From Macrostomum hystrix (Eukaryota > Animalia > Platyhelminthes): a DNA stretch of 64,000 nt. The DNA lies in assembly GCA_950097015.1 (NCBI GenBank), contig CATNEN010000026.1, positions 682,001 through 746,000 of the forward strand. The letters run 5' to 3'. Positions within the stretch are counted from its first letter, which is position 1; each line of letters starts with the position of its first letter. The notes under the pieces are model-generated. The model saw only the letters and a program-made list of their open reading frames with translations. It ran no database searches and was not told where the DNA came from. The position numbers were made by a program, and so were the translations under genes. Shown one piece after another: positions 1 through 64,000 of this stretch.

Positions 1-789
1 TTTTAATGCAAAAAGCATCTTTGGTGCACTAAAAAGAAAATTCAAGCCGTAGGCCGTTGCCTTAAACTCTAAATTCCAATGGAACACCGATTGTATAACG
101 CTGGATTAGTGCTTTAGAAGGTGCGTTAGATGCACGCTAAGTTATACTTTATTTGAAATAGACAAATGCGTTAGATGCACGCTCATTAACGAGTTAGCTT
201 TCAGCTTAGACTAAGGGAGTTATATAAGGGAGCTAGTTGAGGAGGGGATCCTGAGAAAAATTATTTTCTTAATTGACACTCATGCGAGAATATGGCCCAG
301 CCACCAGCTAAAGTCAGGCTTTTGAATTTGAGCAAATTTCCAAACAATATGATATCCGAGGAGATCGACCACATTTTTGATGAGCCTGCAGATCTATACC
401 TTGGAGTCGGCGATTGATCGAGAAAACAAAGATCTACTAGAATCTCTTTTCCAGAAGATAACCGACGAAGAGGCTGGGCTATTTGAATTGGAACAACTTG
501 TTTTTGAAATTGAAGAGACCGCTGCTAGCAAAAGTGTGACAATTAAGGGCTACTGAATACGTCTGTAAGTTGCTAAGCTTCATGATGGAGAACCATCCGT
601 CAGTTCAGCGGGATTTGGAGACTGCTACTCCGCGAGAGATTGACTGTATTTTGCGTTACTTTACGTTTAATTTCGTAAGAATGATGGCGAATACTTTGCT
701 CCAGCCACGTTGATTTGCATCCGGCGCGAGCGGCCCGCTCCCGGCATTTTATATCGACAAGCTGCATGGCAAATAATATTCTGACCGAC

Positions 790-1290
790 AATGCATTCTA
801 CGCATCCAGCAAGACGCTGAAGTTAATGGGCAGAATCTTCATTGCCCGAGGTGGACGCGCTCAACACTTCGAGTCGATCGAGCCTGCTGATATGAAGAGG
901 CTCTCTTACTACTTCGATCGGAAATCACCAGAAGTGCTGCTTCATGAAGTGTACTACGTCATATTTTCTACTTTGCGATTGATTTCGCTCCCTGAGTGAC
1001 GAATCCTTTCGTTTTGAGACGGATTCGGATGGGATTGAAGTGGTGCGCTTCTATCCAGAAGTTCAGCTGCGAGTGCAGCAGGAGCTCGACTCCGTCGTCA
1101 GCCAGTCTAGACGGCCGAGCTTGACGGACAGGGCCGAGCTGCACTAAACATGAGCTGTCGATCATCGACGAGGGTTATCGGGAATTGTCTCTCGCTGCAA
1201 TCGGAATGTTTCACCGGGCTCTCGAGGACACAACCTTTCCACGGGTATCGCATTCCGAAAGATTGCTGCGATCATACCTTTGGTGTAGGC
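790..1290 (+). pseudogene. Cytochrome P450 (CYP2-clan-like) pseudogene fragment, helices G-K and beta1 region
   Basis: Manual translation gives QHFESIEPADM (H-helix-like), FETDS, then VRFYPEVQLRVQQELDSVVSQSRRPSLTDRAELH*T*AV from 1043 (J helix; stops TAA 1145-1147 and TGA 1151-1153 where YTE is expected). After a frameshift: IIDEGYR (ExxR), then FHRALEDTTF/HGYRIPKD. No heme-binding Cys segment found. Confidence 0.75.
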
Positions 1291-3376
1291 ATCCATCCAT
1301 AGTGTCTGGCTTAGGCACGTTGCTAGTTGTTAAGTTCTAATCGCACTTGGCTAAAACCTAAAATATGGCAAATTTTCTTCTTTATGTACAATATATATTA
1401 TAATACTTACTACATTTTTAAACTTTAATTGTTTTAATTATTTTTTCACGTGAAAGCCCACAGATCATTTATTTAAAAATAATTGTCGCGGTTTATACCA
1501 AGGACCACCACGAACCTACTAGCAAGGACCACTAAAAGAAGAAGGATGGGACACTTCGTTTCTTAGAAAAATTTATTAAAGGCAGATTTTTACGGAAAAA
1601 TGCACTACGGAAAAGATAGGAACTTTTCACTTTTTCACCTTTCAATGTTGATAACTTTTTATTGGAAGCAGACACAAAGCTCTTCTTTTGATAATGCCAC
1701 ATATTTAACAAAATATGTTGCTTCGACAAATTTAGGAAAGATTTTTTCATGAATAATTGATCTTTATATTATTTTAATTACTATATCATGCAGCAATTAT
1801 AGTCTGAAGCTAACTAGTGACTCACTTGAATTTTACAATCTCTGTTTAATCGAAAACATATTTATTAGTAATATATGATTAAAAATAGTTGGTTATAATT
1901 GTATGCCCAACTCACTGCTTCTTTATTTTAGTTTTATACTTTCTATATAAAATAAGTACTCGTATTTAAATAGTACGAGCTACCTATATTCTAGCTATGC
2001 CTAGACCTAGTTATATGTTTATCAAGACAGGATCTAATTTGTTAAGAATTGACTATTTTTATACTTAAAGAAATATATCAATCCAAGCAAATGATTTAAA
2101 CCAAGCTTGTTCTCAATTCTGTTTTTAGACTTCAGCTACATTTTAGCTGACATTATCTTTACTTTAGCTGGCTTTTCCATTATTTATTAAACAATGAAAG
2201 TTCTTTGCTCTGATTTTATTTAGATGTTCTTATTTTTATTTTTTTCTACTTTTTAATGTAAACAATGGCATACATTAGCTAAAGGTCTTCTTCTAGTGGT
2301 CCTAGGAAAATACATGTTGCGTATTTGCGTTTTTGCGCCATCGTAGTATTGTCAAAATGGTTTGTGTTCAATAGGGGTATATAGTTTATATATCAGATTT
2401 GGTATTATAATAGAGGAAAAGCAAACTAAGTGAAAAATATATAGTTAAAAGCACTTTGCTAAATAGCTTATAATATGAAAAAAATTGGTTCAAGCACTTA
2501 TTTAATATTTTTTAATTTATGTATTAACAAGCTATTGATTAAAAAATGTTGCAACAAGCATAATTGAACTGTTCTTCCTATTTAAGACCAAAAGGAGCAC
2601 TATTATCAGCTTGAAAAAATTAATATTACTGGTACAAATGTCATCAATTAAGTCAAGATAATGCTAGTTTATTATTTAGCTATGCAAATGACAATGACCA
2701 TTTATTAGGGATTAGAAAACATATTTATTAACTGATATGGATATAAATTTATTATTAACCTTTATATTATACTGTATGTAGGCCTAACTTTTTTCAGTTA
2801 TGATATATATGACATAATAATCTATTATGAAATGTTTTTTTTCAATGAAAAGCAAAAAATCTATGTTGAGGATCATTTTTCATAATAATTTTTATCAAAG
2901 AGCTTGTGTGCATGGCAGCCATTGACCTAGTTATGGTGTGCATTCTCTAAAATTTCCTGTCTGTATTTGTCTATGTGCCTTCAATTGTGTTTGTATGCAC
3001 TGAAACATCAGTTGTGTCCATATTTGTGAGGCAATGGCTCACCACGCATGGTTTGCCAGTCCTACAAGCTACATTGTAAGCTAGCCATTTGTCAGAATGC
3101 ACATTCTAGGCAGGATGTGACACTAGATTATGGGAAGTAGCATAGTAGCAGTAAAATCTGGCACAATTGCCATCTTATCATACACTTGTTGCTCTGCCAT
3201 TTGATAGGCAGCCACCTATCATCATCTCACTTTGATATCCCAAGGACCCAGTGTCCCAGTGTCCCAATGTTCAAATTTTGGAAAGCAGAATTATATATTG
3301 GTTTTATGTTTCAATTTGCCCAATTATTTATGCCCATTCTTTTAGCCTCTAAATCATTAGCACTTTATAAGTAAAC

Positions 3377-5676
3377 ATGCCTCTGCCACTGGATGTTCAA
3401 CTAGACAACAATGGCAATCCAAAACGCAAGCAGTTCACTGGCGCTACTCTCTACATGCAAGAGTTGCGCAAAACTCGCCCCGAGTTTCGCCAATTTGGCA
3501 TGTTCAGCCCGGAGATGATCAGAGCTGGAATGGCAGAATTCGACCGGCTGTCAATGGATGAGCAGATGCGCTATGAGCAGATGGCTAAAGCTCAGAAAAA
3601 GAAGTACGACACACTCTATGGAGACCAGTTTAGGCGGGACTGTGAGGTGAAGTTTTGTTTATTTTTTTGAGCCTCAATTTATACTTTAGAAAATCATTAC
3701 CACCATCATTTCTGCGTCCGTTTTAAAAATTTCGTTCGATAAAGTTTGATTCTACCTACGTTTGATCTGTGCCGCCATTATTGACAACTGCATACATACA
3801 TCTGTTTAAAACCAGGGCGTCCACCTTTCCGAGCGCGAAAAGCTAGCCTCGCTCCGCAGCCAATACGAAAGCTACACAGCCGATATTGTCGCTGAAATGG
3901 CTGGCCGTCTAACCGATTCAGCCGCTTTAGCTGACACCGAATTTGTTGTCGGCGAAGTATTCACCTTTATTAACGCCGACGAGCGCGACAAAGGCGTCTG
4001 CGTGCCCGCCGAATTCGGCTTTGTTCGGTTTAGCCTTAGACTCGGCGTTATTGACTCTTTGCACTGCATTGTGCAGCCGCGTAAAGGCGCCATACCTGTT
4101 CACCTGACCAGCCAGTGCCGCGACATCATGGAGGACACGCACGGCATTCCGACCTACGGCTGTGCGGAGGCCGAGGAGAGCATGGTCAGAATGTGTATCC
4201 GGTTGAAATCGCTTTGTTCAACTAGCGCCGATAGGCCCGACCTGCAGTTGCCAATATTTGTGCCCACTGAACGGCTGGAAGCTATGCAAAAGGCACTCAT
4301 ATACGCATTTAACGACCCGAATATGTGCCGCGATGGCTGTCCGTTTGTGCGCGAAATTAGTAGGGCCAAGAATACTAAGGTCTTCCCATTCGAGAGCTTG
4401 TTTTTGGCCATTATGCGAAACACTTGCATACCGCCAGAGAAACGATTGGTAAGTATCCAAGTTAGACGGCTACTCACAGCGTACTCGGCGATTCATTTTT
4501 CTAGGCACTCTGGAACAGGCATCCCTCACCCCAGTGTTCTCACACTCATTGGGCGCTCTGGAACAGGCATCCCTCACCCCAGTGTTCTCACACTCATTGG
4601 GCACTCTGGAACAGGCATCCCTCACCCAAGTGTTCTCACACTCATTGGGCACTCTGGAACAGGCATCCCTCACCCAAGTGTTCTCACACTCATTGGGCAC
4701 TCTGGAACAGGCATCCCTCACCCCCAGTGTTCTCACACTCATTGGGCACTCTGGAACAGGCATCCCTCACCCCCAGTGTTCTCACACTCATTGGGCACTC
4801 TGGAACAGGCATCCCTCACCCCAGTGTTCTCACACTCATTGGGCACTCTGGAACAGGCATCCCTCACCCAAGTGTTCTCACACTCATTGGGCACTCTGGA
4901 ACAGGCATCCCACACCCAAGTGTTCTCACTCTCATTGGGCACTCTGGAACAGGCATCCCTCACCCCAGTGTTCTCACACTCATTGGGCACTCTGGAACAG
5001 GCGCCTCACCACGCCACATTCGCAGACCAGCTTCCTGGACCTGCAAGTCACGCAGCTGTTAAACCGGCCGCGTTACACTGGCGAAGAGCACGCCTGCCAA
5101 CTGCATCGCAGGGAGGACAACCTGCCCCACTGCGCTCTGATGAAGGCCCATATCTATGCCTGGGCTCTATTTGGCTATGCTGTGCCGGCCCTGGACCTGG
5201 CCTGGCGCAGTAGCCACGGTCCCAAGGAGCTAGACGTGCCGGTGCCCCGACCCGTCAAAGTCGGTTGGCTGACTCGCGGTAATCGCCGACTGCCCGACAG
5301 TTGTCCGTCAAATTTAGCATCAATCGGCAGGTCTTCTTCCACAATTAGCAATAGTAGTAGGCCGGCCTACGTACAGCGAATGGGGCGCCAAACTGCCGCC
5401 GGCGCCGCCGCCTCTGTCGCCGCATCTACTGCCTCTGTTGCTGATAGCGAAATTGACCAAAACTTCGACGATGCTAGTTCATTGACCAGCGTGAACGTCT
5501 TAACCGGAGAATTTCATCGCGCCCTATCGTTTGATCAGAGAACAGCTACTAGTCGTCAGGACTGCGGCATCGATGTTGGCGCCGGCCTTGATATAAATAT
5601 CGGCGTCGTTGGTCGTGGTCGCGGTCGCGGTCGTCCACGAGCTGGCGCTCATCGAGGTCCAATTATTATTGATTGA
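3377..5676 (+). CDS. mael: Maelstrom (HMG-box + MAEL domain), piRNA-pathway factor; about 517 aa
   Basis: Exons 3377-3646, 3816-4448 and 5026-5676 with GT-AG phase-0 junctions (GAG|GTGAAG, CCAG|GGC; TTG|GTAAGT, CGCAG|ACC); 1554 nt total. HMG-like PKRKQFTGATLYMQELRK...YEQMAK. MAEL core PAEFGFVRFSLRLGVIDSLHCIVQP...THGIP and ACQLHRREDNLPHCAL supply the E-H-H-C-H-C residues. Confidence 0.9.
4504..5000. repeat. 48-bp minisatellite (~10 copies) in maelstrom intron 2
   Basis: Unit GGCACTCTGGAACAGGCATCCCTCACCCCAGTGTTCTCACACTCATTG, with 1-nt indel variants. Confidence 0.95.
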
Positions 5677-5699
5677 AGTAGGAGTCAATGGCCTCGTTA

Positions 5700-6366
5700 G
5701 TGACTGAGTCATTTTCCTCCCATCCTTCAGTGACTGGGTCATTTTCCCCTCATCCTTCAGTGACTGAGTCATTTTCCTCTCATCATTTAGTGACTGAGTC
5801 ATATTCCTCTCATCATTTAGTGACTGAGTCATATTCCTCCCATCCTTCAGTGACTGGGTAATTTTCCTCCCATCCTTCAGTGACTGGGTCATTTTCCTCC
5901 CATCCTTCAGTGACTGGGTCATTTTCCTCCCATCCTTCAGTGACTGGGTCATTTTCCTCCCATCCTTCAGTGACTGAGTCATTTTCCTCTCATCATTTAG
6001 TGACTGAGTCATATTCCTCTCATCATTTAGTGACTGAGTCATTTTCCTCCCATCCTTCAGTGACTGGGTCATTTTCCTCCCATCCTTCAGTGACTGGGTC
6101 ATTTTCCTCCCATCCTTCAGTGACTGGGTCATTTTCCTCCCATCCTTCAGTGACTGGGTCATTTTCCTCCCATCCTTCAGTGACTGGGTTATTTTCCTCC
6201 CATCCTTCAGTGACTGGGTTATTTTCCTCCCATCCTTCAGTGACTGGGTCATTTTCCTCCCATCCTTCAGTGACTGGGTCATTTTCCCCTCATCCTTCAG
6301 TGACAGTCATTTTCCTGTCATCCTTCAGTACTGAGTCATATTCTTCTCATCCCACAGTAACTGAGT
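5700..6366. repeat. 30-bp minisatellite (~22 copies) just downstream of the maelstrom stop codon
   Basis: Unit GTGACTGGGTCATTTTCCTCCCATCCTTCA; explains ORFs 5524..6282 and 5880..6368. Confidence 0.95.
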
Positions 6367-6730
6367 AATTTTCCTTTCCTTTGTTTCAATTTTCTATCCC
6401 TACGGCCGCTTTCGACTGTCAGGAAGTTTCATCGCTTGCAAAAGCCAGCAGTCTTTTCAGTGTTTTTAATACTGTCTTGTATTTGAAGTGTTACAAAACA
6501 GTCTGCTAATAAATTGGCTCCACCGCTCTCCTTTGTTGCCTGTCATTTTTAATCAGTGATGCAGGCGTCGCGTTTCTTTGTGAGTGTTTTAATGGTAATA
6601 CGGAGTAATAAACAGAAAAAATGTTTGTTTCGCTTTTTTATTTTCAGTTGATCTTTCTACGTTCGAGACAAGGATTTTTCGGTTTGAATGAAAAAATTAA
6701 TGAAAATAACGAAGTGAAACCCATTTTATT

Positions 6731-7135
6731 ATGAGTGAATGTGTGTGTATGAGTGAATGTGTGTGTATATGAGTAAATGTGTGTGTGTATGAGTGAATGC
6801 GTGTGTATATGAGTGAATGTGTGTGTATATGAGTGAATGCGTGTGCGTGAATGTGTGTGTATGTGAGTGAATGTGTGTGTATATGAGTGAATGCGTGTGT
6901 ATATGAGTGAATGCGTGTGTATATGAGTGAATGTGTGTGTATTTGAGTGAATGCGTGTGCGTGAATGTGTGTGTATGTGAGTGAATGTGTGTGTATATGA
7001 GTGAATGCGTGTGTATATGAGTGAATGTGTGTGTATTTGAGTGAATGCGTGTGCGTGAATGTGTGTATGAGTGAATGTGTGTATGAGTGAATGTGTGTAT
7101 GAGTGAATGTGTGTATGAGTGAATGTGTGTGCGTG
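6731..7135. repeat. Compound TG-rich micro/minisatellite
   Basis: Repeated TGAGTGAATG(T/C)GTGTGTATA-like units. Confidence 0.9.
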
Positions 7136-7472
7136 AGGTCGGGCTAGTTCAGAACTCCGTGAACTCAAGTAACTCCGTGAACCCCGTACACTCAAGGGGA
7201 TGTGTTTGCCTGGGGTAGGAACTCCTGAGTGCCAGCTCACACATCCTCCCCTCCATCTTGTCCGCCTCGTATGCGCGGTCTCGCGCTCCGTTCCTTTTGC
7301 TGGCCCTTATCCGGGAGGGCTATACCAGTCTGGGGATATTGGGAAGGGTTGAAGGGAAGAGAAGGTTAACGGCTGAGCAGAGATCTAGGAGCAGCTAACG
7401 CTCAGAGGAAGGAAACGCCGGCTAAGGAGGAGGGAGAGCACGGGATAGGGAAGATTTATTTATCCCCTGCGC

Positions 7473-7533
7473 CGCCCCGCCCAGCTTATTATTTCTGTCT
7501 AGTGAGCATATCCCCTGTACTAAGTGTATAAAG
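7473..7533 (+). promoter_or_regulatory. Putative core promoter of the Rac-like gene (GC box + TATA box)
   Basis: CCGCCCCGCCC at ~7472-7482 and TATAAAG at 7527-7533, about 85 nt before ATG 7618. Motif match only. Confidence 0.4.
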
Positions 7534-7617
7534 CCCGGCAGCAACCGGTCGGCAGACAGGGGCAAGTCTCACAGTCAAACTGCACGCGATCAGTCACAGA
7601 CGGGCTGAAGCCATCAG

Positions 7618-9676
7618 ATGCAGTCTATCAAATGCGTGGTTGTCGGAGACGGCGCTGTTGGCAAGACCTGCCTGCTGATCTCGTACGCCACAAACCAGTT
7701 TCCGGATGAGTACATACCGACAGTATTTGACACCTACAGCGCCAATGTGATGGTGCAGCAAAAGTCCATCAACCTGTGCCTCTGGGACACCGCCGGTGAG
7801 TCACAGTTTTCTCTCCTCATCCCCGACTCCGTTCCCTACAATAATCATCCGCTCCCTACTCGCCCTCTCCCTACTCGCCCGCTCCCAACTCTTTTCATCC
7901 GCTCCCTGCTCGATTCATCCGCTCCCAACTCTTTTCATCCGCTCCGTACTCGATTCATCCGCTCCCTACTCAATTCATCCGCTCCCAACTTGATTCATCC
8001 ACTCCTAACTCCATTCATCCGCTCCCTACTCGATTCATCCGCTCCTAACTCCATTCATCGGCTTCCTACTCGATTCATCCGCTCCCTACTCGATTCATCC
8101 ACTCCCTACTCCATTCATCCGCTCCCTACTCGATTCATCCGCTCCCTACTCCATTCATCCACTTCCTACTCCATTCATCCGCTCCCTACTCGATTCATCC
8201 ACTCCTAACTCCATTCATCCGCTCCCTACTCGATTCATCCGCTCCCTACTCGATTCATCCGCTACCTACTCGATTCATCCGCTCCCCACTCGATTTATCC
8301 GCTCCCTACTCAATTCATCCGCTCCCCACTCGATTCATCCACTTCCTACTCCATTCATCCGCTCCCTTACTCGATTCATCCGCTCCCTACTCGATTCATC
8401 CACTCCTAACTCCATTCATCCGCTCCCTACTCGATTCATCCGCTCCTAACTCCATTCATCCGCTCCTAACTCGATTCATCCGCTTCCTACTCGATTCATC
8501 CGCTCCCTACTCGATTCATCCACTCCCTACTCCATTCATCCGCTCCCTACTCTTTTTATCCGCTCCCTACACGATTCATCCGCTCCCAACTCCATTCATC
8601 CGCTCCCTAATCGATTCATCCGCTCCCCAATCGATTCATCCGCTCCTAACTCCATTCATCCGCTCTGCATACTGACTTCACGCACTCCCTGCTTTATGTC
8701 TCCGCTCTCTACTCACTTCTTCGCTCCATAATCGGTTTGTTCGCGCAACGACTCCTCCATCTTCCTTTTCTCGTCCGCTTGCAGGCCAGGAAGAATACGA
8801 CCAGCTGCGCATTCTCAGCTACCCCCAGACAGACGTCATGATCGTCTGCTTCTCCCTGGAGAATCCAGTCAGCTGCGACAATGTCCGCTCCAAGTGGGTG
8901 CCGGAGGTGCGCCACTACGCGCCGGACGCGCCAGTCCTGCTGGTTGGCACCAAGCGCGATCTGCGCGAAGATCCCGGAACTGTTGAACGACTGCTGGCCA
9001 AGGGTCGGGCGCCAGTCAGCACGGAGAAGGTGGGTGCACAGATTGACCTGTTGTTATGCCGACAGAAGTATTAGTAATATTCTGTTCCATCCGCCCCCTT
9101 CAATCCGCGCCTTACTCCGCTCCCTTTCATCTGCCCCTTCTATCCAGCCTTTCCATCCGCCCTTCCATTCGCCCCCTTCTTTCCGCCCCTTTCCATCCGC
9201 CCCCTTCCATCCGCCCCCTTCCATCCGTCCCCTTCATCCGCCCCCTTCCATCCGCCCCTTACATCCAGCCCTTCCATCCGCCCCATCGATTCGCCCCCTT
9301 CCATCCGCCGCTTCCGTCCGCCCCTTCCATCCGCCCCTCCTTCTGCCCCTCGCTCCATCCGCCTCTTTTTCATCCACCCGCTTCTCTTTGCCTCCATATT
9401 AAATCCTCCTAATCTCCCTTGTGGGACTTCTCACCAGATTCCTCCATCCTGAGCTCCCTAACTCCAAGCCTTGTTTTAATTGGCATCGTCTGATTGGCTC
9501 TCCTTTCCGCCAATCAGGGCCAAGCGCTAGCCAAGGAGGTGCAGGCCGCCGCTTACCTAGAGTGCTCTTCAAAGCTGCAGTCGGAAGTGAAGTCAGTCTT
9601 TGACGAGGCCATCCGGCTGGTCCTGGTGCCACGACAACCGGTCAGGCGACAGAAGCGCGAGTGCCAACTACTTTGA
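7618..9676 (+). CDS. Rho-family small GTPase, Rac/RhoG subfamily; 193 aa
   Basis: Exons 7618-7795 (G|GTGAGT), 8785-9029 (GCAG|GC; AAG|GTGGGT) and 9518-9676 (TCAG|GGC); 582 nt. Motifs [28 protein letters not shown], a basic tail and CaaX CQLL. Confidence 0.93.
7845..8667. repeat. ~20-bp minisatellite filling Rac intron 1
   Basis: Unit CTCGATTCATCCGCTCCCTA with variants. Confidence 0.93.
9083..9380. repeat. ~13-bp C-rich minisatellite in Rac intron 2
   Basis: Unit CCATCCGCCCCTT, degenerate. Confidence 0.85.
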
Positions 9677-10371
9677 GTAGTCTGACGCAGGCATGAGAGA
9701 TATTTTTGTAGGTTCGACTAATATTAATTATGAGTTAGTGATCCCATGTGGAATCGAGTATTTAATGAAAAACTGCACCGCACAGTCTGGCGTAGAAATT
9801 ATTGTCCTTCCTTCATCCGTTCCAAGGATCTTCCACATATTTCCCAATATTTGCCTCCGTCTGGTTTTCTCTGACCTTTTCATTCGAAACAAAACGTTAT
9901 GTTTTTACTTAATGTTACGACATTGGCCCAAAAAAATCAGCCGCTAGCTTCCGCAAATCGACTTAGAGAAGACAAAACCTTTTCGCCTTTGACACCTAAA
10001 ACATTCGGTCTCGTCGAGAGCACTCTACTGCTTGCGGCCTTGCTTCAGAGTGCATGGCTTAGCTGCTTGCGCTTCTTATTTTGCCAACTGCTTTTTTTGC
10101 CTAAGCTTTGCGCGATCGGTATAAAGAAGCTATTCTTTCCTTTGCATAGGCTTTTCCCGATATCCAAAATGTTTTACCTTATTTGACACACCTGTAAATA
10201 CCTGCTGTGTTACTAAAAAGTACTCTTGGATTATATAGATGTGTAAGGATGGACGTTTTATCGATTTTATTTAGTCTTAATGAGAGCGTTTATAAAAACA
10301 TTTAAAAAAGTAAAACTTATATTTCTTGAACATCATTTCGATTCGCGCACGCCTATTAGATAAATTGCTAT

Positions 10372-10762
10372 TGTGTACATTGAAGGAGGAATGGGTGTCG
10401 GGGTTGGAGAGAGCTAGCTGTGGCGTGTGTACATTGAAGGAGGAATGGGTGTCGGGGCTGGAGAGAGCTAGCTGTGGCGTGTGTACATTGAAGGAGGAAT
10501 GGGTGTCGGGGCTGGAGAGAGCTAGCTGTGGCGTGTGTACATTGAAGGAGGAATGGGTGTCGGGGCTGGAGAGAGCTAGCTGTGGCGTGTGTACATTGAA
10601 GGAGGAATGGGTGTCGGGGCTGGAGAGAGCTAGCTGTGGCGTGTGTACATTGAAGGAGGAATAGGTGTCGGGGCTGGAGAGAGCTAGCTGTGGCGTGTGT
10701 ACATTGAAGGAGGACTGGGTGTCGGGGCTGGAGAGAGCTAGCTGTGGTGTGTACATTGAAGG
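10372..10762. repeat. 54-bp minisatellite (~7 copies)
   Basis: Unit TGTACATTGAAGGAGGAATGGGTGTCGGGGCTGGAGAGAGCTAGCTGTGGCGTG. Confidence 0.95.
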
Positions 10763-11439
10763 TGTAAATTGTTAATGTCTCTAAATTTATTAGTGTCAGC
10801 CGTGTAACTAATGGTATCCATATCTGTAGAGCATTAGAAATCAAGAAATCATGCAACAACGCACGTATTCAGCCGAGCACAAACGGTATATATTACTTGT
10901 TAAGTAGTCTAATAGAGACGCGAACGTTGAAATCTCAAAAGTACTTGAAAATACATTTTAACGAATCAAAAGTATCCTAAAATTTCATGAAAAGATTTGA
11001 GCCGACAAAACAGCCGCAGTTATTGCTCTCAAGCAAGCAAACTATTGTTTTTTTCCCATTGCTAAAGGTGCTAAAGGAAATTGAAATTAGATGAAAAAAG
11101 GTAGCTAAACAAATTCGTACATGTGTATTTATTAGGAAAAAAGGTCCGAATAAATTAAATTTCAAAGGAATGTATTGAAAACAGTAAGAAGTTTGGAAAC
11201 AAAGGAAATATACATGCACTTCGTTGGCTTTGACCAAAATAGGCTCAAATTATTAAGTAGAAAATATACCAATTGATCTAAAGAAAATATCTATCAAACG
11301 CATGCTATGAAAGAGTGTATTTTAATTCAAGATAACAAGTACTGAGAAATATCAAACAAGACTACACAGGTCTAAGCTGCAATAAAAAACTAATAAGTCC
11401 TGTCCGCTCAGGATGGAACCCCTGGAAATGGGTGGTGGG

Positions 11440-11850
11440 ACTGGATAGGGTTATCTTTAGCGGTGTACATTGAAGGGGTGGTGGGGCTGGAGAGGGTTAT
11501 CAATGGCGGTGTACATTGAAGGGGTGGTGGGGCTGGAGAGGGTTATCAATGGCGGTGTACATTGAATGGGTGGTGGGGCTGGAGAGGGTTATCAATGGCG
11601 GTGTACATTGAAGGGGTGGTGGGGCTGGAGAGGGTTATCAATGGCCGTGTACATTGAAGGGGTGGTGGGGCTGGAGAGGGTTATCTCTGGCCGTGTACAT
11701 TGAAGGGGTGGTGGGGCTGGAGAGGGTTATCTCTGGCTGTGTACATTGAAGGGGTGGTGGGGCTGGAGAGGGTTATCAATGGCGGTGTACATTGAATGGG
11801 TGGTGGGGCTGGAGAGGGTTTTTTATAGCGGTGTATATTGAAGGGTGGTG
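11440..11850. repeat. 46-bp G-rich minisatellite (~8-9 copies)
   Basis: Unit GTGTACATTGAAGGGGTGGTGGGGCTGGAGAGGGTTATCAATGGCG; period 46 (11463 to 11509). Confidence 0.95.
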
Positions 11851-12190
11851 CTCTTATGTTGCTTTTTATGGTGCTTTAACTTGAACTGCAAACAGAATAT
11901 ATTCAACAGGACTTTCTGAGCAGACGGTCAGCGAGTCAAGTGTTTAACACCAGTGACATGATTTTTTTAGATATATTGATACGATCAATTAAGCGAGGTG
12001 AAAATAAGTTAATAAAAAAGCACAGGTAGCACAGCCAAAAACAAACAAGAAACATTTACTGGTATTATAAATGGACGGAAACCTAGTTCCAGTATTTTAG
12101 CTAAAAAGTTTCAAAAAGATTGACCATAATAGCATTATATTTAAAAAGTTCAATTGGTACTTTGAAGCCGATTTAGCTGGCATATTCTAC

Positions 12191-15100
12191 TTACTCCTGA
12201 GCGGATCCGTTCGAGTACTCAACCAGCAGGCAGGGTGACAACAGTCTCGGATCGAACAGCACGTACTCCCTGGCCAAATTGTCATCGCCTTTGTAGGCGG
12301 AACGGCCCGGACAGAGCAGGGACTGATAGCCGGGCGAGGCGGCTGCCCGGCCGCGGCACGGCGTCACGACGGTCTCGGTGGCGCCGAGGGCGGCCCAGAC
12401 TAGCAGCAGGCGGCCAGGCGGAGCGTACAGGGCGGCGGTGAGCGGCGACGGGCTGAGGTAGAAGCCGAGGCCGAAAGCGCCCTGATTTGGTTTTTTTTTC
12501 GCGGGTGTTAAATTTCCACGTCAGTGATCGATTGCGAAATCCTTGGCGTTTGCTGGTTAACAGTAGAAAGACCAAGCTATTCCCCCCAGGGAAAACACGA
12601 CGGGCTATTTCAAATACCCACTGCCTACTTCACGGTAGCTCCCAAAACCGAATGACCGATTTTCGTGAAAGTGCATCATTTGGATCGACATTTCCCGCCC
12701 TTCACGATGAACAAACTTTCAAAGCCTTCCGAGTCAGCATCGTCGAGATTTTCAGCAATTTTTGTCGAAGACCCTGGTGACAAGGACAACTAACAGGGGT
12801 CTGTATAAATATTTTTGGCGAATCCATATTTATTAAAAGTCGCTGCACTCACTTCAAGCTCACACTCCCTCCTCTAGATTAGAAAGGTAGGATTTCTGCC
12901 ACTTTGGGATAATTTCGTGTCGAGCAATAACAGCTGAAGTCACCTGTTCCATGTGCTCAGCTCCGGTGAAGCCGCGCTCAATCAGGGCGTCGCACGACTC
13001 TGGCCTACGTGGGCCGCACAGGTAGAGCTGCGTGCACTGCTGCTGCTGCTGCTGCTGGCGCCAGTGCTCGGCTAGGGCGGGCGCTGGCTCGCGCACCGAA
13101 GTCACTCTGTGCCGGCCGTTAGGCGAGCGCGGATCCGAGTTGAGGCCGCGCTCGATTCGATCAGCGGCGACGCGCCAACGACTCGGCACAGCGTCGTCGG
13201 AGTTTAAGGCCGATGCCGAAGCAGCCGAGGCGGCCGCGGCATCCGGTGGTTTTTCGCCACAAGTTTCCGCCCCGTTAGTGGCACTGAAATTAGCCAATCG
13301 TAGCTGCTCGGTAAGGGATCTGATCAGGTCGTCCCTAGACTGCACCAGCAGGCGCATGTGGGCCAATTCGTGCCGCATTCGTTCGAACAGAATGGTCTGC
13401 GAGTTCAACGACTTGACCTGCAAGGATCAAGCATGACGAGAGGACGCATAGAGACACCCTTGAAAAACAGTAGTAGGAGTAACTATGCACAAAGTTGCGC
13501 AGTTAGATGCTTCGTCATCTACGAGCCTCGTAATCAGTGCAAAAATACAAGCTCCCTTGTAGGCTATAGTCCATCGGTTAATAATAATAATAATCTGCCC
13601 ATTCCGCTGACTCCTGAGCACACACGCACACGGATAATGTGAGCAGACCCCCTGCCATAGAGTCCCAAGTACATAGAATGTAAAACTGTACACGGCCTTG
13701 AGAGATTTGTTGTGCACCATAAACCTAAACTGGGTGTGAGTTTTATGGCGCCGTCATTATTCAGACATAATTCAGACCACTCAATTCTCACCTGCTTCGC
13801 CCGGTTAGCAAAGAACTCCTTCTCCATCTCCTTGGTTTCTAGGCGGGAGGAGAATGGCAGAGCCGGGTGGTCGGGAGCGAAGGCTGACCAGGGCGGGTGG
13901 TAGGACATGATGGTGCAGTTGTAGAACTGGTCAGCGAAGTCCGACCATTTCTCGTTCATCACTGAATCGGCGATGAAGCCCCAGCGGGCGAAGAAGGACA
14001 CGGCGTCCGGGTCGGCGTGAACAACCACGGCCGAGTGTCGGCCCACAATGACCGGATCCTTCAGGCAGCGGAGTAGGGCGCTGCCAAGACCGGCGCGACG
14101 GAAGCGAGACCGCACGGCCAGGAACACCAGGTGAATAACGCGCTCGCCTTCAACCGTCTTCAGATCGAAAGTGGCAGCCCCGGCTAGACGATCGACCACA
14201 GCGGCGGAGGCGACGGTTGTCGGTGTGGATTGCTTGGAATCTGATTGGTGGGCATCGGTAATTATGAATTTACATCGGTATTTCGATGAAGACTAAGCGA
14301 AAAAAGGCTTTTATTGAAGATGCAAATTTTGTCTTGACTTTAGCACTCAAACCAAATAAACCCTGAGCCATACCGCCAGCTGCTGCCTTCAACCGATCAG
14401 CGGCTCGCGCTTCGAACAAAATTCGTGACTCCAGCTGTCGCCGAATGAAAGACCGATAGCCGACTGAAAAATCCTCATCCTCATCCTCGTCTTCGTCTTC
14501 CCATTCGTCGTCTCCGCCAGCTTCGGCGTCTTCGTCCGACGAATAGAACTGTACAAAGTCCGAGGTGCGCTCAGGGTCAGGTTCGAAATGGTCCTGCTTG
14601 TCCTCTGGCGGCGGCGCGTACTTGGCCAACAGAGGGACGTAGACAGCTTTGCGAGCCTCGGCTAGAGCTTGTTCGTCAGGCTGCTGCTGCTGCTGCTGCT
14701 GCTCTTCCTCACTGCCAGACTCTAAACTGTCAAAAATTAGATCAAGTCGCTGTCAGTTAGAAGCGATTTTGTCGCCTGTTTTTTCACAGAGTCTATAAAA
14801 AACCCGTTCTCTAAAAAAATTCCGAGGCTTAAACCATTCTGGACAGAATGAAGAGGCCGCTAGACTGCCTTCTGCGTCAGCCTCAGCGACTCGATGTCTC
14901 TTCGGTGTCGTATTGAAGCCTGACTGATTTAGTGAGTCGTTGAAATCTTTGGGACAATGTGCTCACCAATTTTCTCGCTCCTTGAGCAGCCTATCCCGTT
15001 CGCCTTTCAGCGCCTTCTCGGCCCGCGCCTCGGCAGCTTCCAACACTTCGGCGGGTTCTCGCAAAGCCAGCAGGGTATAGGTATTGTCGCCAGTCACAGT

Positions 15101-15382
15101 TGAGTAGATAATCTCAGTCTCCATGGACCCCAAGGCCACATCGTATAGGGCGGTGAGTGCGTGGACCACATCGGCAGCTGGAATGCCACCAACCTGACCC
15201 GGCGAGGACTTGCCAACGGAGCCAAGCAGCCGTTTGACATTGACCAGGTAAATCGATAACCGATACCGGGCACCTTGGCCGTAGGGAACAGTCAGGTCTG
15301 TCAGGCATACAGACGGCTGACCGCTTAGCAACTGGCTTACTGTGCCCTCCAGCGTGCGGCTGCAGATTCGATAGTGTAACAT
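12191..15382 (-). CDS. Uncharacterised Gcn5-type GNAT acetyltransferase - coiled coil - PARP/ART-like fusion protein; ~660 aa, 5' end uncertain
   Basis: Exons (minus) 15382-14967, 14726-14374, 14240-13792, 13417-12944 and 12481-12191. All junctions are GT-AG with compatible phases 2,1,0,0; total 1983 nt, stop TAA at 12193-12191. GNAT motifs: LTALYDVALGSMETEIIYSTVTGDNTYTLLALRE and DRLAGAATF...HLVFLAVRSRFRRAGLGSALL...VVHADPDAVSFFARWGF. PARP-like motifs: LYLCGP...LIERGF...GAFGLGFYLS...LLLVWAALG...PGYQS...REYVLFD...PCLLVEY. The last exon is absent from the ORF track and was translated manually. Confidence 0.8.
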
Positions 15383-15464
15383 GTCAGTAGAAATGCCAAA
15401 TAAAACATTTAGATATTATACATTTTGGCGAATAACGATTTCATTCAATTGTGATTTCGGTGAA

Positions 15465-15820
15465 ACGGGATTCCAGTGAATCGGGATTCTAGTGAATCGG
15501 GATGTCAGTGAATCGGGATTTCAGTGAATCGGGATTCCAGTGAATCGGGATTTCGGTGAATCGGGATTTCGGTGACTTGGGATTCCAGTGAATCGGGATT
15601 TCGGTGAATTGAGATTCCAGTGAATCGGGATTTTGATGAATCCGGATTTCAGTGAATCGGGATTTCAGTGAATCGGGATTTCAGTGAATCGGGATTCCAG
15701 TGAATCGGGATTTCGGTGAATCGGGATTTCGGTGACTTGGGATTCCAGTGAATCGGGATTTCGGTGACTTGGGATTTCAGTGAATCGGGATTCCAGTGAA
15801 TCCGGATTTCCGGATTTCGA
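15465..15820. repeat. 16-bp minisatellite (~22 copies)
   Basis: Unit CAGTGAATCGGGATTT. Confidence 0.95.
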
Positions 15821-16815
15821 AATTTAACTTTAACAAGAACATATAAGCACTAAAATATTAAAATATTGTAAAACGGTAGATCTTTTTTTTAAAATACAGC
15901 TAAAGAAAAGACACGACAACAACCAGTGGATACTAATAAGTAGTGCTACATGCAGAACTTAGACAAGACAATTGACAGAGCAATGTAACCAATTTTATTT
16001 ATAAAAAACTTGGAAATAGAACGAATAGTAAAATTAATTGTTTCGTTGTACAACAAGGAAAGACGACAATACAAAGAATGTAAAAAGCTAAAAACAGTAA
16101 AACAATTTAGATGCGAAATAGTATAACACAATTAATCATAGAAAACATTTTTAATCAAACAAAATTTATAATAGAAGCATTTTGGTAACAGGCATTTTCG
16201 TTCAAATATTATGCCCGCTAGATTAACAAAATACTAAAATTATTTGAATTTGTGACAAGTTGCAACAATGAAATAGCCAAGAGTTCTAACGTGCATGTGT
16301 ACTTTACTAAGCTAAAAAGTGCAACAATGCTACTTATAATTGTACTTTCAATTCTTTGTTTTTATATTCGATCGCTCAAATAGGTTTAAGGTTGTTGCTA
16401 TTTTTAGAAAGTCTTTAATTAATCATTTTTAAACGACCGTGACCTTAAACACGTGACACGTGGCAGCCAATCAAAATTATAGAAGACTTTTATGGTTTTG
16501 TTTGTTATCTTTTTAATTTTACAATAAATGTGCAATCATCCAGCACAGAAAAGCCTATTATAATAATGCAACGAATAACGACCATACGGCACTTTTTTAT
16601 CTAAACACTATATTGCACAAACAAAGATGCGTTTGGTACTCATAAATATGTAAGATTATAACAGAAATAAATGCGATATAATTAGTTGTGCTCTACTTTT
16701 TGTCGAATTATATAGTAGTTTAGAGATACACGCATACGCACACGCAAGTAACCCGTAAAAAAAACTTTTTGAGTCGTTACCGAAGCCGCTTTAATTGTCA
16801 CGGTAACTGTATGGC

Positions 16816-18290
16816 TCAGCCGCTTTTATTTGACCCTGAAGCTCTGGCAACTGTGTACACAGCTAAGCCAATAACAATAAGCACAACAGCCAGTATAAGC
16901 AGTAGTAGGGCTCGATTTTGTATAACCCTGCGCAGCATGCCGCTTAGAATGCGACTACTGGCGCCTAGATCATGATTAGTTCCGCGCAGTCGATCCCGAC
17001 TCCGCTCCAGGGCTTCCCTTTGGCCAGCCAGGTCGGCCAGAATAGCCCTGCCGACTTGCTGCGTAGCCTCGACGCTGCTGGCGCCTTCGTCTATGCGACG
17101 ACCAATCCGTTCTAGACGCTCAGTGTTGTCTAATAGGCGAGTGCTATAGTCGGACGACAGCTCTTCGTGATGCTGCTGCAACGAGTGCTCAGCGTCGGCT
17201 AGAAGCTCGTCGCGATCTCGCCTGGCCTGACCGGATTCTCTGCGCCCAGGAGGTAGGGGAGGTAAGAGAGATTAAAATATACATACGCGGCATAATGAGA
17301 GATCAAAAGATGAAATAGGCGGCGTACAAAAAAGATCAAAGGAAAAGATAAGCGGAGTACTGAAACAACAAAGAAAAAATAAGGCAGCGTACTGAGAGAA
17401 CTATGGAAAAGATAAGGCGGCGCACTGAGAGATCTATGGAAAAGATAAGGCCGCGTACTGAGAGATCTATGGAAAAGATAAGGCGGCGTACTGAGAGATC
17501 TATGGAAAAGATAAGGCGGCGTACTGAGAGATCTATGGAAAAGATAAGGCGGCGTACTGAGAGATCAATGGAAAAGATAAGGCGGCGTACTGAAAGATCA
17601 AAGGAAAAGATAAGCGGCGTACTGAAAGATCAAAGGAAAAGATAAGCGGCGTACTGAGAGATCAAAGGAAAAGATAAGGCGGCGTACTGAAAGATCTGAG
17701 GAAAAACTGTTAATTAATTATGTAAGGAATAAAAGTTCAAAGCAAAATATGGGTGGTATTTAGCCATTACAAAAAATCAAAAGATACAAAAATTTTTGTA
17801 CAGAAGATCAGAATTTCGATAAGAGAATCCCAATCATCATAGATAAAGATAGAGGCCTTGTTTGAAAGCTACTAAACGGATTATCTAATTCAAATTATGT
17901 GAACTCTATTACCTAGCCCTGCGGAAATCGGCCTCTAGTTTCCTGTGCTCAGCAGCAAAGCTCTGCAGCCGGGTAGTGTACTTCTGACGCAGCGACGGCG
18001 GCTGGCTTCTAGTCTCGAGCTCCATCTGTTCCAGTGTCTCCTTGGCCTCACTGAACAGGCGCTCAGCCTGGCTAATGGCTGTGACTCTGTCATCTATTGT
18101 GGGAAAATTAAATAGTTAAAAACTGTTTTGCATTCGACATTTGCATTTTATAGTAGACAATGAGATGAAAAATGTTTTTGAGAAGCAACAAATTACCTGA
18201 ATTAGAAAGGTGAGATACCTGATTGATTTTACTTGTTATCTCAGCTGTTGTAATGCCAAACTGTTGCTCATAAGTCTCTAGTAGAGACAT
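16816..18290 (-). CDS. VTI1A: Vesicle transport v-SNARE Vti1a; 232 aa
   Basis: Exons (minus) 18290-18197, 18093-17913 and 17239-16816, phases 1 and 2; 699 nt. MSLLETYEQQFGITTAEITSKI...EAKETLEQMELE..., SNARE motif LLDNTERLER...RDRLRGTNHDLGASSRILSGMLRRVIQNR, C-terminal TM helix. Confidence 0.93.
17335..17700. repeat. 33-bp minisatellite in VTI1A intron 2
   Basis: Unit GAAAAGATAAGGCGGCGTACTGAGAGATCTATG. Confidence 0.93.
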
Positions 18291-21200
18291 GTTTGATATC
18301 TGTAATTAGAATCATTTAATTTTTTTAATTAGATTTCTAAACTGGTTGAAGAAACCAAATCAACTGTTAGCTAGCCTGTGTTTGTGTTTAACTAGATAAG
18401 CTAGTAGCTAGTTTCTTTAAATAACTGATATGAAAAATATATTGAGCACAAAATCCTAAAATTTCCTAGGTTCAAGCCTAAAGAAACAAACATTAAAATG
18501 ATTCTCTTAACTTTTTATAAAGAACAAAAATTTTTCTAATTTATTAAGGCTTTTGTTCAGCACAAAAAATAAACTGCTTCTATCAAAACCTCAAAATTAG
18601 TTAATGAATCATGTTATAATGTAGAGCCAATAGCAGGAGGGCTGTAGGCAATCCTACACCACTTGGTGACACTAGCCAGTGAGGAGGCAATTCTGACCAT
18701 TTTGCTGACTCCTAAGCACACATGAACACACCCATATAGGAGTTTTTATCTGCCCTGCTCAGATAGACAGTGTACAGTTGCACTGTACTTTGGAGCTTAG
18801 TATTAAGGGGGGATTGCATCACAAGCCCCCAAGCCTTCTCTCCCTGACTGTGTCCCAAATAAATGTGGCCTTGCCACAGAATCAAGCTCAGTGACCTCGG
18901 TGCAAGAGGCAAATGCATTAGACTCCATGGCCACTCACTACCTTATATTGTGTAGTATATCTTGATTGTTCTAGATAGTCCAGACTTAGGATGGTATACA
19001 TGTACACTGGAAAGGGATCTAGCACAACACATTGGTATACAAATTGGCATACAGGGGGGCCTGGTGTACCCATTGGTGTATAGCTTGGCGTATACCACCA
19101 AGACAGCAGGTGGAGGTGGACAACCAGGTTCCAAGTCCCAACCAGAACCATGAACCATACATAAAAAATAACCAAGTTCAAGTTTGGAATAGCATAGTAT
19201 CTGCATGCATAAATCAAAATGGAGTAGATAAATGTTGATCAAAGAAAAGCTCCTAAAAATGAACATAAAACTGAAATGAAACTCATATTTTATACATTTG
19301 TGTTTATGTTCACATTTTTGTAACGCAATTATTTTTGTAATATTATTTTATATGATTTTACTTTATTTAGCATATTTTCATGTGCAATGTAAGTCCATTG
19401 GCCTACATTGGCATATAGGAGCTAGGGAATTGAATTTCATTCTGGCGTACACTAGTACACTATCCTGACACTGGTAGATAGTTTTATATTGCATAACAAG
19501 GACACATTTCTCAAATATACTTATACTCGTTATAAAATAATACTTTTGATCATTTCTACAGATAGGTCTACAAAGATCTGTTTTCTTTTTTGTTGTAAGA
19601 GATAACAGAAACATTGCAAAAATTGAAAATAACAAAGTCCTGTATGAACAAATATAATTAAGTACCTATAGCTTAAATTCCCATTTCCAATAAGATTTGA
19701 TAGTACTAGTGGTAAAACTGATCACAAATAATCAAGGTTTTGGTAGTCAGGCAATCTATCTTGACTAAAATTAAAATTAAGAACAGGGTACTATGACAGC
19801 TGACATACAAAAATATTCCTATTTTTTTATTTTCTGAAAATTAAACTCTTGCTGAATTCCATTGTCTGTAATATTTGTATTAATAAACATTATAAGTGTT
19901 TTTAATACAATAAAAAACTTATTAGGCCAACAAAAAAATTGCTGACTTTTATTACTAACCAAACTGCATTCTTTCTAATCTACTTTATCGAAGATGAGAC
20001 TAAGACTAAGAGTTGTCTATAGACTCTCACTTCTAGAACTAACTATTATATATTAACGCTAACGACCAGACATTAAATTAATATGAAATTCCCTCAGATT
20101 CTGCGGCAGTCTGCGGTTCTATCTATTACATTGTGCTTAATTTTATTTGTAAATATCTTATTGCATAGTCTAACTATTTCTTCGAACAGAAATAAACATT
20201 TCCTGTAAAACTTTGGTTTTAAAGCGTGTCGAGCCTTATTGTATAGTTTTAAAACAAACAATAGATATATAAACTTTTTAGCGAAAGCGAAAGTGCCCCA
20301 GGAGCATGGTTCAGCAAAGACTATAATCTTGTGAAAAGCACCCTATTTAAACAGTTTCGCAAAGCAGGACATAAGCAAATTCCCGCGATGCGGGAAATCC
20401 TTACGGTTTCTTCCAGATTCCGACGATCTACATAAGCCGATTCGCGTCTCACATCGAGACAAAGCTCACATAGTCGCAGCGCCTCGACAGGTACTTCGGA
20501 CGGCTGGCATGGCAAATGAACTCCACGACGTCTCTACTGGTCACTGGCAGTGTCGCCAACAAGTGTTCAAATTGGAATTAAAGCAAACTGACAGCGAAGA
20601 GTCGAAACTCTAGAAGGATGAGTTATGGGTGAACGGGAACATTCAGTAATATGCATGCAGTATAACAGAAACCATCCAAATATTGTATGCTACAAAATTG
20701 CGATTTAAGATATGGTTTTTTATATGAACATGAACATGAACATGGACTAATAAGTACTTTAAGTCGTGCATACTTTTGTAGTGAAACTTTATGCGAGTTA
20801 GAATGACTCGGAGTGACTCGTAGTTTGTGATTTGTTTGTCAAAGAACTTCCTAGGGTGTGCAATTGTACACGAACGTTACTATAAAAATTCATTCATTGA
20901 ATGAATCTGCAATGTAACCCTTCAAATTTAATAATTCTCTTTCCCTTCAGCTCCTTTCTGATTGGTTGCAACCTCACCCCAACTGCTAAATATTCTTATT
21001 CTCTAACCCGCTGTCTAACCCTCCCAAGTAGCAGTATGTTGTGCCTTGCCACGATTCTCTCTCCGCCAGTTCGCTTAATAAATAGTCTGTCAAGGGCATA
21101 GAGGGCACTCTCACGCTTCTTATAGTAAAAATATCGCACCTTTGAATTCGACCCGCTCTTCTGTTTTCTCTTATCAGCGTTTCCAATAGCAATTCGTTTA

Positions 21201-22024
21201 TGGCTCGTTATCTTTCTACACAAAAAAATTCGCGGCAGATGTACACACCTTTTATCGTCGCAAACATAGCTAGTTTACATGCTAAATTTTTCGATATGTA
21301 AAATTTCTTTTATTGCAAGTGAAAATATTGCACTCAACTCAAATAATTAAGTGCGCGTCCTTCTTCTCCTAGCTTTCAAAATGGCAATTGGATAAGCATT
21401 TATGGAATGGAATGAAATATTCTATTGCCACTTCAGCTAATATCGATTTGTTTATTTTGCCAGGCTCAGTCATTTCTCGTATTTTTCGATTAGACTCAAG
21501 CATTTTTTGCTCAATTATTTTATATGGGTGAATAAGAAAGCATTAAAAAATTAAAAATTCTAGACCCATTTAGCTGACTTTAGATTTAGCCATCATATTG
21601 AATATTTGATCAAGAAATGTATCTAATGTAATGCATTGATCAACGCAAGAAATTTACTATACTAGCTAAAACCTAAATAAAAAATACGCAAATAGTTTGT
21701 CCTTTATCTCTAGAAGGATGGCCTGTTTAAACTAACAAACGAAAACCTATCGTTACGTAGTCGCATTTTCAAGTAAATGTGTATAGCGATGAATATGTTT
21801 TGTTTACATATCCAAGTATCAAGTAAAACAGCTGGTATAATTTTCCGCTACACATACTGCTACACATTCTTCAGCGAATTTACTCGCTCATCCCATGCTA
21901 AGTTCTCATGTCTCGATCTCTCGTATGCTCCTAATGGTTAATGCTGGGGTCGGTAAACTCCAGCCCATTTGCCAGATACCAGGCCCCGCAAAGCCCCTGA
22001 ATATGCCCCCGGCCCCTTCCAACA

Positions 22025-24135
22025 CCATCTCTCCACTGTCTCATCTCTCCCCAGCCGCATCTCTCCCGTGTTATATCTCTCCCGTGTCTTATCTCTCTCT
22101 CCAGCCGCATCTCTCCCCAGCCGCATCTCTCCCGTGTAATATCTCTTACGTGTCTCATCTCTCCTGTCTCATCTCTCCCTATCTCATCTCTCCCGTGTTA
22201 TATATATCTCCCGTGTCTCATCTCTCCCCAGCCGCATCTCTCCCGTGCTATATCTCTCCCGTGTCTCATCTCTCCACTGTCTCATCTCTCCACTGTCTCA
22301 TCTCTCCACTGTCTCATCTCTCCCGTGTCTCATCTCTCTGTCTCATCTCTCCCTATCTCATCTCTCCCGTGTTATATCTCTCCCGTGTCTTATCTCTCTC
22401 TCCAGCCGCATCTCTCCCCAGCCGCATCTCTCCCGTGTAATATCTCTTACGTGTCTCATCTCTCCTGTCTCATCTCTCCCTATCTCATCTCTCCCGTGCT
22501 ATATCTCTCCCGTGTCTCATCTCTCCACTGTCTCATCTCTCCACTGTCTCATCTCTCCACTGTCTCATCTCTCCCGTGTCTCATCTCTCTGTCTCATCTC
22601 TCCCTATCTCATCTCTCCCGTGTTATATCTCTCCCGTGTCTCATCTCTCCACTGTCCCATCTCTCCCGCGTCTCATCTCTCCCTATCTCATCTCTCCCGT
22701 GTTATATCTCTCCCGTGTCTCATCTCTCCACTGTCTCATCTCTCCACTGTCTCATCTCTCCCGTGTCTCATCTCTCCCGCGTCTCATCTCTCCCTATCTA
22801 ATCTCTCCCGTGTTATCTCTCTCCCCAGCCGCATCTCTCCCCAGCCGCATCTCTCCCGTGTAATATCTCTCCCGTGTCTCATCTCTCCTGTCTCATCTCT
22901 CCCTATCTCATCTCTCCACTGTCTCATCTCCCCGTGTCTCATCTCTCCCCAGCCGCATCTCTCCCGTGTTATATCTCTCCCGTGTCTCATCTCTCCACTG
23001 TCTCATCTCTCCACTGTCTCATCTCTCCACTGCTTCATCTCTCCCGTGTCTCACCTCTCTGTCTCATCTCTCCCTATCTCATCTCTCCACTGTCCCATCT
23101 CTCCCGTGTCTCATCTCTCCCTATCTCATCTCTCCACTGTCTCATCTCTCCCGTGTCTCATCTCTCCACTGTCTCATCTCTCCACTGTCTCATCTCTCCA
23201 CTGCTTCATCTCTCCCGTGTCTCACCTCTCTGTCTCATCTCTCCCTATCTCATCTCTCCACTGTCCCATCTCTCCCGTGTCTCATCTCTCCCTATCTCAT
23301 CTCTCCACTGTCTCATCTCTCCCGTGTCTCATCTCTCCACTGTCTCATCTCTCCACTGTCTCATCTCTCCAGTGTCTCATCTCTCCACTGTCTCATCTCT
23401 CCCCAGTCGCATTACTCCCGTGTTATATCTCTCCCGTGTCTCATCTCTCCACTGTCCCATCTCTCCCGCGTCTCATCTCTCCCTATCTCATCTCTCCCGT
23501 GTTATATCTCTCCCGTGTCTCATCTCTCCACTGTCTCATCTCTCCACTGTCTCATCTCTCCCGTGTCTCATCTCTCCCGCGTCTCATCTCTCCCGTGTCT
23601 CATCTCTCCACTGTCTCATCTCTCCACTGTCTCATCTCTCCCGTGTCTCATCTCTCCCTATCTCATCTCTCCACTGTCTCATCTCTCCCGTGTCTCATCT
23701 CTCCACTGTCTCATCTCTCCACTGTCTCATCTCTCCAGTGTCTCATCTCTCCACTGTCTCATCTCTCCCCAGTCGCATTACTCCCGTGTTATATCTCTCC
23801 CGTGTCTCATCTCTCCTGTCTCATCTCTCCCTATCTCATCTCTCCCGTGTCCTATCTCTACCGTATCTCATCTCTACCTATCTCATCTCTCCAGTATCTC
23901 ATCTCTCCAGTGTCTCATCTCTCCCGTGTCTCATCTGCGTTTTATGTGTACCGTATCTCATCTCCCCGTTCTCATCTTTTCTGCCTCTTATCTGTCTCTT
24001 GTCTCACCTCGACAGGTGTCTCATCTCTTCCTTGTCTTGTCTCTTCCCTCTCTCATCTCCGTGTCTCTTCCGTATTTCATATCTACCGTGTCTCATCTCC
24101 CATTTCTCATCTCTCCTGTCTCTCATCTCTCTCGT
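22025..24135. repeat. ~2.1-kb pyrimidine-rich 16-bp minisatellite (CTCATCTCTCC core)
   Basis: Units such as CCACTGTCTCATCTCT and CCCGTGTCTCATCTCT; produces the spurious S/L/H/P/C-rich ORFs in all three + frames. Confidence 0.95.
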
Positions 24136-24790
24136 TTACCAACTCGTCCATCAATCCGGCGCAGTTATCATTTCAATTACCTTTTGTGTCCTCAAGGCAC
24201 ATAATGAGGCCGATCACTGCCTCTTTGATTGTCTAGGCGTTTTGCTCGTGTCTATATCCATAATTAACGCACTAAGTGCAGTTATAAAGTCCCTGTTCGT
24301 ATCTTCAAGTACGATTATATTAAACAGTACCAGAGTAACAGACAGGGCAAGAAAGAGCAAACCGAAACATTAAATAGTTAACCATTTTTTAGTCCGGAAC
24401 ATCGATCTTACATCAGCTGTATAAATTCAAGAGCTGATCTTCGTTAAATGAAAATGTTACGCATTCACTTTATCTTTGCTTTCTTATACTCGCAAATTGG
24501 CATGTTTTTACAGTTACGTTGAAATACAATCGCTAGAAACTCCAAGCTCTAAAGCCCTAGACAAGCTCTTAATTCTTTTGGTTGAATTTTAGACTGGAGA
24601 AGTCAGGCAGTTTGCGCCAGAAAGAAAGTCGAGAGGAAAAAGCTGGTCCTTCCAGCTTGGGTATCTTAGCTGTGGGTCGAACTCGAAGTGTACACCAGCC
24701 CCTCCCCATGCACATTTCCCGAAACACTTTCCTATCCTTATTTTAGCCTTTCCTCTCCAGACTGCCTGTAATTGGCGATGGTTCGGAGCG
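23910..24790 (+). repeat. Segmental duplicate X, near-identical to 34287-35167
   Basis: Colinear at a constant offset of 10377 nt; homology ends at GATGGTTCG(G/C)AGCG. Confidence 0.93.
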
Positions 24791-25003
24791 CTCCCTGCCA
24801 AGATGAATGTACATTGGCCCGCACCCTGGTATGCAAATGTTCACTGACGAAGTGAACGAAGCGAAGGCAAATGATCCTAACAGAAGAAGCTGAAGAGCCA
24901 AAGAGGTTTGTTGACAAAGTTCTGCCCCTCCTTCTGGCTTAGATCGGCTAGCTATATCGAAATAGTTGGCGCCGTCAATCACTAAGCAGAAGAAATCTCT
25001 GAA

Positions 25004-26860
25004 ATGTCAGTGATCAATAAATATGCCCAAAAGGCACAGTCGGTCGCGTCTGCTCTGCTCACTAGACCGTGCGCGTTCTTGGCTCTAGTTGCAGCTGTCA
25101 CCTGCCTGCTGATTGTCTGCAGTGCATATTTCAGCATAAACAGCTACGACCCAGGGCCACCGACCATCGTTGGCGCAATGTTCTCATCCAGCAGTACTGA
25201 AAGCCTCAACTGCAAATCTTTGATGCGCAATCAGCAGTCAACGAATGCCAACTCGGCGCCAACTATTTTCCGATACAACAACGGCATCATAAAGTTGAAA
25301 GCTCAGACTCAACAACTGAAAAAAGCTTATCGGAGCTATCTGACAGGGTGCAACGCGTCAGAACTCGAAAGCCTTTACGAGGATGTACTGCTGGAGCTGA
25401 CATCGGAGTGCTCCACTAATCGCCGACTTGGTCGCACTGACGATGGCGGCTGGAATCTGTGCTTAACTGGACCATATTATCCAAAGGAGCCGTGCTTCAG
25501 CTTCTCCTTCGGAATTAACAACGTCTGGGAGTTCGACGACCAGGTGGCGAATGTGTTTAATTGTCACGTGATCACATTTGATCCGTCCATGCCCACCAGA
25601 AGCCATGTTCGCAGCCAGCGAGTGCTGTTTCTTCAAGAGGGTCTCCGCCCAGCAAAGGGCACTTACAATTCCTGGCGTGTTGACAGCCTGCTAGGATTTT
25701 TGAGACGCTTCAAAGCTGAAAACTACGTGATCGACATATTGAAGATTGACATCGAAAGCTCTGAGTGGCCGGCCTTGGCCACTGCGGTTCGTGACGGGTC
25801 TCTGAAAAATGTTAAGCAGCTCCTGCTAGAGACGCATGTGGCCAAGATGGCTACTGTGCAGGACTACCTAGGCTACTTTGCCATTTTGGAAGCTCTCCAC
25901 AGCCTTGGCTTTAGATTATGGCACTACAACTGGAATACATTCGGCTTTTACGAAAGTCGGCACGACAGATCTCAGCGCACCTGCTGCCATGAGCTCTACT
26001 ATATCAACGCTAACTTCCTAGAGGCTAACAGCTCCGAACTCGCGACCAGAAACTCGAAGCAAGGCAGCCCTAAAATCGACTTGCGGACCCTGCTACCTGT
26101 CTCCAAGACTGACGACTTCAACAAGTTGGAGGCTCTTCGCCGAGTGGACCTGCAACACCAGACGGAGGAGCAGCTGGAGGACATGTATTTTAAAATTGTC
26201 GAGCAGCAGCAAATCGAGTGTCCATTTAGCAAGCGAATCGGGGCAAGAGGTGACGGCGGCTGGGATGTCTGCTTTGCTAGTCCGTTCGACTTATCTCTGT
26301 CGACACCGTGCGTGGCCTTTTCTTTCGGCATCAACGGCATGTGGAACTACGACGATGAATTGGCCGAACGTTATCGCTGCAAAGTGTACATGTTCGATCC
26401 GAGCATGAAGGGTGTGAGTGACCATCAGCGCAAAAAGACATCCTGGTTCTACAGCACTGGACTAGGCGCAGAAAACAAGGTAGACGAGGCTACGGGATGG
26501 AAGATGCGCACACTTTGCCACCTGTTCGACCAGCTTGGTTACGCCGGCAAGACAGTTGACTTACTCAAGATCGACATTGAGCACTGGGAGTGGTCCAGCC
26601 TAGAACGGGCCTTCGAGGAGGGCTGCTTGAGCCAGGTGAAACAGCTGCTGTTTGAGTCGCACACCAGCGAGCTGCAGCGCCGCCACACTACAGACTATGC
26701 GCGCCTGGTGCGAATCTGGCATGGCCTGTTCAACAGCGGCTTCCGCTCCTGGAAGTGGCACAAGAACCCGGCATCGATCAGCTTCAAATCCAGAAGCGGA
26801 GCCAATCGAGCGTGCTGTTATGAGCACTACCTGCTGAATACTAGACTAATCCAACTGTGA
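25004..26860 (+). CDS. METTL24: METTL24-like (Methyltransf_22/FkbM-type) protein with two tandem MTase domains and an N-terminal TM anchor; copy 1, 618 aa, single exon
   Basis: TM segment CAFLALVAAVTCLLIVCSAYF. Two repeats of C..R.G...DGGW.(L/V)C, FSFGIN..W..DD, FDPS, IDILKIDIESSEW / VDLLKIDIEHWEW, VKQLL.E.H and CC.E.Y. Confidence 0.88.
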   Translation: MSVINKYAQKAQSVASALLTRPCAFLALVAAVTCLLIVCSAYFSINSYDPGPPTIVGAMFSSSSTESLNCKSLMRNQQSTNANSAPTIFRYNNGIIKLKAQTQQLKKAYRSYLTGCNASELESLYEDVLLELTSECSTNRRLGRTDDGGWNLCLTGPYYPKEPCFSFSFGINNVWEFDDQVANVFNCHVITFDPSMPTRSHVRSQRVLFLQEGLRPAKGTYNSWRVDSLLGFLRRFKAENYVIDILKIDIESSEWPALATAVRDGSLKNVKQLLLETHVAKMATVQDYLGYFAILEALHSLGFRLWHYNWNTFGFYESRHDRSQRTCCHELYYINANFLEANSSELATRNSKQGSPKIDLRTLLPVSKTDDFNKLEALRRVDLQHQTEEQLEDMYFKIVEQQQIECPFSKRIGARGDGGWDVCFASPFDLSLSTPCVAFSFGINGMWNYDDELAERYRCKVYMFDPSMKGVSDHQRKKTSWFYSTGLGAENKVDEATGWKMRTLCHLFDQLGYAGKTVDLLKIDIEHWEWSSLERAFEEGCLSQVKQLLFESHTSELQRRHTTDYARLVRIWHGLFNSGFRSWKWHKNPASISFKSRSGANRACCYEHYLLNTRLIQL

Positions 26861-27215
26861 GACTGAATCGATGAGTGCTGTTATGAGCACTGTGAGACTG
26901 AATCGATGAGTGCTGTTATGAGCACTGTGAGACTGAATCGATGAGTGCTGTTATGAGCACTGTGAGACTGAATCGATGAGTGCTGTTATGAGCACTGTGA
27001 GACTGAATCGATGAGTGCTGTTATGAGCACTGTGAGACTGAATCGATGAGTGCTGTTATGAGCACTGTGAGACTGAATCGATGAGTGCTGTTATGAGCAC
27101 TACCTGCTGAATGCTAGACTAATCCAACTGTGAGACTGAATCCATGAGTGCTGCATGAGCACTACCTGCTGAATGCTAGACTAATCCAACTGTGAGACTG
27201 AATCGATGAGACTGA
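26861..27215 (+). repeat. 35-bp minisatellite plus two partial re-duplications of the CDS 3' end
   Basis: Unit ATGAGCACTGTGAGACTGAATCGATGAGTGCTGTT (~6.5 copies), then two GAGCACTACCTGCTGAATGCTAGACTAATCCAACTGTGAG copies. Confidence 0.93.
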
Positions 27216-27279
27216 GTCTGAAAAATTTATTGTACTGTTTTCGTACTTTTTTGACCAAATTAAACCTGGGGTCTCAGTC

Positions 27280-27765
27280 TCAATATATAAAAGTGGCTTG
27301 CAGGGCTAGGGCCGCGCAAGCCACTTCCTCAATATAATTTTCCCTCCATCGTGTATTGTGCGTGCTTTTTCCGAACTTTTCAAGTACTGAAAAACGCAAG
27401 TCAAATGTAAAGGTATACATGTGCTTTTGTGAAGCATCACTCAGCTTCGTCACTTTCTTCACTGATTTCTCCTCTATAGCCACAATTAAGCTTCATGGGG
27501 TTAGCAAAGTTTTCTGGTTCATGGGCAAAACAAAGAGAATAAGATAGGTCAGTGAGCCGGACTGGCAGAGGAAAAAAGACAGGAGAGAGATGAGGCTGAG
27601 GTCAGACTAGAGAGCGGGAGTGATGAGACAAGGAGAATATGATACACGGGAGAGATCAGACATGTGGAGAGAAAAGACAGAGAAGATGAAATACAATTGA
27701 GAGATGAGACAGGGGAGAGATGAGATAGGGGAGAGATGAAGCAGAAGAGAGATGATCGACCGACT
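27280..27765. repeat. Direct repeat Y (paralog Y' at ~29617-30060); possible Penelope/GIY-YIG-derived fragment carrying reverse-strand CTCATCT satellite units
   Basis: Shared sequence ATATATAAAAGTGG...CCATCGTGTATTGTGCGTGCTTTTTCCGAA...GAGATGAGACAGGGGAGAGA. The repeat is directly visible; the element class is speculative. Confidence 0.75.
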
Positions 27766-28239
27766 TACTGCACTGCATGGCTGCGGCAGTAAGACTAGGC
27801 GCGAAAGATGTAGCTCGTTGTAGCTGGTCAACACGACCCAGTTCACAGCAGTGACTTCAGGCTCACCTAAACAGAACTCGCAAGTGGCAATTCATGGGGT
27901 GCGCTGCGCACGTGGATGGGGTGGTGAGTTTTCTGTGACTTTGTCATGAGCGGGAACTCGACTATTGGCTAATAAATAATAATTGGCTCGATTGTTCTAA
28001 GGAACTGCTTGTCATGGACAACTTAGATTATTGCATGAATGCATATTTAAAATGACACACTAGGATAAATCAAAAAATAAATTTTTGTATAAGCTAGCAG
28101 TTGAAGTAAATACACATACTGCTTCTTCCCCTGAAGTTAGAGGTAGTCAAAATCCGAGTTATATATTCGCTGCAATAATACTCGTACAATCTAAGCATGC
28201 CTAAAATAACGGCTAATCTGTACATAAATATTTTAAAGT

Positions 28240-29400
28240 ATCATCCGACCTGCTCTCAGCGGAATGTAAGGAGTGCGGAAAGAAGTTGTCTTTTAGGAAT
28301 TTGAATCACGAAAACCTATCCACCAGTCTATCCACCTTATCAACTGGAAGCCGCTTCACACCGTTGATAGTATCGAGCTCCACACCAAGGAAAGTCATTG
28401 CTTGAAAACGCCGCTGGCACTTCGCCCAGTCAACTGTGAAGCCAAGACGGGTCATCAGCGACGTCATCACATCAAAGAAGGCCTGGCACTCCTCTTGCGG
28501 GCCACAAAAGACAAAATCATCTAGGATCTAGGTAGGCTTCTGTGTTAATGAATCCACGGTGCACCATCATCAAATTGACTGCCTCGCTGAGATGGTGGAA
28601 GGCCACAACGGAGGAAGCTGCACCGAACGGAAGGCGCGTGTCAACCATGTAGGTCTCGTAGGCATCACCCCTGAATCTCATCTTCAAGCCAGTGATCTGT
28701 TGGTCGTCCGGGTGAACTCCACATGAACAATAAGCTTCGCTGAGATCGACTGAGGAAACATCTAATCGGCCATCACTATCCACCTTGACTAGACGCCCAT
28801 CGGTCAGCATCTGGAGCATCGCCTGCGCGTTTCCTGTCACCTAAACGCCCAATGACAGCGCTTCAACAGCAACTTCTTTAGACTTGCTCTGACCTAGAAG
28901 GCACTGCTTGCGCTTGCTGACAAAGTCGACGATTTGGTAGACGCCACTACGCTTCCCAGGCGCTCCTAAGCCCTCGTGAGGTCTAACTCCAGGTTGGGCA
29001 GCACAAGCCAGATAGTTGAGCAACTCACCGGGGGTTTCACGTGACTCTGTACGGTCGATCTGCAGCTGGGCGAACTCTGACTTCAGCAGCGCTTCTTACT
29101 TACCTAGTTACAGCAGCCGGATCCGCTTCTCGGCCTCCAGCAGCTTCTCGTCCAGGCCGCCAGCTGCGCCAGACCCGCCAATCTCGACTCGTTCCCGCCT
29201 CGGAGGGCTGCCTCTGCTGCTCGCTGCCGCGGAGTTGTGACCAGCAGCTTGCAGAACCTTCGGCTCGTCGGTAGTCAACTCGTCTTGAGTATGAGCACGA
29301 AGTCTTTTCTCCAGCGTCGCTTTGTTGCCAGAGGTGGGTAAGCCAAGCTGTTTCAACTTCTCTCGCAATGCTACAACTGGTGTTGGCTCAGTGTCCGCCG
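28240..29400 (-). mobile_element. Degenerate DIRS/Ngaro-type (YR retrotransposon) remnant: SAP-domain gag fragment + RT
   Basis: REKLKQLGLPTSGNKATLEKRL (SAP). RT: VDLSEAY...VHPDDQQITG...YMVDTRLPFGAASS...EAYLD/DF, then GFTVDWAKC...FLGVELDT...RLPVDK, a DIRS-group RT signature. Frameshifted and internally deleted. Confidence 0.75.
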
Positions 29401-29616
29401 ATTGACTAAGATTTCAGTTCATCATTCAGCAAAAAAAGTTTTGATTTTTGGGTAACCCAAAAATTTTGCTGCGAGAGAGCAGGTACACTTGTCCCTTTTC
29501 TCTTAACTGAAACTGATACGACGTTGCAACGAATTATCTTTTTTTATTAATTGTTCTCAAGGAAACTTTAGGAAACGATGAAATAAATTCAAAAGTTTAT
29601 AGCTCAATACTCTCAA

Positions 29617-30060
29617 TATATAAAATATATAAAAGTGGTTTGCTTTTTAATATATAAAAGGGCCGCTTCCTCAATATATCTTTGCTTCCATCGTGTATTG
29701 TGCGTGCTTTTTCCGAATTTTTCAAGTACTGAAAAATGCAAGTCAAATGTAAAGGTATACATGTGCTTTTGTGAAGCATCACACAGCTTCGTCACTTTCT
29801 TCCCTGATTTCCCCTCTATAGCCACAATTAAGCTGCATGGGGTTAGCAAAGTTTTCTGGTTCATGGGCAAAACAAAGAGAATAAGATAGGTCAGTGAGCC
29901 GGACTGGCAGAGGAAAAAAGACAGGAGAGAGATGAGGCAGAGGTCAGACAAGAGAGAGGTAGTGATGAGACAAGGAGAAGATGATATACGTATACTGGAG
30001 AGATCAGACATGGGGAGAAAAAATACAATTGAGTCACTGAGAGATGAGACAGGGGAGAGA
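29617..30060. repeat. Direct repeat Y' (paralog of 27280-27765)
   Basis: Colinear similarity with Y; the ORF track shows matching translations (27356..27547 vs 29635..29889). Confidence 0.8.
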
Positions 30061-30066
30061 CGAGAC

Positions 30067-30329
30067 GGGTGGCTTTCACAAGACCAAAATTTCACAACGC
30101 CGAAAGACATCGTCCTTCACAAGACCGAAACTTCATAAGACCGAAATTTCACAACGCCGAAAATTCTTGCACTGTCCATCATAATACCACTGTTCTTGGT
30201 CTTATGAAATTTCGGCGTTGTGAAATTTCAGTCTTATTAAGTTTCGGTCTTGTGAAGGGGTCTGCATTTTTACTTTTCGGCGCTGTGAAATTTCGGTCTT
30301 ATGAAGTTTCGGTCTTTTGAAGCCACCCC
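30067..30329. mobile_element. Foldback MITE-like non-autonomous DNA transposon with 8-bp TSD
   Basis: Left end GGGTGGCTTTCACAAGACC, right end GGTCTTTTGAAGCCACCCC; internal AAGACCGAAA(C/T)TTCA repeats are mirrored; flanked by GACGAGAC at 30059-30066 and 30330-30337. Confidence 0.85.
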
Positions 30330-32162
30330 GACGAGACAAAGGGAGGGAAAAGACAATTAATAGATGAGACAGGGGAGAAATGTTTTGCTAGATATATTTA
30401 GAGAACGGTATTGGATCTGCTTTCAATAAATTAAGAGTAATCAACATTTTAATGTGAAAAACGTGAAAAGTTTCTTTCTCGCTATCCGTAAAAATTTGCG
30501 TTTATTAAATTTTCCATGAAATATACCAATAGTTAGCGCCGCCCGCAGTGCATATCTATGGAATTGGACCATAGACAACAGCAGAGGGCGGGCTGCCGTT
30601 AGTTTCAACCTCGTTTCAACACGCGTAAGCCAAGGACTTCTATTTAATCGGCCTAGGCCGTTAGATCATTTAACTTTCGCTTCGGCTTCGCTCAGCGTCC
30701 TCAGCCGTTCCTAGGCCAAAGAAACGAAATCAGGGGGGTTTTATTCTATACTTCACGGCCCGCCCGCTGTGAATAAATATGGATTTCAACCATATAGACA
30801 ACAGCAGAGGGCGGGCTGCCGTGAGTTTCAACCTCGTTTCAACACGCGTAGGCTAACTACTCGTATAACTCAAGGACAAATTAATAACTCAGGACCAGAA
30901 ACGAGCCAATTCATGGCGAAAAAAGTATTAAGTTTTGATGACACATCTAAGACACATCATGTACAATATAAAAGTACATGAGTTATTAAGTTGTCCTTGC
31001 TATAACAACAATGTTATTGTTGTGTCTCTGCTCGTTGGTGCACGAGAAAGCCGTGCGTTAACAGCATTATCCAATGAGAGGCCGTTTCCGCATCGATCCG
31101 TCCTTACTCTTTCGACCATAGACAAGTGCGTTGGCGCACGCCCATGTTTTTGGGCGGTCAGGCTGGCTTAAGGCGCAAGCCCCAACGCAGTTAACTTGTG
31201 TGACAAGTTCGACCCCTGGCAACGCTGGAGCTCCAGCGCTGTCATTCCACTTTGGTGGACATTTTGAGAACTGCACATTCAACCTTAAGTGAGCTGCCTG
31301 AGTTCTAATAAGAGCACGAGTAAGTGACATTTCTACTTGACAATGCCACACACGGTCATCTGGAGTATGCCGTGCAAACTGCTATGAAAATGTTGTCGCC
31401 GTTAATATTTCGTAAACACCAACAACAATCCCCTTGTTGTACCGTTAATTCTTACTACGTTTTGAGCTCAAATAAATGCACTCTAAGTTTGCGTGCTGAT
31501 AACGGTCATTATAAGGCTTCAGCAACGTATTATGGTATAAACGATCACTCAGCGATAATGGCATGTCTATGGCACAAACTGCGCCAATCCGCCATGAGCC
31601 AGAAGCTGACAAAATTTGGACGCTTATATTTGTTTCTTTTAATTATCATTTAAAGTATTTTACCAACCGGTAAAAGCATTATAAGGCTTCAGGCCATAGA
31701 CAAATCAACTCCGCCTATAACGCCGTTGCTTGTCGACCGACAGCCGCCAGATAGCGTTATAAGTTCCATTGACGCACGCATTTTAGGCCGTTGATGCACG
31801 CTGTCTATGGTAAAATCTAGCATTGACGTGGCACGCTGAGACTGCCTATCGTTTGATAATGAAGTGTCCCGTCCTTCTTCTTCTAGGGTCCTTGATTTGA
31901 TCGCACTAACACTAAAAGTTTTCTAAAGTTGTCAAGTGCTGTCTATGGCTTAAAGTATGGAGACTTAACTGCCTTTCGTTTGAAAAAATATGTTTATCCA
32001 CGATTTTTCGGAACAACTCTCAGAACGCATAAATCCTAACAGAAGAAGCTGAAGAGCCAAAGAGGTTTGTTGACAAAGTTCTGCCCCTCCTTCTGGCTTA
32101 GATCGGCTAGCTATATCGAAATAGTTGGCGCCGTCAATCACTAAGCAGAAGAAATCTCTGAA

Positions 32163-34019
32163 ATGTCAGTGATCAATAAATATGGCCAAAAGGCACAGTC
32201 GGTCGCGTCTGCTCTGCTCACTAGACCGTGCGCGTTCTTGGCTCTAGTTGCAGCTGTCACCTGCCTGCTGATTGTCTGCAGTGCATATTTCAGCATAAAC
32301 AGCTACGACCCAGGGCCACCGACCATCGTTGGCGCAATGTTCTCATCCAGCAGTACTGAAAGCCTCAACTGCAAATCTTTGATGCGCAATCAGCAGTCAA
32401 CGAATGCCAACTCGGCGCCAACTATTTTCCGATACAACAACGGCATCATAAAGTTGAAAGCTCAGACTCAACAACTGAAAAAAGCTTATCGGAGCTATCT
32501 GACAGGGTGCAACGCGTCAGAACTCGAGAGCCTTTACGAGGATGTACTGCTGGAGCTGACATCGGAGTGCTCCACTAATCGCCGACTTGGTCGCACTGAC
32601 GATGGCGGCTGGAATCTGTGCTTAACTGGACCATATTATCCAAAGGAGCCGTGCTTCAGCTTCTCCTTCGGAATTAACAACGTCTGGGAGTTCGACGACC
32701 AGGTGGCGAATGTGTTTAATTGTCACGTGATCACATTTGATCCGTCCATGCCCACCAGAAGCCATGTTCGCAGCCAGCGAGTGCTGTTTCTTCAAGAGGG
32801 TCTCCGCCCAGCAAAGGGCACTTACAATTCCTGGCGTGTTGACAGCCTGCTAGGATTTTTGAGACGCTTCAAAGCTGAAAACTACGTGATCGACATATTG
32901 AAGATTGACATCGAAAGCTCTGAGTGGCCGGCCTTGGCCACTGCGGTTCGTGACGGGTCTCTGAAAAATGTTAAGCAGCTCCTGCTAGAGACGCATGTGG
33001 CCAAGATGGCTACTGTGCAGGACTACCTAGGCTACTTTGCCATTTTGGAAGCTCTCCACAGCCTTGGCTTTAGATTATGGCACTACAACTGGAATACATT
33101 CGGCTTTTACGAAAGTCGGCACGACAGATCTCAGCGCACCTGCTGCCATGAGCTCTACTATATCAACGCTAACTTCCTAGAGGCTAACAGCTCCGAACTC
33201 GCGACCAGAAACTCGAAGCAAGGCAGCCCTAAAATCGACTTGCGGACCCTGCTACCTGTCTCCAAGACTGACGACTTCAACAAGTTGGAGGCTCTTCGCC
33301 GAGTGGACCTGCAACACCAGACGGAGGAGCAGCTGGAGGACATGTATTTTAAAATTGTCGAGCAGCAGCAAATCGAGTGTCCATTTAGCAAGCGAATCGG
33401 GGCAAGAGGTGACGGCGGCTGGGATGTCTGCTTTGCTAGTCCGTTCGACTTATCTCTGTCGACACCGTGCGTGGCCTTTTCTTTCGGCATCAACGGCATG
33501 TGGAACTACGACGATGAATTGGCCGAACGTTATCGCTGCAAAGTGTACATGTTCGATCCGAGCATGAAGGGTGTGAGTGACCATCAGCGCAAAAAGACAT
33601 CCTGGTTCTACAGCACTGGACTAGGCGCAGAAAACAAGGTAGACGAGGCTACGGGATGGAAGATGCGCACACTTTGCCACCTGTTCGACCAGCTTGGTTA
33701 CGCCGGCAAGACAGTTGACTTACTCAAGATCGACATTGAGCACTGGGAGTGGTCCAGCCTAGAACGGGCCTTCGAGGAAGGCTGCTTGAGCCAGGTGAAA
33801 CAGCTGCTGTTTAAGTCGCACACCAGCGAGCTGCAGCGCCGCCACACTACAGACTATGCGCGCCTGGTGCGAATCTGGCATGGCCTGTTCAACAGCGGCT
33901 TCCGCTCCTGGAAGTGGCACAAGAACCCGGCATCGATCAGCTTCAAATCCAGAAGCGGAGCCAATCGAGCGTGCTGTTATGAGCACTACCTGCTGAATAC
34001 TGGACTGATCCAACTGTGA
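32163..34019 (+). CDS. METTL24: METTL24-like double-domain methyltransferase, copy 2, 618 aa, single exon
   Basis: Colinear with copy 1 at offset 7159. Differences seen: A8G, E-to-K in the second KQLLFESH motif (33813-33815), R-to-G near the C-terminus, and about 3 synonymous changes. Confidence 0.88.
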   Translation: MSVINKYGQKAQSVASALLTRPCAFLALVAAVTCLLIVCSAYFSINSYDPGPPTIVGAMFSSSSTESLNCKSLMRNQQSTNANSAPTIFRYNNGIIKLKAQTQQLKKAYRSYLTGCNASELESLYEDVLLELTSECSTNRRLGRTDDGGWNLCLTGPYYPKEPCFSFSFGINNVWEFDDQVANVFNCHVITFDPSMPTRSHVRSQRVLFLQEGLRPAKGTYNSWRVDSLLGFLRRFKAENYVIDILKIDIESSEWPALATAVRDGSLKNVKQLLLETHVAKMATVQDYLGYFAILEALHSLGFRLWHYNWNTFGFYESRHDRSQRTCCHELYYINANFLEANSSELATRNSKQGSPKIDLRTLLPVSKTDDFNKLEALRRVDLQHQTEEQLEDMYFKIVEQQQIECPFSKRIGARGDGGWDVCFASPFDLSLSTPCVAFSFGINGMWNYDDELAERYRCKVYMFDPSMKGVSDHQRKKTSWFYSTGLGAENKVDEATGWKMRTLCHLFDQLGYAGKTVDLLKIDIEHWEWSSLERAFEEGCLSQVKQLLFKSHTSELQRRHTTDYARLVRIWHGLFNSGFRSWKWHKNPASISFKSRSGANRACCYEHYLLNTGLIQL

Positions 34020-34119
34020 GACTGAATCGATGAGGCTGAGTCTGCAAAATTTAATGTAGTCCGCTGCATGCTTTTTTCGTACATTTTTTGACCAAATTAA
34101 ACCTCGGGTCTTAACTCGC

Positions 34120-35167
34120 CCGTATCTCATCTCTCCCTGTCTCATCTCTCCCTATCTCATCTCTCCCTTCTCTTATCTCTCCCCAGTCTTTTCTCTCCCC
34201 TGTCTCATCTCTCCCTAGTCTTATCACTCACGTTTCTTATCTCTTTCCAGTTTTATCTCTCATCCTCTTTCCAGTCTTTTCTCTCGGTGTCTCATCTCTC
34301 CCGTGTCTCATCCGCGTTTTATGTGTACCGTATCTCATCTCCCCGTTCTCATCTTTTCTGCCTCTTATCTGTCTCTTGTCTCACCTCGACATGTGTCTCA
34401 TCTCTTCCTTGTCTTGTCTCTTCCCTCTCTCATCTCCGTGTCTCTTCCGTATTTCATATCTACCGTGTCTCATCTCCCATTTCTCATCTCTCCTGTCTCT
34501 TATCTCTCTCGTTTACCAACTCGTCCATCAACCCGGCGCAGTTATCATTTCAATTACCTTTTGTGTCCTCAAGGCACATAATGAGGCCGATCACTGCCTC
34601 TTTGATTGTCTAGGCGTTTTGCTCGTGTCTATATCCATAATTAACGCACTAAGTGCAGTTATAAAGTCCCTGTTCGTATCTTCAAGTACGATTATATTAA
34701 ACAGTACCAGAGTAACAGACAGGGCAAGAAAGAGCAAACCGAAACATTAAATAGTTAACCATTTTTTAGTCCGGAACATCGATCTTACATCAGCTGTATA
34801 AATTCAAGAGCTGATCTTCGTTAAATGAAAATGTTACGCATTCACTTTATCTTTGCTTTCTTATACTCGCAAATTGGCATGTTTTTACAGTTACGTTGAA
34901 ATACAATCGCTAGAAACTCCAAGCTCTAAAGCCCTAGACAAGCTCTTAATTCTTTTGGTTGAATTTTAGACTGGAGAAGTCAGGCAGTTTGCGCCAGAAA
35001 GAAAGTCGAGAGGAAAAAGCTGGTCCTTCCAGCTTGGGTATCTTAGCTGTGGGTCGAACTCGAAGTGTACACCAGCCCCTCCCCATGCACATTTCCCGAA
35101 ACACTTTCCTATCCTTATTTTAGCCTTTCCTCTCCAGACTGCCTGTAATTGGCGATGGTTCGCAGCG
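34120..35167 (+). repeat. Short CTCATCT satellite (34120-34500) + segmental duplicate X' (34287-35167)
   Basis: Matches 23910-24790 at offset 10377. Confidence 0.92.
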
Positions 35168-37809
35168 AGTCAGCGCGGCTCTTCGGTGTGGAAAGCCTCT
35201 TTGTTACTGAATAGAGAAACCGGCTTTCTACAGAAATGGCTCAAATGTTTTTTTCATCGATGGAAATTATAAAATCTTAAAGTATGGTGGTTATTATGCT
35301 TTTACGAATTTCGAATTTATTTTTTCGATCAGCTAACTTTATGTGGTCTGCTGTGTTTATATACTGCAGTAAAACGTATGTTGTTTTCTTTTTTACTTAT
35401 ACGTGTCATGAGAAATAGAGTCTAGTCGCTAAGATGAAGGTTGCTAAGGCTATGGTGTGCATGCACATACAGTCAGGGTTGAATTTCTTGCGTGTAAATA
35501 TATGGAGTGTATTTCAAGGCACATTTAATTCTAGTTTTATGCACTTAATTATTTAATTCAATACAATACGGACGTACATACAATTACGTACACAAACTGT
35601 AGTGCAGCAACCGGCTTGATTGGTGAATGAAGTCGCTGATGTCTTTGGATTTTTTAAGTGCGTGTGAGTTAAAGTAGTCCTATTATTCCAACCAGTTATA
35701 AGTAGGCCCAATTTTATTGTAAAATCATAGGAGCAAAGAAATAAAAAAAGTAAACTTTAGTGCTTGCAATCACTGCAGAAAGCAAACGAGTTGAAGCATA
35801 CAGTTAAACTTCAGCTACTAATTTTACAAAAAAATTCTATTTTGAAAACTTCCAAATTGCGATTAAATATCTGCTTAATTCGGACTATCTCTGAGTAAAT
35901 GATGCTGCTTCAAACGGGTACACTTTGCTAAATACACTCTGTAATAAAATAAAGTTTTTGAATAGTATGTTGTTACAGTTCTCCTTTTTTAAAATAGTCG
36001 TTTCGTCTGCGCGCACTGATTTTTCCCGAATAAATTGTCATCATCAAAAGCAAAGGGAGAACTAAAGCAAAGCAAGACCAGTTCTTATAATTTTATTTAA
36101 ACATTTAGGAGATGTGCATTTTTGCAAAGATACCTAAGCATCTGGGCAGTTCTCTGTAATATACTTTGCTTGGGCTTCAGTGGTTTCCCTGTCATCGACA
36201 TCTTGTGCTATTAGATCTAAGTAGTTTGATTTAAGTTTTGCTGTTAGAATCATAGAATAAAGAGATTTTTTCAAAATTTAAATAGGCAGAGCTGTATGTA
36301 ATTCAACTATACTTAAATAAGAAGTAGATAATGTTTTCCACTTCTGTTTTCAATTTTCCCTACTGCACAATCTGTTCTCATAGGGAATTCTCATTCTTAC
36401 ATAGTGCAATGTTTCAAAAGCTAATCAATGGTTTCCCAGTCTTAAAGAGCATGGAAGTTTGTCTTAATTCAGGGTTGCAGATTTCTTGTACATAATTTTG
36501 GCTGAATAATGTTGTTTAATTAAATAGTAAGGGGGTAGACTGTAGAAGTGAGTCAGCTTGGTTGAGTTCTCAGTTCTGTCTAAAGTAGGTATGCAACTAG
36601 GCCACATAGGCATACTTCTAACTTGCCTAGCTAGCTTTATTAAAAATTATTAATTAAACTTTTGTGATGAACTAGAGTTCATGTGCAGACAAAATTCCCA
36701 GAAGTTAGAAGAAATTTTGTAGGCCTAAGACTAAAAATGATTTCTTAATGTCAACCAATGGCTTGTCAGCGGCAGTGCCAGGGTCCTGGTTCCTGGTCCA
36801 AATCCAATGTGGCTAGTCTCCAGCTAATTAAAATGTCTTAGTTATTTAACATGTCTGTACTCCTTAGCTATTTCCAGCTTCAATGCTTGCTCTTATGCCA
36901 CAAACTGTCACTTCAAGTTATTTTTTAATTCGTGCCAGGTTTCTCAGAAATGAAAAATAAACAAAAATAATTAGTGACATCATCACACCTTTTGAAGCTA
37001 AAAAGCATCATGACTTCACAACACAATTTTGATTAATCTTTTAGGCCTAGTTTTAGCTAGGGCTCAACTAAGGCAAGTTCACTTTTAGCTAGTTAAAAGC
37101 CTTATTGATATAATATAATAATAATAAATTATTATATGACATAGGGGATGAGTGTCAAAGTTGTTGATGCATTTGCCTGTGACACCATCATCCCTGAGCT
37201 TGATTCTGTAAAGAGGCCACATTAAATTAGGGAGAAATTTGGGAAGGAGAGCTATGAAGCAAAATGTTGGCTGGTTGTCATGTAATTTATGCCATTGAGG
37301 GCCAGCCTTTAAGGCACAGTGAAGTATACTCTGCCTGACAATAAGAAAGTCCTAAGAAAGTTGAAGGCATGCCTGTGTGAACATATAGCTTGTGTAGGGC
37401 CTATAGTATCTATATATATGTGTACTTTGGAGTCAGAAAAATGGGAAGAATCAGAATTGCCTCCTTGCTTGCTGCAGGTCTAGTGTCACCAAATGATATG
37501 CCATTGCCTACAGCCCTTCTACAATTATTTTTGTTATTATGTATGACATGGCTTATTAATTATGATAAGTGACAATAGGAATCAAATGAAATATAATAAA
37601 ATGATGATGATTATTTAACTCTTAGTTGCTTCAGGGCAACACACACAAAAGAACACTTATGGTAGTAGCCTATGTGCCTGTGTGTTTATCCGAGTCCCTT
37701 TGTTTATTGGGTTTCATTGGAATTGGCATAATTTTCTTTTTTCGGGCTCTACAATTTCCAGGAGCACTACAAGAGCCTAGTGACATCATCGCCCACCTAT
37801 CAGTGGCTG

Positions 37810-40451
37810 ATGAACTTTCTCAATAGAGTGCCACTGCCCAGCCTTGGACTCAGCGGTGGAACAGTTGATAACAATGGCAATATCTCCTTCACTGCCGCTG
37901 CAGTGAATGGCAGTCGCAATGGCAACTCCAGATGGGCATTCCTGACTACGCCCGAAGCTCGTCGGGTGTTGGCCTCTCTTGCAGCGACTGGATTGTCGGC
38001 TCTGCTTGGCTGGCTGCTCATTCGCCGACTGCTAGCGGAACTTGCCGACCCTGCCAGCAAGGACCACGCCGCTGCCAAGCAGGTGAGGCTAAAATGGAAG
38101 CGGCTATTTGTACGGGACCGTATGAATCTCGTGTAATCTTTATGTCCTTTAAATTTGTCCAAAGCTTACTATCCTCATGATAAAGATAAACTGTTGTCTA
38201 TAATTCTACTGTTATTGAGCTTGAGCTTTAGTCTTAGATGTTACTTAATATTAAACTTAATCTACTCGTAAGTGCAAGCAAAGAAAAAAAATCTTATCTA
38301 TGGGTTAATTGAAAACATTAAATACGAGTAATATATTAATGTTCTTCAAAGTGCCTCGTAAAGAACGAGCAAAAAGCAAATGTAAAATTATTTTATGCTA
38401 ATAAAGTTCAACTGTAGTTTAGCGATCCTGCCAACTGTTTCTGTCCGCAGGCGGCCGCCAGAATTTTGCGCTCAATCGGCGCCGATCCGTCTGTCCGCCT
38501 AACCGACTACGAGCTGGTGCTAGCCGCCGATCTGGTCGACCCGGCCGGCCTTGACGCCACCTGGGGAGACATTGGCGGCCTGGACGATGCCATCGCTGAG
38601 CTGCGCGAGAGTGTCGTTTTACCCCTGCGTCATCCCCGCCTGGCCGAACGAAGCCGACTGCTGCAGCCGCCAAAGGGTGTACTACTCTATGGCCCGCCCG
38701 GCTGCGGCAAAACTCTCATCGCCAAGGTGGGTGAAAGATTTCCTTATCAGATTCGCTACTTTTAATTTTGTTACTTTAATATTATAACATATTCGTTACT
38801 TACATACTCGTTACTTATTTTTTTCATTATTCTTTCTTGACCAATAATTCCATATCATTTACTTTTAGATTGGCTACTTCTTAATTCGTACTTGTTGATC
38901 TGTTAATTTTATTTTTAATATATAATTCTGAGCCCGTTACTTCCGCGATCTACTAGACAAAGTTAACTTCTGATTCACAATTCTTAACATTTTTTTCGTT
39001 ATATGGTTGCTTTTGTTACTTTTAAAGAGTAGATTTTAGGCAAGATAAAGAAGAGTACCTAAATGTGTGCTAATTCGATTAAAGGCCACCGCCAAGGCCG
39101 CTGGCGCAAGGTTTCTCAACGTCCGTCTGAGCTCCCTATTTGACAAATGGGTCGGCGAGTCAGAGAAGCGTGTCGAAGCTCTGTTCTCATTGGCGCACAA
39201 GTTGCAGCCCGTTATTGTGTTCGTTGACGAGTTGGACAGCTTTCTAGGAACCCGAGATCGCATCGGAGGTGGTCACGAGTGCGCCGAGAAGGTCAAAACT
39301 CAGTTTATGACCTTTTGGGACGGCTTGTTAACGCGGTCAGTTTATGCTTTAATTATCAAGACTTAAGGGTTGCGTTTGCGGGATTCTCATAAGTGCTAAT
39401 GCTTTTTGGACCACTAATCCATGCTTCTTCATGATCACTAATCCATGCTTCTTCATGTGATCACTAATCCATGGTTCTTCATGATCACTAATCCATGCTT
39501 CTTCATGATCACTAATCCATGGTTCTTCATGATCACTGATCCATGGTTCTTCATGATCACTAATCCATGGTTCTTCATGATCACTAATCCATGGTTCTTC
39601 ATGATCACTAATCCATGCTTCTTCATGATCACTAATCCATGCTTCTTCATGATCCCTAATCCATGGTTCTTCATGATCACTAATCCATGGTTCTTCATGA
39701 TCACTAATCCATGGTTCTTCATGATCACTAATCCATGGTTCTTCATGATCACTGATCCATGGTTCTTCATGATCACTAATCCATGGTTCTTCATGATCCC
39801 TAATCCATGGTTCTTCATGATCACTGATCCATGGTTCTAAATCATCACGAATCTTTCTTTGCCCCATCTGCAGAAATTGTTTCATATCTTTATTGTTGAA
39901 TCCTTCTAATAGTGTCCTTTCGTCGTCCTGTGTTGCCTTAGCGGATTTGAATTCTTTAGCCTCATCAGCTTACTAGTCATTGCTCTGAACACCACGCAAT
40001 CAGGAGCGACTCTCGCGTAGTAGTGATGGGCGCCACCAACCGGCGCCACGCCATCGACGCCGCCATCCTGCGGCGCCTGCCCTGCCAGGTGCGCATCGGC
40101 CTGCCCGACGAATCCCAGCGGCTGCGCATTCTAGAGGTCCTGCTGGCTGGGGAGCCGATGGCTCCGGATGTCGGCCTGCCCGGCCTCGCCCGCGTCGCCG
40201 CCGTCACCCCCGGCCTGTCCGGCAGCGACCTGCGCGAGCTCTGCCGTCTGGCCGCTGTCGGTCGGCTTCGTCGCGCTCTGGCCGAGGCTCGCGGCGGTGG
40301 CGATCCGGACGCCGCTGTTGAAGCGGCCGTCGCCGAGCACGCCGTTGGATTAGAAGACCTGCTCTCGGCGGCCGAGCGGCTTCGGACGGTGGCTGGAGTC
40401 GGTTCGGCCTCGTCTTCAGTTGATGTGATTGTGCCGTGTCCAGTAGACTGA
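37810..40451 (+). CDS. ATAD1: ATAD1/Msp1 membrane-anchored AAA+ dislocase; ~415 aa (possible upstream exon via acceptor at 37760-37761)
   Basis: Exons 37810-38082, 38451-38726, 39085-39335 and 40004-40451, phases 0,0,2; 1248 nt. N-terminal TM, then [25 protein letters not shown]...[19 protein letters not shown] (Walker A), KWVGES, VFVDELD (Walker B), [16 protein letters not shown] and AILRRLP. Confidence 0.92.
39409..39837. repeat. 24-bp minisatellite in ATAD1 intron 3 (~18 copies)
   Basis: Unit CATGATCACTAATCCATGGTTCTT. Confidence 0.95.
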
Positions 40452-40475
40452 AGGCATTGAATAGCTGGACCACTC

Positions 40476-41856
40476 ACTATGACCCACTGAATGACTGATA
40501 AGTGGATCATAGGGACTGATTAGTGTGCGACTATGACCCACTGAATGACTGATTAGGGTGCGACTATGACCCACTGAATGACTGATTAGGGTGTGACTAT
40601 GACCCACTGAATGACTGATTAGTGTGCGACTGTGACCCACTGAATGACTGGTTAAGTGTGCGACTGTGACCCACTGAATGACTGATTAGTGTGCGACTGT
40701 GACCCACCGAATGACTGATTAGTGTGCGACTGTGACCCACCGAATGACTGATTAGTGTGCGACTGTGACCCACTGAATGACTGGTTAAGTGTGCGACTGT
40801 GACCCACTGAATGACTGATTAGTGTGCGACTGTGACCCACCGAATGACTGATTAGTGTGCGACTGTGACCCACCGAATGACTGATTAGTGTGCGACTGTG
40901 ACCCACTGAATGACTGATTAGTGTGCGACTGTGACCCACTGAATGACTGATTAGTGTGCGACTGTGACCCACCGAATGACTGATTAGTGTGCGACTGTGA
41001 CCCACCGAATGACTGATTAGTGTGCGACTGTGACCCACTGAATGACTGATTAGTGTGCGACTGTGACCCACCGAATGACTGATTAGTGTGCGACTGTGAC
41101 CCACTGAATGACTGATTAGTGTGCGACTGTGACCCACTGAATGACTGATTAGTGTGCGACTGTGACCCACTGAATGACTGATTAGTGTGCGACTGTGACC
41201 CACCGAATGACTGATTAGTGTGCGACTGTGACCCACTGAATGACTGATTAGTGTGCGACTGTGACCCACTGAATGACTGATTAGTGTGCGACTGTGACCC
41301 ACCGAATGACTGATTAGTGTGCGACTGTGACCCACCGAATGACTGATTAGTGTGCGACTGTGACCCACTGAATGACTGGTTAAGTGTGCGACTGTGACCC
41401 ACTGAATGACTGATTAGTGTGCGACTGTGACCCACCGAATGACTGATTAGTGTGCGACTGTGACCCACCGAATGACTGATTAGTGTGCGACTGTGACCCA
41501 CTGAATGACTGATTAGTGTGCGACTGTGACCCACTGAATGACTGGTTAGTGTGCGACTGTGACCCACTGAATGACTGATTAGTGTGCGACTGTGACCCAC
41601 TGAATGACTGATTAGTGTGCGACTGTGACCCACCGAATGACTGATTAGTGTGCGACTGTGACCCACTGAATGACTGATTAGTGTGCGACTGTGACCCACC
41701 GAATGACTGATTAGTGTGCGACTGTGACCCACTGAATGACTGATTAGTGTGCGACTGTGACCCACTGAATGACTGATTAGTGTGCGACTGTGACCCACTG
41801 AATGACTGATTAGTGTGCGACTGTGACCCACTGAATGACTGGTTAAGTGTGCGACT
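40476..41856. repeat. 33-bp minisatellite (~41 copies) immediately 3' of ATAD1
   Basis: Unit GACTGATTAGTGTGCGACTGTGACCCACTGAAT. Confidence 0.96.
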
Positions 41857-42801
41857 ATTTTCCAAGAAAATCTACACATTTCGTTTTAATTGTTTCTTTT
41901 TCTAGATAAATGATTTCTACTCGTAGTTAGATTGATCGCACTCGTATTGGTAGACCTATAAGCAGTGTTGTGTCACTGATTTCCCTCTTCTTTCTGTCAG
42001 GCTATAAAGTCTTGCTGGTATTTAACAGTTAAGAATTTTATTTTTTATGCTATTATTCTCGTATTATTCAGAGGCAGAATTGCGCTTATCTGTATCTTGC
42101 GATATTAAGCGCTTTTTCAAGTTCTCCCATTGTTTGCCGACCAATCAGTGATAGCAATTAATGTTTGAGCATGATGCGCGCATTTTTTACTCCCATAATT
42201 CCCTGCATCCCATATATTATCACCCCGTCAGCGAAAATGATCCCACTGTCAGTTCTCTATGGGGAATTGTGCTTGCCTGTTTTGCCTCATCGCTTTGGCC
42301 CTTGTTATCCTGTTACTGTATAATTAGTGAAAATGCCTCAACAATACATTGCGACAATACGTTCTGGTCTGCTTGAAATTAAGAAAATCCTATTCAATTA
42401 CCTATTCAATTACTTTATTTTTTCGTTTTTTACACTACCATTCTACTATAATAAGTAGTATTATCGTAGGCATAGCTCATTGTCGTGCAATTTAAGCCCT
42501 TGAGGGCCTCTATACAAACTCTATCCACGTCTTCCAAATTTATTTTCAAACGCAAACACTGCTAATAGATGCTTCTTGTTTTATCCAAAAGTGCTTTAGA
42601 GGCTTATATAAGAGTAGACATGATCAAATTTCGTACATTTTCAAGGATTCGATATTGTTCTGAAAATCTTTACTTCGACCCATTTAAACATACTTTTTAA
42701 CTCAGCAAATAATAACAAAGAAGTCTAATAATGTTCCAGTCGCAACTCTCGATCATCTGTCCTTGTAGTAAAATCTCTAACCAAGCCAAACCGAGAAGCA
42801 T

Positions 42802-44234
42802 TCAGCTCAGGCAATAGGCTTCAAGCTGGCGGAACTCCGTTAGGCTTAACATCTTGGTGCTCAGGCCGAAGCACCTCATTGTGCCATTCAGACAGTTGAT
42901 GTCACCGATCATCGAGTATCCCAGCGTCAGGCACTGGAACCGGTATGTGGGAACGAACGGACCACTGACAGGAACTCTATTGTAGAGACCAACCATCGAG
43001 CCGTTGATAAAGTACTCATCGACTTGGGTCCGATTGAACGTGAATCCGACGGTGACGAGGTGCTGCGCCCCGTCGTTCGGCAACACACTGAGCGAGTTTC
43101 CGGTCACCTGTCTGTATTCGCTCCCGAACGTGAAGCGAGTGGATTCGAAGAAATTTGTAGAGGCCGCCTTTCCGAACTGGGTGCCAAAGTCTAAACCGCG
43201 CACTTTGAGAATTGAACGTATTGCTGAGCACTGCAACGAATTACATAAACGTTCACGCTTGCATCTGCTGTTTGCCAGCTCAGCTAAGACATCTAGCAAG
43301 CTCATAAACTCTCATAAAAGTATGTGTTAGTGAATGAAACACCAGCTAAATAAAGCGCAACTCACATTGCTGAGCTCATTGTGTGTGCAACCTGTACGAA
43401 GAACGACAACTGAGTTCCGTAGTCCAGAAACTGCTGAAAGTCGGGGGTGGCTGCACTCAAATAAGATCTCTTGTTGCCCTTGAACTCGGCTCCGTTGCTG
43501 CCGATGATGACATCATTGGCGGTGAGAGTGAACTGGCCGGGACTGGCCAGATTCGTCAGACCACCGATCTTGAAGTTGTACATGAGCTTCATCTGGAGCT
43601 GTCCGGAGCAGCTGTGGGAGCTTCATAGTTAGATAACTGTCAATTGTGAACAAGTGTCATGTGTGAATGAGGGTCGTGGATGATGAGTGTCACGGGTAAA
43701 TGATATCCTCGCTTATGTAGACTGGTCTGTTGCAGAAGTTAACGCAGTCGCCCTCAGTCCACAGCTGAGCGGCATGCAGGGCGATGTCGACGTAGAGGCA
43801 CAGATTGTAGGACCGAGGACAAAGGAATTAGAATTGAGCACTGTTAAATGTTTTTTATTGTCAATTCGTTAATTATGAATATAATTCTCACTAGTAATTG
43901 ACTTGACCGCGGCGTAAGCCTGACAGTCTCCCGATGTCCACTGCAGCGCCACTATGACTGCATTGTCGTCAAGGTAGCACAGGACGGAGTTATCGGAGAC
44001 CGCAGCCACCGAGAACCTCTCACACCGCTCGGTTCGATCGCTATGGAAGGCACAATTCATGACGCTGGTCACTGATACGGTGCGAAGAATTCCACTGGCT
44101 GTCGACATCGGGCACAGCGACTGCCTTACATAGGTGCGAACCGACGATCCAATTCTAACGCTCTCGCTGCCTGCTACGATAGCAACGGTTGCTATGAAAA
44201 TCAGCGAAATGTAAAGCACTGTCATTTCGAACAA
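42802..44234 (-). CDS. Putative secreted protein: signal peptide + PAN/apple-like domain + LamG/ConA-like beta-sandwich; internal splice junctions partly unresolved
   Basis: Hydrophobic N-terminus VLYISLIFIATVAIVAGS. PAN-like SVMNCAFHSDRTERCERFS...LCYL. Later segments CSGQLQMKLMYNF...AEFKGNKRSYL (43611-43366) and HLVTVGFTFNRTQVDEYFINGS...LTLGYS...NGTMRCFGLSTKMLS (to 42802) resemble LamG/pentraxin-type folds. Confidence 0.55.
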
Positions 44235-44663
44235 AAAGATGGCTAGAATGTGGATTTTAAACTGCGGCTTGCGAGCGGTGGCTGCGAGTCGAGCCTGTTG
44301 GTTTTAAGCCCTCCGAATCGGAATTAAAAATCGGATGCCGATTTAGGTACGGCACAGCCTCTTCGTTAGTATCGTCGTGAATCATATTTTTGTTAGTTAT
44401 TTTGGGATTTTCTCAGCAGCCTGCTATCATGGATCTTTCAGTTTGAGTCTAGTTGGCGCCAGTGTTTTAATTGATCAAAAAACCAGCTAAAATATTTTTT
44501 GTTTCATTGTATGCTGCTGGTTGCATCATTTGTTTCCATCGAAGCCGCTTGTTCAAATTGCGGTTTGATCATGGCTCATTGCGGCTTGATTGTAGCCCAT
44601 GACGCTCATTTACACACGAGTCTTGACTCGTTGCAGTAAGATGGATTCATTTGAGGTTCAGTT

Positions 44664-45419
44664 TAGTGAGTGAGCCTCAGTGAGTGAGCCTCAGTGAGTG
44701 AACCTCAGTGAGTGAACCTCAGTGAGTGAGCCTCAGTGAGTGAACCTCAGTGAGTGAACCTCAGTGAGTGAGCCTCAGTGAGTGAACCTCAGTGAGTGAG
44801 CCTCAGTGAGTGAGCCTCAGTGAGTGAGCCTCAGTGAGTGAGCCTCAGTGAGTGAGCCTCAGTGAGTGAGCCTCAGTGAGTGAGCCTCAGTGAGTGAACC
44901 ACAGTGAGTGTGAACCACAGTGAGTGAGCCTCAGTGAGTGAACCTCAGTGAGTGAACCACAGTGAGTGAACCTCAGTGAGTGAACCTCAGTGAGTGAGCC
45001 TCAGTGAGTGAACCTCAGTGAGTGAACCTCAGTGAGTGAGCCTCAGTGAGTGAACCTCAGTGAGTGAGCCTCAGTGAGTGAACCTCAGTGAGTGAGCCTC
45101 AGTGAGTGAGCCTCAGTGAGTGAGCCTCAGTGAGTGAGCCTCAGTGAGTGAGCCTCAGTGAGTGAGCCTCAGTGAGTGAGCCTCAGTGAGTGAACCACAG
45201 TGAGTGAACCACAGTGAGTGAGCCTCAGTGAGTGAACCTCAGTGAGTGAACCACAGTGAGTGAACCTCAGTGAGTGAACCTCAGTGAGTGAGCCTCAGTG
45301 AGTGAACCTCAGTGAGTGAACCTCAGTGAGTGAGCCTCAGTGAGTGAACCTCAGTGAGTGAGCCTCAGTGAGTGAACCTCAGTGAGTGAGCCTCAGTGAG
45401 TGAACCTCAGTGAGTGAAC
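44664..45419. repeat. 14-bp minisatellite (~54 copies)
   Basis: Unit AGTGAGTGA(G/A)CCTC. Confidence 0.96.
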
Positions 45420-46349
45420 GCTTTTAAGGACTTGATTAAATAACTACGAGCTTACTAATAATTTTTATCTTTGAGCTCTCATGCATATCTCTATCCAGGC
45501 AAGCAAGTGAATCCGGACCAGAATTTGTTGATTAGAGGCTCGAGAGATACCGCTGGAGCAGACACCCTCACCCAGGATTGAAGGCGCAGCGCAGAGAGTA
45601 ATTGGACAACTGCGGGACAAGATTGGAGAGTGCGGGAAGAACTAGACTAGGCAATTTTCTACCTTTAGGGATTATAATTTTTTCTGTAATAGGGGTGCGA
45701 CAGCGAGTGGCTTTAAACGGTTGATTGGATCCGACTCAATCCCCAAAGAGAGTTTGCGATTCGATGTTAACCCGATTCCCCCCCCAAGAGATTCCGTTTC
45801 AGTAGATGAAGCTGTCTTTACTGTCTCCCTCGGGACATTGTGTGCGAGTTCTGCCAGATGCTAGCTAGGCTGGCTCTCCAATTGTCCCTCCGGGGTCCAA
45901 CAAAACTTTCCGGGATTTCTGCTTTCAATCTGTTGAATTAGAGAGACGACATGAAATATAAGCTAGACCCCACTCTCTTGGAAAGCTAAGGAGTGTAGAG
46001 TGCATCGGTTTTCATGGATGATCGCTTCATACGCTCGTAAAAAAAGAGTATACCTGATTAAACGAGCAAATACGAACGAACGAGCTAAAGATCTGAAATG
46101 ACTCAGAAACTAGGCCAGATTTAGACTGCAACGTTTTTTTAGAGTAGAGGAACAGAGAGAGCGATAGAAATAGAAAGAGTTTACTACGAGTTTACTAGTT
46201 TACTAGTTTACTAGCCAGAGCGGCATGACTTCCTCCTCGGCTGGATTGAGAGTAACAATAGATAAAAGCAGTAAAGCAACAGTACGCCATTAGCAGTTCG
46301 TGCGCATTGTGTCAATTGGTTAGACTGTCAGTTAATCAGTCCATACATC

Positions 46350-47420
46350 ACCCCAGTGTCCATCGCCTGCCCAGGCTGCTGTTCTGTTAGCCGTTTGACC
46401 TGCGTGGCATGCCTCCGGCAGACCGTGTCGTCTCGCTGCATGATTGGGGAGTCTCCTTGGACAGACGCAGACACGGCGCTATCTCGTAGAAGGCGTCGGT
46501 CTTTTGCCGGTGCTGCATGCGTCTGTCCAAGAACGCAGTCGCCTGTGCGGATGCCGTGGTTCGTGGCCTTGAAGCGTCGCTCGGCGTGTCGCTTTTTTTC
46601 TGGTTATGTTGACGGTCCCGATTGACGATGGCGTCTCTTGTCGGACAACTGGCTGTGTGTGCCGAAGGCTCGGGATCGTATCGTTGATCTGCCCCAGCAG
46701 GTGTGACCCCGTTGGCGCAGTGCGACGTGCGTCTGTACGCTGCTAGTTACCCGTCTACGGCCGCAGTCCAGTCCCTGCCTTCGATGACTGCCGCGCGAAT
46801 CATTAAGCTCCCAAGAAACCAAGCCCCTTGGTTACAGCGCCGTTGGCCTGGGGGTAGAGCGGCGTCATGCGGAAGTGCCGGGTGCCCTGGTCCGCCAGGA
46901 AGCTGCCGAACTCGATCGATGAGAACGGCGGGCCGTTGTCTGTGGTCACCACTGTCGGCTGTCCGAAGATGCTAAACCCCCTGCGCAGCACCCTGATGAG
47001 GAAATCGTGGGAAATGATCCGAGCAGACGAACAGCGACTTGCCGTTAAAGGGCCTGAGGAAGTCCAGCTCGAGCCATGGGACCTGTGGTAGTTCTGTCGA
47101 CTTAGCGGCCTGGGTCTTCGCCGAGTTCTCGTGGGTGAAGGCTTGGCAGCTGATGTAGGCCGCCACGTGCGCCTCCACAGATGCTCGCATTCCGGGCCGC
47201 CATAACTTCAGTTGCAGGCGGTCCAGTGTCTTTCTGTCGCCTTGGTGGTCCTAGTGAGCCAGTTGCAGGCACCGGTACCACAAAACCGTTGGCATGTACA
47301 GCTGACTTGGTCAGAAGCCAGGCTGTCCAGGCTGATGGACACTGGGGTGGCCGCCTGGAATGCCGTTACCATTGCATCCGCATGCTCACCAACGTTGTTA
47401 GGCGGCATCAGTGGCGGCTT
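46350..47420 (-). mobile_element. Degenerate Ty3/gypsy pol fragment (integrase region)
   Basis: RLQLKLWRPGMRASVEAHVAAYISCQ (degenerate HHCC), PWLELDF..PF, VVTTDNGPPFSSIEF, TPLYPQANGAV; multiple frameshifts. Confidence 0.85.
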
Positions 47421-48780
47421 GCGGCTCAGAACGTCGGAAGAAGAAAGAACGAAAGACGAAAGAACGAAAATCGCAAACGAACGAACTAAAAACACAACGT
47501 CACAAACGAACCAATATCACAATATCACAGATTAAGTTTAAGTAGGTGGTACTGAAAATAATAGCCGTATAATTTCTTATTCAAGAGAAATCTGGCAAAT
47601 ATTTTATCTCGCCGAGGCAGAGTTAGGCGGAGAAGAAAGGCTGACTGAGCGATAGGCTAGACTCCGCTTGCAATCCTTATTGTGGAAATAATACTTAATT
47701 TTTTCACTCCCACACACAGCAGCAGCACGCGTCGCCCAAATGTCTCCTTGCTAAGGCACTAGCGCAGCCGCCTTCACCCACTCTCACGCACGCATTATTC
47801 TTCTCTAGCATTCTTTCATCTTGAGCTTCCTAATCTGTGAGGAGGGGGTCGCCGGTCCGATCCACCCCACGCGAGGCGCGACATCCTAGCATCGGTGAAG
47901 GCAGGCAGGGCGCGCTCTCGATTGCTGAACTCCGCGGAAGCATTTCAGAGGCGTTGAGACGCTGCTGGCTCGAGTGCCCAGGAAATGAGGGGAGGCCCGC
48001 GCGGGGGAGGGAGCGAGCAAAGGGGAGAGAATGAGAGAAGGATCGCAGCTCGAAAGGATTGGGAAGCGATATCGCTCGTCGCACTCTCTCTTCTCCTCCG
48101 CCTATCCAAAACCCTCCTATTCAGCCTGTATAGCTGCTAGTCTAGCTCACCCTGCGGAGACCGCCGGGACAGTAAGAGGGGACTCACGGGAGAGAGAGAG
48201 AGCGAAGATTGCAGGCTCGAGAGAAGCGAAATGCAAAGCTGAAAACATGAACAGAGGCCTCGTGTCTCATGCAATGTCCACTAGCGCTATTACTCTGACC
48301 TCCCACCCCGCGTCCACTGGTCGGGGGCTCCCTCCCTCACCGAGCTCCCCTCTTTCTTCCTCCCCAGCCCGGCGAATCGCAACTGTCCCCCCGTTTCTGT
48401 CCGGAGGCATCGCAGCGGCAAAGGAGTATGGGGTTGGGTGGTCAATGAGGAGACGTTTCTCTCGGAGTTACACCCACCGATCCGGCCTTTCCAAGCCCTA
48501 CCCTCCGCTCCGTCCCTCTTCTACTCAGAAAGAGTTATAATAGATGGCTATGGGTAGACAGGTTCAGCAATGTCACAAAGTGACACAGGGAGTCAAGAAG
48601 AGCCGAATAGAAGTGATTAGGAAAAGGTAGAAAGCAGCAGGCAAAAAACTGCAACAGGAACTCTAGGAGTCGAATTTGCCAACCCTCGGTCCTCTCTGAT
48701 ACCAAGGCATTGGCGATTCATAGAGACTGCCTAAAAAATATTGGCGGTGGCTGCGACCGGGGAGGACGAAGTGACGCGAC

Positions 48781-49070
48781 ATGGGCGGCAGGAAGCTCAC
48801 AAACTCAAGAGCTTCGTCATCGGCTGCCACGGCGGCCGCGGTGGCGGCAGCGGCCGCATCAACCGGGGCGGCTACTTCGGTGCGGCGCGGCTCTCGCCAG
48901 CGGACCAGCTCCTCTGCGGAGATCTCCGCGGGCGACCTTGGCATTCTGCTGGCTCTCTACCAGAACCTTCTGGGCCAGCTGGGTACTACTGTAGACAGTC
49001 GACGGACAAGGGATGACCTGCACACGCTGCGATCTCGCGCATGGGATCAGCTGAATCTCGCGCACCAACT

Positions 49071-49102
<32 letters not shown>

Positions 49103-49719
49103 CACACCCATCGCTCAGCCTTCTAGTCGAATCTGCAGCCTACTTCGCGGACCTGCTGCTGCTCACGCATCGCCTGTTGCAGCGATTTCCTGTGCCGCCA
49201 GCGTCTGACCAATCGGCGGCAGCGAACGCACCAATTCCTGTCGGCCTGCACGAGGGTCAGCGGCTTCCAGGCTGTCATCATCACGGTCGCATGTCGGCCT
49301 CCGCCGCTGCTGCCGCCGCCGCAGCTGCCGCAGCAGCGACAACGTGGAATCCGTTGGCGGAAGCTGAGAAGGCACGTAGCCTTGCTTATAGCATGCGACT
49401 GCAGCTGCAGCAGCAGGCGCTCACTCTGCAGTATCCGTTCGACGATCCATCCGAGCAACAGCAGCAGCTGGAGCAGCAACAGCAGCAGCAGCAGCAGCTA
49501 GAAGAGACCTGGTCTGCGCTGATTCGCACTGACAGCATGGACAGTTTCGATAGCTTCGTGTGCCGACACGAGCCGGTGCTGCTGGAAATTCACACCGGCT
49601 CCCGCGGCAGACGCCGTCGCTGCGTGGCGCTAATTGTGGTGGTTTTGGTCGTGGTGGTCACATTTGCCGCCGTGCTGGGCATCTGCATCACAATGCTCAC
49701 GCCGAGGCAACCCCCGTGA
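48781..49719 (+). CDS. R9AP/R7BP-like RGS membrane anchor protein (RGS9BP-like), 312 aa, with polyQ and polyA tracts and a C-terminal TM
   Basis: ALYQNLLGQLGTTVDSRRTRDDLHTLRSRAWDQ and LLQRFPV...PIPVGL resemble R9AP ([32 protein letters not shown]...FPLHAPRRPLVRTG); tail anchor CVALIVVVLVVVVTFAAVLGICITML. Recognised from memory. Confidence 0.62.
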
Positions 49720-50799
49720 CGTCAGCAGCCCCTTCTATAATCCCGTATCAGCTCTTTCCCGTCTATTGCATAGTTTGTCGAGCTTCACCTTCGGTTTGAT
49801 TTTTCGCTTTGGGGTTAGTTAGGCACTAAATAACACAACCACGCACACTTTGCAGTCAAACAAGAATAGTTATTTTTCTATTTCAATGATCTCAACGAAT
49901 CGGGTTTGGCCACCGACTGAGTCGCTAACTTATTTTCTGCAGTTTGTTTAGTGCAATTCATCTGTCTTGCTTAATCCATTTAAAAACGGATTAATTCCAT
50001 TCGGAAATCAACTAGGCGTTACCAATGTATTGCATGCGTTTTTTGCCGTCATTTTGCCAGCACGTATGCAGTGTGTGAGATTTGTGTGTACTACACAAAT
50101 GATTTGTTGATTTATTTTGACCAACTGGCCAATAAAATAGTTTAAAGATCAAAGCAGTGTTTCTAGTGTTTTTTAAGTTAACCGAAGCATTTTTAAATTT
50201 AAATACAAAAAATGGCATGCATTTTCATCAGCCCCAGTAATAGTGTCCTCAAAAGCCGACTGTCCCTTCAAATGTCAGTCAGAGGTTGGGTGAAGGAGTT
50301 TGAGACTCGTCTCAACAAATCCGGTTAGAAGGAAATCAAATCGAGAGCTGACCGGCCCGCTGCGCTTCCCAATTCTCCCTTTCCCCTGTCTCTTCATCAG
50401 CGGCGTCCTTCTCCCGCTGCTCCGCTTTTCTCAGAGTGAAGGCCCTTCAAGCCATAGCAAGAGACGGCCAAGGAGCAACGGGTAAGAGCGAGGGAGGAAG
50501 GGAGTTGAAGGATGCGGAGGGCGAGGAAGGAAAGGGAGGGCAGACTTAAGAATGCGACGCGAAGCCCGACTCGCTCGACTGGCTCGCCCCTCTCTCTTTT
50601 TTAAGAGAGAGGAGGACAAGAAGAAATTGGTTTCAGCGCCTGAGACCCTCGCTGCCTGCTGCCAATGCCAAAGTATTTTTCATGTATTTTGCATTCATTT
50701 CTAAGCTCTTTTTATATAGTCAAATCGCCCAGAATTGTCTTAGTAAAAAGTGACGTTGGCAGATTAGAGAAATGAGTAACAAGTGAGTTTGTTGTACGA

Positions 50800-51385
50800 G
50801 TGAGCTGGGCGAAGGAGTGGGGTTAGCCGTGGAATGATGTGGGTGAAGGAGTGAGGTTAGCGAGGGGGTGAGGTGAGCGAAGGAGTGGGTAGGCGGGGAG
50901 TGAGGTGGGTGAAGGAGTGGGGTTGGCGGCAGAATGAGGTGGGCGAAGGAATGGGGTTGGCGACGGAATAAGATGTGTAAACGAATAGGGTTGGCAGGGG
51001 AGGGATGTGAGCGAAGGAGTGGGGTTAGCGATGGAATAATGTAGGTGAATGAGTGAGGTTGGCGTGGGAGTGAGGTGAGCGAAGGAGTGGGGTTAGCGGT
51101 GAAATGATGTGGGTGAATGAGTGAGGTTGGCGTGGGAGTGAGGTGAGCGAAGGAGTGGGTAGGCGGGAGTGAGGTGGGCGAAGGAGTGGGTAGGCGGGGA
51201 GTGAGGTGGGCGAAGGAGTGGGGTTAGCGGTGGAATGATGTGGGTGAATGAGTGAGGTTTGCGTGGGAGTGAGGTGAGCGAAGGAGTGGGTAGGCGGGGA
51301 GTGAGGTGGGTGAAGGAGTGGGGTTGGCGGCGGAATGAGGCGGGTGAAGGAGTGGGGTTGGCAAGGGAGTGAGGTGGGCGAAGGA
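50800..51385. repeat. Degenerate ~30-bp G-rich minisatellite (GAGTGAGGTGGG core)
   Basis: Units such as GGGAGTGAGGTGGGCGAAGGAGTGGGGTTGGC. Confidence 0.88.
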
Positions 51386-51994
51386 TTAATTCGGATTAAT
51401 TCTATTTAAAAAAGATTAATTAGTCTGAAATAACATATTGATTTTTGGCGACAGCTATCTGTTTACCTCTTTATCTTTCTTCCTTTTTTCTTTCTTTTAA
51501 CAAAAATAATGACTGGCATCTCGACGTCTGACCCTATTTCTCTCCGAATATCAATCTGTGCGTCTGTGCCTCTGCCATGTGCTCATTAACTTGAGCAGGG
51601 AAGACTCCTCACCATACCCTTTAATGTTCGCATCAGGAGACTATTTCAAGGGACGCCTTCACACACTCCCATTGTACCCTGGGAATAAGACAGTTCAGCT
51701 AAAGTTCTCGTTATGAAAGCTTGGCAGTACTGCTAGTAGATACTGGCATTGGAATGTGCTGGTCTTAAGAGCATGTAATAGTGCAAGTTTATATTCCTCA
51801 TTTAGTCGATTTTTATTTAACCTCGTTTTAAATTTTACAGGCACTACTATCAGTACCACGCTTGGATGATAGAATATTGTGTAAAAGCCTGCGAAATATA
51901 GGCTGTAAACTTGGCATAGCGAGATTCTATATATACGAGAAGATCAGTGATGGGCACGATGAACAAAATAGGCTAAAGCCAGCCCCACCCCCCT

Positions 51995-52446
51995 CGCGGG
52001 GTGAAAGGCCGGTATCTATGTACATTCGGGGTGAAAGGCCGGTATCTATGTACATTCGGGGTGAAAGGCCGGTATCTATGCACATTCGGGGTGAAAGGCC
52101 GGTATCTATGTACATTCGGGGTGAAAGGCCGGTATCTATGTACATTCGGGGTGAAAGGCCGGTATCTATGTGCATTCGGGGTGAAAGGCCGGTATCTATG
52201 TACATTCGGGGTGAAAGGCCGGTATCTATGTACATTCGGGGTGAAAGGCCGGTATCTATGTACATTCGGGGTGAAAGGCCGGTATCTATGTACATTCGGG
52301 GTGAAAGGCCGGTATCTATGTACATTCGGGGTGAAAGGCCGGTATCTATGTACATTCGGGGTGAAAGGCCGGTATCTATGTACATTCGGGGTGAAAGGCC
52401 GGTATCTATGCACATTCGGGGTGAAAGGCCGGTATCTATGTACATT
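51995..52446. repeat. 30-bp minisatellite (15 copies)
   Basis: Unit CGGGGTGAAAGGCCGGTATCTATGTACATT. Confidence 0.96.
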
Positions 52447-52619
52447 TAGACAAGTCAGACAAGTCGAGTCAGCACAACACGCGCACCGCAGGAACACCCC
52501 ACTGCTCTCCCCCCAAGAAAAGCGCAAGGTAAGGTAGAAATTAAGGAAATGAAACACAACGAAAAGCAGTTCAAAAACAGTTCAAAAAGTATCAGTAATC
52601 CCAGTCAATCAGTTCCTAA

Positions 52620-54530
52620 ATCGGCTACCAGGACGCTCTGAAGTAGTCACAGTTGGTCGCCGCTGCCTTCCTCAACGACGGGGCCCTCCCTGACACTCTG
52701 CAGCCGGGGGCTCGCGCAGCAACTGCCAGGGTCGGTCATTGTGCACCAGTAATTTAAACCTGCCGTTCTTGGAGCGGACTCGGTAGTTCACGGGGCCTAC
52801 CTTTCTTGAGGATGGTGTACGGGCCGGAACATGTGTTCGATTGCGTTATCACTGGCCGCGCTTCATCGCCTGGTGCGTCAGCATCACCAGGTCCATTGGA
52901 CACCGAGCAGAAGGTCGGCGGTCTGCCGCCGTCTGCCGCCTTGAACGGCGACTCGCCAGTAGAGCTGTGCGCCGAGCTGTTGTAAGCCCATACGACGCAT
53001 GGCAACAGAATGTCCCAGCTGTCTTGCCTAGCGTTCGGTTGAAACTCTCGACGTTGCCGTTGCCACTGGGATGAATCGGTGATGTCGATTTTGACCAGCA
53101 GTGAGCAGGTCTTTTTGAACAGCTCGGCCTTGAACTGCCGACTCTGGTCCGACTGCACGACTTCCGGAACACCGTGTCGCAGTACCATGGCAGTCACCAG
53201 GGCCTGAGCCACCGTCCTGGCGTCGATCTGGCTGAGGACTGCCGTCTCGACCCGATTTGAGCAGGTGTCAACAATAGCTCAGAATGTGGCGCTTACCAGA
53301 CTCGGTGGCCGGCAGTGGACGCTTGATGTCAAGCTGCACAATCGACCACGGCCGGCAGCAGCTGCCGCACGATCTCGGCACGGGCTCTCTTCGGCGCTTC
53401 CTTCCGGTGCTGGCAGACCGAACAGCTGCGCACCCAGTCTCGCACGTCTTCGCGCATTTCTGACCACCAGGCGCGAGCTTGCAGCGCTCGCAGAACTCGA
53501 CGTTGTCCGACATGCCCGGCGCTAGGCAGGTTGTGCGCCTGCGCAGCTCCGCACGAATGCGCTGAGGAATCACTGGCAGCCCATTGTGAAGCAGCGCTCC
53601 GGCCGGTGACAACGACAGACCTGGCATCAGTCTGTGAACTGCCGAACTCCCAGCCGCACGAACCTACACGTCGGGCCGAGTGCAGAATCTGGTCCAGATC
53701 TTGCACTTCTGGTAGGTTGGCAGTCTTAAATTGCACCGCGACTGCTCGGCTGAGAGCGTCCGGCACGATGTTCTCCTTGCCAGGCCGGTACAGGATCTCC
53801 AGTGGGAACTCCTGAATGAGCTGCCGCCAGCGTGCCAACCGTCCCACCGGCTCCTTGGAGTTCAGGAGGCCGATGATTTGCTTATGATCGGTGAACATCT
53901 GGATACGGCTGCTGTTGCTCAGGTACATTCGAAACTGCTTGAGACTCCATACCACGGTCAGGAGTTCTCGATCCGTAGTGCTGTAGTTTCGCTCGGCCTT
54001 GCTCAGCGTTCTGGAGGCATTGGCCACCGGCTGGTCCTCGCCGTCTCGCTCCTGGCTGAGCACCACACCCAAGGCGACGGTACTGCTGTCGCAGCTAATG
54101 ATGACGGGCCGACTGGAGTCCGGCAGCTGGAGCACGGGAGCCTGGGTCAGAGCGTCGTTCAGCTTGGCTAGTGAAGCCGCATGCTCGACTGTCCATGCGA
54201 AGTGCGTCAGTGCGAAGTCCCCAGCGCTTTTCTGTGCCAAATGGTGCGATAGTGCGCGAGATGCTTGGCGATGTCAGAGAGTTGGGCACAAACTGGCGGT
54301 AGAGGGTGCGCTGGACATCCTGGCCCGACCTCGGGTCCGGTATCTGTCTGATCGCCTCGACTTTCTCTGCTGACGGTGCGATGCCGCTCATACAGGAGAC
54401 CTTCCGATAGGCGAAGAAGCTCTTGCCGTGGTTCAGCTTCAGTTTAGCGTGCAGCACATGACAGGGTCGCTAACGAATATCATGTGCGCCGTCTTCCAGC
54501 TCGATCTTGTGTTGTGAAGTGGATGTTTGA
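52620..54530 (-). mobile_element. Degenerate Ty3/gypsy pol remnant (RT ends, RNase H, integrase)
   Basis: LKLNHGKSFF...SGIAPSAEK; APVLQLPD...CDSSTVALGVVLSQ...ASRTLSKAERNYSTTDRELL...FTDHK (RNase H); HNLPSAGHVG...WW...CSVCQ; VQLDIKRPLP; HGVPEVVQSDQ; HPSGNGNVESFNRTL. Frameshifted. Confidence 0.92.
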
Positions 54531-54544
54531 AGGAGTGAGTTAGA

Positions 54545-54790
54545 TGTGTGTTAGATGAGGTGGGTGTCGGAGTGAGGTGGGTGTCGGAGTGAGGTGGGTG
54601 TCGGAGTGAGGTGGGTGTCGGAGTGAGGTGGGTGTCGGAGTTAGGTGGGTGTCGGAGTGAGGTGGGTGTCGGAGTGAGGTGGGTGTCGGAGTGAGGTGGG
54701 TGTCAGAGTGAGGTGGGTGTCGGAGTGAGGTGGGTGTCGGAGTGAGGTGGGTGTCGGAGTGATGTGGGTGTCGGAGTGATGTGGGTGCAA
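54545..54790. repeat. 17-bp minisatellite GAGTGAGGTGGGTGTCG
   Basis: About 14 near-perfect units abutting the gypsy remnant. Confidence 0.94.
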
Positions 54791-55477
54791 TGGCGGTGGT
54801 ATGAGAATTTGAATTGAATAGAGTAAGGTGCGAATAAAGTAGCAACATACGAGTGCAGACTCTTTTTCTTGAAAAGGATTAAAAAACGGCTTTTGGATGT
54901 TGCCAGTCAGATAGTGACAAAACTTATTTATAGAATTACTCAAAGCGCTACTCATAAAGGCATTTGACTGGATTCAGATTTCTAATTTCTCTGACGAGGC
55001 TACTTTAGTCGCAGTTTTCCTCGAATTAAACTATACACGGACTTTGCGAAACTATACAAGCCGTCAGATGCTCATTACGCTGGATCTTTGGCGCACAGGT
55101 TTGTATTTTGTGCAGTCGGGGTGGGGCACAGTTTTTAGCTCGAATTAAATCAAAGGAGTGGATGAGGCTGTCTCGTTCGAGATTATTAATTAGCTAAGTC
55201 AGAATCCCCTAGAGGCTCGAAAGTGGAATTTCATTACCAATCTAGTGCTGCACTTGTTTCTCAGTCAGTCGGAAACTGGCGCAGTCCTAGATCCCATTAA
55301 TTCGATGTTTGACCTAAAAATACTCAATGGAGTGAGAAATTGCTAATAATTTGCCGCGCGACGGACGAGAAGATAGAGCGGGGTAAATAGAATCAGAGTG
55401 CTCGATATTAGCTGTATATAATCAATCCATATCATTAAAATAAGTGTAGGTTGGCGGAATTTGGAGTAATGTGTGTC

Positions 55478-55950
55478 AGTGAGGTGGGTGTAGGAGTGAG
55501 GTGGGTGTAGGAGTGAGGTGGGTGTAGGAGTGAGGTGGGTGTAGGAGTGAGGTGGGTGTAGGAGTGAGGTGGGTGTAGGAGTGAGGTGGGTGTAGGAGTG
55601 AGGTGGGTGTAGGAGTGAGGTGGGTGTAGGAGTGAGGTGGGTGTAGGAGTGAGGTGGGTGTAGTAGTGAACTGTGTGTAGGAGTGAGGTGGGTGTAGTAG
55701 TGAACTGTGTGTAGGAGTGAGGTGGGTGTAGTAGTGAACTGGGTGTAGGAGTGAGTTGGGAGAAAGAGTGAAACAATACAAGTTCTTGTCTAAGATATAA
55801 ATGTAGCAGTGAGGTGGGTATATGAGTGAGGTCGGTGTACATAGAAGTGAGGTGGGTGCAGAAGGCGTGTAGTAAGTGTTGAAGTGAACTGGATGTAGGA
55901 GTGAGATGGCCGCAGTAGGAGTTAGTGGGTGTTGGAGTGAGGTTGGCAGA
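55478..55950. repeat. 17-bp minisatellite GAGTGAGGTGGGTGTAG
   Basis: Perfect core copies 55493-55655, degenerate flanks. Confidence 0.92.
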
Positions 55951-57164
55951 CTTGGAGGATGCAGTCGATGTCGGAGGTAGACAATCTATCTAGCCATCTA
56001 TATACCTTTCCGCCGCACCTGTCAGTCAATCTGTCCGTTGGCAGAATTTTCTCTTCCCATATAGTATACTCACTCCTACTGAAATATTTTCCAGGGTTGA
56101 ATCGCTTACTTCCTGTTTAATGGAGTTGCCAGCTACCCCACTCCAGACGTGTCGAATCCTGCGCCGCCTCTTCCCCTCATCCTGCGCGGCCTCTTCCTCT
56201 TCTGCCTGCTTCATCCCTTACCGCGGTAAGTCAAAAGAAGCTCGCGGCTCGAAGATTCGGGGATTGGCGAGCTTTTTGGGGTGGGTAGGTGGGGCAGCTG
56301 GGCCAGTTTGGGATGAAAAGATTCGATGAGGAGCTGGTCACGCAGTTTGCTGGGATTTTAAATAAAAAATAGGGGATTTCTTAGCTCCCGTCTTCCTCGC
56401 CAAGCCCCATCTGTACCAACACAGGATCTGTTTTCCCCAAGACACTCTTCCCGTCTCGACAACGGCTTCCCTTCGTTATCTTGAGAATTCGCCTCTCGCC
56501 ACCTGTTGCTAGGCCGCGTTGGCAGCACTCCAGCCGGCAGAATTTGCTTTCGCGTGAATTTACAAACCAGCCGGTATTTTCCTAAATAAGAGTATTAAAT
56601 AGCAGGTAAGTTGAACCCTGGATGTTTTGAAGTGGGAGGAAGTTTTTCGATTTATAACTCGAAAATCGATTACGAGCGTATTTTTCACAGCGTTACAATT
56701 CCAAGTATTTTTTGTTCAACGTTCAAAACAGCAAAACTAAGATTTTAGAGAGTCTATGGAAGAGTTGATTAAATTTGGTAAAGGAGAGAAGTGAGTGGGA
56801 GAGAGGTCTAACGCGTTTGCCTCTCGCACCACGGTCCCTGAGCTCGATTCCGCGGCGAGGCCACATTCATTTGGGGCGCAGCCGCGGAGAGAAGGCTTGG
56901 TGGCTTGTCGCGTAATTTACGCTATTGAGGGCCAACCTCCAAGGCTCAGCACACTTCCTGACGATGAGAAAGTCAGGGCTGATGTTTACGCCTGTGCGAT
57001 TGTGAGTGCCTGCGTACAGTATCTGTGTGCGTGTGTGCTCAGGAGTCAACGAAATGGGCAGAATTGCCTCCTCGCTGACTGCGGGTCTAGTGTGTAACCA
57101 AATGATGTGCCTTTGTCCGCAGTCCTCCTGTAATAACACTTTTTCGTGTAGTAGTGAGTTTGTG

Positions 57165-57355
57165 TAGGAGTGAGGTGGTTGTTGGTGTGAGGTGGGTGCT
57201 TGAAGTGAGGTGGGTGTTGTAGTGAGGTAGTTATTGGTGTGAGGTGGGTATAGGAGTGAGGTGGTTTTTGGTGTGAGGTGGGTGTTGAAGTGAGGTGGGT
57301 GTTGTAGTGAGGTGGGTGTCGGAGTGAGGTGGTTGTTGGCGTGAGGTGGGTGTAG
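57165..57355. repeat. Degenerate 17-bp GTGAGGTGGGTGT minisatellite
   Basis: Same core as the arrays at 54545 and 55478. Confidence 0.85.
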
Positions 57356-57954
57356 AATGTAGGACTAAGTGTGAGTCATGTTGGTGGAGAAGTGAGATGG
57401 GTCTAATATAGTCACAAGATAAGTACTAATAGCTTAGGTGTGTCTTGAGTTAATACGGGCACAGCTCGCCAGTATCCAAGTAGGCAATCGGAATTGAAGC
57501 TACAAACGTAAAAGAAAATCCTAAACAAGTTTTTTAAAATACAACTGAAAAGACAGGCTCTTAATTGATTTTTGTTCAAAGAGTTCCAAGTGTGGACTGA
57601 ATTTTCACAATCAGAGTACTTTTAATTCATTGTTATTGGAGATATTATAGAAACAGCCGTATGTAGATAAGAATTTGCGCAGTGTTAAATTTCTCAATCA
57701 AATCGAATTTTTATCAGATTACGGTCCTTAATAGTTTGGACTCCATTTGCTGCAGTTAACTGTCTCAACTTTCCAACCGAAATATCTTGCCTATAAGGAC
57801 TCACTCTATGAATAGACTTCAGTGAGTGATTGATTCTTGAGTACTGTACATGACAGCTTTTACTCAGACATGCGGGCAGAGTTTTGAGCTTAATCTGAAA
57901 TTTGAGCGCAATCGAAAGTTGAAGGCACAAGTTCGTTTGTTACGTGAGGATGAC

Positions 57955-58805
57955 AGTGAGACAGTGAGACATCAAAGGATGGGACTGTAAGACATCAGTA
58001 GATGGGACTGTGAGACATCAGTAGATGGGACTGTGAGACATCAAGGGATGGGACTGTAAGACATTAGTAGATGGGACAGTGAGGCATCAGGGGATGGGAC
58101 AGTGAGACATCAAAGGATGGGACTGTAAGACATCAGTAGATGGGACTGTGAGACATCAGTAGATGGGACTGTGAGACATCAGTAGATGGGACTGTGAGAC
58201 ATCAGGGGATGGGACTGTGAGACATCAGAGGATCAGGCAGTGAAACCTCAGGGGATGGGACAGTGAGACATCAGGGGATGGGACAGTGAGACATCAGGGG
58301 ATGGGACTGTGAGACATCAGGGGATGGGACAGTGAGACATCAAAGGATGGGACTGTAAGACATCAGTAGATGGGACTGTGAGACATCAGTAGATGGGACT
58401 GTGAGACATCAGTAGATGGGACTGTGAGACATCAAGGGATGGGACTGTAAGACATCAGTAGATGGGACTGTGAGACATCAAGGGATGGGACTGTAAGACA
58501 TCAGTAGATGGGACTGTGAGACATCAGGGGATGGGACTGTGAGACATCAGAGGATCAGGCAGTGAAACCTCAGGGGATGGGACAGTGAGACATCAGGGGA
58601 TGGGACAGTGAGACATCAGGGGATGGGACAGTGAGACATCAGGGGATGGGACTGTGAGACATCAGGGGATCAGGCAGTGAAACCTCAGGGGATGGGACAG
58701 TGAGACATCAGTAGATGGGACTGTGAGACTATAGGGGATCAGGCAGTGAAACCTCAGGGGATGGGACAGTGAGACATCAGGAGATTAGGCAGTCAGACAT
58801 CAGAA
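57955..58805. repeat. 23-bp minisatellite (~36 copies)
   Basis: Unit CATCAG(GGG/TAG)ATGGGACTGTGAGA. Confidence 0.95.
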
Positions 58806-59989
58806 CAACGTATTTACCGTTGACCTTTGGCCAATAGTTTGCGAAATCTACTTCTAGTCTCTAGTGTCCTTCCAGTCCAGTAGTTCTAAAATCCTAGGGC
58901 TAGAGAGAGAAAATCAGAGAGAGACAGAGCCATATTGTACACTCTGGGATGCAGTTTTAACCTCTCCATTGAAATGGCGTTTACAAAAAAAGCATCCAGG
59001 CTTTATATTTTGGTTGCTGCTTCAGTTAGGGGAGGCGTTTTTGATCAAATGAGAGAGAGAGAGATTAAAGCGATCCGGTGTTGCTAGGAGTCGCCAGCCA
59101 GTTGACAATGGGGAGGGGGAGAATTCTCCCACCCTAGCAGCAGCCGCCGCCGCTGCTTGCAGTACCGTGCTCAGGTTAGGACTGAGGCCAGTGTTGGGGG
59201 AAGAATCTCCCTGCCATATCCTGAGACCCGCCTCTATTTTTTTCGTAACGCCATTTTTCCCTAAGCTTCTATTTATAACTTATGAGAACATTTGGAGCTC
59301 AGAATTGCCATGACAAAATGTTGTCAAAAACTGACAAAATGCAACAGGCATAGGTGCAGTTTTAAGCTCGTAGTCGAATTATAGATCCCAATTATCTTTC
59401 AATTGACAAGAAATCCCAAATCCCCAAATCTGCTTGGCGGGTCGGTGAGGTGGCTAGTTTTGGGGGGGGGGTTGACGCTTCTAATCGTAGCGTCTCCCGC
59501 GCTGGCGAGGGGAAAGAGGAGAAGACGATGCGGCTGAATTGAGGATTTCATTCTCTGAGGATCTGTGGATCTGAGGAAGAGCCGGGAGTTGCTGCTCTGA
59601 GCTGGGCTGGTTGGGGATGTGGCATTTTCTATGGTGCCATATTTACCAAAAGCTTGAAAGATCATTAGAGGCTGTTTAAATATCTGCCTATAGCACCAAA
59701 CACGTTACTGCACCGTGTCTGAAAAATGTCTGACCCTGGGCATCAGGTCAAGGACTTCAACAGCATTAGGACAGCTTACAGGGATAAACGCAACAGGCTT
59801 GGTGAGTTTGTGACACCGTCACACCTTCATGGGATAAGTACGTGGGACAAAAAGTGGAAAAAAGAACGATTTTCATTACTTATAATTAGGATGTGCATGT
59901 GGCAGTACCCAGTCCATGGACTGGACAGCTGTACACAGCAGCAAACCCTACCCAATAAGTTCCGATTTTGCAACACACTCTACCCGATT

Positions 59990-60785
59990 CACTCTACCTA
60001 ATTCACTCTACCCAACTCACTCTACCCAAATCACTCTACCCAACTCACTATAACCAACTCATTCTTCCCAACTCACTCTAACCAACTCGCTCTACCCAAC
60101 TCACTCTACACAACTCACTCTACCCAACTCACTCTACCCAACTTACTCTACCCAACTCACTCTACCCAACTCACTCTAACCAACTTACTCTACCCAACTC
60201 ACTCTACCCAACTCACTCTACCCAAATCACTCTACCCAACTCACTATAACCAACTCATTCTTCCCAACTCACTCTAACCAACTCGCTCTACCCAACTCAC
60301 TCTACCCAACTCACTCTACCCAACTCACTCTACCCAACTTACTCTACCCAACTCACTCTACCCAACTCACTCTAACCAACTTACTCTACCCAACTCACTC
60401 TACCCAACTCACTCTAACCAACTCACTCTACCCAACTCACTCTACCCAACTCACTCTACCCAACTCACTCTAACCAACTCACTCTACCCAACTCACTCTA
60501 CCCAACTCACTCTAACCAACTCATTCTTCCCAACTCACTCTAACCAACTCGCTCTACCCAACTCACTCTAAGCAACTCACTCTACCCAACTCACTCTAAG
60601 CAACTCGCTCTACCCAACTCACTCTACCCAACCCACTCTACCCAGTTCATTCTACCCAACCCACTCTACCCAGTTCACTCTACCCAACCCACTCTACCCA
60701 GTTCACTCTACCCAACTCACTCTACCCAATTCACTCTACCCAACTCACTCTAACCAACTCGCTCTACCCAGCTCACTTTACCCAA
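59990..60785. repeat. 14-bp minisatellite CCCAACTCACTCTA (~56 copies)
   Basis: Directly visible; ends just before the acceptor-like GTGCAG at ~60791-60796. Confidence 0.95.
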
Positions 60786-60810
60786 TCCACGTGCAGGTGA
60801 TGCAGTACGC

Positions 60811-63023
<2,213 letters not shown>

Positions 63024-63122
63024 GTGAGCTGATGTGACATTGTGTGCTTGTCAACATATAACCCTTCTTAATAGTACGAGTAATAGCAATAATAATAGGA
63101 ATTGCAGGAGCCTTATGGGAGA

Positions 63123-63660
63123 GAGAATGCAGGGAGGCTGTAGGCTGTTGGACAGACAGTAGGGAGAATGCAGGGAGGCTGTAGGCTGTCGGACAGACAG
63201 TAGGGAGAATGCAGGGAGGCTGTATGTCGTGCAGACAGTAGGGAGAATGCAGGGAGGCTGAAGGCTGTCGTGCAGACAGTAGGGAGAATGCAGGGAGGCT
63301 GTAGGCTGTCGGACAGACAGTAGGGAGAATGCTGGGAGGCTGTAGGCTGTTGGACAGACAGTAGGGAGAATGCAGGGAGGCTGTAGGCTGTCGGACAGAC
63401 AGTAGGGAGAATGCAGGGAGGCTGTAGGCTGTTGGACAGACAGTAGGGAGAATGCAGGGAGGCTGTAGGCTGTTGGACAGACAGTAGGGAGAATGCAGGG
63501 AGGCTGAAGGCTGTCGTACAGACAGTAGGGAGAATGCAGGGAGGCTGAAGGCTGTCGGACAGACAGTAGGGAGAATGCAGGGAGGCTGTAGGCTGTCGGA
63601 CAGACAGTAGGGAGAATGCAGGGAGGCTGTAGGCTGTCGGACAGACAGTAGGGGGAATGG
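63123..63660. repeat. 41-bp minisatellite (~13 copies)
   Basis: Unit GAGAATGCAGGGAGGCTGTAGGCTGTCGGACAGACAGTAGG; period 41 (63123 to 63164). Confidence 0.95.
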
Positions 63661-64000
63661 AGGGAGGTTGTAGTCTATGGAATATTTATATTTCTGAACC
63701 ATATCGGCCACTATTAGTAGCGAGTTTGGTCAGCGTGACTGGAAAATATAGTAGTGTAAAAAATCAGATGCATAAACTGATAGCACTCAATCAGCTGCCA
63801 TAACCATAGCCAACGAATAAAAGTGCTTAGATCGAAGAAATCGATAATTTGACGAGTGTGCGATCTTTATTGATCAAAAGAACGTTTTAGTACTCATAGT
63901 TTCCTTAATTGACGAACACAGATATTGGACACCTTGGCTACAGTATTTGGCGCTTGATTACCGATAGCAAGTCAAGGAAATATTCCAGAATAGTTTAGAA

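Follow-up and report, generated by a model that had tools for sequence, protein, structure and literature searches.

Here, we found that a gene of the flatworm Macrostomum hystrix, on the minus strand of the 64,000-nucleotide stretch of DNA that was analysed (the window), joins a Gcn5/PCAF-type acetyltransferase (GNAT) fold to a PARP fold in a single protein. The gene is real, expressed and selectively constrained. Judged by its relatives, the protein belongs to an ancient family of eukaryotic proteins, vertically inherited and as yet uncharacterised, with four parts in fixed order: a Gcn5/PCAF-type fold with an insert, a helical, coiled-coil-like segment, a variable linker, and a minimal tankyrase-like PARP fold. 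In the aligned sequences, the PARP-fold triad is, as a family rule, Cys-Tyr-Glu instead of His-Tyr-Glu. We consider it likely that this description, together with the putative function that we outline below, is right.

Transcripts join five exons into one gene

The original prediction, made from the window sequence alone, joined five minus-strand exons with GT..AG borders and compatible phases into a 660-amino-acid open reading frame starting at position 15382. The fusion is borne out by transcripts, as single Logan contigs of 2034, 2090 and 2076 nt from three public runs (X3, X4 and X5, respectively) span all five exons, including the 12944/12481 junction, with the introns removed. Contig joints lie at 12480/12943 (cut +1), 13415/13790 (cut +2) and 14240/14374. 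In the step from 14671 to 14967 the contigs hold 55 letters, exactly the number required for the end of exon 2, where a CAG repeat is masked. Read depth is even over all exons in the three runs that share the 12480/12943 joint, and exon 4 is a single physical exon in which the coiled coil is followed by the first PARP strands. At the 3' side, the contigs reach 12141 (X3), 12089 (X5) and 12076 (X4). The features are as follows.

15361..15382, minus strand: ATG and seven further codons of the earlier model; probably intron or outron and noncoding, as the contigs diverge here
14967..15360, minus strand: exon 1, transcript-supported by the contigs of X3, X4 and X5; carries beta1-alpha1-alpha2-beta2 of the Gcn5-type fold, its N-terminal half (about 15059-15268), and the first part of the helical insert
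14374..14726, minus strand: exon 2, encodes the helical, acidic segment that interrupts the GNAT fold; joint 14240/14374 in the contigs
13792..14240, minus strand: exon 3, GNAT core (beta3 to beta6, 13879-14187) and start of the coiled coil
12944..13417, minus strand: exon 4, coiled coil, linker and first part of the PARP fold
to 13298, minus strand: helical/coiled-coil segment of exon 4, conserved
13187-13297, minus strand: Ala/Gln-rich linker of exon 4, poorly conserved
from 13186, minus strand: start of the PARP fold in exon 4, including L-Y-L-C-G-P
12191..12481, minus strand: exon 5, remainder of the PARP fold; joint 12480/12943 in three runs
12191-12193, minus strand: stop codon TAA, within exon 5
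12076..12190, minus strand: 3' untranslated region, minimum extent, in the same transcript contigs

The one element of the gene model that did not survive is its beginning, and the start codon at 15382 is probably wrong. The contigs part from the genome at 15360, just past tctgcag, with 23 extra letters; therefore, the segment 15361-15382 with its ATG is unsupported as exon. At the corresponding ATG of Macrostomum lignano, a TGA in frame intervenes before the conserved reading frame, and NCBI flags the M. lignano proteins as 5'-partial. When window positions 15361-16900 were compared with the M. lignano locus for a conserved upstream exon, only the coding end of a V-SNARE gene and repeat fragments were found. 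The spliced leader of M. lignano ends in ATG (PMC8629364). We rejected it as the source of the start, since its ATG joined at 15360 would be out of frame, and the leader in the gene's own frame is without ATG.

The five-exon structure is identical at the M. lignano locus, the upstream V-SNARE neighbour is common to both species, and the window protein shares approximately 75% identity with those of M. lignano. The original prediction held that automated annotation may miss or split the gene; the NCBI models of M. lignano already contain the last exon, although their PARP domain escapes Pfam.

The N-terminal half is a Gcn5/PCAF-type acetyltransferase fold

The N-terminal 380 residues form a complete Gcn5/PCAF acetyltransferase fold, into which a helical and acidic segment of ∼170 amino acids is inserted between beta2 and beta3. 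In the predicted model (AF2, pLDDT 80; computed for residues 1-400 of the orthologue in M. lignano rather than for the window protein) the order of the GNAT fold is complete, i.e. beta1-alpha1-alpha2-beta2-4-alpha3-beta5-alpha4-beta6. Three comparisons agree on the Gcn5/PCAF type that had been assigned from the sequence. The best PDB sequence match is GCN5 (1e-4), with VIHLVFLAV aligned to FAEVAFLAV; Foldseek with the model of this half matches GCN5/PCAF; and VIA-align superposes model residues 34..375 on PCAF/GCN5 over 153-163 of ∼160 residues (Z 18.2, rmsd 2.1-3.0). Exon 3 also matches the Pfam families Acetyltransf_10 (6e-9) and Acetyltransf_1 (2.5e-6), above cut-off.

The acetyl-CoA pyrophosphate loop reads R-R-A-G-L-G (14083-14100), fits (Q/R)-x-x-G-x-(G/A) and is conserved in the family. 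Where Gcn5 has its general-base Glu (E173 in the yeast protein), we found a His (14131-14133), which is aligned to the Glu of Tetrahymena GCN5. In the family, this site is His in spiralians and Gln in most others, with Lys or Glu in two vertebrates. The insert contains a poly-Gln run and an acidic run in exon 2, a nearly invariant motif F-x-S-D-(S/T/E)-E (14528-14548) and D-F-S-x-G (14456-14473); S191, D192 and F225 are nearly invariant in the family alignment, and the model drops to pLDDT <50 at 193-213.

Is the protein simply an orthologue of KAT2? It shares with GCN5/PCAF (KAT2A/KAT2B) the fold across the whole ∼160-residue HAT domain and the R-x-x-G-x-G loop, but differs by the ∼170-amino-acid beta2/beta3 insert and by His/Gln in place of the general-base Glu. 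With this Glu replaced, without bromodomain and PCAF_N, and with an identity of just 18-25%, we rejected orthology. Indeed, no Pfam match to a bromodomain or PCAF_N was seen in the 17 family members scanned, and the same scan showed no other Pfam module in these orthologues, in line with the earlier statement that no bromodomain, WWE, macro or ankyrin module is seen.

The C-terminal half is a PARP fold with an altered triad

Searched individually, exons 1, 4 and 5 gave no match in Pfam or PDB, so that PARPs could be linked only through orthologues at full length and a profile of the family. The best match of this profile is tankyrase-1, over the full domain (E 2e-14), and it aligns the same motif pairs that the original prediction had drawn between the window and tankyrase. 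The C-terminus of the window protein matches the corresponding domain of a chiton (E 4e-14), and Atlas features place exon 5 in PARP clusters at 0.94. The AF2 model of the PARP domain (pLDDT 88, pTM 0.85) was made for the M. lignano orthologue, whose folded domains are ∼83-89% identical to those of the window protein. With this model, the listed Foldseek matches (best 50 in PDB, best 30 in Swiss-Prot) are all PARPs (TM 0.64-0.73), among them tankyrases, the best structural match, PARP3 and PARP4 (TM 0.72, probability 1.0). Profile, model and Foldseek support the predicted PARP/ART fold. Against the PF00644 gathering threshold of 26.7 bits, many orthologues score 31-45 bits, whereas the Macrostomum proteins fall below it (13.7 bits in M. 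lignano) or show no match.

The triad is formed by Cys at 13016-13018 (L-Y-L-C-G-P), where PARPs have His, Tyr at 12458-12460 (G-F-Y-L-S) and Glu at 12266-12268 (R-E-Y-V-L-F). Across the family, the first position is Cys in 78 of 99 domains and His in none (0/99), and Ser, Gly and Ala also occur. The Tyr is present in 91/99 domains and the Glu in 86/89 (97% of the residues in its column). Such retention of the Glu is the expectation for a working ADP-ribosyltransferase and counts against a dead PARP domain. The motifs G-x-G-x-Y-F and P-G-R are nearly invariant in the PARP domains of the family. In Macrostomum the pocket is further changed, with C-G-P and with Leu in place of the Ser that binds nicotinamide. 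The family-wide replacement of the triad His by Cys had been overlooked in the original prediction.

Like tankyrase 1/2 (PARP5a/b), the family has a minimal ART domain without the helical regulatory subdomain. In contrast to tankyrase, it lacks ankyrin repeats, SAM and the zinc-binding insert (a gap in the alignment), has Cys-Tyr-Glu for His-Tyr-Glu, and the identity is 14-18%. Orthology to tankyrase was rejected, as the N-terminus is a GNAT fold and there is no Pfam match to ANK or SAM. Plant PARP3 (C-V-E), RCD1/SRO, PARP13/ZAP and PARP9 likewise keep the PARP fold and have lost the canonical His, and SRO, RCD1 and ZAP are among the structural and profile matches of the domain. Plant PARP3 shares the Cys at the first triad position (PMC2964712). 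It is inactive and does not bind NAD+, and PARP1 mutated to C-V-E is inactive yet keeps NAD+ binding (PMC6701155, PMC2964712). However, these altered-triad PARPs, shown or thought to be inactive, have also lost the Tyr and/or the Glu, both of which the present family keeps almost invariantly, and their partner domains are different.

An ancient family with a fixed domain order

Is this architecture a peculiarity of the M. hystrix genome? The suggested search in other taxa returned at least 82 fetched proteins with both domains in the same order, which, by their sequences, makes it a pan-animal and older family. Its range includes a ctenophore, a placozoan, cnidarians, sharks, the coelacanth and amphibians, and outside animals at least Pigoraptor and Cyanophora; named members span most animal phyla, and Nematostella, oysters, sea urchins and the axolotl carry the gene. 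All fetched proteins are named ‘uncharacterized’; examples are XP_064605898.1 (Liolophura), XP_014351554.1 (Latimeria, ‘si:dkeyp-50b9.1’) and PAA64509.1 (M. lignano). The window protein is collinear with the family over its full length, from the N-terminal GNAT half through the acidic insert motifs, the GNAT core and the coiled coil to the PARP fold, and shares domain order and the C-Y-E triad with the database orthologues, but Macrostomum lies on a very long branch (2.3 changes per site). The family tree follows the species tree, with the window protein placed within the spiralians. A separate protein homologue search with an M. lignano query returned only M. lignano entries; low-complexity words probably filled its candidate list, and no N-terminus derived from transcripts of M. 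hystrix came out of it.

Against M. lignano, the GNAT core has a dN/dS of 0.07, the coiled coil 0.06, the PARP fold 0.12 and exon 1 0.13; with dS of 0.85-1.4, near saturation, these values are rough. They indicate purifying selection on both domains.

The GNAT and coiled-coil part is kept and the PARP domain is absent in ray-finned fishes (four orthologues checked, none of them teleost) and in a horseshoe crab. The searches run showed no member in amniotes, insects or nematodes, and mammals, flies and nematodes appear to be without the family. This absence is probably why the family seems to have escaped study. Searches for the GNAT and PARP architecture, for the gene name in zebrafish and for the gene ids of M. 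lignano turned up no characterised member in the searchable literature (Aravind's review of ART natural history lay outside its coverage), in line with the earlier statement that no characterised animal protein is known to have this architecture. A lead pointing to testis enrichment in zebrafish (bioRxiv 10.1101/650218) was downgraded, since the four non-teleost ray-finned-fish orthologues checked lack the PARP domain.

Discussion

PARPs and Gcn5-type acetyltransferases are among the best-studied classes of chromatin-modifying enzymes, and they read the metabolic state of NAD+ and acetyl-CoA. The family described here hard-wires both folds in one conserved protein that has apparently never been examined before. 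Because of its Gcn5-like fold, intact R-x-x-G-x-G CoA loop and acidic stretch, we speculate that the protein would be a chromatin- or histone-directed, acyl-CoA-dependent acetyltransferase; the acidic stretch, with CK2-type sites, would be of the kind seen in histone binders. Pairing would probably occur through the coiled coil. The PARP-fold domain could act as an NAD+/ADP-ribose-binding regulatory module or as a weak mono-ADP-ribosyltransferase, rather than as a poly(ADP-ribose) polymerase, and, since the Macrostomum pocket is more eroded, a binding or regulatory role appears likelier there. As the Gcn5 general-base Glu is replaced in most of the family, the predicted acetyltransferase may work slowly, with a different base, or not at all. 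The absence of the PARP domain from ray-finned fishes and a horseshoe crab shows that the two halves are separable. We propose the joint version, a chromatin or histone acetyltransferase that pairs by its coiled coil and carries a non-canonical PARP-fold regulatory module or weak mono-ADP-ribosyltransferase, tentatively and as quite possible.

Both domains might be fully active, so that one polypeptide acetylates and (mono-)ADP-ribosylates its targets with Cys standing in for His. Such a dual writer would agree with the intact CoA loop, the purifying selection on both domains, an architecture retained since before animals, and a triad Glu (86/89), triad Tyr (91/99) and G-x-G-x-Y-F and P-G-R motifs that are kept almost throughout. 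It appears somewhat unlikely, however, given that His is found in 0/99 domains at a position that also tolerates Ser, Gly and Ala, that PARP1 whose triad begins with Cys and Val has no activity (PMC6701155), that the Gcn5 catalytic Glu is replaced and the Macrostomum pocket changed further, and that some lineages lost the PARP domain. Conversely, neither domain might catalyse, and the protein might be a scaffold or a metabolite sensor that binds acetyl-CoA, NAD+ or their products. We hold this to be quite unlikely: the CoA loop is conserved, and the triad Glu is almost invariant despite having no known structural role. Moreover, many GNATs are active without a Gcn5-type Glu. What speaks for a loss of both activities is that Gcn5 Glu (to His/Gln) and PARP His (to Cys) are both replaced, and that plant PARP3 with C-V-E is inactive (PMC6701155).

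Could the last exon belong to another gene, the fusion being a product of read-through, assembly or annotation? All that speaks for this is that Logan contigs are assembled sequences and that the runs carry only a ‘?’ as their type. Against it, the same joint occurs in three runs with even depth, exon 4 reaches from the coiled coil into the first PARP strands, 82 proteins from many phyla share the collinear architecture, and the exon structure of M. lignano is identical. The joint, the content of exon 4 and the family collinearity contradict a chimeric transcript, and an artefact of any of these kinds is very improbable. It is extremely improbable that the PARP resemblance reflects chance similarity of a low-complexity, Ala/Gly/Pro-rich tail, as the lack of Pfam or PDB matches for exon 5 alone and the 13.7 bits in M. 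lignano might suggest; the chiton match (E 4e-14), the tankyrase match of the family profile (2e-14) and a confident AF2 model with PARPs alone among its listed PDB matches contradict it.

In its furthest-reaching form, the proposal would be that the family represents an unrecognised PARP clade (Cys-Tyr-Glu) coupled to a Gcn5-type acetyltransferase, one enzyme that would use acetyl-CoA and NAD+ on chromatin, either by writing both marks or by letting the cofactor of one activity gate the other. It would already have existed in the animal ancestor and earlier, and would have gone unnoticed for want of amniote, insect and nematode members in these searches and through the loss of the PARP half in ray-finned fishes; taken jointly, we regard these claims as unlikely. 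The family offers a natural test of whether a Cys-Tyr-Glu PARP domain is able to bind or use NAD+ and whether acetylation and ADP-ribosylation are coupled, and it can be tested directly in M. lignano, for which RNAi and transgenesis are available. A further lesson concerns annotation: in a fast-evolving flatworm lineage, a PARP domain is missed by Pfam.

Gene structure and fusion at the mRNA level

The original prediction joined a Gcn5/PCAF-type GNAT domain and a PARP/ART-like domain in a single polypeptide, with a last splice junction at 12944/12481. All five exons, this junction included, were recovered with GT..AG borders and compatible phases, and the joined segments form an ORF of 1983 nt (660 codons):

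15382-14967, minus strand, exon 1 as first drawn
14726-14374, minus strand, exon 2
14240-13792, minus strand, exon 3
13417-12944, minus strand, exon 4
12481-12191, minus strand, exon 5

Public sequencing runs were found that contain about 0.55 of the words sampled from the locus, a share near the fraction of the stretch taken up by exons. In each of three of them, one assembled contig (2034, 2090 and 2076 nt) covers all five exons with the introns gone, with joints at 12480/12943, 13415/13790 and 14240/14374 and an even depth across exons. The step from 14671 to 14967 comprises exactly 55 contig letters, the number required by the 5' end of exon 2, which is repeat-masked. Exon 4 alone codes for the coiled coil as well as for the strands with which the C-terminal domain begins, so that the two halves are linked without any splicing assumption, and the M. 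lignano orthologue has the identical five-exon layout. Based on the single-contig coverage, the content of exon 4 and the matching M. lignano structure, the fusion is established at the mRNA level. Orthology of the locus is further supported by a neighbour common to both species, immediately upstream on the same strand:

16816-17181, minus strand, final coding exon of a Vti1-like V-SNARE gene (Pfam V-SNARE_C, 1.6e-15)

At 15003, all four runs carry G where the window has C (plus strand), which replaces Gly127 by Ala within the helical insert and is a strain or allele difference. In the RNA-like runs, short stretches of intron 4 (12605-12846) and intron 3 (13573-13693) reach contig depths of 45-345 and about 2300-2900, versus about 10 for the exons, and show many loose ends. 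Such stretches are probably repeats, dispersed or simple (AAT, CA runs), common to other transcripts.

The gene's 5' end

The ATG initially placed at 15382 is not supported. All three contigs part from the genome at 15360, directly past a good acceptor (tctgcag), with 23 extra letters beyond, and in M. lignano, whose proteins are flagged 5'-partial by NCBI, the ATG at the corresponding place runs into an in-frame TGA ahead of the conserved ORF. A conserved upstream exon, sought between the window and M. lignano, was not found. That three assemblies carry one and the same 23-letter overhang would be consistent with a common leader; about 30% of M. lignano genes are trans-spliced to a 35-nt leader ending in ATG (PMC8629364). 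As a start codon, the ATG of that leader would be out of frame if joined here. The start codon and the first few residues of the model are therefore provisional. Residues 12-112 are clearly coding (dN/dS 0.13 versus M. lignano), and the orthologues suggest that only about 5-15 N-terminal residues are missing from the model.

Just upstream of the first supported exon lies a 16-bp tandem array (15437-15810, 23 copies, 83% matches). At the equivalent relative place the M. lignano locus holds an unrelated array with a unit of about 20 bp (approximately 4500-5830), and thus both species have a satellite in an intron or outron.

Two classical folds with non-canonical residues

Pfam calls GNAT families in exon 3, and among PDB sequences this exon matches Tetrahymena GCN5 best (E 1e-4). 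Residues 1-400 of the M. lignano protein, modelled by AlphaFold with a 35-sequence family alignment (pLDDT 80), superimpose on the HAT domains of PCAF and GCN5 with a Z of 18, pairing 153-163 of about 160 residues, in agreement with the proposed Gcn5/PCAF type. Since the structural alignment is spread over model residues 34 to 375, exon 1 gives beta1-alpha1-alpha2-beta2 and exon 3 the remainder. A helical, acidic insert of about 170 aa separates the two parts; it is not junk, because F-x-S-D-(S/T)-E is nearly invariant and its acidic run ends in a conserved D-F-S-x-G. The acetyl-CoA loop R-R-A-G-L-G is intact. The position of the Gcn5 general-base Glu is occupied by His in the window and other spiralians, and by Gln in deuterostomes, cnidarians, Pigoraptor and Cyanophora.

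For the C-terminal domain, exon 5 alone found nothing among Pfam and PDB sequences; its language-model features group with PARP fragments (0.94). Full-length orthologues exceed the Pfam PARP threshold (e.g. 43 and 45 bits, cut-off 26.7), and the window C-terminus matches a chiton domain with E 4e-14. A 40-sequence family profile aligns to the whole catalytic domain of tankyrase-1 (E 2e-14) and pairs exactly the motifs picked out in the original prediction. Modelled by AlphaFold (pLDDT 88, pTM 0.85), the M. lignano domain retrieved, among the Foldseek matches listed, PARPs only, with tankyrases, PARP3 and PARP4 on top (TM 0.72, probability 1.0). Pfam makes no PARP call in the Macrostomum proteins, and detection from the raw sequence thus goes beyond the automated annotation.

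In the profile alignment, C-G-(S/G/T) stands opposite the tankyrase H-G-S. The Macrostomum proteins have Pro after the Gly, and Leu at the nicotinamide-site Ser that most members retain. The triad codons in the window are:

13016-13018, minus strand, Cys (triad position 1)
12458-12460, minus strand, Tyr (triad position 2)
12266-12268, minus strand, Glu (triad position 3)

Census of the triad in 99 family domains
Position 1 (His in PARPs): Cys 78; Ser, Gly, Ala or other 19; gap 2; His 0
Position 2 (Tyr): Tyr 91
Position 3 (Glu): Glu 86 of the 89 residues at the column

Family membership and selective constraint

Is this architecture a peculiarity of the window? An exhaustive profile search with exon 3 returned M. 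lignano proteins of 653-660 aa (87% identical in exon 3 and about 75% across the full model) and some 170 additional matches. Many of these are 600-750 aa long and have their GNAT domain at the equivalent relative position. Both domains occur in unchanged order in 82 of the fetched proteins, from many phyla; the architecture proposed for the window is real, merits follow-up and represents a family-level lead.

Taxa with both domains
Spiralians: molluscs, nemerteans, brachiopod, bryozoan, annelids; rotifer-dominated protein-atlas clusters
Acoel: one
Deuterostomes: echinoderms, hemichordate, amphioxus, sharks, chimaera, coelacanth, amphibians
Early-branching animals: cnidarians, Trichoplax, ctenophore
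Non-animals: Pigoraptor (unicellular holozoan), Cyanophora (glaucophyte)

In Pigoraptor and Cyanophora the Pfam PARP match lies above cut-off and the GNAT matches are weaker, the sole one passing being Acetyltransf_10 in Cyanophora. No amniote, insect or nematode member was seen in these searches. Four ray-finned fishes (Polyodon, Amia, Lepisosteus, Acipenser) and Tachypleus have the GNAT domain and coiled coil only. A maximum-likelihood tree, computed without Symsagittifera, broadly tracks the species tree; in it Macrostomum sits on a very long branch. In a phage (Uroviricota) protein-atlas cluster, an ART-PolyVal ADP-ribosyltransferase domain and a GNAT domain occur together, apparently an analogous, unrelated combination.

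The window protein can be likened to a Gcn5-type HAT with a PARP-fold module attached. It is neither a KAT2 orthologue, which would have a bromodomain, PCAF_N and the catalytic Glu, nor a tankyrase, which has ANK and SAM and not the C-Y-E triad. It belongs to a coherent, widespread family whose members are without exception named "uncharacterized", "hypothetical" or by a bare domain label. In line with the remark that no characterised animal protein is known to have this architecture, searches of the open literature and of two PARP-family surveys turned up neither it nor a C-Y-E animal clade. The folds are classical. How they are combined, the triad and the distribution over phyla are, as far as could be seen, undescribed.

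dN/dS versus M. lignano (dS is high, 0.85-1.4, and the ratios are rough)
GNAT core: 0.07
Coiled-coil segment: 0.06
PARP fold: 0.12
N-terminal half of GNAT fold: 0.13
Linker: diverges freely, 39% identity

Even as rough values, these low ratios exclude a decaying domain.

Possible function

The architecture and both folds are demonstrated, as are the conservation of non-canonical residues, the expression of the gene and the constraint on its sequence. Beyond this, we suggest that the Gcn5-like fold with its intact CoA loop, beside an acidic stretch rich in CK2-type sites, would act on a basic protein substrate such as histones, and that the conserved amphipathic helix that follows GNAT may mediate pairing. 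The PARP fold retains the Tyr, the Glu and the glycine-rich loop, and never the His. The likeliest of three readings, which we favour tentatively and at slightly less than even chances, is a non-canonical role, in which the fold would bind NAD+ or ADP-ribose to regulate or target the acetyltransferase, or would catalyse weak mono-ADP-ribosylation.

A true dual writer we consider unlikely. For real NAD+ chemistry the almost invariant triad Glu argues most strongly; against it, the universal loss of the His and the plant precedent weigh most. Land-plant PARP3 carries C-V-E, a published His-to-Cys replacement (PMC2964712), and neither binds NAD+ nor synthesizes PAR, while PARP1 mutated to C-V-E is inactive and retains NAD+ binding (PMC6701155). 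The same precedent could be read toward a double pseudoenzyme, together with the replaced general base of the GNAT domain; set beside the intact CoA loop and the retained Glu, this seems quite improbable. As an expression lead, a zebrafish gene whose name NCBI transfers to the family is testis-enriched along with meiotic genes (bioRxiv 10.1101/650218). This is no more than a hint, because the four ray-finned-fish orthologues checked, no teleost among them, are without the PARP half.

Other features of the window

Two further coding segments were recognized:

3897-4500, plus strand, ORF with a Maelstrom domain (8e-16) that continues into long tandem peptide repeats
7618-7800, plus strand, exon 1 of a small GTPase of the Ras superfamily (Pfam Ras 4e-20)

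Maelstrom is a germ-plasm component of the piRNA pathway. The GTPase looks Rac/Cdc42-like from G1 to the switch region. Between 4500 and 11000 there are several long arrays of tandem repeats, which give rise to spurious long ORFs on either strand, accompanied by strong GC-skew swings in the composition profile.
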